The notes beneath the pieces were generated by a model. It saw nothing but the letters and a program-made list of their open reading frames with translations. It was not told the DNA's origin and did no database searches. From assembly GCA_035759585.1 (NCBI GenBank), contig DASTUP010000249.1, forward strand, positions 1 to 53,048: 53,048 nt of DNA, in the 5' to 3' direction. A program made the position numbers and the translations under genes. Of this stretch, positions 1 through 53,048 are shown piece by piece; the stretch's first letter is position 1, and every line of letters starts with the position of its first letter. Source of the stretch: Gemmatimonadales bacterium. GTDB taxonomy: Bacteria; Gemmatimonadota; Gemmatimonadetes; Gemmatimonadales; GWC2-71-9.

Positions 1-62
1 GAAAGGCGGAGTCGCGCGCGGGACTCGGAGCGATCACGCGGGCGCAGGCGAGAATCCAGAAG

Positions 63-374
63 GTGGTCATCGCCCCCGGCGCGCTCCTCGTGGTCCTGTC
101 GGGCCTGATCCTGACCATGCGATTCATGGGCGCGATGACCACGGCGATGAGCCCCTGGCTCATGGCGATGCAGGGCGCCGGCGTCGTCGGCGCCCTGATC
201 ACGCTGATGATCGGACTCCCCACGGCCTCCCGCCTCAGCCGGATCGACGCGGAAGGCCAGACGGCGGCCTACTTCGACGAGCTGCGCGGGCGGATGCGAG
301 TGGCGGCGTCGGTGTCGGGCGTACTCGCGCTCTTTGCGCTCGTGGCGGCGGTCGTGTACCGGATGGGTGGGTAA
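63..374 (+). CDS. Small integral membrane protein, possibly 5'-truncated by the window edge
   Basis: 103-aa ORF with three hydrophobic helices (LLVVLSGLILTM, GVVGALITLMIGL, VLALFALVAAVVY). The GTG start is at 63, but the same frame has no stop back to base 3, so the gene may start upstream of the window. Confidence 0.4.
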   Translation: MVIAPGALLVVLSGLILTMRFMGAMTTAMSPWLMAMQGAGVVGALITLMIGLPTASRLSRIDAEGQTAAYFDELRGRMRVAASVSGVLALFALVAAVVYRMGG

Positions 375-375
375 A

Positions 376-792
376 GGCACACGAAAACACGAAAGGACGA
401 AAGGCGCGGGAGTCGAGCGGGTCGCGGCGGATCGCGCGGGGCTTCGGCGGAATCGCGAAACCGCGGAAAACGCACCGCGAAGGCAAGAAGGGCGCAAAGG
501 GGTCCGTTCTACGCGAACATCAACAACACAATCAAGTTCTTCTGGATCGTTTTGTTGATGCCGGCAGGCCACGGAGCCCTTTGCGTCCTTCTTGCCTTTG
601 CGGTGAGATAAACACAATCCCTTTCTCCGCATCCTCAGCGCCCGCTGCCGGTCTGCCGTTACCCGGAGTTGTCATATGGACCGGGCAGGTTCGCGGGCTT
701 TCAGATCCTGTCGCGCTTTCGCGATTAGCTCATGCCCGCCCGACTCGCCGATCCCGTCGCGTCCACGGCGCCTTTCGTCCTCTCGTGTGCAC
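376..792. repeat. Nested inverted-repeat element filling the intergenic gap (MITE-like element or structured RNA)
   Basis: Outer arms 377-407 (GCACACGAAAACACGAAAGGACGAAAGGCGC) and 768-790 (GCGCCTTTCGTCCTCTCGTGTGC) are reverse complements apart from an 8-nt indel. Middle arms 451-465/712-726 match 14/15. An inner hairpin 476-501/577-602 matches 24/26 and has an AT-richer loop carrying its own 9-bp stem (518-526/552-560). A further stem lies at 640-653/679-698. No credible ORF. Confidence 0.55.
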
Positions 793-803
793 AGTTCAAC
801 GCC

Positions 804-1484
804 TTAGCGCCGCACGAAGCGGCGCCCCGTAGCACAGACCCTTCGTACCGGGCACGCATCACACCGGGCAATGCGCGCCGTGCAGATCAGCGCGCCCAGC
901 TCCATGATCCCCTGATTGAAAGCCCACGCGGACGCGCCGCGGCGCGGGACGAGGCGCTCCGCGGTGGCCCACAGCTTCCGGTCGCCTGCGCTGCCGGCGG
1001 CACGGGGATGGAAGGCGCGGCGAATCACGCGGGCCACGTTGGTGTCGACCGCCGGCGTCGGCTTCTCGAAGGCAAAGCTCGCCACCGCTCCCGCCGTGTA
1101 GCGGCCGATGCCGGGAAGGAGCCGGAGTCGCGCCGGATCGTCCGGGATGACGCCGCCGTGCTCCGCCGTCACGACCTGGGCGAGCTTCTGGAGATTGGCC
1201 GCTCGGCGGTAGTAGCCGAGCCCTTCCCAGCTTTCGCGGACCTGGGCGGGAGGGGCGGTGGCGAGCGAGTCGAGCGAGGGGTACCGCGCGAGGAAGCGGT
1301 GATAGTAATCCTCGACCCGCGCCACCTGCGTCTGCTGCAGCATCACTTCGGAGACCAGGACGTGGTACGGATCCCGGGTCCGGCGCCAGGGAAGGTCCCG
1401 GCCGTACCGGCGGAACCAGCGGAGGAGGCGGCCCCGGAACTCCTGCACCCGCACTGACGTGTCAAGACTGGACTTACGCGGCAT
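804..1484 (-). CDS. mutY: HhH-GPD / 4Fe-4S adenine (MutY/Mig family) DNA glycosylase, catalytic core only
   Basis: LPWRRTRDPYHVLVSEVMLQQTQV, the HhH-GPD region (LLPGIGRYTAGAV, VDTNVARV) and a C-terminal Cys cluster (CTARIARCDACPVRRVC). I placed the start at ATG 1484 (MPRKSS...) because the longer ORF to 1577 would overlap divergent mlaE. At about 226 aa it lacks the MutY C-terminal NUDIX-like domain. Confidence 0.8.
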   Translation of the reverse strand: MPRKSSLDTSVRVQEFRGRLLRWFRRYGRDLPWRRTRDPYHVLVSEVMLQQTQVARVEDYYHRFLARYPSLDSLATAPPAQVRESWEGLGYYRRAANLQKLAQVVTAEHGGVIPDDPARLRLLPGIGRYTAGAVASFAFEKPTPAVDTNVARVIRRAFHPRAAGSAGDRKLWATAERLVPRRGASAWAFNQGIMELGALICTARIARCDACPVRRVCATGRRFVRR

Positions 1485-1505
1485 GGTCCGACAAGATACA
1501 ACCCA

Positions 1506-2300
1506 ATGACAGCCCGGGCGCAGTCCTTCGATATTCGGCAGTCCGTCGGGCGCAGCGTCCTCGGCGGGCTCTCCCATTCCGGCCGGTTCTCCTACTTCCT
1601 CGCTGACGCATTCCGTGGGCTTCCGGAGATCCGCATCTGGTGGCCGCGGATGCTGATCGAGGCGTGGAACATCGGGATCGGGAGCCTGCTGATCGTCATC
1701 CTGATCTCGGCGTTTGCCGGCGCGGTCACCGCGCTGCAGACGGGCTACCAGTTCACCGGCAGCATCCCGTACTATGTCGTCGGCACGCTGGTCGTCTCCT
1801 CGATCATCCTCGAGCTCGGTCCCGTGCTCACCGCGCTGATCCTGAGCGGGCGGATCGGCGCGCGCTACGCCGCGGAGCTCGGCACGATGCGCGTGACCGA
1901 GCAGATCGACGCGCTCGAGTCGCTCGGCCGCTCACCGGCATCGCATCTGGTCCTGCCGCGCGTGATCGCGGGCTTCATCATGATTCCGGCGCTTACGGTC
2001 TTCGCGAACCTGTCCGGCGTGCTCGCGGGGTGGCTCTCGGTCAAGGCCGTGCTGCCGGTGACGGACGCGGACTTCATCTATGGCGCCCAGTACTACTATC
2101 GCCCGTTCGACGCGTACTACTCGCTCATCAAGGCGTTCTTCTTTGCCGGCGCGATCACGACGATCTCCTGCTACATGGGCTTCAACACCCAGCAGGGCGC
2201 CGAGGGCGTGGGCAAGTCGACCACGACGGCGGTGGTCGCGAGCTCCGTGCTGATCCTCGTGCTCGACGTCGTCATCACCCGCATCCTGCTCAACCAGTGA
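1506..2300 (+). CDS. mlaE: MlaE-family ABC transporter permease (phospholipid/lipid maintenance)
   Basis: 264-aa polytopic protein with the family signature QIDALESLGRSPASHLVLPRVIAGFIMIPALT. It is followed by the ATPase and the MCE protein. Confidence 0.9.
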   Translation: MTARAQSFDIRQSVGRSVLGGLSHSGRFSYFLADAFRGLPEIRIWWPRMLIEAWNIGIGSLLIVILISAFAGAVTALQTGYQFTGSIPYYVVGTLVVSSIILELGPVLTALILSGRIGARYAAELGTMRVTEQIDALESLGRSPASHLVLPRVIAGFIMIPALTVFANLSGVLAGWLSVKAVLPVTDADFIYGAQYYYRPFDAYYSLIKAFFFAGAITTISCYMGFNTQQGAEGVGKSTTTAVVASSVLILVLDVVITRILLNQ

Positions 2301-3052
2301 TCTCGCTCCGCGGTGTCGTCAAGCGGTTCGGCACGCAGACGGTGCTGAACGGCGTGGACTTCGAGGTGCAGGATGGGGAGACCGTCGCCCTGCTCGGCCC
2401 CTCGGGGACGGGAAAGAGCGTGCTGCTCAAGCACATCATCGGGCTCATCAAGCCGGATGCGGGGTCGATCATCGTGGACGGCAAGGACGTGAGCCATCTC
2501 GACCGGAGAGCGCTCGCCGAGTTCCGGCAGAGCATCGGCTACGTCTTCCAGAACGGCGCACTCTTCGACTCCGACAACGTCTTCGAGAACGTGCGGCTCG
2601 GGATCGTGGACGAGGAGAAGTTCAACGACATCGAGTATGCCACCGAGCGCGTGACGCAGTGCATCAGGCTGGTGAACCTGCAGCCCGACGTCGTTCTGCA
2701 GAAGTATCCGGCGGAGCTGTCGGGGGGAATGCGGAAGCGGGTCGGCATCGCGCGCGCGATCGCGGGAAGTCCCAAGTACCTGCTCTACGACGAGCCCACG
2801 TCGGGCCTCGATCCCGTGAATGCCGACATCATCGACGAGCTCGTCAAGCGGCTCGACGAGGAGCTCGGCGTCACCAGCGTGATGGTGACGCACGACGTGC
2901 GCGGCGCCTTCCGCGTGGCGAACCGCCTCGCGCTCCTGAGCGAGGGGCAGATCGTCATGCAGGGCACGCCCCAGGAATTTCTCGAGTCGAAGAACCCGAA
3001 GGTGCAGGAATTCCTCGAGCGCGACTTCGACAATCCTTCTTTCGCGGCCTGA
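2297..3052 (+). CDS. mlaF: MlaF-family ABC transporter ATP-binding protein
   Basis: Walker A GPSGTGKS, ABC signature LSGGMRKR and Walker B LLYDEPTSGLD. GTG 2297 overlaps the mlaE stop (GTGA). The upstream part of the 470-aa ORF from 1640 lies over mlaE in another frame. Confidence 0.9.
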   Translation: MISLRGVVKRFGTQTVLNGVDFEVQDGETVALLGPSGTGKSVLLKHIIGLIKPDAGSIIVDGKDVSHLDRRALAEFRQSIGYVFQNGALFDSDNVFENVRLGIVDEEKFNDIEYATERVTQCIRLVNLQPDVVLQKYPAELSGGMRKRVGIARAIAGSPKYLLYDEPTSGLDPVNADIIDELVKRLDEELGVTSVMVTHDVRGAFRVANRLALLSEGQIVMQGTPQEFLESKNPKVQEFLERDFDNPSFAA

Positions 3053-3058
3053 GTACCC

Positions 3059-3961
3059 ATGGATCTCCGCTTCGGACGGGAAGTGATCGTAGGCACGATG
3101 GTCATCGTCGCGCTCGTCGTCTTCGTCTTCGGCACGATGTGGCTGAGCGGCCGCTCGTTCTCGGACGACGACCTGCTGCGCATCCAGTTCGAGGACGTGA
3201 GCGGGCTCAAGCGCGCCTCGCCGGTCCGCGTGTCGGGCGTGACGGTGGGGAAGGTGGAGCAGATCGAGTTCCGCGGCGTGGGCAACGTGCTCGTGACCGT
3301 GGGCGTGGGCGACCAGATCACCCCGACCACCGAAGCGACCGCGACGATCGTGAGCGTGAGCCTCGTGGGCGATTACGCGGTGGATATCGATCCGGGCACC
3401 GGAACGCCGCTCGCCGATGGAGCCGTGATCGTCGGAGCCCGTGAGGTCGGGCTCTCGGAGAAGGCCGCCGGCATGACCGGCCGGATCGATACGATCCTCA
3501 GCGGCGTACAGGCGATGGTGAGCCCCGAGATGACGCGGCGGCTGGAGCAGACGATGGAGAACCTCCAGGGCACCCTCGCCGCGGCGCAGCAGACGATGGC
3601 GATCTACGGCAATCCGAACCGGGGCCCGACGGCCGAGCTCACGCGCACCATGGCGCAGTTCCGCCAGCTCGGGGCCACCCTCGATTCGACGCTCGCGAAC
3701 CCCGCGCTGCAGAACGCCCTCGGCCGGAGCGACTCGCTGGTGCAGAACCTGAACGCGATGTCGCAGGCTTTCGCGGCAACCGGCTCCCGCCTCGATTCCC
3801 TCCTCGCCAGCATCAGCGCCGGCGAAGGCACCCTCGGGAAGCTCGCCACGGACAGCACGTTCTACTGGAACATGACGCGGGCGATGGCGAGCTTCGATTC
3901 GCTGCTGGCGGAGATCAAGCGGAACCCGGGGAAGATTCCGATTCAGGTGAGGATCTTCTAG
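3059..3961 (+). CDS. mlaD: MlaD/MCE-domain substrate-binding protein
   Basis: N-terminal membrane anchor (VIVGTMVIVALVVFVFG) followed by an MCE-type region (LRIQFEDVSGLKRASPVRVSGVTVGKVEQIEF). It is the third gene of the operon. Confidence 0.85.
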   Translation: MDLRFGREVIVGTMVIVALVVFVFGTMWLSGRSFSDDDLLRIQFEDVSGLKRASPVRVSGVTVGKVEQIEFRGVGNVLVTVGVGDQITPTTEATATIVSVSLVGDYAVDIDPGTGTPLADGAVIVGAREVGLSEKAAGMTGRIDTILSGVQAMVSPEMTRRLEQTMENLQGTLAAAQQTMAIYGNPNRGPTAELTRTMAQFRQLGATLDSTLANPALQNALGRSDSLVQNLNAMSQAFAATGSRLDSLLASISAGEGTLGKLATDSTFYWNMTRAMASFDSLLAEIKRNPGKIPIQVRIF

Positions 3962-3987
3962 GGGGGACCGGTGACGGCGGGCAACTT

Positions 3988-4075
3988 GTCATCCCGAGGG
4001 AGCAACGCGACCGAGGGATCTGCCAACCGGTCTCCGGAACTCGCCAGGTAGATCCCTCGCTGCGCTCGGGATGAC
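3988..4075. repeat. Pair of inverted REP-like palindromic units forming a hairpin downstream of mlaD
   Basis: GTCATCCCGAGGGAGCAACGCGACCGAGGGATC (3988-4020) faces GATCCCTCGCTGCGCTCGGGATGAC (4051-4075). The 30-nt spacer has its own CCGGTCTCCGG stem. The unit resembles the widespread GTCATCC.GAGCG.AGCGA.GGATC-type bacterial repeat, which produces spurious 'PERSEGS'/'SRAQRGI' ORFs like those seen here. Confidence 0.55.
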
Positions 4076-4146
4076 ACCGATGGCCGCCCGACCCCCACCG
4101 CCCGACCCTCACCGTCCGAGCATCCGACCCCCACTATCTTCTCGGC

Positions 4147-5067
4147 ATGCCCCTCACCGTGACCTTCCTCGGCACCGGCGCCGCCTGCCCGTCCGTGGAC
4201 CGCAACGTCGCCTCCATCGCGCTCACGCGCGAGGGCGAGACCATGCTGCTCGATTGCGGCGAGGGAACGCAGCGGCAGATGATGCGGTATGGAGTGGGGT
4301 TCACGTTCCGCGAGATCTACTTCACGCATTATCACGCCGATCACATTCTCGGGCTCACCGGACTGCTGCGCACCATGGGCCTGCAGGACCGCACGGCGCC
4401 GGTCAAGCTGTACGGTCCGCGCGGCGCCGAGCGGGTCCTCGGGGCGGCACTGGCGCTCGGCATCGAGCGAAATCGCTTTCCGGTCGAGATCATCGAGGTG
4501 AAAGCGGGAGACCGGATAGCGCACGAGCAGTACGACATGGTCGCGTTCGAGGCGGATCACCGTGCCGACACGATCGGCTGGGCGCTCGTCGAGCACGAGC
4601 GGCTCGGCCGGTTCGATCCGGAGCGCGCGCGGGCGCTTGGCGTGCCCGAGGGACCGCTCTGGGGGAAGATCCACAAGGGTGAAGCGGTCACGCTCGACGA
4701 CGGGAGGGTCGTCACGCCGGCGGAGCTCGTCGGCCCGACGCGCCGCGGGCGGACCATCGTCTACTCGGGGGATACGCGGCCGAGCCCGCTTGTGGCTGCG
4801 GTGGCGCGCGGGGCGGATCTCCTGGTTCACGAGGCGACGTTCTCGAGCGAGGAGCTTGCGCGCGCCGAGGAGACGGGGCACTCGACGGCGGCGCAGGCGG
4901 CACGGATCGCGGCGGAGGCCGGCGTGAGGCAGCTCGTGCTCACGCACATCAGCCCGCGCTACACACGCGATGCGCCCGAGCTCCTCGCCGAAGCGCGCGC
5001 GGTCTTTTCGAGCGTCATCGTCGCGAAGGACGGCATGACGCTCGATGTCCCGTACGCCGACGATTGA
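4147..5067 (+). CDS. rnz: Ribonuclease Z (tRNA 3' endonuclease)
   Basis: 306 aa. N-terminus LTVTFLGTGAACPS and metallo-beta-lactamase motif HYHADHILG, with later GDT and HEAT/H-S motifs. Size and motif order match RNase Z. Confidence 0.9.
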   Translation: MPLTVTFLGTGAACPSVDRNVASIALTREGETMLLDCGEGTQRQMMRYGVGFTFREIYFTHYHADHILGLTGLLRTMGLQDRTAPVKLYGPRGAERVLGAALALGIERNRFPVEIIEVKAGDRIAHEQYDMVAFEADHRADTIGWALVEHERLGRFDPERARALGVPEGPLWGKIHKGEAVTLDDGRVVTPAELVGPTRRGRTIVYSGDTRPSPLVAAVARGADLLVHEATFSSEELARAEETGHSTAAQAARIAAEAGVRQLVLTHISPRYTRDAPELLAEARAVFSSVIVAKDGMTLDVPYADD

Positions 5068-5101
5068 CCTATGCCGTTATCCCGATAGAGTTTACGCCGC
5101 C

Positions 5102-5130
5102 TTGACCGGGGTCGCCCCGGTGGTTAGCTT
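5102..5130 (+). promoter_or_regulatory. Candidate sigma70-type promoter for the tRNA pair
   Basis: TTGACC (5102-5107), a 17-nt spacer, then TAGCTT (5125-5130), about 30 nt upstream of tRNA-Ala. Sequence pattern only. Confidence 0.3.
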
Positions 5131-5161
5131 TGGCCCTCTTCGGGTGATCCTCGGACCCCGC

Positions 5162-5234
5162 GGGGCTGTAGCTCAGCTGGGAGAGCGCTGCAATCGCACT
5201 GCAGAGGTCAGGGGTTCGATCCCCCTCAGCTCCA
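5162..5234 (+). tRNA. tRNA-Ala (anticodon CGC), no encoded CCA
   Basis: The cloverleaf was folded by hand. Acceptor GGGGCTG/CAGCTCC includes the G3:U70 alanine identity pair. D arm GCTC-AGCTGGGA-GAGC. Anticodon arm CTGCA-ATCGCAC-TGCAG (CGC at 5195-5197). T arm AGGGG-TTCGATC-CCCCT. Discriminator A is followed by TGA, not CCA. Confidence 0.9.
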
Positions 5235-5251
5235 TGAAAAATCGAATCCAG

Positions 5252-5324
5252 TGCCCCTTGGTGTAACTGGCAACACGCCTGACTCTGGATCAGGAGAGTC
5301 CTGGTTCGAGCCCAGGAGGGGCAA
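5252..5324 (+). tRNA. tRNA-Gln (anticodon CUG), no encoded CCA
   Basis: Acceptor TGCCCCT/AGGGGCA (U1:A72, as is typical of bacterial tRNA-Gln). Anticodon arm CCTGA-CTCTGGA-TCAGG (CTG at 5285-5287). T arm CCTGG-TTCGAGC-CCAGG. It is followed by ATAC, not CCA. Confidence 0.85.
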
Positions 5325-5325
5325 T

Positions 5326-5354
5326 ACGGCCGCAGAAAGCGCGGCCGTTTTTTT
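5326..5354 (+). terminator. Rho-independent terminator after tRNA-Gln
   Basis: 8-bp GC stem ACGGCCGC/GCGGCCGT with a 7-nt loop, followed by TTTTTTT. Confidence 0.8.
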
Positions 5355-5371
5355 GTGGGCTCGGCCTTCGA

Positions 5372-5420
5372 CTCGAGCCCGGGAGGGGCAATGCCCGGGA
5401 TGACAATCCCGGGCTTTTTT
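5372..5420 (+). repeat. Degenerate copy of the tRNA-Gln 3' end plus a second terminator hairpin (att-like remnant)
   Basis: CTCGAGCCCGGGAGGGGCAAT (5372-5392) matches the tRNA-Gln T-arm/acceptor TTCGAGCCCAGGAGGGGCAAT at 19/21. It is followed by the hairpin GCCCGGGA-TGACAA-TCCCGGGC and TTTTTT (5393-5420). Confidence 0.7.
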
Positions 5421-5762
5421 CTTTGGGTCTCGCCGTCGGCCCGGGCATCTCCCATGGCAGACAAAAGGTTCGAGCGGTGGCCTCGAAGGGAAGAATCTCA
5501 TCGGTGGCCGACTCCAGCCGGTTGCAGCTCGCCAGTGCGGTCAAGTTTGACAGGTTCGTCGAGGCGCGTAACTTTCCGGCCACCGAAACACCATACCACT
5601 CCACGTATTACACGCATCCAGGGCACACTCCGCGCAAGCGGGGGTCGCAAAGCCACGGGTCCACGTCGATCAGGCGCGGATGGCCGGGTTGCTGCGAGGG
5701 ACGCTCGCCGGCCAGTCCGGCCGGGCCTGGTGTCTCTTCATCCTCCTAGCGTGAGGTCATCC

Positions 5763-6266
5763 ATGCGCTCCGGGTCTGCCCGCCGTCTGCTCCAAACCGC
5801 TCGCGCCCTGTTACACTCGGCCCCGCTTGCCCTGATGGCCGCATGCGATAGCGGCGCCCCATCCGCGCCGTCGGCCGCTCCAGAGGCTGCCTTCGACGTC
5901 GGGGGCACGCCCGCGAAGACAACCGACCAGATCGTGGTCCGTCTCAATACGGCGCCGGACGGACCGCAGGACATCGGGTTCAGGCTCACGGGTCTCAGGA
6001 AGGCCGACATACTGCTGGACGATGACAGCGATCCGAGGCTCGCGAATATGCGCGTCCTGCCGTCGCTCAAATCGGGAAATTACCTGCTGAGCGTGAAGCC
6101 GCTGCCTCCAACATATTTCCTTCAGTCGATCACCTGCCGGGAGTTCGGCCCGGTTGGATATACGAACCTCGCCTCTACGATCGACCTGCCGAGCGGCGCG
6201 GTCAACGTCAATCTGGATTCGGGCGAACGGCTCGACTGCACCTTCACAGTGGTGGAACTGAACTGA
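5763..6266 (+). CDS. Lipoprotein with a prealbumin-like (SpaA/SdrD-B-like) fold domain
   Basis: Signal and lipobox MRSGSARRLL...APLALMAAC. The C-terminal pattern GNYLLSVKPLPPTYFLQSITC...DCTFTV is typical of prealbumin-like fold domains. The longer 303-aa ORF from 5355 would run across the terminator and repeat, so the start is set at ATG 5763. Confidence 0.6.
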   Translation: MRSGSARRLLQTARALLHSAPLALMAACDSGAPSAPSAAPEAAFDVGGTPAKTTDQIVVRLNTAPDGPQDIGFRLTGLRKADILLDDDSDPRLANMRVLPSLKSGNYLLSVKPLPPTYFLQSITCREFGPVGYTNLASTIDLPSGAVNVNLDSGERLDCTFTVVELN

Positions 6267-6314
6267 CCGCGTCCGATTCAGCCTGCCAGGCCTGATTGTA
6301 ACAGGCCGCCGACT

Positions 6315-6377
6315 GTCCTGGCTCGAGCCCACGAGGTGCAATGAAGCCCGGCAATGACTCAGGTCAGGCCGGGCTTC
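6315..6377 (+). repeat. Third degenerate copy of the tRNA-Gln 3' end plus hairpin
   Basis: GTCCTGGCTCGAGCCCACGAGGTGCAAT (6315-6342) against tRNA 5298-5325 GTCCTGGTTCGAGCCCAGGAGGGGCAAT is 25/28. It is followed by a 10-bp hairpin GAAGCCCGGC...GCCGGGCTTC (6343-6377). The flank (GCAATG..GCCCGG..ATGAC) is also similar to copy 2. Confidence 0.7.
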
Positions 6378-6398
6378 CGCTTTCCGGGTCTCGCCGGC

Positions 6399-6830
6399 CT
6401 AGGGGATGTTCCTGGTGAGCGCGTCACGAATCGCGTTCTCCTTCGCCGCGATCTCGGGCCCGAAGTCCTCCGACTCCCAGAGCGGCCGGATCTCGAGGTC
6501 GCTCGGGCCCGGCATCGGGTTGGGGCACCGCTTCGCCCACTCGACCGCCTCTTCGATCGACCGGACCTGCCAGATCCAGTACCCCGCCACCAGCTCCTTC
6601 GTTTCCGCGAAGGGTCCGTCGGTCACGGACCGCTTTGGCCCATCAAAGTGAATCCGCTTCCCGAACCTGCTCGGCTTGAGCCCGTCCCCGGCCAGCATGA
6701 TCCCCGCCTTGACCAGCTCCTCGTTGTACTTCCCCATCTGCTCGAACATCTCTTCGGCCCCCTCCATCTCGAGGGGATTCGACTCCGCTTCCGACTCCTT
6801 CGTGGCCTTCACGATCACCATGACCCGCAT
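6399..6830 (-). CDS. YCII-related (DGPF motif) domain protein
   Basis: MRVMVIVKATKESEA...DGPFAETKELVAGYWIWQV shows the typical YciI-like dimeric alpha/beta-barrel signature. The start is set at ATG 6830 (MRVMVIV). Confidence 0.8.
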   Translation of the reverse strand: MRVMVIVKATKESEAESNPLEMEGAEEMFEQMGKYNEELVKAGIMLAGDGLKPSRFGKRIHFDGPKRSVTDGPFAETKELVAGYWIWQVRSIEEAVEWAKRCPNPMPGPSDLEIRPLWESEDFGPEIAAKENAIRDALTRNIP

Positions 6831-7090
6831 AGGACCTCCTCCATGATTGTGAGCGGCCCCGGTGGCCTGCTCTGCCCATACGTCGTCCGGGGGGAGCTGG
6901 AATCGACATCCTGTCACCTTCCCCCCGGAATTTTCGATCTCTCATTTGACGGGCACAGTCCTGCATCGCGAATGCCGGGAACGGGTTAGGCGATGCAGAC
7001 GTCAGCCGTCCGATTGACGTCGCTCCGGGCGCGCCCTAAGTTGGCCTGAAACCCCTCTATCGTTCATCAGGCCACCCAGGAGCATAGCGC

Positions 7091-7654
7091 GTGGATGCGC
7101 CGATCGGCGATCTGATCCGCACCGCCGATACCGGCGATGCGGGAGCGGCCCGCACGCTCTTTGACGCGCTCTACCGGGAGCTCCACGGGATCGCGGAGCG
7201 CGAGCTGCGCCGAGGCGGACGGGAGCTCACGCTCGGCGCCACGACGTTGCTGCACGAAGCATATCTCAATGTCGCGCGCCGCGAAGGCGTTCAGTTCGCG
7301 AGCCGCGACGCGTTCCTCGGGTATGCCGCCCGCGCCATGCGCGGACTGATGATCGACTATGCGCGTCGCCGCCGTGCTACCAAGCGGGGCGGCGAGTTCC
7401 ATATCACGTCGCCCGATTCGGAGATTCCCGATGACGGCCGCGGCGAGTCGGCAGCGGAGCTCGAGGATCTTGGCGGGGCGCTCGAAGTGCTCGCAGGCGT
7501 GAATCCCGAGCTCGCGCAACTCGTGGACTTGCATTTTTTCTGCGGCTATTCGTTCTCCGAGATTGCGGAGCTCCGCGGCATCTCGGAGCGGACGGTATAC
7601 CGCGACTGGCGTCGGGCCCGCCTGCTGCTGCACCGGACGCTCGAGGAGCGCTGA
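7091..7654 (+). CDS. ECF-type RNA polymerase sigma factor (kinase-associated, TIGR02999-like type)
   Basis: Region 2 TLLHEAYLNV and region 4 HTH FFCGYSFSEIAELRGISERTVYRDWRRARLLL. There is no adjacent anti-sigma factor and a Ser/Thr kinase gene follows 30 nt downstream. GTG start. Confidence 0.85.
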   Translation: MDAPIGDLIRTADTGDAGAARTLFDALYRELHGIAERELRRGGRELTLGATTLLHEAYLNVARREGVQFASRDAFLGYAARAMRGLMIDYARRRRATKRGGEFHITSPDSEIPDDGRGESAAELEDLGGALEVLAGVNPELAQLVDLHFFCGYSFSEIAELRGISERTVYRDWRRARLLLHRTLEER

Positions 7655-7683
7655 CCCGCCAGGCGCGGGTCAGGCGAAGGACC

Positions 7684-10600
7684 ATGTCCATCTCTCCCCA
7701 GTTGCTCGCCACACTCGACGCACTGCTGACCGAAGCGCTCGACCTTTCCCCCGAGCTCCGGGAAAGCTGGCTTGCCCGCCTGCGGCTCGAGCAGCCGGAG
7801 CATGCAGCAGAAGTCGAGCGGCTGCTTGCCGACGAAGCCGCGCTCGACGCCCGCCATTATCTCACGCCCAGCTCCCCGCCGGTCGGCCATCTCGAGTATC
7901 CGCTCGTCCCGGGACAGCGCCTCGGCGCCTGGACCATCGATCACTCGCTCGGCGAAGGCGGCATGGGGACGGTCTGGCTTGCGCACCGAAGTGATGGTCG
8001 CTTCGACGGCACCGCCGCCATCAAGCTGCTCAAACTGGCGTTTCTCGACCGCATCGGCATGGAGCGGTTCCACCGCGAGGGAAGTGTGCTCGCGCGCCTG
8101 CGGCATCCGCATGTCGTCACCCTTCTCGATGCCGGGGTCACCGACAGCGGCCAGCCGTATCTCGTGCTGGAGCACATCGCGGGCGAGCGGCTCGACCGAT
8201 GGTGCGACGAACGGAAGCTCTCACGGGAAGAGCGGCTCGGCCTCTTCCTCGACGTGCTCTCGACGGTGGCGCACGCGCACGCCAACGGCATCATCCACCG
8301 GGACCTCAAGCCCTCCAACATCCTGGTGACACCCGACGGCGTGGTAAAGTTGCTCGATTTCGGCATCGCCAAGCTGCTCGCGCCCTCCGGGGACCGATCC
8401 GCCGACACGACGCTCACGGAAGGCGGCAGCCGCCCGCTCACTCCCGCGTACGCGGCTCCGGAACAGGTGGCTGGGGGACCGATCACGCCGGCGGCAGACG
8501 TCTATGCGCTCGGCGTGCTCCTTTTCCAGCTGCTCACCGGCCGTCATCCGACCGGTGCCGAGCAACCAGGGCACGCAGAGGTCACTGAAGCACCGCAGTT
8601 GAGCGCCGTGCTGCACACGGATGCCGGCGATCTCGACCGCATCGTAGCGACGGCGCTCTGCCGGCGGCCCGAGGAGCGGTATCCGACCGCGGGCGCGTTC
8701 GCGGAGGATCTGCGACGCTATCTGGACGGAGTCACGGTGCGCGGAGTGGCGTCCGGGGCGCGGCGGAAGGTGAATTGGCCCTCCGCTGCACTCCTCGGAC
8801 TCGCGGCCCTGGCCGGCGCCGGGTGGATCGGGTGGCGCGGCTCCCAGGCGCGGCAACGCGCGGCGGCTGGGGAACCCGCTCCAAGCATTGCCGTGCTTCC
8901 GTTCACCGTGCGCGGCGAAGGGCTCGCCCCCTGGCGCGAGGGAATGGTGGACCTGCTCTCGCGAGGCCTGGATGGCGCGGCGGGCATACGCGCGATCGAC
9001 AGCCGCACACTCCTCGCCGGCTGGCACCAGGCCATTCCCGACGAGGCCACGGCCGACCTCTCGCAGGCACTCGGAGTCGCGCGCCGGACCCAGGCCAGGT
9101 ACGCGCTTATCGGATCGGCGGTCGCTGCGGGGACGAGGCTTCGGCTCGGAGCGGATGTCTATGACGTCGAAACCGGCCTGGTAGTCGGACCGGTCGAAGT
9201 CGAAGGATCCTCCGACTCGATGCTGACGCTCGTGGATCGCCTCGGGATGCAGACGCTCGAGATCATTCTCGATAAGGACTCCGACGACATCCCTGCGCTG
9301 GATCTGGCAGGTGTTACCACGACCTCACTCACCGCCCTCAAGGCCTTTCTGGAGGGCGAGGATCGCTACCGACGTGCCGAATACATCGACGCCGCCGAAG
9401 CCTGGGAGCGCGCGGTGCGTGCCGACAGCACGTTTGCGCTGGCGTACCTCGGCCTGGCGGAAGCGTACGCGTGGTCTGCGAACATCACGAACCCGTCCTA
9501 CGAGGAGAAATATCGAGCGAACCTCGAGCGCGCGAAGGTGCGAGCAAATCGGCTCCCTGGCCGCGAGCGTACCCTGGTCGAAGCCCGCTGGGCACGGCAC
9601 CGAAGCGTTCCGGGTGCCCTCGCAATGACTCGGGAAGCTCTTCAGAGGTACCCGAACGATGCAGACCTGTGGTACGAGCTGGGTGAGCATTACATCCACA
9701 ACCCGTTGGCCATGGCCGCGCCCGAGGAAGCCGAGCAGGCCTTTCGGCGCGCCGCTGCGTTGCGGCCTGGAATGGCCGCCTTCCGTACCCACCTCCTGGA
9801 CCTGGCGTTCACCTGGCGCGCCGACAGTGCGGGCATTGCCGCCGAGCTCGACGCCTATCGCCGCCTCGCTCCAAACGATGTTACAAGCCGTGCGGGCCTG
9901 GTCGCGTTCGCCCTCGCCTTTGGTGACAGTCGCGCGCGCTCGCGCGCCAGGGCGGAAGCAGGCGGCCTCGATTCGCAAGCTGCGGTCAAGGTCTATCAGC
10001 TCCTGGCTCACACGAGGTTCGCTGAAGTACGCGAGGCGATCGTTGCCGTCCTCCAATCCCGCGTAAATGAAAGTCTTCAGCCGGTCCTTCAGCGCGAGCG
10101 AGTGCTGAACCTCTCCATGACGGACGGCCGGCTTCGCGAATTCATGGCGCATCTGGACGATCCGCGTGTCTCGGCCACGCACCGCTACTGCGGGCCGCTC
10201 TACATCTCGCAGCGCGGCCTGCCCGTTCCGCAGCGGGTTCTGGAGCAGCGACTCGCCGCCGTACGGGCCGACGGCGGCCTGTTCCTGAATCGATACCGGG
10301 CAATCTGCGCCACCACTTACGCCGCCCTGCTGGGCGCCTGGGGAGAGTTCGACGCTCTCGTCGCCCGTGCACGCGAAATTGCGGCACAGCGACTCGCCGT
10401 CGGCGACAGCGCGAGCGCCCGCACCTGGGAAGTGGTCGTCCGCACCGCGGCGGCACACGAGCACTGGGGACACGGCCGGAAAGAGGAAGCCCTCCGGGTC
10501 CTCCAGAGTGTGCTCCCGGCAGACGAAACTTTTGGCTCACTCTGGCAAGTCGGGCGGCTCAACCTGGAGCTCGGGCGGCTGGACGAGGCCGAGCGGGTCT

Positions 10601-10803
10601 TCCGGGCGCTCTGGTCGCACCAGGATGGTGCGCCGGCGCACCTCGAATTGGCGCGGATTCTGGAGCGGACCGGGCGGCCGGACGAGGCGCGAAAGGAATA
10701 CGAGTTCGTGGTCTATGCCTGGCGCAACGCGGACCCCGAGCTGCGGCCGAGGGTCCGCGAAGCGCGGGAGGCAGTGGAGCGGCTCTCATTCGCGAGCGAG
10801 TGA
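7684..10803 (+). CDS. Ser/Thr protein kinase with a transmembrane segment and a large C-terminal TPR-like region
   Basis: Hanks motifs GEGGMGTVW, AIKLL, HRDLKPSNILV, DFGIAKL and YAAPE. One TM segment (AALLGLAALAGAGWIGW) is followed by about 650 aa of helical-repeat sequence. Confidence 0.9.
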   Translation: MSISPQLLATLDALLTEALDLSPELRESWLARLRLEQPEHAAEVERLLADEAALDARHYLTPSSPPVGHLEYPLVPGQRLGAWTIDHSLGEGGMGTVWLAHRSDGRFDGTAAIKLLKLAFLDRIGMERFHREGSVLARLRHPHVVTLLDAGVTDSGQPYLVLEHIAGERLDRWCDERKLSREERLGLFLDVLSTVAHAHANGIIHRDLKPSNILVTPDGVVKLLDFGIAKLLAPSGDRSADTTLTEGGSRPLTPAYAAPEQVAGGPITPAADVYALGVLLFQLLTGRHPTGAEQPGHAEVTEAPQLSAVLHTDAGDLDRIVATALCRRPEERYPTAGAFAEDLRRYLDGVTVRGVASGARRKVNWPSAALLGLAALAGAGWIGWRGSQARQRAAAGEPAPSIAVLPFTVRGEGLAPWREGMVDLLSRGLDGAAGIRAIDSRTLLAGWHQAIPDEATADLSQALGVARRTQARYALIGSAVAAGTRLRLGADVYDVETGLVVGPVEVEGSSDSMLTLVDRLGMQTLEIILDKDSDDIPALDLAGVTTTSLTALKAFLEGEDRYRRAEYIDAAEAWERAVRADSTFALAYLGLAEAYAWSANITNPSYEEKYRANLERAKVRANRLPGRERTLVEARWARHRSVPGALAMTREALQRYPNDADLWYELGEHYIHNPLAMAAPEEAEQAFRRAAALRPGMAAFRTHLLDLAFTWRADSAGIAAELDAYRRLAPNDVTSRAGLVAFALAFGDSRARSRARAEAGGLDSQAAVKVYQLLAHTRFAEVREAIVAVLQSRVNESLQPVLQRERVLNLSMTDGRLREFMAHLDDPRVSATHRYCGPLYISQRGLPVPQRVLEQRLAAVRADGGLFLNRYRAICATTYAALLGAWGEFDALVARAREIAAQRLAVGDSASARTWEVVVRTAAAHEHWGHGRKEEALRVLQSVLPADETFGSLWQVGRLNLELGRLDEAERVFRALWSHQDGAPAHLELARILERTGRPDEARKEYEFVVYAWRNADPELRPRVREAREAVERLSFASE

Positions 10804-11979
10804 TCCGATCGCACCGGCCGCACCGACCTCATCCTTCGACATCAGACGCTTCCACACCAGGGCCGCCGCTTCGGATAGAAGCCAGCTGGCCGACATCCGA
10901 TCCCCGGCATATTCGGCCCACGATGCGATCTCGAGACTCGTCTGGTTGCCGAGCCAGCCCGATTCCTTGTCTACTGCCGGGAGCGGTGCGCCGGAGGCCG
11001 CCGGGAGCCGAAGCGCCAGCACGCCGCGGAACCAGTTGATCGTGGCGGCGTTGCCCTCGCTCGTCGGATTGCGGTGACCGATGTCGGGCTCGATCGCGAG
11101 TGCCCACAGGCCGCCCCGAGACCGGTTCGACTCGAATGTCTCCCGTATCCCCGTGTTGCTCACTACCTCATCGCGCTCGGCCTGCAGCACGAAGGTGGGT
11201 ACGGCGAGCGCATCGGTCGACGCGAGATTCGAGACGCTGGAGGGCACCCGCACGAACAGGCCCAGGGTGCGGTTCGCCTGGCGCGATGCCATTCCCGATG
11301 CCTCGTTCGCACCGGCGCTGATTCCCATCAGCAGAATAGGCGCCTCGGCGATCTCAGGGTGTCCGCTCAGTTCTGCGACATCCGCGAGCGCCCCGAAGAT
11401 GGCGTCGTCGCTCGTGACGCTGTTTGCCATGACGGTGGCGCTACCGAACAGTGCCAGCTGGGATGAGCGCGCGAACTGCCGAAGACTCGCACCCAGGTTC
11501 TGCAGAGTCTGCTCCAGCTCGGGAGAGCGATCGTCCGGCGCGATCCTTTCGCCAGTCACGAACCCGCTTACGTCGGGGCCGCCGAGAGTAATGATCACTC
11601 CGCGGATCGAGCCGACCCCGGCCGGAACGAATGTCGCGTTCGCACCCGAGCCGTAGATCTCCTGAGCGGCGAGCGCAAGATCTTGGCTGTTGGCTCCGGC
11701 CTCTATCGTCACGCTTGCTTCGGTGGCTGTATAGCCCGGCCGTTCTGCCCGCAGGGTAGCCGGGCCGATCGGTATGTCGGTCAGCTCGAACCGCCCGGCC
11801 GAGTCCGTCGTTGCCGTCTGTGCGCCGAGCTTGACGGTGGCGCCGGCCAAGGCGACGGATGACTCCGTCGCCCTCACCGTGCCCGTAAGCGTGGCCTCCG
11901 CTTCATCCGGGCCTGCGGAGTCGTCACAGGCCCCGAGTGATGCGAGAAGCACGACCAACTTCACGAGTCGTCCGCACAT
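10786..11979 (-). CDS. Lipoprotein: carboxypeptidase-regulatory-like domain plus alpha/beta-hydrolase-like domain
   Basis: Lipobox LLASLGAC. The N-terminal region is TLTGTVRATES...TATTDSAGRFELTDIPIGPATLRAERPGY (CarboxypepD_reg-type). A GxSxG elbow (MGISAGA) is present. The start is chosen at ATG 11979 (alternative 12039). The 3' end overlaps the convergent kinase gene by 18 nt. Confidence 0.65.
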   Translation of the reverse strand: MCGRLVKLVVLLASLGACDDSAGPDEAEATLTGTVRATESSVALAGATVKLGAQTATTDSAGRFELTDIPIGPATLRAERPGYTATEASVTIEAGANSQDLALAAQEIYGSGANATFVPAGVGSIRGVIITLGGPDVSGFVTGERIAPDDRSPELEQTLQNLGASLRQFARSSQLALFGSATVMANSVTSDDAIFGALADVAELSGHPEIAEAPILLMGISAGANEASGMASRQANRTLGLFVRVPSSVSNLASTDALAVPTFVLQAERDEVVSNTGIRETFESNRSRGGLWALAIEPDIGHRNPTSEGNAATINWFRGVLALRLPAASGAPLPAVDKESGWLGNQTSLEIASWAEYAGDRMSASWLLSEAAALVWKRLMSKDEVGAAGAIGSLARE

Positions 11980-12083
11980 GTCAGGGCGGGCCCATGACGG
12001 CAGCGGCGGCGTTGCACGCCGAATTGTATCCGGCCGCATGCTGTACCTCCTCGAGAATTCAGGCTCTTTCGGGGCCGCGCGAG

Positions 12084-13175
12084 TCAGTCGGCGAACCCGT
12101 TGCAGTCGTTGTCGATTCCGTCTCCGAAGATTTCCTGGGCCCCGGGAAACACGAGCGGGTCCGAGTCGTCGCAGTCGAGCGAGTTGTCGACGTAGCCCGG
12201 CAGGAACTCGATCGCTCCGAACGGGCCGGTCAGCGTGATCTGGGGTATTCCATTGACGTCTCCCCATGCATCGTCGTCCGTGTCCGGGTATTGCAGCACC
12301 AGAATGCCCGCGTCGATCTCTCCATCACAGTCGTTGTCGATGCCATCCATGACCTCCTCCGCGCCGGGATGGATGGAGCCGTTCGAGTCGTCGCAGTCGC
12401 TGGCGTCGGCAACGTGATTGGCGGGCGGCGGCGATCCGGTGGGCACCGCGGCACCGCTGAGCGGGTCGCCAAAGCCATCGGAGTCGAAGTCAGCGTAGTA
12501 GACATCCGGCGCCGATCCGCTCAGCGTGAAATGGCTTACGCCCGCGATTCCGTTATAGCTCGCGACGATATCCACCTCGCCTGGCAAGTGGCCGGTCACG
12601 AGCCCCGTGGACGACACGGTGGCGAGCGCCGGGTTGGTGGTGGCCCAGGTGACGTCGCCACTGACCGGAAATCCCTGTGTATCCATCACGTTCACACCGA
12701 GCTGGAACGTCGTTGCCACCGAGAGGTCCATCACGTGCAGCGCCGGCTGGACCTCTACGCTGAAGTCCCCGAAGACGAGGGTGACCGGTACCTGGCCCGA
12801 CCTCGGCGTGAGCGGGATGGTGAGTGGCTCGTTCTGGCCCCGCTGGATGTCTCGGGTCGCCGAGCCGTCGTGCGTCACTTCGCCGGTTTCATCAAATGCC
12901 GTCACCGAGAAGAGGCGCGCCTGGCCTGGCGGAACTCGCAGCGTGCCGCTGGCGAGGCCGCCCACCACCGGCAGGTTGAACACGGCGGGCACCGCGATGT
13001 CCGCCGCGGTTACGGTCACGACCAGCAGGTCGATCGGCGTGTTGGTGACGTTGGCTGAAAGACGGATCGAGGCCTCCGGCTCTGTGCCACCGGGCGCGAC
13101 CGGCTCGGCGGCGCACGCGCCGAGCGCCGCGGATCCGGCGATCAGGAAGGGAAGGCGCAGTGAGGAGAAGCGCAT
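12084..13175 (-). CDS. Lipoprotein with an Ig-like (Big_2) domain and repeated MopE-type Cys/Asp metal-binding motifs
   Basis: Lipobox IAGSAALGAC. Big_2-like ATVSSTGLVTGHLPGEVDIVASYNG. Two copies of DCDDS..x..PGA.E..DGIDNDC[DN]G are present (putative metal-binding motif). Start at ATG 13175. Confidence 0.7.
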   Translation of the reverse strand: MRFSSLRLPFLIAGSAALGACAAEPVAPGGTEPEASIRLSANVTNTPIDLLVVTVTAADIAVPAVFNLPVVGGLASGTLRVPPGQARLFSVTAFDETGEVTHDGSATRDIQRGQNEPLTIPLTPRSGQVPVTLVFGDFSVEVQPALHVMDLSVATTFQLGVNVMDTQGFPVSGDVTWATTNPALATVSSTGLVTGHLPGEVDIVASYNGIAGVSHFTLSGSAPDVYYADFDSDGFGDPLSGAAVPTGSPPPANHVADASDCDDSNGSIHPGAEEVMDGIDNDCDGEIDAGILVLQYPDTDDDAWGDVNGIPQITLTGPFGAIEFLPGYVDNSLDCDDSDPLVFPGAQEIFGDGIDNDCNGFAD

Positions 13176-13177
13176 GC

Positions 13178-13780
13178 TCAGTTGACCCTCTCGACTCCGC
13201 CGCAGTTCACGGCCGGGAACGGCGGCCCGAACGCGACGTGCATGTGGACGTTCCGGTTCTCGAGATCCAGGTAATCCAGTAGCTCGGCGGCATCGTCCAG
13301 AGCCAGGCCGCCGAAGGTGTTGAGCGCCGAGCGGAGGGCGTCGAGCGAGCGGGTGGCTTCGTAGTTCATCACGCCGGCAAGGTTGGCACTCGGAAAGCTT
13401 GGCCCAACGTTTGCGCCTTCGCCCGGAACGGTGAGCCCGGCGTCGAGGTTGACGAGGATGCCGCCGCCCGGATTGCAACCGGGATTCAGGTGGATGTGCT
13501 GAGGGATGTGCTCGCCGGGCTCGACTCCGGCGGCGTGGATCCGGACCCTGAGGAAGCCGTCGACGACTTCGATGAGTGCCTCGCCGGTGGCTCGCGAGCC
13601 GCCCAATGGGCTGAGATGAACCTTGAAGAGGCTGCGGTCCGCAGCTGCGCCGGGATCGCCCGGGACGCGGGTGAGCGCCGCACCCTCGGCGAGGGCGGCC
13701 TCCGGGTTCGTCGGCGTGTCGGCTGCGCAGGCGGGCAGGAAGGTCATCCCTGCGGCCAGGATGAGCGAACGGGTCGTCAT
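13178..13780 (-). CDS. Lipoprotein, CHRD-like domain
   Basis: Lipobox GMTFLPAC. The pattern SRATGEALIEVVDGFLRVRIHAAGVEPGEHIPQHIHLNPGC..GGGILVNL resembles the CHRD-domain pattern. Its stop lies 3 nt before the next gene's start, so the two are probably co-transcribed. Confidence 0.5.
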   Translation of the reverse strand: MTTRSLILAAGMTFLPACAADTPTNPEAALAEGAALTRVPGDPGAAADRSLFKVHLSPLGGSRATGEALIEVVDGFLRVRIHAAGVEPGEHIPQHIHLNPGCNPGGGILVNLDAGLTVPGEGANVGPSFPSANLAGVMNYEATRSLDALRSALNTFGGLALDDAAELLDYLDLENRNVHMHVAFGPPFPAVNCGGVERVN

Positions 13781-13855
13781 GGCTGATGCTCCTGAGGTCG
13801 AGGTCCGCCGGCCCGTGGTCCCCGTGGCCACGAGCGGGCGTGTGCAGTGCGCGGG

Positions 13856-13936
13856 TCCAGGGTTTCCGGTAAGGAGTGCGACAGCGCGGGGGGCGCCGTC
13901 ATTGGTTGGATCGGAATGAGGAGGGAATGACTGACA
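13856..13936 (-). promoter_or_regulatory. Conserved about 80-bp upstream block, copy 1 (shared with 14672-14751)
   Basis: Minus-strand TGTCAGTCATTCCCTCCTCATTCCGATCCAACCAATGACGGCGCC...CCGGAAACCCTGG lies 77 nt upstream of the 13780 start. It is about 80 % identical to the block upstream of the cupin gene. Confidence 0.45.
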
Positions 13937-14065
13937 GGGCGGCCGGACGAGGCGCGGAAGGAATACGAGTTCGTGGTCTATGCCTGGCGCAGCGCGGACC
14001 CCGAGCTGCAGCCGAGGGTCCGCGAAGCGCGCGCGGCCGTAGCGCGGCTCAGTGCGAACCCATGA
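13937..14065 (+). pseudogene. Relic copy of the Ser/Thr kinase 3' end (42 codons plus stop)
   Basis: Positions 13937 to about 14030 match 10672 to about 10765 with 3 mismatches in the first 92 nt or so. It translates in frame to GRPDEARKEYEFVVYAWRSADPELQPRVREARAAVARLSANP*, compared with the kinase C-terminus GRPDEARKEYEFVVYAWRNADPELRPRVREAREAVERLSFASE*. A TGA lies three codons upstream (13928-13930), so it is a fragment only. Confidence 0.7.
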
Positions 14066-14636
14066 CGGCAGGGGCCACGCTGCATTTCGAGTCGTATCCC
14101 GCACCCGCTTCGGAGGTGACCGGAATCGTCAGGGGCCCGGCCGCCGGAACGCCGAAGAAAGTGGCGATCAGAACGGTCTCCGCGCTCGTCGGGTTGTACG
14201 CATAGTGCACGTTGGTACCCGGATCGACCAGCGCAGTACCGGAGGGATAATTGCGCTCGATGCAGTCGTCCGCATACGTGTAGACCAGCTCGCCCTGCGT
14301 GATCGCGACCAGCACCGGTCCGGGATGAGTGTGCCAGGGGAACCTCGCTCCCGGCTGCACCGTGATTTTCAGGACTGCCAGCCTGGAGGCGCCCTGCAGG
14401 TTGACGACAGCCATCGGGCGGCCGTCCGGCTTCAGCCGGAACTGCGCCGAGAAGTCGTCGGTGAATTGGTGGCGAGCCGAGAGCGGCTCGATGGCAATCG
14501 GCGTCACGACCTCGTCGGCGGTGACCGGGAAGTGCGCTCCGCTTCCATCGTCGGATGAGCGCGCGTCGGGGGCGGTGGCTACTTCATCCTCACAGGCTAC
14601 GAGCATCCCGGCAATTGCTACGAACGCCGCGAGCAC
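14049..14636 (-). CDS. Secreted/lipoprotein cupin-domain protein
   Basis: LVAC lipobox-like N-terminus and cupin motifs (ARFPWHTHPGPVLVAITQGEL...GTNVHYAYN). The only in-frame start is GTG 14636 with no SD. A perfect SD plus ATG at 14653 is out of frame (see findings). Confidence 0.7.
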   Translation of the reverse strand: MLAAFVAIAGMLVACEDEVATAPDARSSDDGSGAHFPVTADEVVTPIAIEPLSARHQFTDDFSAQFRLKPDGRPMAVVNLQGASRLAVLKITVQPGARFPWHTHPGPVLVAITQGELVYTYADDCIERNYPSGTALVDPGTNVHYAYNPTSAETVLIATFFGVPAAGPLTIPVTSEAGAGYDSKCSVAPAVMGSH

Positions 14637-14671
14637 CGTGCGTCGGACGACATGCTGTTCCTCCTCATGGA

Positions 14672-14751
14672 TCCAGGGATTCCGGCAGGGGTGAGACGGC
14701 GCGAGGAGCGCCGTTACTGGATGGATCGAATTGGGGAGGGAATGACTGACA
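14672..14751 (-). promoter_or_regulatory. Conserved about 80-bp upstream block, copy 2
   Basis: Minus-strand TGTCAGTCATTCCCTCCCCAATTCGATCCATCCAGTAACGGCGCT...CCGGAATCCCTGG ends about 35 nt upstream of the cupin start. Confidence 0.45.
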
Positions 14752-14807
14752 AGCCCTTCGAAACGCGGAGCAGGGTGCCCGGCCCCGCTCCGCCGCCCTT
14801 CTCGGGC

Positions 14808-15731
14808 TCAGCCCACCATTGCTTGTGACTTGCGGCCCAGGCGAAGCGCCAGCGATCGCACCGATCCCATGGTCAGTGCGGTGCCGTTCACCAGGAGCAT
14901 CCCCGCCAGCACGAGTCCGAAGCCTCCCAGCATCCCGCGCGTGATCGGCTCGTGGAGAAAGACGGATCCCCAGAGCATGCCGAACGCCGGCGTGATGTAG
15001 GTGACCGTCTGCGTCCGCGTCGGCCCGATCCGTTCGATCATCCGGAAGAAGAGCACGAAGGCGAGCGCCGTCGAAAGCGCGGCCAGCGCTCCCATGGCGC
15101 CGAGTGCGGTGCTCGAGGGCGGCGCGTCAGGCAGGAACAGCAACGCGGGGATTGCGAGCCAGGCCACGGCACCGAGCTGCTGCCCGAGCGCGAGCGTCGT
15201 GGCGGGGATTCCCTTGAAAGCGCGCCGGACGTAGACGCCCGACGCCGCATAGGAGAAGGAGGCCGCAAGCGTCGCCGCAATCGCGAGCAGGGTCGGCGCA
15301 TCGAGCGGAACCGGGCTCCATCCGGTGAGAACGATCACGCCGAGCAGCCCGAGTGAGAGTCCGCTCGCGCGCAGTGCGGTGAAACGCTCGCCGAGCCAGA
15401 TCGCGCTCAGTATCGCCCCGAAGAGCGGCACGGTCGCGCCGAGGATCGCGGCGAGGGATGCGCCGAGCCGGAGCTCGGCCCACGCGATCAGCGAGAACGG
15501 AAGCGCTGCATTCGAGAGTCCGATCACGAGGAGCGGCCGGACGTGCGGGCGGAGCACCGCTCGCTTCCCGGCGAAACGGAGCCCGACCCACAGGATCAGC
15601 GCCGCCAGCGCGACTCGCCCGCCCATCAGCGTCAGCGGCCCCAGCTCCGGCACGCCGATGCGGATGAAGAGATACGATCCGCCCCAGAGCGCCCCCATCA
15701 GCAGCAGCGCTCCGAGATCGATCGGCTTCAT
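14808..15731 (-). CDS. EamA/DMT-family transporter
   Basis: About 10 TM helices and a duplicated EamA-type architecture (LLMGALWGGSYLFIRIG...). Start ATG 15731 overlaps the upstream stop (ATGA). Confidence 0.85.
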   Translation of the reverse strand: MKPIDLGALLLMGALWGGSYLFIRIGVPELGPLTLMGGRVALAALILWVGLRFAGKRAVLRPHVRPLLVIGLSNAALPFSLIAWAELRLGASLAAILGATVPLFGAILSAIWLGERFTALRASGLSLGLLGVIVLTGWSPVPLDAPTLLAIAATLAASFSYAASGVYVRRAFKGIPATTLALGQQLGAVAWLAIPALLFLPDAPPSSTALGAMGALAALSTALAFVLFFRMIERIGPTRTQTVTYITPAFGMLWGSVFLHEPITRGMLGGFGLVLAGMLLVNGTALTMGSVRSLALRLGRKSQAMVG

Positions 15732-16222
15732 GCGGAGCTCGGCGCCGTCGGCTCGAGCGCCGTCGGCTGGAGTGACGAGCGATACCGGCCCGGCAGCAGG
15801 CGCGCAGCGATCGACAGCCGGTTCCACGCATTGATCGCCGCGATGGCGAATGTCAGGTCGGCAAGCTCCGTGCGTGAAAAGTGCGGTTCAACCTCGGCGA
15901 AGACGGCATCGGGCACCTGACCTTCGGCAACGCGCGTGACGGCTTCCGTCCATTCCAGTGCCGCGCGTTCCTGCGGGGTGTACCAGGGCGACTCGCGCCA
16001 CGCATCGAGCGAGTAGAGCCGGAGCTCGCTCTCGCCGAGGGCCCGAAGGTCCTTCCAGTGCATGTCGATGCAGTAGGCGCAGCCGTTGAGCTGCGAAGCC
16101 CGGAGCCGCACGAGGTGCAGGAGCGGCGCCTCGAGGCTCGAGCGGTCGAGGTACTGGTCGACGGGATCCATCGCATCGTATACGCCGGGCGCAGCTTCGG
16201 CATAGTTGAAGCGGAGCGTCAT
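15728..16222 (-). CDS. Carboxymuconolactone decarboxylase (AhpD-like) family protein
   Basis: LVRLRASQLNGCAYCIDMHWKD (CxxC plus His AhpD-type motif), about 164 aa. Start at ATG 16222, overlapping the upstream stop. Confidence 0.8.
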   Translation of the reverse strand: MTLRFNYAEAAPGVYDAMDPVDQYLDRSSLEAPLLHLVRLRASQLNGCAYCIDMHWKDLRALGESELRLYSLDAWRESPWYTPQERAALEWTEAVTRVAEGQVPDAVFAEVEPHFSRTELADLTFAIAAINAWNRLSIAARLLPGRYRSSLQPTALEPTAPSSA

Positions 16223-16680
16223 TCGAAGTCCTCTCGGCTGAGTGAATCGGAGAGCGCCACGCTGAGCGGCGCATCGCTGTCGCAGACGAACCAGGCCAGA
16301 AAGCGCGCCGGAAACTCCCAGCTCTCGTTGGCCGACACCAGGTGCACGCCGCCCGGCGGCTCGTAGAAGGTCTCGCCCTTGCGATAGACGGCCGGCCGCT
16401 CCCCCTCCACCTGCATGCGGACCGCGCCATCGAGCACGTAGCCGACCACGGGACAGCCGTGCCCGTGCGGCGCGGACGACTCGCCGGGCCGGTAGGTGAC
16501 CTCGACCATCGAGACCCTGAGCGCGCGCCCGTCGAGCTCGGGGAGCGCCTGCGTTCGCGCGGCGCGAACGGGGCTCGACTCCGCTCTCCCGCATGCACTC
16601 GCGACCACGACTGCGGCTATCAGTGCGAACCGCTGGATTCCTGATGCCTGGACCATTGGTGCCCTCCTGGGTGGCACCAT
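16219..16680 (-). CDS. Secreted cupin-domain protein
   Basis: Signal and lipobox-like FALIAAVVVASAC with cupin motifs (GESSAPHGHGCPVVGYVLDGAV...GGVHLVSN). First gene of a three-gene overlapping operon. The start could instead be the internal ATG 16656. Confidence 0.75.
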   Translation of the reverse strand: MVPPRRAPMVQASGIQRFALIAAVVVASACGRAESSPVRAARTQALPELDGRALRVSMVEVTYRPGESSAPHGHGCPVVGYVLDGAVRMQVEGERPAVYRKGETFYEPPGGVHLVSANESWEFPARFLAWFVCDSDAPLSVALSDSLSREDFE

Positions 16681-16740
16681 GTTAGGATCAAAGCGGACTG
16701 GCGAGAAGGTCCATTATCTACTATTTCATTGGACCACTTC

Positions 16741-18222
16741 ATGTCGAAACGATCTGCCGCCCTCCCGATCGCGCTCCCACCTCGCGAGCCTGGCGCCACT
16801 GCCTCCGAGTGGCTCTGCGCCGCGCTCCGCTCGGCTATTCTCGAGGGCCGGCTTCCCCCCGATGCGAGGCTTCCGGCCACGCGCGAGCTCGCACGCCAGT
16901 ACGGACTCGCGCGGGGAACGGTGGTCAACGCCTTCGATCAGCTCTGTCTCGAGGGATACCTGCGGGGGCGGGTGGGTTCGGGGACCTACGTCAACGCGGT
17001 GCTTCCCGATGAGCTGCTCCACGCGCCGCGCCGGAGTACCGCGCGGCCGGAACGGCGAAGCCAGCCGCCGCCCCGCCGCCTTTCCGCGCTCGGCCGCCGG
17101 GTCAGGTTCCTTCCCGGGTTGGAGAACCGGCCGCTTCGCGCGTTCCGCGCCAACCGGCCCGCGCTCGATCTCTTTCCGACGACACTCTGGGCCAAGCTCG
17201 CCGCCCGCCGGATTCGCCGCGCAACCACGGCACATCTCCTCGACTCGGGCCCCCTCGGCCTCCCCGCACTGCAGCAGGCGATAGCCGAGTACCTGACTAC
17301 GGCGCGCGGCGTCAACTGCGGGCCCGGCCAGGTCGTGATCGTCTCCGGCGTGCAGGAAGCGATCGATCTCGCGGCGAGGGTGCTGGTGGATCCGGGCGAT
17401 CGAGTCTGTATCGAGGATCCGGGCTACATCGGCGCCGCGCGGATCTTCGAGGCGCACGGTGCCGGCATCTGCCCGGTGAGCGTCGATCACGAGGGAATGC
17501 TCGTTCCGGATGCACGGCACCACGAGGTCCGACTCGCGTACGTCACGCCCGCGCATCAGTTTCCGCTCGGCGTGAGCATGAGCCTTTCCCGCCGCCTCGC
17601 CCTTCTCGAATGGGCCCGCGGCAACGGGACACTCATCTTCGAGGACGACTACGACAGCGAGTACCGCTTCGCCGGCAGGCCGCTGCCCGCGCTGCAGGGG
17701 CTCGACCGCCATGGCGTGGTCCTCTTTGCGGGCAGCTTCAGCAAGGTGCTGTTCCCGTCACTCAGGATCGGCTACCTGGTCGTGCCGCCCGACCTGGTGG
17801 ACTGCATCGTTGCCGCCAAGTCGGTCGTCGGCCAGCACGCGCCGCTGCTCGACCAGGCGGTGCTCACGGACTTCATCACCGAAGGCCACTTCGGGCGCCA
17901 CGTTCGCCGCATGCGTGAGGTCTACGCGGAGCGTCTTGGCGTTCTGCAGGAGGAGTCGCGGATACGGCTTGCGGGCCTGATGGAAATCGGCGGCATCGAC
18001 GCGGGGCTGCAGACGACCGGATGGCTCGGCGAGCGATTCGCCGAGATGGAAGTCGTGCGTGCGGCGGCCCGGCGGGATGTGGAAGTGGTTCCCGTCGGCC
18101 GCTACGCGCGCCGGCCGATGCAGCGCCCGGTACTGCAACTGGGATTCGCGGCCGTCGATCCGCCCGAGATCCGGCGCGGCGTGCGTGACCTGGCGCGTGC
18201 GCTCGAGGAGCTCAGTCGCTGA
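16741..18222 (+). CDS. MocR/PdxR-type regulator (GntR wHTH fused to a PLP aminotransferase fold)
   Basis: The HTH LPATRELARQYGLARGTVVNAFDQL is followed by an aminotransferase class-I fold with FAGSFSKVLFPSLRIGYLV (PLP lysine). It is divergent from the cupin operon. A TTG at 16729 is an alternative start. Confidence 0.85.
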   Translation: MSKRSAALPIALPPREPGATASEWLCAALRSAILEGRLPPDARLPATRELARQYGLARGTVVNAFDQLCLEGYLRGRVGSGTYVNAVLPDELLHAPRRSTARPERRSQPPPRRLSALGRRVRFLPGLENRPLRAFRANRPALDLFPTTLWAKLAARRIRRATTAHLLDSGPLGLPALQQAIAEYLTTARGVNCGPGQVVIVSGVQEAIDLAARVLVDPGDRVCIEDPGYIGAARIFEAHGAGICPVSVDHEGMLVPDARHHEVRLAYVTPAHQFPLGVSMSLSRRLALLEWARGNGTLIFEDDYDSEYRFAGRPLPALQGLDRHGVVLFAGSFSKVLFPSLRIGYLVVPPDLVDCIVAAKSVVGQHAPLLDQAVLTDFITEGHFGRHVRRMREVYAERLGVLQEESRIRLAGLMEIGGIDAGLQTTGWLGERFAEMEVVRAAARRDVEVVPVGRYARRPMQRPVLQLGFAAVDPPEIRRGVRDLARALEELSR

Positions 18223-18262
18223 CCGGGCGCTCCTATCGAGGATCGCGCACTCGACACGCGGC

Positions 18263-18415
18263 CTACGCCGGTTCGGCCATCGACAACACCTGCTCGCGCG
18301 ACATCTCCATGTGGTGAACCTCTCGCGCATGCTTCTGCACGGAGGTGACGAGCGCTTCGTCGGTCGGCTCGCGAATCGTCTTGCCGCAATCGCATGCCAC
18401 CTGTTTTTCCGTCAT
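18263..18415 (-). CDS. Small DUF1059-like (predicted metal-binding) protein, 50 aa
   Basis: Not in the ORF track because it is under 60 aa. Hand translation gives MTEKQVACDCGKTIREPTDEALVTSVQKHAREVHHMEMSREQVLSMAEPA*. The K-V-x-C...C...H....H-M pattern and the size match DUF1059. Confidence 0.55.
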   Translation of the reverse strand: MTEKQVACDCGKTIREPTDEALVTSVQKHAREVHHMEMSREQVLSMAEPA

Positions 18416-18526
18416 GATCGACTCCCGGAAGAGGTATGTGCGGTATTGTCGCCGCCCTCATCAGACATTATAAGTCAGGGAGTTGGGACAACTTCGGAAT
18501 CAGCTTGGAGAAAGCCTGGAGTGCCG

Positions 18527-19288
18527 ATGCTGCGGATCTACCTCTCCGGTCACATGGCGATCGAGTCGGGCGGCACGCTCATTCGCGGAAGCGACTTTCC
18601 GGGCAAACAGGGGCGCGCCGCGTTCGCCTATCTCGTGCGAGCGCGCGTCGGGCCGGTCGCGCGGTCGGCGCTCACGGACGCGCTCTGGCCGGACGCGCCG
18701 CCGCCGTCGTGGAATGCGGCGCTGAGCTCGATCGTGAGCAAGCTGCGTTCGCTTCTGGCGCGCGCCGGGCTCGACGGCGCCGCCGTGCTTCGGACCGCCG
18801 ATGGCTGCCATGAGCTTCACCTGCCCCACGACAGCTGGATCGATCATGAAGTGGCTGCGGACAGCATCCACGAGGCCGAGGCGGCGCTCAAGGCTGGAGA
18901 TCCCGGGCGCGCCTACGGGCCATCCGCCGTCGCGCATCACATTGCCCGGCGTCCGTTCCTTCCGGGTGAGACCGGCCGCTGGTTCGAAGAGCGGCGCGAG
19001 AAGCTCGCAAGCCTCCTCGTCCGCGCGCTCGAATGCCGGGCCGAGGTCTATCTCTGGAACCGCGAGTTTCCGCTGGCCATCGAGGTTGCCAGAGAGGCGG
19101 TAGCCCTCCGGCCATTCCGGGAATCGGGTTACCGCCTCCTCATGCGCTCGCACGCGGCCGCGGGCAACGCCGGCGAGGCACTCTGGGTATACGAACAGTG
19201 CCGCGCCCTCATGTCCGAAGAGCTCGGCGTTACGCCGTCACGCGAGACACGGATGGTGCATTTCGAGGTGCTGCAATCCTCAGCGTGA
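18527..19288 (+). CDS. SARP/AfsR-DnrI-type transcriptional regulator (wHTH plus BTAD)
   Basis: MLRIYLSGHMAIE...ALTDALWPD (OmpR-type winged helix) followed by BTAD YRLLMRSHAAAGNAGEALWVYEQCRALMSEELGVTPSRET. The ORF portion upstream of ATG 18527 overlaps the MocR gene and is not protein-like. Confidence 0.8.
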   Translation: MLRIYLSGHMAIESGGTLIRGSDFPGKQGRAAFAYLVRARVGPVARSALTDALWPDAPPPSWNAALSSIVSKLRSLLARAGLDGAAVLRTADGCHELHLPHDSWIDHEVAADSIHEAEAALKAGDPGRAYGPSAVAHHIARRPFLPGETGRWFEERREKLASLLVRALECRAEVYLWNREFPLAIEVAREAVALRPFRESGYRLLMRSHAAAGNAGEALWVYEQCRALMSEELGVTPSRETRMVHFEVLQSSA

Positions 19289-20212
19289 CGAGCTCTGCGA
19301 GCTGAGCTCGACCTTGAACGGCCCCATGCCGTGCAGCTGGATCTCCGTAATGCCGGCCGCCCCACCGTAATGCGGCATCCTGCCCGGGATATAGAGGAAG
19401 TCTCCCGCCTTGTAGAACTTGAGCGGCTCGGCGCCTTCCCGGGCGCCCATTCCGAGCTTGAACGTTCCGCGAATGACGGTGAGGTGCTCGCCGTTCGGGT
19501 GCCAGTGCGACGGGAAGTTGTAGCCGTCGGGAAAGCGGAGGCGGAGCGTATAGTCCCCGCTACTCGACGGATCACCGTGGATCACGACCATCTGAATGCC
19601 GGGCTTGAAGCCGGGCATCTCGAAGGGGGCCCACTTGAGATCGGCGGACCCGACGATCTCCATTTCGGTCGGATCTCCTACGGTCGCGACGACCGGGGCC
19701 GCTGGTGCGGGCTCCGGCAGCGGGAGGTCGCTGTTCCACATGTCCGCCGCGATCTTCCATTCGCCGTTCACCTTCCGCCATACGACGACGTACTTCCCGG
19801 TATCGCTGACCGGCCCCGCGGGGCCATCGAGCGAGACCCGGTACGTGCCGATATCCGACGCCAGGTCTCCCGATGCGGCGACATCGATGCGGCGCGGCTC
19901 GAAGGTGAGGTCGATGTTCGGGAGGCTGAAATCTCCGGCCCACGCAGCGCGGATAGCCTGCGGCCCCATGGCGCTCCGGCGATTGGGTGGAAGCAGCTGC
20001 GCATCCGGCGCGTAGTACGCGGAGACCGCCGCGGCGTCGCGCGCCTGCATGGCCGCAACGATGCTGTCATCGAGCGCGCGGATCGCGGCTTCGTCGCCCG
20101 CTCTGGAGGTGGCAGGGGTGCCTGCAGTAGTGGTGGCGCTCGAACAGGCGATGGCGGAGGCCAGGGCGATGGGGCCGAGCGCGCGAGTGAAGGGTTGCAT
20201 GATCTCCTCCAC
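19280..20212 (-). CDS. Lipoprotein: NTF2-like (SnoaL/DUF4440) domain fused to a cupin domain
   Basis: Lipobox ALASAIAC. NTF2-like IRALDDSIVAAMQARDAAAVSAYYAPDA...KYVVVWRKVNGEWKIAADMWN. C-terminal cupin FPSHWHPNGEHLTVIRGTF...YIPGRMPHYG. Confidence 0.7.
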   Translation of the reverse strand: MEEIMQPFTRALGPIALASAIACSSATTTAGTPATSRAGDEAAIRALDDSIVAAMQARDAAAVSAYYAPDAQLLPPNRRSAMGPQAIRAAWAGDFSLPNIDLTFEPRRIDVAASGDLASDIGTYRVSLDGPAGPVSDTGKYVVVWRKVNGEWKIAADMWNSDLPLPEPAPAAPVVATVGDPTEMEIVGSADLKWAPFEMPGFKPGIQMVVIHGDPSSSGDYTLRLRFPDGYNFPSHWHPNGEHLTVIRGTFKLGMGAREGAEPLKFYKAGDFLYIPGRMPHYGGAAGITEIQLHGMGPFKVELSSQSSSR

Positions 20213-20317
20213 GTTGGCGGGAAAGACGGCAAGGGTGCCGTCGCCCTCATCGTGCGACCCGGTACTGCGGTTGTCAATTCCCAGGCGGAGCGGCGAGGGG
20301 GGGGCCGCGTCCGGCGC

Positions 20318-20614
20318 TCACCCTCCGGCGATGGCGCCGATCACCATCAACGGCTCCTTCCCCTCGGCGACTGCGGCGGGAAGCGGCGCATCCGCCGACT
20401 CGTGTGACAGGTCCTCGCCGCACGCGAAGAACCGTACGAATGCGCGCCGCCTCAGCGTCCCGTGATCGCGAATCGTTCCCCGCAGCATGGGGTATGCCGC
20501 CTCGAGCGCGTCGAGCACCGAGCGCTGCGTCACGGCTCCCGGAACCTCCACGCGCACGTCTCCATCGACACGAGCGAGGGTGCGGAGGTGCGCCGGGAGC
20601 GTGACCGTGATCAT
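20318..20614 (-). CDS. MoaD/ThiS-family ubiquitin-like beta-grasp protein ending in Gly-Gly
   Basis: 98 aa, [13 protein letters not shown]...[12 protein letters not shown]. The C-terminal GG and the size are typical of MoaD/ThiS. ATG 20614 overlaps the upstream stop (ATGA). Confidence 0.7.
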
Positions 20615-21726
20615 TGCAGCGTCTGCACCTCGACCGAGAGGACCGGCGGCAGGTCCCTGACGATCGCGTTCCATGAGTCGCCGGCGTCCGCCGATGCATA
20701 GACCTGGCCGCCCGTCGTGCCGAAGTACACACCGCACTTGTCGAGCGAGTCGACCGCCATCGCGTCACGCAGGATGTTCACGTAACAGTCCTGTTGCGGC
20801 AGGCCCTTCGTGAGCGCTTCCCACTCGTTACCTCCGCTGCGGCTCCGGTACACGCGCAGCTTTCCTTCCGGCGGGAAGTGCTCGGAGTCGCTCTTGATGG
20901 GCACGACATAGATCGTCTCCGGCTCGTGCGCGTGCACGTCGATCGGGAAGCCGAAGTCGGTGGGAAGGTTCCCGCTCACTTCGTGCCACGAGTCGCCGCC
21001 GTCGTCGCTGCGCATCACATCCCAGTGCTTCTGCATGAAGAGCGTGTTCGGCTTCGATGGGTGCAGCGCAATGCGGTGGACGCAATGGCCGACTTCCGCG
21101 GTCGGATCGGGCATGAATTCCGACCGGAGCCCACGATTGACGGGCTGCCACGTCTTTCCGCCGTCGTCGGTACGGAAGGTGCCGGCGGCGGAGATCGCGA
21201 TGTACATCCGCTCCGGATTCGTCGGATCCTGGATGATGGTGTGGAGGCACATGCCCCCGGCGCCCGGCTGCCAGTGCGGACCTGATCCGTGCTTTCTCAG
21301 TCCGGAAAGCTCCTGCCACGACTTGCCGCCGTCCCTCGACTTGAACAGCGCAGCGTCTTCGATCCCGGCAAAGACCGTGTCCGGCTCGGTGAGCGACGGT
21401 TCGACATGCCAGACGCGCTTGAATTCCCACGGATGCGGCGTGCCGTCGTACCACTGGTGCGTGCCGGGGACGCCGTCGTATGCAAACTCGTTGCCGACCG
21501 GCTCCCAGGACTTCCCGCCGTCGTCCGAGCGCTGCAGCAGCTGGCCGAACCAGCCGCTCGTCTGCGAGGCGTAGATCCGGTCGGGGTTCACCGGGGATCC
21601 CTTCACGTGATAGATCTCCCACCCCGCGAAGTGCGGGCCGCTCACCTCCCACTTCTTCCTCGCGCCGTCCGCGGTCAGCACGAACGCGCCCTTCCGCGTG
21701 CCGACGAGTACCCGTACACCGCTCAT
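20611..21726 (-). CDS. BNR/Asp-box repeat (sialidase-fold beta-propeller) protein
   Basis: Six SxDxGxxW-type Asp-boxes: [40 protein letters not shown] and SADAGDSW. No signal peptide. Confidence 0.8.
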
Positions 21727-21765
21727 CCGCTGCTCCCTGTGTCGAGGTTCGTGGGAAGGGCAGCC

Positions 21766-23286
21766 CTACCGGGCGCCCGGGCCGATATCGACGGCGATGT
21801 TCCGCCATTGCCCCTGGTTGAAGCGCGTCACGCTCAGCATGCAGCGGGTCGCGTGGCCGGCGAGGATCGCGAGCCAGATGTGCAGCGGCTCGAGCGTTCC
21901 CGTCTGCTGGATCACGAAACAGATCCCGAGCGGGATCACGACCTGCGAGATGATGGAGATATAGAGCGGGCTGCGGGTGTCGCCGGTGCCTTGCAGCCCC
22001 CCGGTATAGGTCAGCGCCGTCGCGATGAAGAGGCCGGAGAGGCTGAGCACGCGCAGGAGCTGGGTTCCGATCCGCACCGCTGCCGGCTCGTTCATCCCGA
22101 ATACCGCGAGGAGCTGCTCCGGAAAGAAGAGGAAGAACGCACCGATGATCGCGGCGCCGCTCACGCCGATTCGCGCGGCGGCATGGACGGCCGCGTCGGC
22201 GCGGTCGGGGTTTCCGGCGCCGAGGTTCTGGCCTGCGACGGCCGCCGCCGCGCCCATGAGTCCGACGGACGTCCAGGTGATGAAGGAGAAGAGCTGCGAG
22301 TACGACACGGCGAACGCCGCCTGCGCCGCCGCGCTCTCCGCCAGCGAGCCGATGAAGGCCAGCATCAGCACGCCGCCGATGTTCATGGCGATGCCCTGGA
22401 TGCCGGTCGGCAGGCCGAACCGGAACAGGGCGCGGATCACGTCCCAGTCGGGGCGAAGGCTCATCCCCGGCGGAAACGAAACGACCCACCCGCCGTGCCA
22501 GAGTCGGTAGACGGCATAGATCCCGATGAGGCCTGCGGCAATGACGGTTCCCAGGGCGGCGCCTGCAGTGCCGAGTGCCGGGATCGGGCCGAGCCCGCGG
22601 ATCAGGATGACGTTCAGGATGATGTTGAGCACCGTCATGGTAATGCCGAGCACCATCGGGGTGCGCGCATCCCCCGCGGACCGGAGCGCGCCGCTCAGCA
22701 TGAAGAAGAGCAGCATGCCGCTGCTGAAGAGGAACATGATGCGGAGGTAGGGCAGGGCCTCGCGCTGCACCTCCGGCGCGGCGTTCACGAGATCGAGCAG
22801 CGAGGGCGCGAGGAAGTAGCCGAGCGGCGCCATGATCAGGAGCGAGATGGCCATCGCGGTGAGGAAGGCCTGGTAGACGGTGCGGTCCACCTTGGCCTCC
22901 TCGCCGGCGCCCGCGAACCGGGACACGAGCACGCTCATGCCGGTAAAGAGCGACGTGATGAACACGATGATCACGATCCAGATCTGCGTGGCGACGCCGA
23001 TCCCGGCGTTGGCCGCATACCCGACGAAGTGGCCGACCATCACATGGTCGACGATCCCCTGCAGGCCGCCGATGATGTTCGTGAGCATCGTGGGCCAGGC
23101 GAGCTTCCAGACCGCGGAGCGGAGTGGGCCTTCGATGATCGAGCGGTCGTACTTGCGGCCGGCGGCCTTCGGGACTGGCGCAGCGGCGGCGGCCGGCCCC
23201 GGGGTGGCGGGTGCCGAGATTTCGAGGGGGGCCGCGCCGTCGCTCACTCGCGGCTCAGCGGTCGACGATCGACTTGAAGCCGCCAT
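21766..23286 (-). CDS. MATE-family efflux transporter
   Basis: 12-TM protein with a MATE-type N-terminus (LRSAVWKLAWPTMLTNIIGGLQGIVDHVMVGH). ATG 23286 overlaps DUF1428 by 32 nt. An in-frame GTG at 23247 would remove the overlap. Confidence 0.85.
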   Translation of the reverse strand: MAASSRSSTAEPRVSDGAAPLEISAPATPGPAAAAAPVPKAAGRKYDRSIIEGPLRSAVWKLAWPTMLTNIIGGLQGIVDHVMVGHFVGYAANAGIGVATQIWIVIIVFITSLFTGMSVLVSRFAGAGEEAKVDRTVYQAFLTAMAISLLIMAPLGYFLAPSLLDLVNAAPEVQREALPYLRIMFLFSSGMLLFFMLSGALRSAGDARTPMVLGITMTVLNIILNVILIRGLGPIPALGTAGAALGTVIAAGLIGIYAVYRLWHGGWVVSFPPGMSLRPDWDVIRALFRFGLPTGIQGIAMNIGGVLMLAFIGSLAESAAAQAAFAVSYSQLFSFITWTSVGLMGAAAAVAGQNLGAGNPDRADAAVHAAARIGVSGAAIIGAFFLFFPEQLLAVFGMNEPAAVRIGTQLLRVLSLSGLFIATALTYTGGLQGTGDTRSPLYISIISQVVIPLGICFVIQQTGTLEPLHIWLAILAGHATRCMLSVTRFNQGQWRNIAVDIGPGAR

Positions 23287-23620
23287 ACGACATGCGCTTC
23301 ATCTCGAAGGGCATCTCCATGCCGCTCTTTGCCATCCTCAGCATGCGCGGATCCTTCAAGACCTTCGCGTTGACGCGGTCGCGATGGGCCCGCGACTTGT
23401 ACACGATGTACGAGAAGACCACCGTTTCACCCGGTTTGACTCGTGCGAGCTTCGGAAAGGTCGCCACCACCTGGTCCGGCTTGAGGTCATCCCCGACGGC
23501 CTCGACGTACGCGAGGGCGCCGTGGTCCATCCAGATCTTCCCCGCCTTCTGCGCAATGCGCCGGTAGGCGGCCAGCTTTCGCTTCGGGATGGGAATGACG
23601 AATCCGTCGATATAGCGCAT
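23255..23620 (-). CDS. DUF1428-family protein
   Basis: 121 aa. MRYIDGFVIPIPKRKLAAYRRIAQKAGKIWMDHGAL...MSYGGF, the characteristic DUF1428 (YbaA-like) sequence pattern. Confidence 0.75.
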   Translation of the reverse strand: MRYIDGFVIPIPKRKLAAYRRIAQKAGKIWMDHGALAYVEAVGDDLKPDQVVATFPKLARVKPGETVVFSYIVYKSRAHRDRVNAKVLKDPRMLRMAKSGMEMPFEMKRMSYGGFKSIVDR

Positions 23621-23804
23621 CGGGTCTCCTTCCGGTTCCGGAATCGATATCCAGACGTATGACCGGCGCCTGATGATTCGCCGGCAGCCTGGCGGGCCCG
23701 TTAACTTGGCCGGTCTACCGTCTATCGTCTACCCGCAAGTCCGGTTCAGACCACTGCTGCCGACTTCCGAGCGCCATCCAGCGCAGTTCATCCCCGCCCA
23801 CCGT

Positions 23805-24575
23805 TCACCGCCTGCCGCCTACGTCCTCCCCCTCATACCGATCATGGTGCTTCAACCATCCCATCCCCTTTCCCGCCACATCCGGCATCCCATCCCACCC
23901 TTCGCCCCGTCCGAACGGCGTCAGGTCGAGCCAGTTGTAGGTGTTGATGAGGAGATCCAGTCCTCGGCCATAGCTGGAATAGGTGTGCAGCACGCGCCCG
24001 CCGTCCCTCAGAAAGACGCTGATGCCGGGCTGCTCGCCCTGGATGTGATAGGTATGGCCGAGCGCCTCCAGCTCCGCCCTGGTGCGGTAATTGTACTCCA
24101 CGGGGCGCACGGCGTCGTCCGTGGTGACATGGAAGTCGTAGTTGAAGTCGCTACCGTACGAGGAGTGCCAGGGGATCGCCCAACCCATCCGCTGCCGGAA
24201 CGGCTCGATCTCCCCGAGCGGCGCTCGCGAGACGAGCGCGAAAGTGGTATCGCGCGCGTGGAAATGGACGAGATGCGGCATGTTGTCCGCCATGAACGAA
24301 CAGCCGGGGCATCCCTGATCCTCGTCCCGCAGGAACATGAAGTGATAGACGATGAGCTGGCTCCGGCCCTCGAAGAGGTCGGCGAGCGTCCTCGAGCCGC
24401 GCGTAGTTTCGAACTGGTACTGCCTGTCGAGCGCGACGGCCGGAAGCTCGCGCCGGCGGGCATTGAGCGCGTCACGGGCGTGGGTGAACGCCTTCTCTTC
24501 GGCGAGCAGCGCCTTGCGCGCGGCCAGCCACTCGTCGCGCGAGACCACGCGTGGTATCGGGATCGTGCTCGTCAT
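23805..24575 (-). CDS. DUF899 thioredoxin-like family protein
   Basis: VVSRDEWLAARKALLAEEKAFT...QGCPGCSFMADN...LDLTPFGR is the typical DUF899 layout. Start at ATG 24575. Confidence 0.8.
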   Translation of the reverse strand: MTSTIPIPRVVSRDEWLAARKALLAEEKAFTHARDALNARRRELPAVALDRQYQFETTRGSRTLADLFEGRSQLIVYHFMFLRDEDQGCPGCSFMADNMPHLVHFHARDTTFALVSRAPLGEIEPFRQRMGWAIPWHSSYGSDFNYDFHVTTDDAVRPVEYNYRTRAELEALGHTYHIQGEQPGISVFLRDGGRVLHTYSSYGRGLDLLINTYNWLDLTPFGRGEGWDGMPDVAGKGMGWLKHHDRYEGEDVGGRR

Positions 24576-25053
24576 GGGGCCGCTCCGGAGGCGGGAAGGA
24601 TGAGCCGGCCGTTGCCGCGGCGGCCGTGTCGAAAAGGTCGCGCAGGTCGGCCGCCGTCTCGCTGCCAAGGATGGAGACTACCCGCCGGTGGGCATCCGTC
24701 CAGAGGGGCAGCGCCTCCGCCACCATTCGCTCGCCCGCGGGAGTGAGCTGCGCGACCCGCATCCGGCGATCGTCCGGATGGCGGCCAAGCCGCACCAGCT
24801 TCATGGCGACGAGCGGACGGAGGTTTCGCGAGAGCGTCGTGGCGTCCATGGCGAGGATGTCCGCAAGGTGACCCATCGTCCCCGCCGGGCCGCACATGGC
24901 GATGGCACTGAGGAGCGTGAGCTGGGTGGCATGGATGCCGAGAGGACGGAGAACGTCGTCGTACAGCCGGGTAATTCCCCGGGAGGCGCGGCGGGCGCGG
25001 AAGCAGAGGCAATCGGCGGCCATGATCTGCGCCGCGCGGCGGTGGGGCTGCAT
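24472..25053 (-). CDS. MarR-family transcriptional regulator
   Basis: wHTH region THATQLTLLSAIAMCGPAGTMGHLADILAMDATTLSRNLRPLVAMKLVRLGRHPDDRRMRVAQLTPAG. The last 35 codons or so overlap the DUF899 start and look non-native. The start is uncertain (25053 or 25023). Confidence 0.75.
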   Translation of the reverse strand: MQPHRRAAQIMAADCLCFRARRASRGITRLYDDVLRPLGIHATQLTLLSAIAMCGPAGTMGHLADILAMDATTLSRNLRPLVAMKLVRLGRHPDDRRMRVAQLTPAGERMVAEALPLWTDAHRRVVSILGSETAADLRDLFDTAAAATAGSSFPPPERPHDEHDPDTTRGLARRVAGRAQGAARRREGVHPRP

Positions 25054-25184
25054 GATAGATGTATATGCAACGATCCGCGGCCCGGCAAGGTGCGCGATGC
25101 GAGCGGGATTCGCGCGGGCCTTTTCCCAATGCGAGTGACTCGCGTCACGCGGCCTCCGCTTCGCACGCGTCATCTTGGGGCGTC

Positions 25185-26129
25185 ATGAATCGGATGGACG
25201 CAATGGACCAGCAGCCAGGTGGGATCTTCGGCGTCGTCAAGCGCACGGTCCGCGACTTCCTCGATGACGACTGCATGAGCGCCGCGGCGGCGCTTTCCTA
25301 TTATACGGTGTTCTCCCTCCCCGCCGTCCTCGTGCTCCTCCTCCTCGTGCTCGGCGCGGTGCTGGATCCCGAGGACGTTCGCGGCGGGCTCGAGCGGCAG
25401 CTGCAGATGCTGATGGGGCCGAGCGCCGGCGGCAGTGTGCGCACCATCCTTTCGCACGCAGAGCAGCCCGGCGGCGGACTGCTCCCGACGCTCCTGGGCG
25501 TGGGCGCGCTGCTCTTCGGCGCAACCGGAGCGCTGCTGCAGCTTCAGTCGGCGCTCAACCGGGCGTGGGAAGTCGAATCGAAGGCCGGGGGTCTGAAGGC
25601 GTTTCTCGGCAAGCGGGTGTTCTCGCTCGGGATCCTGATGGCGATCGCCTTTTTCCTGCTCGTCTCGCTCGCCGTGAGCGCGGCGCTCTCGGCTGTCGGC
25701 AACCGGATCGGCAGGTATCTGCCCGACGGGATGTCGTCCGCGGTGCTGTTCGCCATCAACATCGTCATTTCGCTGGCGGTCATCGGGCTGCTCTTTGCGG
25801 TGATGTTCAAGGTGCTGCCGGACGCGAAGACTGCCTGGCGGGATGTGTGGGTGGGCGCGGGCGTCACCGCGCTGCTCTTCATGGCGGGAAAGTTCCTGAT
25901 CGGCTTCTACCTCGGAAAGAGCAATCCGGGCGAGGCGTATGGCGCCGCCGGCTCGCTCGCGGTGCTCCTGCTCTGGATCTACTACTCGTCCATCATCGTG
26001 CTCATCGGTGCGGAGTTCACCCAGGCGTGGGCATCGGCACGGGGGAAGGGAATAGAGCCGGAGGAGGGAGCCATTCGGGTGAAGCGGGAGAAGCGGGTCG
26101 TCCGGTCGACCGAGCCGCGGCACGCGTAG
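25185..26129 (+). CDS. YihY/BrkB-family membrane protein
   Basis: FGVVKRTVRDFLDDDCMSAAAALSYYTVFSLPAVL plus six TM helices. Start at ATG 25185. Confidence 0.8.
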   Translation: MNRMDAMDQQPGGIFGVVKRTVRDFLDDDCMSAAAALSYYTVFSLPAVLVLLLLVLGAVLDPEDVRGGLERQLQMLMGPSAGGSVRTILSHAEQPGGGLLPTLLGVGALLFGATGALLQLQSALNRAWEVESKAGGLKAFLGKRVFSLGILMAIAFFLLVSLAVSAALSAVGNRIGRYLPDGMSSAVLFAINIVISLAVIGLLFAVMFKVLPDAKTAWRDVWVGAGVTALLFMAGKFLIGFYLGKSNPGEAYGAAGSLAVLLLWIYYSSIIVLIGAEFTQAWASARGKGIEPEEGAIRVKREKRVVRSTEPRHA

Positions 26130-26133
26130 CGCG

Positions 26134-27054
26134 CTACGGCCCCCGGGACGGCCGGGCGACGAGAATTCCGGAGCAGCCGCGGATGGCGGCGACGTATTCG
26201 GAAAGCGTCGAGCGCGTGATCTCCACGACGCCGCCCGAGAGCGGGGCGTGAAGCACCCGGAGCGTGCCGCCGCTGTCCCGGCAGGCGAATGCAGCGTGCG
26301 TGACGTCGAGCCCGGGAATCGTCGTGGCGAAGGCGAGGATGTCTCCGCTCTCGATGCGCGCAGAAACGGAGGGAACGGCGCCCTTCGGGATGACGTGGCG
26401 GGGCGCCGAGTCGAGCAACCGCTCCCTGGCGGTGATCTCGGAAAACGCGCCGTCATCCGCGAGCGCAGGATAGCTCGCGCGATGCTCGCTCATGAAGCGA
26501 AGCGGCCGCTGGTCCACGACTCCGCCGAGCTCTTCACCCAGGTCGGTCACCAGGCCGCGGCGCGCGCCATCGGCGATCCATTCACTGAAGTAGTGGAGGC
26601 GCGAGGCATATCCGTTGCGGACCCCGCCCCGATAGCGCATCCGCTCGACCTCGCGTCCGAACTCCGGCCACTCAGGTATGCCGGAGCGCGCGGCGACGCG
26701 GGCCACGGCGAGCGAAGCTTCCACGAGCGTGACGCAGTCGAAGCGCGTGAGTGAGAGAATGAGCGGCTCCGCGCGCGGCGATCCGCCGGCGGCGAGATAC
26801 GCCTCCAGCGTCGCAGCCTCGTACGGCGTGCCGATCGCCAGCTCGCCCGCCCGGATTGCGGCTCCCCCGAAGGGCGACTCTGCATCGGTGAGGGCTTCGG
26901 CGCGGAGTGTCGAGACCCAGGCAGCGAGGCGCTCCTCGTCCGGTCCCCGGCGAAGGCGGCTCAATGCCGCGAGCGGCGCCGGAACGGAGAGGAGCGCGGC
27001 GAACACGCCGGCCCGCGCGACGAGCTCGCGTCGCGAAAGGCGCTCGCGGCTCAC
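26134..27054 (-). CDS. DUF1460-family (amidase-like) protein with a Tat-type signal
   Basis: SRRELVARAGVFAALLS signal, then TRFDCVTLVEASLAVAR...YASRLHYFSEWIADG is the typical DUF1460 core. GTG 27054 overlaps the upstream stop (GTGA). Confidence 0.7.
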   Translation of the reverse strand: MSRERLSRRELVARAGVFAALLSVPAPLAALSRLRRGPDEERLAAWVSTLRAEALTDAESPFGGAAIRAGELAIGTPYEAATLEAYLAAGGSPRAEPLILSLTRFDCVTLVEASLAVARVAARSGIPEWPEFGREVERMRYRGGVRNGYASRLHYFSEWIADGARRGLVTDLGEELGGVVDQRPLRFMSEHRASYPALADDGAFSEITARERLLDSAPRHVIPKGAVPSVSARIESGDILAFATTIPGLDVTHAAFACRDSGGTLRVLHAPLSGGVVEITRSTLSEYVAAIRGCSGILVARPSRGP

Positions 27055-27689
27055 GCCGCCGGCACCTCGAAGCAGCAGCTCGGCCGATCCTCGTAACTGC
27101 AGCACAGCCTCACGTCACAGCCGACCACCTCGCGCAGCAGCGATTGCACGGCGCGGCAGGCCTCCGGGCGCCGCTCGACAGCCACTGCCAGCGGGCATCC
27201 ATGGCCTCGGATCACCGGAAGCCCGTTGCGCTCCTCCACCTCGACGAGCCCGCCGAGCGACCGAAGCACCTCCGCGCCGGCCTCGACTCGCGACGGCGCA
27301 CTGGTCTCGGCGGAGGGAAGGTTCCCGCTGGCGAGCCGGCGACCGAGCCCGTCCAGGAGCGATTCGAGCGCGTCGGCGGGCATGGTCGAGGCGAGCTCCT
27401 CGAGCAGCGCGCGCAGCACCGGTGCATACGCCCGGGACATCATCGTTTCGGCGTCGGGGTGCAGCTCGAAGAGAGTCGCCGGCTTGCCGGCGCCCGGATT
27501 CCGCCGGGTGCCGCGCTGGCGGACCAGGCCGTCCCGCTCGAGCGTCAGCAGGTGGGCTCGCACCGCGTTGGGGGTGAGCCCCAGTGATTCGGCGAGGACA
27601 TCCACCGGCTGCGGGCCGCGGCGAAGCAGCGTAACCAGTTGTCCCCGCGTCGTTTCGAGAAACCGTTTTTCGCCAGTGCGCAGCTGCAT
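27051..27689 (-). CDS. ArsR-type wHTH regulator with a Cys-rich C-terminal sensor domain
   Basis: The HTH VDVLAESLGLTPNAVRAHLLTLERDGLV is followed by a C-terminal region with 8 Cys (GHGCP...EACRAV...GCDVRLCCSYEDRPSCCFE). Confidence 0.75.
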   Translation of the reverse strand: MQLRTGEKRFLETTRGQLVTLLRRGPQPVDVLAESLGLTPNAVRAHLLTLERDGLVRQRGTRRNPGAGKPATLFELHPDAETMMSRAYAPVLRALLEELASTMPADALESLLDGLGRRLASGNLPSAETSAPSRVEAGAEVLRSLGGLVEVEERNGLPVIRGHGCPLAVAVERRPEACRAVQSLLREVVGCDVRLCCSYEDRPSCCFEVPAA

Positions 27690-27725
27690 GAGAGCCTCCG
27701 GATTCCTCGAATGTACATAGTGATG

Positions 27726-27783
27726 TTGATTTCGCCAATAAATCAAAGAAAACCTTGACTTATTCATCCGGCGCGCCTACTGT
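27726..27783. promoter_or_regulatory. Divergent promoter region with a palindromic operator candidate
   Basis: AT-rich gap. TTGATTT-N7-AAATCAA palindrome (27726-27746). Plus-strand TTGACT (27755-27760), 17 nt, then TACTGT (27778-27783), ahead of GGAGG and ATG 27811. Minus-strand TTGGCG-17-TACATT overlaps the palindrome ahead of the ArsR gene. Confidence 0.4.
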
Positions 27784-27810
27784 GGAGCACCACCCTATCG
27801 GAGGCTCCAG

Positions 27811-28347
27811 ATGAGCAGGTCGCTTCTTGCAGCACTCGCCGGAGGGGTCGCATCCCTCGCCCTCGTCGCCGGCGCGACATCCACACCCGCCCCCCTCGAT
27901 GATGCGACGATCGTCGCCATATTCGATGCAGCGAACACCGCGGATATCGAAACCGGCACGCTGGCGGTCGAGCGGGGACAGAGCCAGGAAGTCAGGGATT
28001 ACGGCGCAATGCTGATCCGGGACCACAAGGCCGTCCGCCAGATGGGGCGCGACCTCGCCAAGAAGCTCGGCGTGACCCCGACGCCTCCGGCCGACGATGC
28101 GGGCGCCAAGGCGCACGCCGAGGCGATGGCCCACCTGAAGAAGGTCCCCGCCGCCGAGTTCGATCAGGCGTTCCTCGCCCACGAAGTCGCGTTCCACCAG
28201 AGCGTCATCGACGCCGTCACCACGACGCTCCTGCCCGCCATCAAGAATGCCGAGCTCAAGGCGCTCGTCGTGAAGGTCGCGCCCGCGTTCGAGGGACATC
28301 GCGATGGTGCGGCGACGATTGCGAAGAAGCTCAAGGGAGGGAAGTGA
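27811..28347 (+). CDS. DUF4142-family secreted protein
   Basis: Signal peptide followed by DDATIVAIFDAANTADIETGTLA...MLIRDHKAV...FLAHEVAFHQSVID (ferritin-like DUF4142 pattern). Confidence 0.75.
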   Translation: MSRSLLAALAGGVASLALVAGATSTPAPLDDATIVAIFDAANTADIETGTLAVERGQSQEVRDYGAMLIRDHKAVRQMGRDLAKKLGVTPTPPADDAGAKAHAEAMAHLKKVPAAEFDQAFLAHEVAFHQSVIDAVTTTLLPAIKNAELKALVVKVAPAFEGHRDGAATIAKKLKGGK

Positions 28348-28658
28348 AGCTTACGGCCACACGGAAGATCGCGTTCGAGGCGGTCCATTTCGGGCGAAAG
28401 CTCTCGTATGCGCTCGAGGTCTCGGTCACCGGTCCGGTAGATGCTGCCGGATCGGTGATCGATTTTCATCGCGTACGGGATGTCGCGAACGAAGTCGTTA
28501 CCTCCGTGCTCGCGAGCGGCGCTGCGAGCCCACCCACCGCGGAAAACCTCATCCTCGCGTTCTGGCACGAGCTCGCCCCTCGCTTCACTCCGGCCCGCCT
28601 CACGCGCCTCCGGCTCTGGGAGACGCCGAACCAGTCGGTCGAGTACGACGGGTCGTGA
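28344..28658 (+). CDS. 6-pyruvoyl-tetrahydropterin synthase (QueD)-fold protein lacking the catalytic motif
   Basis: KIAFEAVHF...EVSVTGPVDAAGSVIDFHRVRD...RLWETPNQSVEY aligns in my reading with the QueD/PTPS layout. The Cys...HGH zinc/catalytic segment between the first His and the 'V.V.G' strand is absent. The start overlaps the upstream stop. Confidence 0.5.
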   Translation: MKLTATRKIAFEAVHFGRKLSYALEVSVTGPVDAAGSVIDFHRVRDVANEVVTSVLASGAASPPTAENLILAFWHELAPRFTPARLTRLRLWETPNQSVEYDGS

Positions 28659-28683
28659 AATCGATCTATCGAATCTCCCTTGC

Positions 28684-31600
28684 TCAGCCCGGCCGCCTGA
28701 CGAGCACTTCGTGGCGCCGGCCGTCGTCCGCGAGCGGGATGCTGCCGTCGGCCGTACGTTCCCCGTCGACGGTCGCTTCGATCGACGTGACCCCCGGATC
28801 GCGGCGGATCGTGATCGCATAGGTCGCCTCGCCGAAGCGGTATTCGATCGCGTATTCCTGCCACGCTGCGGGGGCGCGCGGCTCGATGACGAGGGCATTG
28901 CCCCGCTTGGTCAGCCCGAGGATGCCTTCGACGCCCACCCGGTACATCCAGCTCGCGGAGCCCGTGTACCAGGTCCATCCGCCGCGGCCCAGATGGCCCT
29001 CCGCGGTGTACACGTCGGCGGCGACGACGTACGGCTCCACCTTGTATGTCGCCACGTCCTCGGGGGTCTTCGCGTGGGTCAGCGGATTGATCATCTGGTA
29101 CAGCTCGAGCGCGCGGTCTCCGTCGCCGCGTAGCGCCGTCGCGAGCACCGCCCAGAGCGCGGCATGCGTATACTGGGCGCCGTTCTCGCGCACGCCGGGG
29201 AGGTAGCCCTTGATGTAGCCGGGGTCGAGCGGCGTCTCGTCGAAGGGCGGCGTGAGCAGCATGATCAGCCGGGCATCCTCGCGCACCAGGTGCTCCTCGA
29301 GCGACTGCATGGCGCGCGCCTGTCGCTCCGGATCGCCTGCACCGGAGATGACGCTCCAGCTCTGCGCGATCGAATCGATCCGGCATTCCTGGCTCTGGGC
29401 CGAGCCGAGGGGGGTGCCGTCGTCGAACCAGGCGCGACGATACCATGCGCCGTCCCAGGCGTGTTCCTCTATCGCCGCAGAGTAGGCATCGGCCTGTCCA
29501 CGGAACTCCGCCGCCGTTGCGTCGTCGGCGCGCGCTTCCGCGAGCCGCGCGAAGCTGCGCAGCGTCGTGATGAGGAACCAGGCGAGCCAGACGCTCTCTC
29601 CGCGGCCCTCCACCCCCACGCGGTTCATCCCGTCGTTCCAGTCACCGATGCCGATGAGCGGATGGCCGTGCACGCCGGTCGTGCACGCGCGCCTGAGCGC
29701 GCGAACGCAATGCTCGTATACGCTCGCGCGCTCCTCGGTGACCTGCGGGAGGTCATAGACCTCGTGCTCGTCCGGCTCGAGCGGGCGCATCGACAGGAAG
29801 GGCACTTCCTCGTCCAGCACCGCCGCATCGCCGGTGACCGTCACGTAGTGCTCGGCGACGAACGGCAGCCATGCGAGGTCGTCGGAGAATCGCGTCCTGA
29901 CGCCGCGGCCGCTGTGGGGGTGCCACCAGTGCTGCACATCGCCCTCGAGGAACTGGCGCGATGCGGCTCGCAGGAGATGCTCGCGCGCGATGCCGGGCTC
30001 GGCGTGCAGGAAGGCCATCGAGTCCTGGAGCTGGTCGCGGAAGCCGTACGCACCGCTGCTCTGGTAGAGTGCCGTGCGTCCCCACATCCGGCACGAGAGC
30101 GCCTGATAGAGGGTCCATACGTTGATCATCGCGTCGAACGACGACTCCGGCGTGCTGACCTTGACCACCGAGAGGCGGCGTGACCACGCGTCGATCGAAT
30201 GGTCGAGCGCAGCCCGGGCCGTGCGGCCGTCGCGGTGCTCGATCACCAGGCTCCGGGCCTCGTCCGCCGTTGCCGCCGCACCGAGGATCAGGACGATCTC
30301 GCGCGTTTCGCCGGGATCGAGCTCGAGGATGCACTGCAGTGCGGCGCACGGATCCCGGCCGACCCCCGTCCGCCCGCCGAGCGGCTCGCCGTCCACGAGC
30401 GCGGCAGGCGCGGCGGGTGTGCCGTTCCGTCCGAGAAAGTCCCGGCGGCTCGCGGTGTGCCCCGAAACTGCCGCGCTGATGGAGTGGAAGGCGAGCCATG
30501 ATGCGAAGCTCGCATCGAAGGTGTTCGATGCGTAGATCGTACCCGTCTCGGCATCGAACGACGTATGGATCGTGTGCTGGGTATGCTCGCGCAGCGCGCC
30601 CAGCGACCATTCGAGATAGCTCGTGATGACGAGGCGCCGGGGTCGATCGCTCTCGTTCGTCACGCGGAGCACCGAGACGCGCACCGGCGCCTCGTCGGCC
30701 ATGCCGAGCGTGAGGTGCGTCCGGATCTCCTCGTAGACGGATTCGAAAGCGGAGTAGCCCTGCCCGTGCCGGACGGTGAAGGCCGCGCCCGTCTCGACCG
30801 GCCCCGGCGTCGCGGACCAGATGCCGCCGACTTCGGCATCCTGGAGGTAGATGGCGTCGGTCACCGGATCGCTCACCGGATCGTTGTGCCACGGCGTCAG
30901 CCGGTAGAAGTGACTGTTCTCGGCCCAGCTGCATCCTCCGCCGCGCTCCGACACGATGAAGCCGCCTGCCTGGTTGGCAACGACGTTGATCCAGGGTGCG
31001 GGAGGTACGCGGTCGCCCGCCACCTCGATCTCGTACGCGCCGTCCGACGTCAGGCGCCCGAACCCGTTGTCGAGGCCCGGAGCGAGACTTCGGTGCGAGA
31101 TCTGCTTCGCGCCCGGCGGATGATGCGGTGCCGATTCGGATGCGAGCGGTGAAAGGAAGGAAGGCAGCACGCCCCCGATGCGCCGCACCGTACGGGCCAC
31201 GCGAGACTGGCGGCGCCGCTCGGGGCTCCGCGGCTCGACCGGAAGCGCCTCGTCGACTTCCGTGTCCTCATCCGCCGCGCCGTATGCGGCCGCGTCGGCC
31301 GTGATCCGGCCGAGCGCGCGGCCGTCGCAGGCGATGTGCACGCGCGCGGTCGCGCGCAGCATGGCCAGCTCCGTCGCGCCGATCTGGTCGGCCTGGCGGA
31401 TGAACACGCCGCCCGACTGATCGAACACGCCGCTTTCTCCGACTGCGTGCAGCAGCGCCGTGACGCGGTCGGAGAGGTCGCCGAGATACTGCGTGGGCTG
31501 GGTCTTGAGGATGACGAGATCCACCGTCATGCCGCGCCGGCGCCAGTACCGGTGTGCGGTGAGGAGCTGGCGCAGCGTCGGCAGTCCGTCGGCGGAATCG

Positions 31601-34600
31601 ATCGTGGCGAGGAGGATCGGCCAGTCTCCCGACACCCCGACGGACCAGAGGAGTGGCTGCGAGCCGCGGTTGAGCTGGAGCTCCGCCTGCGGCGCACGCC
31701 GCGCGGCTGCGCCGTAGAGGAGGTCACCTGCGAGCTCCTGGAACACCGCCGCCTCCGCCGGGCTGACGCCGAGCTCGCGCAACTCGATCTGCGTCGAGGT
31801 CCACGCCAGGTCGAGCGCGCGCTGGGTCGCGTGCGGGTCGTGATAGCGATCGGCGAGCTCGAACGCCAGCTCCCGGTTCGATGCGATGAGCGTCGTGAAC
31901 GACACGCTCGCGGACTGGCCGGGCTCGAGCCTGAGCCGCACCCGCAGGGCAAAGACGGGATCGAGCACGGCGCCCGTCGTGCCCGACAGCGGCGCACCCG
32001 TTTCCACCGACGCCGGATTTGCCGTGGAGCGGCCCCGGCCGATGAACCGCGCGCGATCGGTCTCGCACGTCACCGGCTCGGCGAGCTCGGGTCCCGTGGC
32101 CACGACGTGCACGCACCAGATCGCCGCCTCCTTGCCCGAGCGCGGCCGCCGCGTGGCGGTGATGGCCGAGCACCAGGCATGGTACTCGGTCTCCACGAAG
32201 AGGTTGGCGAATGCCGGGTGCGAGCGATCCGATTCGGGGGTCGTGAGCACGATCTCGCCGTAGCTCGTGAGGTCCACCTCCCGTGCCTGGTCGCTGTTGT
32301 TCGTCACCGTGACGCGCCGCACCTCCGCGGAGTCCTCGGGAACGACCGCCACCTCGGTCCGCGTCTCGATGGGGCCGTCGGCCCGATGGATGGTCACCCG
32401 GTCGGTTGCGAGGAACGCGCGGTACCAGTCTGCCGGCGCTCCCACCGGCTGGTGCGTCGCGGACCAGTACGCCCCGGAGTGATTGTCGCGGACGTAGCAG
32501 AACTGGCCGGTCGAGTCGCGCGTTCCGTCCGATCGCCACCGGGTCACGGCCAGGCCCTCGTACCGGCTGTACCCGCCCCCGCAATGGCTGATCATGATCG
32601 TGTACGGGAGCTGGCCGAGGAGCGCGACATGCGGACGCGGTGTGTCCGCCACATCGATCTCGCGGACCGCAGGTCGCTCCATCTCCGGCTCGGGGAGCGC
32701 CTCGTCGAGCCGGGCGCCCTGCCCGCGCTGGATGACGAGCCGGCGCGGAATCCGCTCGTGGAGCAGGAGCTCGGCGGCCCGCACCATCGGATCGGCGTGG
32801 AACCGTCGCTGCCACAGCCGCCCGGTGAGGATGTTCGTCAGCGCGACGAGACCCATGCCGATGTGATGCGCCATGTACGTCCGGATGATGGCGTACTCCC
32901 GGTCCGGCTCGGGGCGCGTGAAATCCACCGCATCCCGGAAGCCGTACGGCCCGAGCAGTCCGAGGGCCTCGAGCTGCGTGAGGTTCGGCAGGGCACGCTT
33001 CGCTTCGACCATGGCCGCGAGGAGCGAGGCATACGGCGCCACGACGAGATCGCGGCCGAGCCCGCGCTTGAGCGCGAGATCGGGCACGCCGAATGCCCGG
33101 TACTGATAGGTGTAGCTCCGGTCGCGCAGGTTGTAGGCGCTCTCGCTGATCCCCCAGGGGACGCTCCGCTCCGTCCCATAGGCGGCATGCCGCTGCACCG
33201 CACCCTCGTACGTCTGCGCGAGCACGGTGAACGGGAACGACCGCATGACGAGCATCGGCATCAGGTACTCGAACATGCTGCCGCTCCACGACACCAGCGC
33301 CGGCGCACCGCTCGCGCGGGTGAGCGTGCGGCCGAGGCGGAACCAGTGCTCCACGGGAACGTCGTTCTTGGCGATCGCGAGGAAGCTGGCGAGCCGCGCC
33401 TCGGAGGCGAGCAGGTCGTAATAGGAGCCGTCGAGCGTGTGGCTCGTCTGCTGGAAGCCGATGGCGAAGAGCCGGCGCTGCCCGTCGAAGAGAAAGCCGA
33501 AGTCCATGTCCATCGCATACTGGAAGGCGCGCTCGCCGAGCGCCTCCAGCCGCGAGACGATGCGCTGCGCATCAGGCGAGGCGTCCGCGAGATCGCGCAG
33601 GGTAGCTGCCGGGCGCGTCGCGGTGAGCGTCAGCCATTGCCGTTGCGATTCGATCAGGGCGAGCGCCCACGAGACCCAGTAGGTGTCCTCCGGACCGCGC
33701 GCGTGGAGCGCGGCCTCGGCCTGCCGCAGCAGCCCGGTCAGGTGCTCGAGCACGGGGAGGGTGAGTGCGACAGTGCGCGCCCCCCTGGCGGCGGCGCGCG
33801 CAGCAGCGAGCTCTGGCGGCAGCGGAGGCTGGCCGGTCGGGACGTCGTCGTCCCGGCGCTTTTCCGCGGCCGCGAGGAGGCTCAGGCTGGCCACATCGAG
33901 GGCCGTCTCGACCGATCTCACGAGCTTCGAATCGACGATCGGGCTCTCGACGAGCTGGAGGCACGCCTGCCGCAGGGCGATGAGGTGTCCCGCGAGATTG
34001 CCGCTGTCCACCGTGGAGATGTATCCCGGCTCGAGAACGCGGAGATCCCTGAGATCGTACCAGTTGTAGAAGTGGCCCCGGAACCGCCGCATCCGCTCGA
34101 GTGAGCGCAGCGCCCGCTCCAGCCGCTCCGCCGCCTGCTCGATCGAGAGAAATCCGAGATCGGCCGCACTCACGACGGAGAGCAGCTGGAGGCCGATGTT
34201 CGTCGGCGAGGTGCGCAGCGCGACGGTCGGGGTGGGGGCCTCCTGAAAATTGTCGGGTGCGAGCCAGTTCGACTCCTCCGTCACGAAGGTGTCGAAGTAC
34301 CGCCAGTGGAGCAGGGCGTACCGGATGGCCTGGCCGCGTGACTCCGGCGAGAGGCGCTGCTCGCGCGCGACCGCTGGCGCGCCGAGCGCATGCGCGATGG
34401 CCGGAGCGACGGCCCACGCAATCACGAAGGGAAGCAGGCCGAGCGCGAGCTGCCAGAGCGGGGCCGGGTTCGCACTGCCGGGCAGCGCCCGCCAGATGAT
34501 GATGCCAAGCACTGCCGCCGCGACGAGTGCTGCCGGCCACATGGCCCGCCACACCACCCGCACCGAATCCTGCATCGCGCGCTCCGCCTGCACGGCGGTC

Positions 34601-37086
34601 TGCCACTCCAGGAGGTGCTTCCGCGAGACACCCATGCGCCACAGGGCCCGGAGGATGGCGTCGAGCGAGTTCCCCGCCTGGTGCGGCAGGTAGACGACTG
34701 CCAGGGCGAACTGCTGCGCGCTCGTGACGGCGTCGCGTCCGACCGCGCCGTAATACGCGCGCCATGACTTGTCGAACGGCGGCCGCACGAGCGCGAGGAG
34801 CAGGGCCACGACCCAGGGTGCCGCGATCGCGCCGAGCCCGATGAGCGTCCAGCGCACGGGCGACACCGGCAGGATGATCCATCCCGCCAGCAGGAACACG
34901 AGCTGCGCGATCTCCACCACGCTGCGCCGCAGGTTGTCCACGATCTTCCAGCGCGACAGGAGCGACAGCCGGTTCGGCTCGCGCCCTTCCGGCGCCGGCA
35001 CGCTCGGGCGGAGCCACGGAAGGAGCTGCCAGTCTCCGCGGGTCCAGCGGTGCTTGCGGCGCGTGTACGTGAGATACCGCGCCGGATAATCGTCGTAGAC
35101 GATCACGTCGGTCGCGAGGCCGGCGCGCGCGTAGTTTCCCTCGATCAGGTCGTGCGAAAGGAGCGTGTTCTCGGGAAACCGGCCGCCGGTGGCCTGCTCG
35201 AACGCAGCGACGTCATAGGCACCTTTCCCGGCGAAGCTCCCTTCGCCGTAGAGGTCCTGATAGACATCGGACACCGCCGTCGTGTACGGATCGACGCCGG
35301 GATGTCCGGAATGGATCGCAGCGAAGAGTGAGCGGTGCGCGCTCGGCAGCGAGACGCCGACGCGCGGCTGCAGGATTCCGTAGCCGCGCACCACGCGTCC
35401 CCGCGCGGGATCGTAGACGGCGCGATTGAGCGGATGCGCCAAGGCGCCGATGAGCACCGCGGCCGATTCGGGCGGCAGCACGGTGTCGGAGTCGAGCGTG
35501 ATGACGTAGCGCACGCTGCGGAGCGGCGCCACGTCTCCGACGATCGTGGAGAACCCTTCACCCTCTCCGCCGAGGACGAACCGGTTGAACTCGGCGAGCT
35601 TGCCCCGCTTCCGCTCCCAGCCCATCCAGACGCCCTCGTGCGGATTCCAGCGCCGGGGGCGGTGAAAGAGATAGAACGCGTCGCCGGCCGACGGCGCATA
35701 CCGCCTGTTGAGCTCCCGGACCCCTTCCGCAGCTGCGGCCACGATCCCGGCGTCTTCCGGGCGTGCCTCCTGCGCGGCATCGGTGAAGTCGCTGAGGAGG
35801 GCGAAGTAGAGATTCGCCTCCCGGTTGGCCAGGAACTGCACTTCCAGGTTCTCGAGCGCCTCCTCGACCGCCGCGACGCTGCCGAAGAGCGTCGGGATCA
35901 CCACGGCCGTGCGGAACTCGGGCGGGATGCCGTGCTCGCGAAGATCGAGCTTGGGAAGGAGCCGCGGCGGCAGGAGGGCCGTCACGAGCTGGTTCACCAC
36001 GCTGACGGCGATGTCGTTGGCCGGAATGAACGCGAGCAGCGCCACCGCAAGCCATTCCACGCGGACGCCCTCGCCGCCGAGCCAGAAGAGCGCGGCGACG
36101 GCGCCGGCGGTCGCGGCGGCGAGTCCCCCGACGAAGACGAAGTCCGGGTGATGGCGAATCCAGCGATACATCGCGTCGCCGAGATCGGGCCGGTAGCCCG
36201 TGAGCCGCTCGAGTTCCGGCAGCCCTTCGTCCACGAGGTAGTAGCCGACATGCGCGATGCGCGCGTCGTCCGTAACGCGGGCGGCGCCCTGGCGCGCGCA
36301 CTCGATCGCGAGCTCCGCGATCCCGGCCTCCGATTTCCGGGTCCGCTTCGCGATGTTCTCGACCACGTGCCGGTACCGGTCGCGCGTCTCGAAGGTCATG
36401 CGGGAGTAGTCGCCCGAGGGATCGGTGCGCAGCACCTGCTCGATGCGGCTCTGGGACTCGACGAACGTCTTCCAGTCCATGCGCCCCACGGCGCGCAGGC
36501 TGGAGATGCTGTTCGCCATCGCGATCTGCGTGAGGGCGAGCCGCTGCGTCGAGCGTGAGGTCGCCTCCTCCGCGCCGAACGCCTCGTCCGTCACCCACTG
36601 CTCCAGCCGATGGAGCACCGGATGCGCGCCGCCTTCCGTGCGGAGCTGCTGCAGGAAGCGCGCGACGAAGATCGCGTCGAGCGGCGGCGGCTTCGCGACG
36701 AACGCCTTCAGCGCTGCGTCGAGCTCGGAGTCGTCCCCTTCGGCGGTGAGGATCTTCGCGACGGCGGCGTCGGCTTCCTCGAGGCGGTCGAGCCGCTGCA
36801 CGGTCCGGAGCGCCATGCGCCGGACGTTCTCGATGAGGCCGAGGCGGAGCATCGCGGGGATGGCCCAGAGCTCGCCGATCGTGAGCGTCGTCGACTGCTG
36901 GAATGCCGCGACGAAGCCCGACGTGTTCTGCAGGTCGATCCGGCCCTCGGTGTGCGAGATGAGCGTGATCGCGAGCTCGTACACCCGCGGATAGCCGGCG
37001 AGCGGTCCGTTGGCGAGCTCCGGCAGCTCGCGGTAGTAGCCGCCCGGCAGGCTCTCGCGGACCTCGCCGATGTGCTCCTGCACCAC
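28684..37086 (-). CDS. cgs: Cyclic beta-1,2-glucan synthase (Cgs/NdvB/ChvB family: GT84 glycosyltransferase plus GH94-like phosphorylase domain)
   Basis: 2800-aa ORF. N-terminal TM region, GT motifs (LLSDFTDA, TLDSDT, RKHRWTRGDWQLL), further TM helices, then a large cellobiose-phosphorylase-like C-terminal region. The coordinates use the first canonical start (GTG 37086), but the frame stays open and protein-like up to 37404 (see findings). Confidence 0.9.
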   Translation of the reverse strand: MVQEHIGEVRESLPGGYYRELPELANGPLAGYPRVYELAITLISHTEGRIDLQNTSGFVAAFQQSTTLTIGELWAIPAMLRLGLIENVRRMALRTVQRLDRLEEADAAVAKILTAEGDDSELDAALKAFVAKPPPLDAIFVARFLQQLRTEGGAHPVLHRLEQWVTDEAFGAEEATSRSTQRLALTQIAMANSISSLRAVGRMDWKTFVESQSRIEQVLRTDPSGDYSRMTFETRDRYRHVVENIAKRTRKSEAGIAELAIECARQGAARVTDDARIAHVGYYLVDEGLPELERLTGYRPDLGDAMYRWIRHHPDFVFVGGLAAATAGAVAALFWLGGEGVRVEWLAVALLAFIPANDIAVSVVNQLVTALLPPRLLPKLDLREHGIPPEFRTAVVIPTLFGSVAAVEEALENLEVQFLANREANLYFALLSDFTDAAQEARPEDAGIVAAAAEGVRELNRRYAPSAGDAFYLFHRPRRWNPHEGVWMGWERKRGKLAEFNRFVLGGEGEGFSTIVGDVAPLRSVRYVITLDSDTVLPPESAAVLIGALAHPLNRAVYDPARGRVVRGYGILQPRVGVSLPSAHRSLFAAIHSGHPGVDPYTTAVSDVYQDLYGEGSFAGKGAYDVAAFEQATGGRFPENTLLSHDLIEGNYARAGLATDVIVYDDYPARYLTYTRRKHRWTRGDWQLLPWLRPSVPAPEGREPNRLSLLSRWKIVDNLRRSVVEIAQLVFLLAGWIILPVSPVRWTLIGLGAIAAPWVVALLLALVRPPFDKSWRAYYGAVGRDAVTSAQQFALAVVYLPHQAGNSLDAILRALWRMGVSRKHLLEWQTAVQAERAMQDSVRVVWRAMWPAALVAAAVLGIIIWRALPGSANPAPLWQLALGLLPFVIAWAVAPAIAHALGAPAVAREQRLSPESRGQAIRYALLHWRYFDTFVTEESNWLAPDNFQEAPTPTVALRTSPTNIGLQLLSVVSAADLGFLSIEQAAERLERALRSLERMRRFRGHFYNWYDLRDLRVLEPGYISTVDSGNLAGHLIALRQACLQLVESPIVDSKLVRSVETALDVASLSLLAAAEKRRDDDVPTGQPPLPPELAAARAAARGARTVALTLPVLEHLTGLLRQAEAALHARGPEDTYWVSWALALIESQRQWLTLTATRPAATLRDLADASPDAQRIVSRLEALGERAFQYAMDMDFGFLFDGQRRLFAIGFQQTSHTLDGSYYDLLASEARLASFLAIAKNDVPVEHWFRLGRTLTRASGAPALVSWSGSMFEYLMPMLVMRSFPFTVLAQTYEGAVQRHAAYGTERSVPWGISESAYNLRDRSYTYQYRAFGVPDLALKRGLGRDLVVAPYASLLAAMVEAKRALPNLTQLEALGLLGPYGFRDAVDFTRPEPDREYAIIRTYMAHHIGMGLVALTNILTGRLWQRRFHADPMVRAAELLLHERIPRRLVIQRGQGARLDEALPEPEMERPAVREIDVADTPRPHVALLGQLPYTIMISHCGGGYSRYEGLAVTRWRSDGTRDSTGQFCYVRDNHSGAYWSATHQPVGAPADWYRAFLATDRVTIHRADGPIETRTEVAVVPEDSAEVRRVTVTNNSDQAREVDLTSYGEIVLTTPESDRSHPAFANLFVETEYHAWCSAITATRRPRSGKEAAIWCVHVVATGPELAEPVTCETDRARFIGRGRSTANPASVETGAPLSGTTGAVLDPVFALRVRLRLEPGQSASVSFTTLIASNRELAFELADRYHDPHATQRALDLAWTSTQIELRELGVSPAEAAVFQELAGDLLYGAAARRAPQAELQLNRGSQPLLWSVGVSGDWPILLATIDSADGLPTLRQLLTAHRYWRRRGMTVDLVILKTQPTQYLGDLSDRVTALLHAVGESGVFDQSGGVFIRQADQIGATELAMLRATARVHIACDGRALGRITADAAAYGAADEDTEVDEALPVEPRSPERRRQSRVARTVRRIGGVLPSFLSPLASESAPHHPPGAKQISHRSLAPGLDNGFGRLTSDGAYEIEVAGDRVPPAPWINVVANQAGGFIVSERGGGCSWAENSHFYRLTPWHNDPVSDPVTDAIYLQDAEVGGIWSATPGPVETGAAFTVRHGQGYSAFESVYEEIRTHLTLGMADEAPVRVSVLRVTNESDRPRRLVITSYLEWSLGALREHTQHTIHTSFDAETGTIYASNTFDASFASWLAFHSISAAVSGHTASRRDFLGRNGTPAAPAALVDGEPLGGRTGVGRDPCAALQCILELDPGETREIVLILGAAATADEARSLVIEHRDGRTARAALDHSIDAWSRRLSVVKVSTPESSFDAMINVWTLYQALSCRMWGRTALYQSSGAYGFRDQLQDSMAFLHAEPGIAREHLLRAASRQFLEGDVQHWWHPHSGRGVRTRFSDDLAWLPFVAEHYVTVTGDAAVLDEEVPFLSMRPLEPDEHEVYDLPQVTEERASVYEHCVRALRRACTTGVHGHPLIGIGDWNDGMNRVGVEGRGESVWLAWFLITTLRSFARLAEARADDATAAEFRGQADAYSAAIEEHAWDGAWYRRAWFDDGTPLGSAQSQECRIDSIAQSWSVISGAGDPERQARAMQSLEEHLVREDARLIMLLTPPFDETPLDPGYIKGYLPGVRENGAQYTHAALWAVLATALRGDGDRALELYQMINPLTHAKTPEDVATYKVEPYVVAADVYTAEGHLGRGGWTWYTGSASWMYRVGVEGILGLTKRGNALVIEPRAPAAWQEYAIEYRFGEATYAITIRRDPGVTSIEATVDGERTADGSIPLADDGRRHEVLVRRPG

Positions 37087-37404
37087 GTAGTAGTTGTCGA
37101 GCAGCCAGTCGCCGGCGGGGCCGACCTCGCGTCCCGCGTCGGCGGCATCGAGCAGCCGGCTGTGCGCGTCGGCGAGGATGCCGCGGGTGCTGTCCAGCCG
37201 CGCGAGAAGCGGCGTCCGGCGGCGTCCGCCTGCCGCGAGCCGCTGGGATTTCGCGAGGGATTTCGCACGCTCGGTCAGCCGCTCGACGCCGAGCAGGTCG
37301 CCGCGGATGGGGCCGGTCAGGACGGTTTCGTGCGGGTCCGTCCGGCGGCGGAGCAGGCGCGATACGACGCGGGGAAGTTCGAAGGTGGGGATGGCGACGA
37401 TCTC

Positions 37405-38367
37405 CTAGGTCACGAGCGCCGTGACGAGCGCTGCAAGGGCGACGATCAGCGCGCCGAGTGCCACGGCGAGTATCTGGCGCTCCCGGGGTGTCGGCCGTGC
37501 CGCCCCCTCGCGCGCTTCGTAGAGTGATTGCGACATCACGCTCTGCGCGGCCATCACTTCCTCCATGCCCTGGATGAAGTGACGCTGATGGATCCGCTTT
37601 TCGAGATCGGGTCCCGGCTCGAACGTGGCGAGCTGTGCGGCCTTGAGCACCGCGTTCTTGATGTCGCCGCCGCTCCGCGGAAACCGCTCCGCCAGCTCGC
37701 GGAAGTTCACGTCGGGCGCGAGCGGCGTCTTCGTCGCATGAAGCTGGGCCCGCCAGATCCGCTCGCGCTCCTCGAGACCGGGCAGGTCGAAGCGGATGTG
37801 CGTGCGGATCCGGCGCTCGAACGCCGGGTCGAGGTTCGCGGCGAGGTTGGTCGCGAACACGACGACGCCGGGAAACCGCTCGACCTCGTTGAGGAGGACA
37901 TTGACCGTCGCGTTCGCTTCACGCTCGTACCCGTGGCTCAGCGACGTGAAGCGGCGGCTCGCGATCGCATCCGCTTCGTCGAAGAAGAGCACGGCGTCCT
38001 GCTTCTCCGCGTCGCGGAACACCGACGCCACGTGCTTCGACGTCTGTCCGACCCAGCGCGATTCGAGCTCCGCATAACGGACCACGAGCAGCTTCCGGCC
38101 GAGCGTCGCCGCGATCGCCTCGGCGGCGATGGTCTTCCCGGTGCCGGGCGGCCCCGCGAAATGGAGCGCCAGGCCGGCCGTGCCTCCGTGCCGCTCGGCC
38201 AGGCCCCAGCGATCGAAGATCAGGCTCTGCTTCCGGATCAGGGCCAGCGCCTGGCGGATCGCGTCGAGCGTCGACGGCGGCAGAATGACGTCCTGAAACG
38301 TCCGCCTCGGCTCCACCACATCGAAGAGCGGGCGGCCGAAGATGAGGTCGCGAATCGAATCGGACAC
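37405..38367 (-). CDS. AAA+ ATPase with a C-terminal transmembrane anchor
   Basis: Walker A GPPGTGKT, Walker B VLFFDEAD, sensor-1 FATN and FERRI. The C-terminal hydrophobic helix ILAVALGALIVALAALVTALVT comes directly before the TAG stop. Confidence 0.85.
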   Translation of the reverse strand: MSDSIRDLIFGRPLFDVVEPRRTFQDVILPPSTLDAIRQALALIRKQSLIFDRWGLAERHGGTAGLALHFAGPPGTGKTIAAEAIAATLGRKLLVVRYAELESRWVGQTSKHVASVFRDAEKQDAVLFFDEADAIASRRFTSLSHGYEREANATVNVLLNEVERFPGVVVFATNLAANLDPAFERRIRTHIRFDLPGLEERERIWRAQLHATKTPLAPDVNFRELAERFPRSGGDIKNAVLKAAQLATFEPGPDLEKRIHQRHFIQGMEEVMAAQSVMSQSLYEAREGAARPTPRERQILAVALGALIVALAALVTALVT

Positions 38368-38543
38368 CGGCTGGCTGGCCTCCTGTCACTCCCGGGTTTC
38401 CCGACGTAACGTACACCGGTCCGGGACCGGGTCCTGCGGCGCAGGTCACGCTGATCTCCATCCGGGCCCCTTATCTTGCGACGAGCCGCGTGCAGATTAC
38501 CGTGCATGGCCATCCTGACTCTCGAGAGGATTTCGGCACGCTG

Positions 38544-39101
38544 ATGTCCCGCTTCGGAAACCCCGCCTCGACCGCGCTCGATGACGCCCAGGCTTACAGT
38601 GCCGCCCTCCTCGAGCTGCTCGGCGAGCGCGACGCACTCGCGGTGCTGCGCGAGATGCCGGCGGCGCTGAGGAAGGCAGTCGAGGGCATGAGCCCATCCG
38701 GGCTCGCCGCTCCCGAGGCGCCCGGCAGGTGGTCGGTGGCCCAGGTCCTCGATCACCTTTCCGACTCCGAGCTCGTCGGGTCGTTCCGCTTCCGGATGGT
38801 GCTGGCGCAGGACCGGCCGGCGCTGCCCGGCTATGACCAGGATGCGTGGGTGACCCGGCTGCACCCGGCGGCCGCCGATACGCGAAAGGCGGCCGAGCTG
38901 GCACTCGGCCGCTTCACGCTCCTGCGCGAGGCCAATGTCGAGCTCTTCGAGCGGGCGACACCAGCCGACCTCCAGCGCATCGGTGTCCACGCGGAGCGGG
39001 GAGAGGAAACCCTCGCCCACATGATGAAGCTGTATGCCGGGCACGATCTCGTGCATCGGCGGCAGCTCGAGCGGATTCGCGGAGCCGTCGCAACGAGGTG
39101 A
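38544..39101 (+). CDS. DinB-family (DinB_2) protein
   Basis: WSVAQVLDHLSDSELV...YAGHDLVHRRQLERI shows the DinB His-triad pattern. ATG 38544 is preferred over GTG 38490. Confidence 0.75.
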   Translation: MSRFGNPASTALDDAQAYSAALLELLGERDALAVLREMPAALRKAVEGMSPSGLAAPEAPGRWSVAQVLDHLSDSELVGSFRFRMVLAQDRPALPGYDQDAWVTRLHPAAADTRKAAELALGRFTLLREANVELFERATPADLQRIGVHAERGEETLAHMMKLYAGHDLVHRRQLERIRGAVATR

Positions 39102-39155
39102 TCCGGGCCGCTGTATCCTGACCGCCGAAACCGAGCCACAATGCAAGGAGGAGCC

Positions 39156-39668
39156 ATGCTCCCGAGACATAGCCTGATGATACCGCTCGTCATGGCCGTC
39201 GCCGCGTGCACCGCCGACACGAGCGATCGTGCCGCCGCCGGCACCGACACCATGCCCGCGGCGCCCGCTCCAGCGGCCGCAGCCAGTGCGGCCAGCGCCG
39301 GCGGAATGGTCGATCCCGACGCCGCCTCCCAGGCCGATCTGGTTGCCGCCGGGATGGACAGCGCAACGGCCGCCGCGGTCGTCGCCGGCCGGCCGTATCA
39401 GGACATGCGCGCGGTGGACGCCGTGCTTGCGCGCTCGCTCGACGAGGCCCGGCGCGATTCGATCTACACCCGCGTCTGGAAGCCGATCGACCTCAATTCC
39501 GCCACGCCCGAGGAGATCGAGCTCATTCCCGGCGTCGGGCCCCGCATGCGTCACGAGTTCGAGGAGTACCGGCCCTACACGTCCATGGAGCAGTTCCGTC
39601 GCGAGATCGGCAAGTACGTCGACTCGACCGAAGTCGCGCGCCTCGAGCAGTACGTCACCATCAGGTAG
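39156..39668 (+). CDS. Lipoprotein with helix-hairpin-helix motifs (ComEA-like)
   Basis: Lipobox LVMAVAAC, an Ala/Pro-rich linker, then DLNSATPEEIELIPGVGPRMRHEFEEYRPY (HhH). ATG 39156 is preceded by AGGAGG. ATG 39141 is an alternative start. Confidence 0.65.
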   Translation: MLPRHSLMIPLVMAVAACTADTSDRAAAGTDTMPAAPAPAAAASAASAGGMVDPDAASQADLVAAGMDSATAAAVVAGRPYQDMRAVDAVLARSLDEARRDSIYTRVWKPIDLNSATPEEIELIPGVGPRMRHEFEEYRPYTSMEQFRREIGKYVDSTEVARLEQYVTIR

Positions 39669-39678
39669 AGCATCGACG

Positions 39679-40227
39679 ATGCGCCGTCACCTTGCAGCAG
39701 CGGTCGCCACGGCCACGGCCTTCGCACTGCTCCTTTCGGCACGCCCCGTGGACGCGCAGACCCCGCATGCGCACGACCCCTCACACGCCGAGGCGCCGAA
39801 GGCGGGAATCGACTCCGCCGGGGGAGATACCGCATTCGCCGCCGTCCAGGCGCGCGGCCGGATCGCGATGGGCGTGGATCAATACTCCTCACGGCACCGG
39901 TTCGAGGCTCTCCCCGACGGCGGGCGTATCGAGCTGCAGCGCGATCCGGCCGATACCGCCGGCGTGCGCACCATCCGCGAACATCTGCAGGCGATCGCGC
40001 GCGCCTTCGCGGCCGGCAATTTCGAGACGCCCGGCTTCGTGCACGATCGCGAGGTCCCCGGTGTGCGCGTCATGGCCGCCCGGCGCGACCGGATCCGCTA
40101 CGAGTTCCGCCCGCTGCCGGGCGGGGGCGAGGTCCGGATCACGGCCCGCGATGCCGATGCAATCACGGCGGTTCGCGAGTTCCTCGCCTTCCAGCGGATG
40201 GACCACCACGTCGAGGTGCAGGAATAG
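39679..40227 (+). CDS. Secreted hypothetical protein
   Basis: Signal peptide MRRHLAAAVATATAFALLLSARPVDAQ with a protein-like composition. I recognise no family. Confidence 0.55.
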   Translation: MRRHLAAAVATATAFALLLSARPVDAQTPHAHDPSHAEAPKAGIDSAGGDTAFAAVQARGRIAMGVDQYSSRHRFEALPDGGRIELQRDPADTAGVRTIREHLQAIARAFAAGNFETPGFVHDREVPGVRVMAARRDRIRYEFRPLPGGGEVRITARDADAITAVREFLAFQRMDHHVEVQE

Positions 40228-40232
40228 GCGCC

Positions 40233-40637
40233 ATGTCGGACGACCTGTCGCCTCCCGTCCCTCTGCCGCCGACCATTCTCGTGGTCGAGGACGAGCTAAC
40301 GGTGCGCCGCGCTGCCTGCCGGATGATTCGTGGGCTCGGGTTCGAAGTGGCTGAGGCGGGCGACGGGCGCGAGGCGCTTCGCCTCATCCGGCAGCGTGAA
40401 GCGCCGTTCGCGCTGGTGCTGACGGACGTCGTCATGCCGGTGATGGACGGGCTCGAGCTCTCCCGGGTGCTCGGCGAGGAACGGCCGACGCAGCCCGTGC
40501 TCTGCATGTCCGCCTATCCTACGACGACGCTGGCGGGGCACAATCTCCTTCCCCAGCGTCCCTTCATCCGGAAGCCCTTTCTTCCCGGTGCGCTGTCGTC
40601 GGCCATCCGGGAAGCGATGCAGGCGGCGCCGGCTTAG
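40233..40637 (+). CDS. Stand-alone response-regulator receiver (CheY-like) protein
   Basis: ILVVEDE, phospho-acceptor LVLTDVVMPVMDG, CMSAYP and conserved Lys in IRKPF. No output domain. Confidence 0.85.
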   Translation: MSDDLSPPVPLPPTILVVEDELTVRRAACRMIRGLGFEVAEAGDGREALRLIRQREAPFALVLTDVVMPVMDGLELSRVLGEERPTQPVLCMSAYPTTTLAGHNLLPQRPFIRKPFLPGALSSAIREAMQAAPA

Positions 40638-41638
40638 CCCGCTAGCTGCTCCATCCGGCACTGTCGCGGCGCCTTGTCGGGGCGCCACCGCAGGAAGCGC
40701 GTTCCGTGGCGGAATCGCCCGCCACTCACATGATCGTAACCGACCTCCACGACCAGCTCGGGCCGCAGCGGCTCCCACTCCGCCGATCGCTCCGTGCTCC
40801 AGCGGCTGGGGCCGCCCGGCGCCTTGCCGGTGAACCCGGGAGGACCGATCAGTTTCTCGAGCTTCGCCGTCAGCCCCTTCCGTTCCTTCTCCGCGAGACT
40901 CGAGCAGAAACCGACATGGTGGAGCAGCCCCTCGTCGTCATAGAGGCCGAGGAGCAGTGAGCCCACGACCTTTCCGCGTGAGGCATAGCGAAAGCCTCCC
41001 ACCACGCAGTCCGCGGTGCGGAGGCGCTTGACCTTGACCATCCCATCCCGCTCGCCGGAGCGGTACGGGAGATCGATCCGCTTCGCGATCACGCCGTCGA
41101 GGTCGCCCTTGCCACCGCCGGCGAGCCAGCGCACCGCGGTGGGCCGGCTCCGCGTCATGCGCGACAGCTGGATCGCGCCGCGAGGCTGCAGGAAGCGGTC
41201 GGCGAACGACTCGAGCCGCTCGCGCCGCACGGCGAGCGGCTGCTTCACGAGCGAGGTGCCGCGTTCGTCGACCAGGAGATCGAAGATCTGGATCCGGGCG
41301 GGATGCGTTTCCGCAAGCATCGTCACGCGGCTCGCGGCGGGATGGATGCGCTGCAGGAGATCGTCGAAGGAGAGCCGGCCGTCCACCGGGATCACGATCT
41401 CGCCGTCGAGGACGAAGCGGCGCGCGCCGAGCGCGAGCGCTGCAGCCACGACATCGGGGAAGTAGCGGCCCAGCGGCTTCCCGGCTTTCGACTGGATCCT
41501 CACCTTGTCCCCTTCCCGGAAGATGAGGCAGCGAAACCCGTCCCACTTCGGCTCGAACTGCCATTCCTTGCCGGCAGGGAGCTCGTCGACCGATTCGGCC
41601 TCCATCGGCGGATAGGGGAAGGGAAGCGGGAGGCTCAC
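40634..41638 (-). CDS. ATP-dependent DNA ligase (LigD ligase-domain / LigC type)
   Basis: Motif I EPKWDGFRC, later FDLL, LDGVIAKR and an OB-fold C-terminus. The start overlaps the upstream stop by 4 nt. Confidence 0.85.
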   Translation of the reverse strand: MSLPLPFPYPPMEAESVDELPAGKEWQFEPKWDGFRCLIFREGDKVRIQSKAGKPLGRYFPDVVAAALALGARRFVLDGEIVIPVDGRLSFDDLLQRIHPAASRVTMLAETHPARIQIFDLLVDERGTSLVKQPLAVRRERLESFADRFLQPRGAIQLSRMTRSRPTAVRWLAGGGKGDLDGVIAKRIDLPYRSGERDGMVKVKRLRTADCVVGGFRYASRGKVVGSLLLGLYDDEGLLHHVGFCSSLAEKERKGLTAKLEKLIGPPGFTGKAPGGPSRWSTERSAEWEPLRPELVVEVGYDHVSGGRFRHGTRFLRWRPDKAPRQCRMEQLAG

Positions 41639-42660
41639 AGGAGCTTCGCGAGCGGAAACCGGCCGCGCTGCGCGAGCAGCGGCTGCCAGAGGTCGCCGAG
41701 CTCGCGCACGCGGGCGGGGACGGTTTCGATGGTGAAGTCATCCATGCGGAAGCCGCGCTCCAATTCGTCCCAGGTTACCGGCGTCGAGACCGTCGCGCGC
41801 GGCTTGGGGCGCACGGAATAGACCGAGGCGAGGGTGCGGCCCCAGGCATTCTGGTTGTAATCCACGAGCACCCGTCCATACGGGCGGTCCGCGATGCGGT
41901 ACTCCGCCGTGATCAGGCCGGGATGCTTGCGCTCGAGCCGCTTCGCGAGCGCCTTCGCGAACGTCCAGACCGCCTTCTGGAGCGGCCCGCGCTCGATCGG
42001 GACGTAGACGTGAACCCCGCTCGAGCCGCTCGTCTTTACGAGCGGCGTCATGCCGTATTCCTCGAGCGCCGCGCGGACGATGCGAGCGGTCTCGAGCACC
42101 TTGCCGAGTCCTGCGCCATCTCCGGGATCGAGATCGAAGTGGAGATACCAGGGCCGGTCGGGGTCGTCGCAGGTGCCGTACCATTGATTCAGGTCGATGC
42201 AGCCGAGGTTGATGAGCCAGAGCAGCGACGGCACGTCCTGCGCGAGCGGGAAGGCGATCAGGCTCTTCGACTTGTGCATGATCGAGCAGGTCTCGACCCA
42301 GTCGGGGCGATGCTCTGGTGCTCGCTTCATGAAGAAGAATTCGCCGGTGATCCCGTGGGGATAGCGCTTCATCGTGATCGCCCGGTCCCTGAGATGCGGA
42401 AGGATCACATGGGCGACGTCGGCGTAATACTGGAGCAGGTCACGCTTCGTGTAGCCCTCCTCGGGCCAGAAGACCTTGTCGAGATTGGTGAGATCGAGAT
42501 CCTTTCCGCCGATCCTGAGTGTGGCGTCCTTCGCGTCCCGGGGGATTGCGACATGGGGAACGGGACCGGCTGACGCGCGGCGCCGCGGTGAGGACTGCGC
42601 CCCCTTCCTGGCGGGACGCTTTGCCGCGGCGTCACGCGTCGCCTTCTTCTTTACGGCCAT
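41635..42660 (-). CDS. LigD polymerase/primase-domain protein (NHEJ archaeo-eukaryotic primase fold)
   Basis: FWPEEGYTKRDLLQYYADVAHVILPHLRDRAITMKRYPHG, HFDLDPG and KTSGSSGVHVYVPI are the characteristic LigD-Pol motifs. Confidence 0.85.
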   Translation of the reverse strand: MAVKKKATRDAAAKRPARKGAQSSPRRRASAGPVPHVAIPRDAKDATLRIGGKDLDLTNLDKVFWPEEGYTKRDLLQYYADVAHVILPHLRDRAITMKRYPHGITGEFFFMKRAPEHRPDWVETCSIMHKSKSLIAFPLAQDVPSLLWLINLGCIDLNQWYGTCDDPDRPWYLHFDLDPGDGAGLGKVLETARIVRAALEEYGMTPLVKTSGSSGVHVYVPIERGPLQKAVWTFAKALAKRLERKHPGLITAEYRIADRPYGRVLVDYNQNAWGRTLASVYSVRPKPRATVSTPVTWDELERGFRMDDFTIETVPARVRELGDLWQPLLAQRGRFPLAKLL

Positions 42661-43274
42661 CAGCTGCCTCCGATCCGTGCGGCGCGTGGGCCGCGCCGGA
42701 TTGCGCCTGCCACCGGCTGGTAATCGAGCTCCGTGCCCTCGCGCGAGGCCCTCAGGAGCAGTGCGCCGCGGCTCATGTCCCCGCGTCCGACGAACTGAAT
42801 CGGGAAGAGGAGCCGCTCGCCGAAGATCGCGAGAAGCACATCCACGTACTTTCCTGTCGCAATGCTGCCCAGCAGAACGACCGATGTATCGGGCTCGCCG
42901 GCAACTGCGGCCGCGTCTCTCGCGAGCGGCTCACGGTACCGCTCCTCGTCCGCGCGGATGTCCACGGTGCCGAACTCGCGCAGGTCGGACACGGTGATGG
43001 CCGTGTCGGCCGGAACGAGCCCTCGATTTGCCGTGATCACGAGCGCACCGGACCGTCCCGGAACCGGTCGTCCGAAGCGGGAGGCGTAGGCGAGCTTCCC
43101 CCTGAAGTAGAGCCCGCTCAGAAAGCTGAATGCCTCGCCGAGCGTCACTCCCGCCGGCGAGCGCAGCCGCTCGGCGAGCGGGAAGGTCGCCTGCTCGTTC
43201 ATCAGCACCTGCGCGCGCTTCCCTCCACAGTGCGCCGGGGAGAGGAGGAAGACGCGGTGTCGCGGGTCGGCCAT
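42660..43274 (-). CDS. Uncharacterised conserved-looking protein, first gene of the LigD-Pol/ligase operon
   Basis: 204-aa ORF (RVFLLSPAHCGGKRAQ..., VVLLGSIATGKYVDVL, FVGRGDMSRGALLL) with alternating beta/alpha-like character. Its stop shares one base with the Pol start (TGATG). I recognise no family. Confidence 0.55.
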   Translation of the reverse strand: MADPRHRVFLLSPAHCGGKRAQVLMNEQATFPLAERLRSPAGVTLGEAFSFLSGLYFRGKLAYASRFGRPVPGRSGALVITANRGLVPADTAITVSDLREFGTVDIRADEERYREPLARDAAAVAGEPDTSVVLLGSIATGKYVDVLLAIFGERLLFPIQFVGRGDMSRGALLLRASREGTELDYQPVAGAIRRGPRAARIGGS

Positions 43275-43391
43275 CGGTCATGGTAGCCGGTGGCTCCCGG
43301 GTCCGGCGGTGCCGGCGGTCACGCTCGCAGAAGAAAGCCGCAGCCACATCGTGGCGGCGGCTTTCGCACTCGCGCGCGGTCGCTCGCTGAA

Positions 43392-44837
43392 TCAGGGCAA
43401 TGCGCCGACCGCCCGGGCCACGTTCAGCCGGCCCTTGCCGTAGAAGGGATCGGTGCCGGCCTGCCCCAGGTCGTCCGCGGTGTCCTTCAGGTGATCCTGA
43501 ATCGCAGCTGGATTCCGGCCGAGGGTCGGCACGAGCATCGCGGCGGTCCCGGCGACGTGTGGCGAAGCCATGCTCGTCCCGCCGAGCCCGACCACGAAGG
43601 TTCCGGTCCTGCAGATCGGGATCAGCATGCTCGTCCGCGAGCACGCCGCCCAGACGGCGCCGGCGGTCGTGCCACCGGGAGCGGCGAGGTCGATCGCAGA
43701 CCGCCCGAAGTTCGAGTATGGCGCAATCGCATCGACGTCGGTCCACGGTCCGTTCACGCCACCGGCGCTCGTCGGTCCCGTGGCGGAAACGCAGATTACG
43801 CCCGGCGCGTTGCAGTACGTCGAATAGACGTTGCGGTTGTGATCGAGGTCGGACGCGGCATTGCCGGCGGCGACTACGACCGTCGTGCCCTTCGATGCGG
43901 CATAGTTGAAGACGTCGTTGATGAGCCCGACGAACGTACCGTTGCCCGGCTTCGCAAAGCCGCCGCCGAGACTCATGTTGACGATGTCGGCGCCGTTGTC
44001 GGCCGCGTAGAGCACACCCTGCAGCACGGAGCTGAGCGGGCAGATGTTGAGATACGCGCAGACCTTTACGGCCACGAGCTTCGTCCGCGACGTCACCCCG
44101 GCGGCGGCGAGCGCGTTGCTGCTGACCGTGGCGGCGACGTGCGTTCCGTGATAGAAGAGGTCGGTGAACAGGTCGCTGCCCGGGAAATATTTCCGTACGG
44201 TATCGGCCTCGGTGAACGGCACGATCGTGGGGGTTTCCCCGACCAGGACCTGGACGTTGAATGTGCCCAGCAAGTCGATCGACCTGTTTCGATCGACGAG
44301 CCCGGACAGGTCGGCGTGCGTGTAATCGATGCCGGTATCGAGAATGTAGGCCGTCACCGAGGAAGAGCCGAGCTCGCCTGCGGCCCAAGCTGTCTGGGCT
44401 CCGACGGCGCGGAGGTGCCATTGCCTGGGGAAGAAGAAGGCCGTCTGGGGAGCGGCTGGACTTTGCGGGGCGCTCGCAGCAGCCATTTCGGGTGTGGCGG
44501 ACTGGAGCGGCTCGTCCATTGCGATCGCGGGATCGTCGATGATGAGCGCGACGTCCTTGCGGCCGGCGAGCGCATCCCTCCCACTTTCGTCGAGGCCGCT
44601 GAGCGCGGCGAGTCCGGCGCCGGTCCAGTCGACGCGGCCACCAAGGGCTTCGACCTTCCGGTTGAAATCAGCCAAGGCCGTGCCGGAGAACTTCACGAGA
44701 TGGCGGCCGGTGGTCGGGGTGGAAGCGGCGCCTGCGGCAAAGGCGGGAGCACCATCGGAATTCGGCTCGGCACTGTCTGCGCAGGCGGCGACCGACGCCA
44801 CCAGGGCAAGCGCCGTGAGCTGCTGCAAGTAGCGCAT
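43392..44837 (-). CDS. S8-family (subtilisin-like) serine peptidase lipoprotein, paralog 1
   Basis: Lipobox LVASVAAC and an I9-like propeptide. Catalytic triad context ILDTGID (Asp), HGTHVAAT (His) and GTSMASPHVAG (Ser). Confidence 0.9.
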   Translation of the reverse strand: MRYLQQLTALALVASVAACADSAEPNSDGAPAFAAGAASTPTTGRHLVKFSGTALADFNRKVEALGGRVDWTGAGLAALSGLDESGRDALAGRKDVALIIDDPAIAMDEPLQSATPEMAAASAPQSPAAPQTAFFFPRQWHLRAVGAQTAWAAGELGSSSVTAYILDTGIDYTHADLSGLVDRNRSIDLLGTFNVQVLVGETPTIVPFTEADTVRKYFPGSDLFTDLFYHGTHVAATVSSNALAAAGVTSRTKLVAVKVCAYLNICPLSSVLQGVLYAADNGADIVNMSLGGGFAKPGNGTFVGLINDVFNYAASKGTTVVVAAGNAASDLDHNRNVYSTYCNAPGVICVSATGPTSAGGVNGPWTDVDAIAPYSNFGRSAIDLAAPGGTTAGAVWAACSRTSMLIPICRTGTFVVGLGGTSMASPHVAGTAAMLVPTLGRNPAAIQDHLKDTADDLGQAGTDPFYGKGRLNVARAVGALP

Positions 44838-45052
44838 AGGGGGCTCGCTGCTGAGGGATTTTCTTTCGGGAGAACACCTGCCGTTGCGAGTTACGTGAGC
44901 TGTGAGCTGCCACGCGGCCGGGAAGCCGGAACTGCGGAGTGCACCTGCGATATAGGAGGATGGTTTCCCGACCGCAAGCGGCCGGGTCGAATACCAGACC
45001 GGCGGGGCGGGTCACGCCCCGGCGGTTCGGTGCATTCGAAGCGACGCCAGGG

Positions 45053-46513
45053 TCAGGGAATGACGCCGAGCGCGCGGGCGATGTTCAATCGGCCCTTGCC
45101 GTAATACGCATCCGTTCCGCTCTGACCCAGATCGTCCGCGCTCTTCTGCAGGCGCGCGTGAATGGCGGCGGGACTGCGCCCGAGCTGCGGGACGAGCATC
45201 GCGGCGGCGCCGGCCACGTGCGGAGCAGCCATGCTCGTTCCGCTCGAGCCCACCACGAAGGACTTGGCTGTCTGGCACACTGGAATGATGAGGCTGGTGC
45301 TGGAGCACGCCGCGTGGACGAACGTGCTGGCGGCCGGTGATGCGTTGAGGTTTCCACCCGGGGCTGCGACGGCGATGACGGACCGGCCGAAGTTCGTGTA
45401 CGTAGCGGGAGCGTCCTGGCTCGTCCAGGGGCCGTTGATGGCCGCCTGGTTCGTCGGGCCGGTCGCGGAGACACAGATCACGCCGGGTGCATCGCAATAG
45501 GTCGAGAAGGTATTGCGGTCGTGGTCGAGGTCGGTGGTGTCGTTGCCGGCGGCGACGACGATGGTGGTGCCGCGCGAGCGCGCGTAGTTGAAGACCTGAT
45601 CGATGATTCCCACGAGCTGGCCTCTGCCGGCCTTCGCGAAGCCGCCGCCAAGGCTCAGGTTGACCACATCGGCATTGTTGTCCGCCGCGTAGATGATGCC
45701 GTTCAGCACCGAGCTGAAGGGGCAGATATTGAGGACCGAGCAGACCTTGACTGCGACGAGCTTCGTCTGCGACGCCATGCCTGCGGCGGCGAGTGCGTTG
45801 CTGCTGATCGTCGCGGCGACGTGCGTCCCATGGTAGAAGAGGTCGGATGTGGCGGCGCGGCCCGGGAACAGCTGCTGGATCAGGGCCGCCTCATTGAATG
45901 GAACCTGAACGCCGCCGTCGTCGACCAGGATGGTCCCGAGAAGGTCCTTCGAGAGCGACAGATCGACCCGGCCGGCAAGATCGACATGCGTCTCGTCGAT
46001 CCCGGTATCGAGAACGAACACCTTCACGGCCGACGACCCCCGGAATCCCGCGGCCCACGCCTGATCCGCTCCGACCGCGCGAAGGTGCCACTGCCGCGCG
46101 AAGAAGAAGCTGGTATTCGGCTGCGACGGCGACGCGGGTGCGGACCCGGGGAGCTCCGCCTCTCCCCGGCTCCCCTGCGGCAGGTCGAGGGCGAACGCGA
46201 CGTCGTCGAGAATCAGCCTGACGTCCTTCCGGCCGGAGAGCCTGCGGCGGCCATCGACGTCGAGGCCGCTTACCGTAGCCAGGCCGGCACCGGTCCACTC
46301 GACGCGACCACCCAGCGCTTCGACCTGCCGGGCGAAGTCGGAGGCGGGTTGCGGTCCGAACTGGATGATGTGACGGCCGGTAGGGACATCCCCTCCCGCG
46401 GTCGTGGATCCTCCGGCAAACAGCGGTTCGCTTTCGGCCGTGGGCACGCCGCTGTCCGAGCATGCGGCAACTGCAGCGACCAGGAGCGTCAGGACGACGG
46501 TTGTCAGGCGCAT
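45053..46513 (-). CDS. S8-family serine peptidase lipoprotein, paralog 2
   Basis: Lipobox LLVAAVAAC. VLDTGID, HGTHVAAT and GTSMAAPHVAG. It is collinear with paralog 1 over its full length. Start at ATG 46513. Confidence 0.9.
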   Translation of the reverse strand: MRLTTVVLTLLVAAVAACSDSGVPTAESEPLFAGGSTTAGGDVPTGRHIIQFGPQPASDFARQVEALGGRVEWTGAGLATVSGLDVDGRRRLSGRKDVRLILDDVAFALDLPQGSRGEAELPGSAPASPSQPNTSFFFARQWHLRAVGADQAWAAGFRGSSAVKVFVLDTGIDETHVDLAGRVDLSLSKDLLGTILVDDGGVQVPFNEAALIQQLFPGRAATSDLFYHGTHVAATISSNALAAAGMASQTKLVAVKVCSVLNICPFSSVLNGIIYAADNNADVVNLSLGGGFAKAGRGQLVGIIDQVFNYARSRGTTIVVAAGNDTTDLDHDRNTFSTYCDAPGVICVSATGPTNQAAINGPWTSQDAPATYTNFGRSVIAVAAPGGNLNASPAASTFVHAACSSTSLIIPVCQTAKSFVVGSSGTSMAAPHVAGAAAMLVPQLGRSPAAIHARLQKSADDLGQSGTDAYYGKGRLNIARALGVIP

Positions 46514-46683
46514 TCGAGTCTCGCAAGGGCGGGAATGTTGGCGGTGCCGGCGGATACGCCGTACCCGGGGGAAGCTCACCGGTCATCGGTCAATCTCGCG
46601 TTCCGCCCTCACCCATGACTCAAACGATCGCGGAACCCGCCGCCTTCCATCTCCTCCCGATTCCCCCAATAATTCCGCCCCAT

Positions 46684-47613
46684 ATGAAGCTCAACCTGCG
46701 CAGGCACGGCCTCGACCGGTCGCGACTCGAGAAGAACGCTCATCTCGCGCCCCATACGACGTTCCGCATCGGCGGGCCCGCCGACCTTCTCTACACCGCC
46801 ACGAGCGCCGACGACCTCGCCGCCGCCATCACCGCCGCGCGCGACGCCGGCATTCCATTCTTCCTCCTGGGCCTCGGCGCCAACATCCTGATCGGGGACG
46901 GCGGTTTTCGCGGTCTCGTGATCCGGAATGCCGCCGACGCGCACGCCTGGAGCCCGGACGGTCTCCTCCGCGCGGAAAGCGGCGCGATCGTTCAGGACCT
47001 CGTCCTCGAATCCGCCCGGCTTGGCTGGTCGGGGCTCGAGCACTATATCGGCATCCCCAGCACGGTGGGCGGTGCCATCTGGCAGAACCTGCACTTTCTC
47101 TCGCCCGCCCCCGAGCGCGAGCGGACGATGTTCATCGCCGAGGTGTTCGAGTCGTGCGAGATCCTGTCGGCCGAAGGCGAGCGCGGGACGGTGAGCGCGG
47201 ACTACGTCAGGTTCGGGTACGACGACAGCGTCTTCCATCATCGCGCCGATTACGTGCTCGCAGCGACGTTCCGCCTGGAAAGGGCGGACTCCGCCATGCT
47301 CTATCGCATTCACCAGGAGAACCTGAGCTGGCGCGGCGCGCGGCATCCCTGGCTGCAGGTGCATCCGAGCGCCGGATCGATCTTCCGGAAGATCGAAGGT
47401 GTCGGCGCCGGACGGCTCGTGGATCAGTGCGGGCTCAAGGGCACCCGGATCGGCGGCGCGCAGATCTCCCACCTCCACGCGAACATCATCGTGAACCTCG
47501 GCGGTGCCTGCGCAGCGGACGTCCGCGCCCTCATTGCCCTCGCACAGGCAGAGGTCGAGAAGAAATTCGGTCAGCGGCTGGTCCCCGAGATCGGGTTCAT
47601 CGGAGAGTTCTGA
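46684..47613 (+). CDS. murB: UDP-N-acetylenolpyruvoylglucosamine reductase
   Basis: NAHLAPHTTFRIGGPADLL, FFLLGLGANILI and SAGSIFRK are MurB FAD-binding and C-terminal motifs. ATG 46684 is preferred, with 46615 as an alternative. Confidence 0.85.
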   Translation: MKLNLRRHGLDRSRLEKNAHLAPHTTFRIGGPADLLYTATSADDLAAAITAARDAGIPFFLLGLGANILIGDGGFRGLVIRNAADAHAWSPDGLLRAESGAIVQDLVLESARLGWSGLEHYIGIPSTVGGAIWQNLHFLSPAPERERTMFIAEVFESCEILSAEGERGTVSADYVRFGYDDSVFHHRADYVLAATFRLERADSAMLYRIHQENLSWRGARHPWLQVHPSAGSIFRKIEGVGAGRLVDQCGLKGTRIGGAQISHLHANIIVNLGGACAADVRALIALAQAEVEKKFGQRLVPEIGFIGEF

Positions 47614-47633
47614 GGATCGACCTGGATGATCAC

Positions 47634-47717
47634 GACGAAAGGCACCGAGCCAACTCGACATTCCGGATTCCGGCCAGGGAATCGGAAAGTCGGCTGATTC
47701 GGTGCCTTTCGTCTTTT
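47634..47717. terminator. Long hairpin / probable bidirectional terminator between murB and DUF4382
   Basis: Perfect 15-bp arms GACGAAAGGCACCGA (47634-47648) and TCGGTGCCTTTCGTC (47699-47713), followed by TTTT. The 50-nt loop has internal pairing (TTCCGGATTCCGG). Confidence 0.55.
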
Positions 47718-47764
47718 CGTCGTTGTTCTTTACGGGCCTTGCCGAGACCGTGGCCGCTGGTGCG

Positions 47765-48652
47765 TCAATTGACCGCCGTGATCGTGAAGGCCACGGTTTC
47801 CGTATCGCTCGATCCGATGGTAACGGTCTGCGGCGACACCGGATCCGTCGTCAGCGCCCCCGCGGCCGGCGTCAGGTGCACCTTGTAGCTCCCCGGCGCG
47901 AGAAAATCGAAGCTCGCCTCGAAGACGCCATCGGTATCGGCGTCGGTGAGCAGCACGGGCGTGCCTGCCGCAACGTCGCTTTCATCGGTCAGCGAGGCGC
48001 TGGCGGTTGCGAGGTCGAAGGTGACGCCCGTTGCGAGCTGCGCCGTCACGCCGATCCCGCCCGTGACGCCGATCTCACCCCCGCTGATGACCGGATGCAT
48101 GACCCACTGCCCTGATCCGCCCGCGTCGTGCCCGAAGCTCTGCTCCACGTCGAAGTCCACGAGAAGGATCTTCTCGTCTCCCTCCAGGTCGAGCGACCCG
48201 TCCGCGAGATTTACCTTGAGCCCCGACTGGCCGAAGCTGGGCATCTGCAGCTCGCCCGCGACCACCGCCCCTTCCGGAAGCCCCTCGTAATCGGGCGACG
48301 ACGCGAAGATGCTCGTCGTCCCGTCCTCATTCTCGACTTCGATGTAGCCGCCGGTGATGACGAAACGGAGCTGGCTGTAGGACCCGGAAGGCACGACCGC
48401 GTCCGCGACGAGATCCATCGTGGTGTTCGCCAGGGTGAGGAGATCCACGGTCACCGGGTCCTCGCGCAGGACGACGCCGCCCGATCCGGCGAGATTCACC
48501 TCGGAGATGGTCACGACGGCTGCGTGAAAGTCCCCCGGAGCGTCCTTCAGCTTGATGGTGAGGGACGTGGTCTCGCTGACACCGCCGTCGCACGCGCCGA
48601 GCGCGAGCGTCGAGACGAAGAGTGTGGAAAGCAGTTTGCGGAAAGCCGGCAT
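47765..48652 (-). CDS. DUF4382-domain lipoprotein, paralog 1
   Basis: Lipobox TLALGAC. LTIKLKDAPGDFHAAVVTISEVNL...YSQLRFVITGGYIE...LLVDFDVEQSF is typical of DUF4382. The C-terminal region is CarboxypepD_reg-like. Confidence 0.8.
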   Translation of the reverse strand: MPAFRKLLSTLFVSTLALGACDGGVSETTSLTIKLKDAPGDFHAAVVTISEVNLAGSGGVVLREDPVTVDLLTLANTTMDLVADAVVPSGSYSQLRFVITGGYIEVENEDGTTSIFASSPDYEGLPEGAVVAGELQMPSFGQSGLKVNLADGSLDLEGDEKILLVDFDVEQSFGHDAGGSGQWVMHPVISGGEIGVTGGIGVTAQLATGVTFDLATASASLTDESDVAAGTPVLLTDADTDGVFEASFDFLAPGSYKVHLTPAAGALTTDPVSPQTVTIGSSDTETVAFTITAVN

Positions 48653-48851
48653 GCGATATCTCCAATGCGGGAAGTCGTTCGGCGGCTCGACTGGCGTGGC
48701 GGCTCCCTGCCGCTTTAGCCTCGTGGCTTTGCGTCCCCTGCTTTCGCAGGGTTTGCCGTTATCGCGGCCCGAAGAAGGCTGCGTGAGGACACCTTGCAGA
48801 CCCCTCGGGCCTCCTGAAGGTCACAGGAGCTCGTCCTGGAGGGGATTCCGC

Positions 48852-49727
48852 TCAGTCCGACGCGGCCAGCTGGAAGTGCGCCCGGCTCGCCTTTCCCAAT
48901 CCGACTGATACGGCCGAGACCTGCGGCTCGAGTGCCCAGCCGTTGGGGGGCGAGAGCACGACCTGGTAGTCGCCGGGCGAAAGAAGGCCGAACATCGCCT
49001 CGAACACGCCATCCGAATCGGTGTCGGTGAACCCGTCAGCCACGCCGATCAGTGTGCGGCTCGCGTCGAAGAGCGACGCGGTGGCGCCATCGAGCGGAAT
49101 TGCCGAGTCGGCCGGACGCTCGAGGGTCACGCGAATCCCGCCCATCGATCCGAGCTCGGCGGCGGTGATGACCGGCTCGAATGCGACGTGCCCCGGTTCC
49201 GTCTGCGCGCCGAGGCTCCGGAGCGCATCGAGCTCGATGACGAGAATCGTCTGGTCCCCGCGGAGGTCGAGCGTGCCGCCCGCGAGGGTCACTGCCTGTC
49301 CCGATTCGGCCCACGCAGTGAGATCGAGCTGGCGGTCCACGATCGCCCCTGCAGGCGTCGCGACGTATTCGGGCGTCGAGTAGCGCGTCAGCGATCCATC
49401 GGGGTTCCGCACGGCGAGATACATCCCCCGCACATGCACGCGCAGCTCGTGGTACGGTACCGCCGGGACCGCGTAATCGTTGACGAGGCCGATCGGCGCC
49501 TGGTCGGGATCGAGCAGATCGATGACACGCGGCTGGTGCAGGAGCGGCACCGGCCCGTTCGGACCGATCAGGTCGATCCTGGTGACGGTCACGACGGCTG
49601 CTTCGACGCTTCCCGGCGGTTCCTTCAGGAGAACGGAGAGTGATGTAATGTCCGACGTGCCCGCCCGGCACCCCGCAAGGAGTGCTGCGGAGAGGACGGC
49701 CGACCTGCGGAAGTTGCGGCGTACCAT
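48852..49727 (-). CDS. DUF4382-domain lipoprotein, paralog 2
   Basis: Lipobox ALLAGC. LSVLLKEPPGSVEAAVVTVTRIDL...YHELRVHVRGMYLA...ILVIELDALRSL, with the same architecture as paralog 1. Start at ATG 49727. Confidence 0.8.
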   Translation of the reverse strand: MVRRNFRRSAVLSAALLAGCRAGTSDITSLSVLLKEPPGSVEAAVVTVTRIDLIGPNGPVPLLHQPRVIDLLDPDQAPIGLVNDYAVPAVPYHELRVHVRGMYLAVRNPDGSLTRYSTPEYVATPAGAIVDRQLDLTAWAESGQAVTLAGGTLDLRGDQTILVIELDALRSLGAQTEPGHVAFEPVITAAELGSMGGIRVTLERPADSAIPLDGATASLFDASRTLIGVADGFTDTDSDGVFEAMFGLLSPGDYQVVLSPPNGWALEPQVSAVSVGLGKASRAHFQLAASD

Positions 49728-49966
49728 TGCTATGACCTCATCGGGAAGAGCGCGGCGCATTCGCGCTGCCGCCGATTCCACCCTGCTGTTGCCTCGAAAG
49801 TCCCGGCCCTCTCCGGACCCGCTGCTCCTCGCGTCCCGTCATGCAGACCCTTGCACTCCCCGGTGGGGTCACACACTGGAGCCTGACGGTCCGGCGGTGC
49901 AGATTGGGGGTGACGGAGCCACCGGTGCGCCGGTGACGGCACTCCTCCTGACGGGGTCTGTAGATC

Positions 49967-50509
49967 GTGAGCGATGATGGCGCCATCGTCCGGCAGGTGC
50001 TCGCGGGCGATACCGACGCCTACCGCGTGCTCATCGGGCGGCACCAGGACCGGTTTGCGCGCTTCGCGTTCAGGATGCTCGGAAACCGGGAAGACGCGGA
50101 GGAGGCATTGCAGGACGCCTTCGTCAGGGCGTACCGGGCACTCGGGCAGTGTGCGGATCCCGACCGTTTCGACAACTGGTGCTTCCGGATTCTCGCGAAC
50201 CGGTGCCGGACACGGGGCGCACGGCGGGGCCGCTACGAGGCCACCTTCGTCCCCGACGAGCCCGCGCTCCAGTCGGCGGCCGACCCCGCCTCGACCAACG
50301 GCACCGGCCCGGAGGAGGCAGAGGAGGTCTACCGGGCGCTCGGCCTGCTCGATGAGGCGTCGCGCGAGTCGTTCCTCCTCAAGTACGTGGAGGAGCTGAC
50401 GTACGAAGAGATGGCCGAGATCACGGGGGACAGCGTGTCGGCGCTCAAGATGCGGGTCAAGCGCGCGTGCGATCGGCTGCGGCAGCTTCTGGAGGCGAAA
50501 CATGTCTGA
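49967..50509 (+). CDS. ECF-family RNA polymerase sigma factor
   Basis: Region 2 DAEEALQDAFVRAY and region 4 SFLLKYVEELTYEEMAEITGDSVSALKMRVKRA. GTG start. First gene of a four-gene overlapping operon. Confidence 0.85.
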   Translation: MSDDGAIVRQVLAGDTDAYRVLIGRHQDRFARFAFRMLGNREDAEEALQDAFVRAYRALGQCADPDRFDNWCFRILANRCRTRGARRGRYEATFVPDEPALQSAADPASTNGTGPEEAEEVYRALGLLDEASRESFLLKYVEELTYEEMAEITGDSVSALKMRVKRACDRLRQLLEAKHV

Positions 50510-51086
50510 CGAAATCCCTACCGGCGACGAGGCTCAGCTGCGCGACCCCGCGATTGCCCGCGTGGTCGCGTACGCGCGGGTTCCGGCGCAGGTGCGGGCC
50601 GATTTCGCTGACCGGGTCCTCGCCGATATCCGCGCCGGGGCGCTGGCGGTCGTTCCGGTCCGGCGGAGCGGCGAGCGCCGGCGCGTGAGCCGGCTCGCGC
50701 TTGCGGCCGGCATCGCCGCATTGATGCTCGGCAGCGCCTGGGCCGGCCGCATGACGGCGCCGCGCTCCGCCGAGCCGGCCGCGCTCGCTCCTGCCGCTCC
50801 CACGATCGCCGACGGGAGCGTCGTCCGTTTCGTCATCGCCGCACCCGGCGCATCCACCGTCGCGCTCGTCGGGGACTTCAACGCCTGGAACGTCGGCGCC
50901 ACGCCGCTCCAGGCCACCGAGCGAGAGGGCGTCTGGACCGTCACCGTTCCGCTTCCCGCCGGGCGCCACGAGTATGCGTTCGTGGTGGACGGCGTCCGCT
51001 GGCTTTCCGACCCGAACGCACCGCGCGCCGGCACTGCCGATTTCGGACCGGCCAACTCGGTCGTAACCGTGACGGGTCAGACGTGA
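50502..51086 (+). CDS. Single-pass anti-sigma-factor-like protein with an extracytoplasmic CBM48/AMPK-beta GBD-like domain
   Basis: It overlaps the sigma gene by 8 nt. TM segment LALAAGIAALMLGSAWAG. C-terminal VRFVIAAPGASTVALVGDFNAWN...GRHEYAFVVDGVRWLSDPNAP (glycogen-binding/E-set pattern). Confidence 0.65.
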   Translation: MSDEIPTGDEAQLRDPAIARVVAYARVPAQVRADFADRVLADIRAGALAVVPVRRSGERRRVSRLALAAGIAALMLGSAWAGRMTAPRSAEPAALAPAAPTIADGSVVRFVIAAPGASTVALVGDFNAWNVGATPLQATEREGVWTVTVPLPAGRHEYAFVVDGVRWLSDPNAPRAGTADFGPANSVVTVTGQT

Positions 51087-51901
51087 TCGCGCGCAGCCCC
51101 GGCCTCCTCCTGCTTCTCGCCGCCATCGCGGCGCCGGCTGCGGGTCAGCAGAGTGCGGATGCAGCACGCCTTCAGGAGCGGCTCGATCCGGCCACCGCGC
51201 GCCTCGTCAGCAGCGTGGTGGACTCCGCCACGAGCCTGGGGCTTCCGTCCGCGCCCCTCGTCAACAAGGCACTCGAGGGCGCCAGCAAGGGTGCGGCGCC
51301 CGATCGCATCCTGGTCGCCGTACGTTCGCTTGCAGCGGACCTGCGCTCCGCGCGCGCAGCGCTCGGTCCCGCGGCGAGCGAGGCGGAGCTCGTTGCCGGC
51401 GTCGGAGCGTTGCGGGCAGGCGCGGAAGGCGACGTGCTCGCCCGCGTGAAGCGCGCCCGCGGGGAGAGCTCCGCGCTCCTCCCGCTCGCGGTACTGTCCG
51501 ACCTCGTCGCGCAGGGCATCCCCGTCGATCGTGCAGCCACCGTCATCCTCGGACTTGCCGAGCGCCGTGCGGCCGACGCGCAGTATCGCACTCTCCCGCG
51601 GGCGCATGGCCGGGGCGGCGCCTCGGCGGTGGGTCCCGCCGCTCCGGATCCGGGATCGGGACGCGGGAATGCCGGAGACCGGCCCGGGCGCGGAAATGCA
51701 CCCGACCGGCCGGGCACCAACCCTTCGGGTGCCGATCATCCGGCCCCGGACCGTCCTGTGGACCAGCCCGCGCCGGGAAGACCAGTCGAGCCTCCCGCCA
51801 TAGGGCGCCCCGCAGATCCGACGCGGCAGCCACCGGTAGACGGCCCCGGGAAGGGGGCCGTTCCGGAGCTCCCGCCAAAGGGCCGGCCCACCGGGCCATG
51901 A
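51083..51901 (+). CDS. Secreted hypothetical protein with a Pro/Gly/Arg-rich tail
   Basis: Signal LLLLLAAIAAPAAGQ followed by a helical Ala/Leu-rich core. The C-terminal 90 aa or so are low complexity (PGRGNAPDRPGTNPSG...PAPGRPVEPPAIGRPADP). The GTG start overlaps the upstream stop (GTGA). Confidence 0.55.
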   Translation: MIARSPGLLLLLAAIAAPAAGQQSADAARLQERLDPATARLVSSVVDSATSLGLPSAPLVNKALEGASKGAAPDRILVAVRSLAADLRSARAALGPAASEAELVAGVGALRAGAEGDVLARVKRARGESSALLPLAVLSDLVAQGIPVDRAATVILGLAERRAADAQYRTLPRAHGRGGASAVGPAAPDPGSGRGNAGDRPGRGNAPDRPGTNPSGADHPAPDRPVDQPAPGRPVEPPAIGRPADPTRQPPVDGPGKGAVPELPPKGRPTGP

Positions 51902-51902
51902 G

Positions 51903-53042
51903 GTGACGATCCCCGCACTGCGGCGGGTCGTACTGCTCGGCACGCTTCCGTTCCTCGCTCCTCTCCCGACACTCTCAGCGCAGATGGCCGCCACGCTCGA
52001 CGGCGCCGCGACGCGCATCTCCTATTCCGAAGGAAGTCCCGCCACCGGCGTCTCGCTCGCGCCGAATTTCCAGGTGATCCGTCCATGGCACTCGCTCTTC
52101 GCAGGAGGTGCCGTCACCCGTTTCGCCGGTGACATCTGGAGCGTTCAGGGTCATCTCGCCGGATCGGCGTACGTGGGATCGTTCGCCGGATTCCATCCTG
52201 AGCTCGAGGGGCGGCTGCGCGGTACGCGGCACGAGGACGGTGGCGGCAGCAGCGAGTTCGCCGGTGCTGCCCGTCTCCATCGGTTCGGCTCGGCGCGCGG
52301 ATTCTGGATCGGCGCCAATGGCGGCCGCTCCTGGGATGGAATCGAGTGGCGCGGCACGCTTGCGGCGGAGGGGGGCGCGTGGGCGCGCATCGGAGCCGGC
52401 ACGATTTCGCTTTCCATCACGGGATCACGCGTGAATGACGAGCTCCGGTTTGCCGAAGCTGAGAGCGCCTTCCGGATGGATCGCGGTCCGCTCGAGCTCG
52501 TCGCGTACGGGGGACTGCGTCATTTCTTCAGACCGGACGCGGCGTCGGCCGAAGGGTGGGGCGGCGCCAGCATTGCCTGGTGGATCGGGGACCGGCTTGC
52601 CGTCACGGCGTCGGGCGGTGCGTATCCCGCCGACTATGCCCAGGGCCTTCCGTCGGGAGCTTTCGGCTCGCTTGGCGTGCGCGTCGCGACCGGTCGCCTG
52701 TCGCGCGCACGCCGCGTCAACGAACCGCTCGATCTCATCCTTCCTCCGGTCCGCGCCGGGGCATCCGGTCTTGCCCTCGAGCGGCTTGGCGACGGCTCCG
52801 CGCGGATCACGATCCGCGGGCTCCCCGCCAACCGCGTGGAGCTGATGGGAGACTTCACCAGCTGGGAGCCCGTCGCCCTCACCTCGTCCGGGACCGGCAG
52901 GTGGATGACGACTCTTCCCGTTCCCGTCGGAATACACCGGGTCAACGTCCGGGTCGACGGAGGCCAATGGATTGTCCCGCCGGGACTTCCGGGATCGACC
53001 GATGAATTCGGAGGGGCTGCGGGGATCCTGATCGTGGAGTGA
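51903..53042 (+). CDS. Secreted protein: beta-rich N-terminal domain plus a C-terminal CBM48/AMPK-beta GBD-like domain
   Basis: Signal VLLGTLPFLAPLPTLSAQ. Gly/aromatic-rich alternating segments suggest a beta-barrel-like fold. C-terminal ITIRGLPANRVELMGDFTSWEPV...GIHRVNVRVDGGQWIVPP. Confidence 0.6.
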   Translation: MTIPALRRVVLLGTLPFLAPLPTLSAQMAATLDGAATRISYSEGSPATGVSLAPNFQVIRPWHSLFAGGAVTRFAGDIWSVQGHLAGSAYVGSFAGFHPELEGRLRGTRHEDGGGSSEFAGAARLHRFGSARGFWIGANGGRSWDGIEWRGTLAAEGGAWARIGAGTISLSITGSRVNDELRFAEAESAFRMDRGPLELVAYGGLRHFFRPDAASAEGWGGASIAWWIGDRLAVTASGGAYPADYAQGLPSGAFGSLGVRVATGRLSRARRVNEPLDLILPPVRAGASGLALERLGDGSARITIRGLPANRVELMGDFTSWEPVALTSSGTGRWMTTLPVPVGIHRVNVRVDGGQWIVPPGLPGSTDEFGGAAGILIVE

Positions 53043-53048
53043 CCCGGC

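What the first reader, a model, noticed from the sequence alone, without database searches (positions are those of the whole stretch)
37084..37410. Glucan-synthase frame is open and conserved-looking for 106 codons upstream of its first canonical start, and a single in-frame TAG separates it from the AAA+ gene
**What the sequence shows.** Reading the minus strand upstream of GTG 37086, the Cgs frame continues without a stop to 37404. It encodes EIVAIPTFELPRVVSRLLRRRTDPHETVLTGPIRGDLLGVERLTERAKSLAKSQRLAAGGRRRTPLLARLDSTRGILADAHSRLLDAADAGREVGPAGDWLLDNYYV-VQEHIGE.

**Why the true N-terminus is probably upstream.** From memory, Cgs/NdvB-family proteins begin with a GPIR.ELF..ERLE.HA..LA segment followed by ..WLLDNF.L..E.I. 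GTG 37086 therefore sits inside a conserved motif.

**The anomaly.** None of these 106 codons is ATG, GTG or TTG; I checked every codon. The terminating TAG (37405-37407) is the stop codon of the AAA+ ATPase gene, which lies in the same frame.

**Possible explanations.**
- Non-canonical initiation. ATC at 37390-37392 lies 9 nt after an AGGAG at 37402-37406, and there are several CTG codons.
- TAG read-through giving a fusion of about 3227 aa. This is topologically awkward, because the AAA+ protein ends in a TM helix.
- A mutated or mis-sequenced start codon.
- A genuinely truncated enzyme.
Basis: partly seen in the sequence, partly recalled or inferred. Interest (0 to 1): 0.7.

Follow-up and report, generated by a model that had tools for sequence, protein, structure and literature searches.

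The report
Glucan synthase gene starts at ATC
A giant cyclic-glucan synthase gene of a soil Gemmatimonadales bacterium has no ordinary start codon; like dozens of its relatives it most likely starts at a conserved ATC/ATT codon behind a strong ribosome-binding site, which explains why gene finders cut off its first 100 residues.

Summary
On the minus strand, 106 sense codons without ATG, GTG or TTG lie between TAG 37407-37405 (stop of an AAA+ ATPase gene) and GTG 37086. They are coding: GC3 is 0.89, and against the closest relative 42 codons differ synonymously and 10 change the amino acid. They match the N-terminal domain of the solved Agrobacterium Cgs.

Contigs from four independent soil or rhizosphere metagenome studies reproduce the junction, so it is not a sequencing error.

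Among 80 Gemmatimonadota cgs loci plus the window:
- 25 have no canonical start before the conserved N-terminal motif.
- 37 carry ATC, ATT or ATA at one homologous position. In 26 of these, GAGG or GGAG lies 5-10 nt upstream (background about 4-6%).
- Downstream of that codon, substitutions concentrate at third codon positions and there are no indels. Upstream they are flat, with many indels not divisible by three.

The best reading is initiation at ATC 37392-37390, with the ribosome-binding site AGGAG at 37406-37402.

TAG read-through, truncation at GTG 37086 and a base-call error are rejected. The TAG abuts the gene only because the window lacks the roughly 80-90 nt spacer that its three closest relatives have.

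This is a new member of a known kind: conserved near-cognate start codons, as in infC, pcnB and ccpN. No direct translation data were available.

The parts
28684..37392 (-). [quoted passage not shown]
   Evidence: Pfam finds Glyco_trans_2_3, Glycoamylase, GH94 supersandwich and GH94 catalytic domains. The N-terminal 500 aa match A. tumefaciens Cgs 8rf0/8rf9 at E about 1e-56. The start is inferred.
37390..37392 (-). Proposed initiation codon ATC (AUC), presumably decoded as fMet.
   Evidence: It is homologous to the ATC/ATT/ATA seen at the same position in 36 related loci. The coding substitution pattern begins here. Only four codons (GAG ATC GTC GCC) separate it from the in-frame stop.
37402..37406 (-). 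Shine-Dalgarno sequence AGGAG, 9 nt upstream of the ATC. Its first two bases belong to the AAA+ stop codon.
   Evidence: GAGG or GGAG lies at a 5-10 nt spacer in 26 of 37 ATH loci, against 3.7-5.7% for other ATH codons. The motif falls in different reading frames in L004, L006, L010 and L011.
37405..37407 (-). TAG stop codon of the AAA+ ATPase gene, in frame with cgs.
   Evidence: L001-L003 have a stop at the same position. TAG ends 8 of 29 ORFs in the window.
37087..37389 (-). 101 codons of the Cgs N-terminal domain that lie upstream of the first canonical start and are lost in standard gene calls.
   Evidence: GC3 is 0.89. Against L001, 42 codons differ synonymously and 10 change the amino acid. 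The stretch aligns with A. tumefaciens Cgs residues 28-92. Public gene calls of relatives begin at M/V-QEHIGE.
37084..37086 (-). First canonical start-type codon (GTG). It sits inside the conserved WLLDNYYVVQEHI motif and is not the real start.
37399..37401 (-). Alternative in-frame ATC directly abutting the AGGAG (spacer 0). An unlikely start.
   Evidence: The equivalent ATC in L001-L003 has a 2-nt spacer, and the codon is not conserved in other loci.
37405..38367 (-). Upstream AAA+ ATPase gene (320 aa) with a hydrophobic C-terminal tail. In this genome it is probably co-transcribed with cgs.
   Evidence: Pfam AAA PF00004. It is 95-96% identical in L001-L003. Its tail and stop are conserved.

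Best explanation
**Proposed start.** The cgs gene is translated from the near-cognate codon AUC at 37392-37390. The strong Shine-Dalgarno sequence AGGAG (37406-37402), 9 nt upstream, selects it. The product is a 2902-aa synthase with a complete cytoplasmic N-terminal domain.

**A trait of whole clades.** About 37 of 81 Gemmatimonadota cgs loci carry ATC, ATT or ATA at the homologous codon, behind a GAGG-type Shine-Dalgarno. Most of the others have GTG or ATG four codons further upstream, with no Shine-Dalgarno. Many of those carry a -10-like TANNNT box placed as in leaderless mRNAs.

**Inferred origin.** The GAG of the Shine-Dalgarno aligns with the canonical start codon of the other class. 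A GTG-GCC to GAG-GCC change may therefore have destroyed the old start and created the ribosome-binding site for Ile-5.

**Inferred function.** A weak start codon paired with a strong Shine-Dalgarno keeps synthesis of this very large membrane enzyme low. It may also make synthesis sensitive to IF3.

**Specific to this genome (inferred).** The roughly 80-90 nt AAA+-cgs spacer is missing, so cgs is probably co-transcribed with the AAA+ gene. Its initiation may be coupled to termination at the overlapping TAG.

**Shown versus inferred.** Shown: where coding begins, the conservation of the codon and of the Shine-Dalgarno, and the accuracy of the sequence. Inferred: that ribosomes really initiate there, that the first residue is Met, and the expression consequence.
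For: 1. **Real N-terminus.** A. tumefaciens Cgs aligns from its residue 28 to residue 36 of the open frame. The N-terminal domain is a cytoplasmic scaffold that contacts all other domains (PMC10901819).
2. **The 102 codons from ATC to GTG 37086 are translated.** Against L001, L002 and L003, the counts of synonymous versus amino-acid-changing codons are 42 v 10, 30 v 15 and 37 v 13.
3. **No canonical start is available.** 25 of 81 loci have no ATG/GTG/TTG between the in-frame stop and the conserved N-terminal motif. In WIN, L005, L007, L010, L014 and L080 the ATH is the first ATH/CTG/ACG-type codon after the stop, or the only one.
4. **Conserved codon.** 37 loci have ATH at the homologous codon: 28 ATC, 8 ATT, 1 ATA.
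5. **Shine-Dalgarno.** GAGG or GGAG lies at a 5-10 nt spacer in 26 of 37, against 3.7% and 5.7% backgrounds. The spacer varies from 6 to 9 nt and the motif falls in different frames, so it is a nucleotide signal and not a codon.
6. **Coding boundary.** In the 75 nt downstream of ATH, substitutions by codon position are 86/79/214 with no indels. In the 75 nt upstream they are 183/175/163, with many indels not divisible by three.
7. **Compensation.**
   - 0 of 39 loci with a canonical start have GAGG or GGAG.
   - L066, a GTG locus inside an ATH clade, has the motif decayed to GAAG.
8. **Sequence accuracy.** Four independent metagenome assemblies are identical across the junction.
9. **Accessibility.** The initiation region is not more structured than shuffled sequence (z = -0.05 for the window, +1.5 for L001).
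10. **Precedent.** Conserved AUU and AUA starts with extended Shine-Dalgarno sequences give about 10% of AUG output in S. aureus (PMC13009471). AUA, AUC and AUU give 1-2% of AUG in E. coli, with Met at the N-terminus for AUC (10.1101/063800).
Against: - There is no direct evidence of initiation. No RNA run holds the locus, and there is no ribosome profiling or proteomics.
- I chose the ATH codons partly by position, so the Shine-Dalgarno enrichment has some circularity. The pairs in the substitution count are not independent.
- The ATH is homologous to an internal Ile (MATAIPP...) of canonical-start homologues. ATC/ATT/ATA never becomes ATG in these 37 loci. Part of the codon's conservation could therefore be inherited, or reflect selection for Ile.
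- 11 of the 37 lack a 4-mer Shine-Dalgarno (for example L012, L023).
- A 9-nt spacer lies at the long end of the 6-9 nt range seen in the related loci.
Confidence: 0.8

Rival explanations
1. Initiation occurs at another near-cognate codon in the same open frame. Candidates are the first ATC (37401-37399) or, downstream, CTG 37356 or CTG 37320.
For: ATC 37401 is in frame, and L001-L003 and L017 also have ATC two codons before the conserved ATH. Several in-frame CTG codons exist.
Against: - ATC 37401 directly abuts the AGGAG (spacer 0; 2 nt in L001-L003) and is not conserved in most loci.
- The downstream CTGs are not conserved.
- The codons before those CTGs show a coding substitution pattern.
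Confidence: 0.1
2. The enzyme is truly truncated and starts at GTG 37086 or 37083. The upstream 100 codons would be an untranslated relic.
For: GTG 37086 is the first canonical start. Public gene calls of relatives begin there, for example P0005, P0062 and P0082.
Against: - The upstream codons are under strong purifying selection, 42 synonymous against 10 amino-acid-changing versus L001, and keep GC3 at 0.89.
- GTG 37086 lies inside the conserved WLLDNYYVVQEHI motif of the structured N-terminal domain.
- Many relatives have no GTG at that place and read WLLDNYHVIQ or similar.
Confidence: 0.03
3. TAG 37407-37405 is read through or recoded, giving an AAA+-Cgs fusion of about 3227 aa.
For: The two ORFs are in the same frame and separated by a single TAG.
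Against: - In L001-L003 the AAA+ gene stops at the same place. A roughly 80-90 nt spacer follows, which differs between them by indels not divisible by three and shows no coding pattern.
- TAG terminates 8 of 29 ORFs in the window.
- The AAA+ protein ends in a conserved hydrophobic tail, whereas the Cgs N-terminal domain is cytoplasmic.
- The other cgs loci returned no tblastn match to the AAA+ protein.
Confidence: 0.01
4. A sequencing or assembly error removed or altered an ordinary start codon, or created the TAG|GAG junction.
For: The window appears to come from a metagenome assembly. The spacer present in close relatives is missing.
Against: Contigs from four runs in four different studies cover 37340-37430 with no indel and no variant in 37390-37407. 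Relatives with the spacer also lack a canonical start.
Confidence: 0.01
5. An unusual mechanism supplies the N-terminus: a frameshift from an upstream ORF in another frame, RNA editing of AUC to AUG, or initiation by an elongator Ile-tRNA.
For: Nothing directly. ATH is never replaced by ATG in 37 loci, which would fit a need for Ile.
Against: - The upstream region shows no three-base periodicity in any frame and has indels not divisible by three.
- In the window, the upstream sequence is the end of the AAA+ gene in the same frame.
- No Rfam element was found.
Confidence: 0.03

Closest known systems
Conserved near-cognate start codons with strong Shine-Dalgarno sequences: infC (AUU/AUA) and pcnB (AUU) in E. 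coli; ccpN (AUA), cvfC1 (AUU) and citZ (AUA) in Staphylococcus and Bacillus
   Same: - An AUH codon replaces AUG/GUG/UUG and is conserved across related species.
- A strong, correctly spaced Shine-Dalgarno accompanies it.
- The expected effect is low, possibly IF3-sensitive, initiation.
   Different: - The codon here is mostly AUC, the least documented of the three.
- The gene encodes a 2900-aa biosynthetic membrane enzyme, not a regulator or translation factor.
- The phylum is Gemmatimonadota, where only about 22% of genes use a Shine-Dalgarno (PMC10783764).
- No experimental confirmation exists here.
- The Shine-Dalgarno appears to have been made from the former start codon.
[quoted passage not shown]
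   Same: - The same domain set is present: N-terminal domain, GT, GH144-like or 'Glycoamylase' cyclase, and GH94 phosphorylase.
- The length is similar: 2902 aa against 2818 residues in chain 8rf0_A.
- The N-terminal 500 aa align at E about 1e-56 with the same offset.
   Different: - The organism is an uncultured soil Gemmatimonadales bacterium.
- The extreme N-terminus (about 30 aa) is not alignable to the Agrobacterium protein.
- The start codon is non-canonical.
Translational coupling by termination-reinitiation at overlapping or abutting stop and start signals
   Same: In the window the upstream stop codon overlaps the cgs Shine-Dalgarno (TAGGAG), and the start lies 12 nt downstream of the stop.
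   Different: The arrangement is specific to this genome. The closest relatives have a roughly 80-90 nt spacer with a GC-rich hairpin. Coupling is therefore not what defines the ATC start.

Membership tests
Genes with a conserved near-cognate (AUH) initiation codon (infC/pcnB/ccpN type) | No AUG/GUG/UUG is available between the upstream in-frame stop and sequence that is demonstrably translated. | tested here: met
   In the window only GAG ATC GTC GCC ATC follow the stop. 25 of 81 loci have no canonical codon before the conserved N-terminal motif. Translation of the downstream codons is shown by 42 synonymous against 10 amino-acid-changing codons.
Genes with a conserved near-cognate (AUH) initiation codon (infC/pcnB/ccpN type) | The near-cognate codon is conserved at the homologous position in orthologues. 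| tested here: met
   28 ATC, 8 ATT and 1 ATA in 37 loci. ACG (L047), CTG (L076) and GTG (L066) occupy the same place.
Genes with a conserved near-cognate (AUH) initiation codon (infC/pcnB/ccpN type) | A Shine-Dalgarno lies at functional spacing upstream of the codon. | tested here: met
   GAGG or GGAG lies 5-10 nt upstream in 26 of 37 loci, against a 3.7-5.7% background, and independent of frame. In the window it is AGGAG with a 9-nt spacer.
Genes with a conserved near-cognate (AUH) initiation codon (infC/pcnB/ccpN type) | The coding signature begins at the codon. | tested here: met
   Substitutions by codon position are 86/79/214 with no indels downstream, and 183/175/163 with indels not divisible by three upstream.
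Genes with a conserved near-cognate (AUH) initiation codon (infC/pcnB/ccpN type) | Initiating ribosomes or an N-terminal Met peptide are observed at the codon, and output is reduced relative to AUG. | not testable with these tools
   No RNA run holds the locus. There are no ribosome profiling or proteomics data.
[quoted passage not shown] | Domain order of GT, GH144-like cyclase and GH94 phosphorylase in one polypeptide of about 2800-2900 aa. | tested here: met
   Pfam hits by residue of the 2906-aa open frame:
- Glyco_trans_2_3 at 633-873. E = 2.7e-5; 24.5 bits, below the 27-bit cutoff.
- Glycoamylase at 1328-1533.
- GH94 supersandwich at 1589-1838.
- GH94 catalytic at 2407-2830.
[quoted passage not shown] | An N-terminal scaffold domain homologous to that of a characterised Cgs. 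| tested here: met
   phmmer against PDB 8rf0_A gives E = 7.9e-57, with query 36-500 aligned to chain 28-488.
[quoted passage not shown] | Six transmembrane helices, the autoglycosylated Tyr primer and production of cyclic glucan. | not tested
   These features are described in PMC10901819. I did not examine them here.
Programmed stop-codon read-through or recoding that fuses two ORFs | The two ORFs stay in frame across relatives, and the sequence around the stop is conserved as coding. | tested here: not met
   L001-L003 have a spacer after the same stop, with indels not divisible by three and no coding pattern. The other cgs loci returned no tblastn match to the AAA+ protein.

The most novel reading that the evidence does not exclude
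Deep Gemmatimonadales lineages have kept a deliberately weak AUC/AUU start for cgs over long evolutionary time. It arose when the ancestral, probably leaderless, GTG start mutated to GAG. That single change created the GAGG ribosome-binding site which now drives initiation at the former Ile-5 codon. The weak-codon/strong-Shine-Dalgarno pair may act as an IF3-sensitive valve that ties cyclic-glucan synthesis to growth or stress state.
Probability: 0.3. Interest if true: 0.65.

Novelty: new member of a known kind. Interest (0 to 1): 0.5.

Why it matters
**Annotation.** Standard gene finders allow only ATG, GTG and TTG. In this family they give truncated or wrongly extended proteins. Public calls start at '(M/V)(V/I/L)QEHIGE', 'MVAxxQR' or 'MTGPIRG', among others. 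That removes up to about 100 residues of a domain which contacts every other part of the enzyme. Structure prediction, family profiles and any expression construct built from such calls would lack the true N-terminus.

**Biology.** Very few conserved bacterial AUH starts are documented, mainly infC, pcnB, ccpN and cvfC1. This case adds a large natural series of about 37 genomes with AUC, AUU or AUA. A built-in contrast class of about 39 genomes has GTG or ATG without a Shine-Dalgarno. The series is suited to studying how start-codon strength and ribosome-binding-site strength co-evolve. It also shows how a gene can switch between leaderless and Shine-Dalgarno-led initiation.

Tried and rejected
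- **RNA evidence.** A search for RNA runs holding 36000-38400 returned only unrelated tiny runs with 0% of the words. No transcript start or expression data could be obtained.
- **Known RNA elements.** An Rfam scan of four related loci found no known RNA element upstream of cgs.
- **Promoters and terminators.** A consensus scan of 37200-38700 found none.
- **A genome-wide habit?** I asked whether non-canonical starts are common in this genome. Among 29 ORFs in the window with coding-type GC3, cgs has by far the longest stretch before its first canonical start. None of the five next-longest ORFs that I tested has a Pfam domain cut by its first canonical start. This rests on one 53-kb window and cannot settle the question.
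- **TAG reassignment.** Rejected, because TAG ends 8 of 29 ORFs.
- **Absence of start codons as a statistic.** It is weak on its own: an internal run of 100 codons without a start-type codon exists in the same ORF.
- **mRNA structure.** Folding the initiation region shows no significant structure, so a structural switch is not indicated.
- **Failed call.** A first protein-alignment call failed on a frame error and was redone in Python.

Full report
**1.

Reading the minus strand, the AAA+ ORF (38367..37405, 320 aa, Pfam AAA) ends ...GTG ACC TAG, with TAG at 37407-37405. The next codons in the same frame are GAG ATC GTC GCC ATC CCC ACC TTC...

From GAG 37404 there are 106 sense codons with no ATG, GTG or TTG, up to GTG 37086. 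The frame then runs on to TGA 28686-28684, giving 2906 codons in all.

Pfam finds a GT2-type transferase, the 'Glycoamylase' (cyclase) domain and the two GH94 domains. [quoted passage not shown]

The absence of start-type codons is not remarkable on its own. The chance is about 0.004 at a given place, and an internal run of 100 such codons exists in the same ORF. What matters is where it falls:
- The stretch has the gene's own coding composition, GC3 0.89.
- It aligns with the N-terminal domain of the solved A. tumefaciens Cgs. Chain residue 28 pairs with residue 36 of the open frame, and the WLLDN(H/Y)YV motif lies about 92 residues into the solved chain.
- GTG 37086 therefore sits inside a conserved motif of a structured domain. 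According to the structure paper, that domain is a cytoplasmic scaffold touching all other domains (PMC10901819).

**2. It is not an error**

Logan contigs from four soil or rhizosphere metagenome runs, belonging to four different studies, were laid on 37000-37800.
- Contigs from X1 (37307-37558), X2 (37000-37430) and X5 (37340-37542) are identical to the window.
- X3 (37000-37551) differs only at 37408. That change is synonymous, ACC>ACA in the last AAA+ codon.
- No indel or joint was reported.

The TAG|GAG junction and both ATC codons are real.

**3. Relatives**

One scan of species-representative genomes returned 80 loci, all labelled Gemmatimonadota and nearly all Gemmatimonadales or Gemmatimonadaceae MAGs. 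They are 56-86% identical over the first 400 aa.

I anchored each locus on the invariant GPIRG and WLLDN motifs and walked upstream to the nearest in-frame stop. In 25 of 81 loci (80 plus the window) there is no ATG/GTG/TTG between that stop and the conserved (F/L)LSRL(F/L)xR motif that precedes GPIRG.

Instead, 37 loci carry ATC (28), ATT (8) or ATA (1) at one homologous position, usually 26 codons before the G of GPIRG. The window's ATC 37392-37390 is that codon.

In WIN, L005, L007, L010, L014 and L080 the ATH is the first ATH/CTG/ACG-type codon after the stop, or the only one.

**4. A ribosome-binding site goes with it**

In 26 of the 37 loci, GAGG or GGAG lies 5-10 nt upstream of the ATH. 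The typical sequence is CCGAGG(T/C)C. The same test is positive for 3.7% of the other in-frame ATH codons in these genes, and for 5.7% of all ATH on both strands.

The spacer varies between 6 and 9 nt. In L004, L006, L010 and L011 the motif lies in a different reading frame relative to the ATH. It is therefore conserved as nucleotides, not as codons.

A published survey gives Gemmatimonadetes an extended anti-Shine-Dalgarno (UCACCUCCU) and Shine-Dalgarno use in only about 22% of genes (PMC10783764). GAGGU fits that profile. Several other genes in the window use GGAG or GAGG at 5-11 nt.

One caveat applies. I located the ATH by position, so the enrichment test is not fully blind.

**5. Coding begins at the ATH**

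I compared ten groups of close relatives.
- In the 75 nt downstream of the ATH, substitutions fall 86/79/214 on codon positions 1/2/3, with no indels.
- In the 75 nt upstream they fall 183/175/163, with many indels of 1, 2, 7, 11, 13... nt.

Over the full 102 codons from ATC 37392 to GTG 37086, the counts of synonymous against amino-acid-changing codon differences are:

| Window versus | Synonymous | Amino-acid-changing |
|---|---|---|
| L001 | 42 | 10 |
| L002 | 30 | 15 |
| L003 | 37 | 13 |

The pairs are not independent, but every group shows the same contrast.

**6. The TAG adjacency is a local accident**

L001-L003 have the same AAA+ gene, 95-96% identical. It has the same hydrophobic C-terminal tail and a stop at the same position.

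They then have a roughly 80-90 nt spacer before ...ACCGAGGCCATCGCC ATC. The spacer contains a GC-rich hairpin and differs between the three by indels not divisible by three. In the window the spacer is cleanly absent, so TAG is joined to GAG and the Shine-Dalgarno becomes (T)AGGAG.

The following points together reject the read-through fusion:
- the non-coding spacer in the closest relatives;
- TAG ending 8 of 29 ORFs in the window;
- the conserved stop of the AAA+ gene;
- the cytoplasmic location of the Cgs N-terminal domain.

In this genome cgs is probably co-transcribed with the AAA+ gene. No promoter-like or terminator-like site was found. Initiation may be coupled to termination, but that is inference.

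**7. The other class of loci**

Thirty-nine loci have GTG, ATG or TTG, typically 28-30 codons before GPIRG (V/M-A-T-...).
- None of them has GAGG or GGAG at 5-10 nt.
- Fourteen have TANNNT ending 5-9 nt upstream of the start codon. The background is 1.1%, and the count in the ATH class is 0 of 36. This geometry is what a -10 box of a leaderless mRNA would show.
- The ATH class has TANNNT 27-62 nt upstream instead.

A protein alignment places the canonical M/V of this class on the GAG of the ATH-class Shine-Dalgarno. It places the ATH on Ile-5 of MATAIPP-type N-termini. So GTG-GCC to GAG-GCC, one transversion, would both kill the old start and create GAGG 8 nt upstream of the Ile-5 codon.

Other loci fit this picture:
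- L066, a GTG locus nested in an ATH clade, has the motif decayed to GAAG.
- L047 has ACG at the ATH position.
- L076 has CTG at the ATH position.

A neighbour-joining tree of 360 aa puts the ATH loci in two large clades plus a few scattered ones. Its deep nodes are not reliable, so I do not claim a number of origins.

**8. Mechanism**

Most likely (confidence about 0.8), ribosomes bind AGGAG 37406-37402 and initiate with fMet-tRNA at AUC 37392-37390. The initiation region is no more structured than shuffled sequence.

Published measurements set the expected output:
- AUA, AUC and AUU give 1-2% of AUG in E. coli, with Met at the N-terminus for AUC (10.1101/063800).
- AUU and AUA starts paired with extended Shine-Dalgarno sequences give about 10% of AUG in S. 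aureus (PMC13009471).

The expected consequence is low, possibly IF3-sensitive, synthesis of a 2902-aa membrane enzyme.

ATH never becomes ATG in 37 loci. That fits selection for a weak start. It is also what an internal Ile codon would show, and this is the main residual doubt. In several loci, however, the frame is closed a few codons upstream of the ATH, which leaves no alternative start.

**9. Comparison and novelty**

This works like infC, pcnB, ccpN and cvfC1: a conserved near-cognate start with a strong Shine-Dalgarno. It meets every sequence-level criterion of that class. The experimental criterion could not be tested.

It is a new member of a known kind, with three unusual points:
- the codon is mostly AUC;
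- the gene is a giant biosynthetic enzyme;
- the family offers a natural contrast between Shine-Dalgarno plus AUH and probably leaderless GUG/AUG.

Public gene calls for this family start at many different wrong places.

**10. Verdict**

Interest is moderate (0.5).

Noticed in passing
window 37402-37407 versus L001:3905-4000, L002 and L003 (alignment A1): The window lacks the roughly 80-90 nt AAA+-cgs spacer that its three closest relatives have. That spacer holds a GC-rich hairpin (CCCCGCTTCCCGCGGGG) and a TATGTT box. It also holds an out-of-frame three-codon mini-ORF, ATG TTC CCN stop, whose third codon and stop vary (CCA TAG, CCC TAG, CCG TGA).
   Followed up: partly
L028, L036, L038, L039, L048, L055, L058, L059, L065, L068, L073, L075 and others, just upstream of the match start (about 3990-4000 in most): cgs loci with a canonical GTG or ATG start have no Shine-Dalgarno (0 of 39). 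Fourteen of the 39 have a -10-like TANNNT (TATCTT, TAGGTT, TAGCTT, TATGTT) ending 5-9 nt before the start codon, against a 1.1% background. This suggests leaderless mRNAs with GUG starts.
   Followed up: partly
L005, L013 and L019, about 20-60 nt upstream of the ATC start: Tandem heptamer repeats (AGCCCAT / CCCATAG, three or more copies) lie directly upstream of the cgs ribosome-binding site. They place TAG in all three frames.
   Followed up: no
window 37405-37470 (minus strand); L001-L003 equivalents: The AAA+ ATPase ends in a conserved, roughly 22-residue hydrophobic tail (ILAVALGALIVALAALVTALVT). It looks like a tail-anchored AAA+ protein. Among the 80 loci, it is found next to cgs only in this small clade.
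   Followed up: partly
window 38238-39554 (minus strand) versus 38346-39101 and 39102-39668 (plus strand): The 438-aa minus-strand ORF upstream of the AAA+ gene has no Pfam hit and looks spurious. Two plus-strand ORFs with coding-type GC3 lie there, one of them a DinB_2 protein. The AAA+ gene therefore appears to head the AAA+-cgs unit, divergent from the DinB gene.
   Followed up: partly
proteins P0002-P0120: Public gene calls of Gemmatimonadota Cgs N-termini are highly inconsistent. Starts are seen at (M/V)(V/I/L)QEHIGE, MVAxxQR, MTGPIRG, MLGAEHL, or far upstream in non-coding sequence. Homologues with a canonical start begin uniformly with MAT(A/V)IPP.
   Followed up: partly
L047 about 4001; L076 about 2350; L030 about 4001: At the position of the ATH start, L047 has ACG (GAGG 6 nt upstream) and L076 has CTG. 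L030 has ATC three codons after a TAA, with no Shine-Dalgarno. These are further near-cognate variants of the same start.
   Followed up: partly
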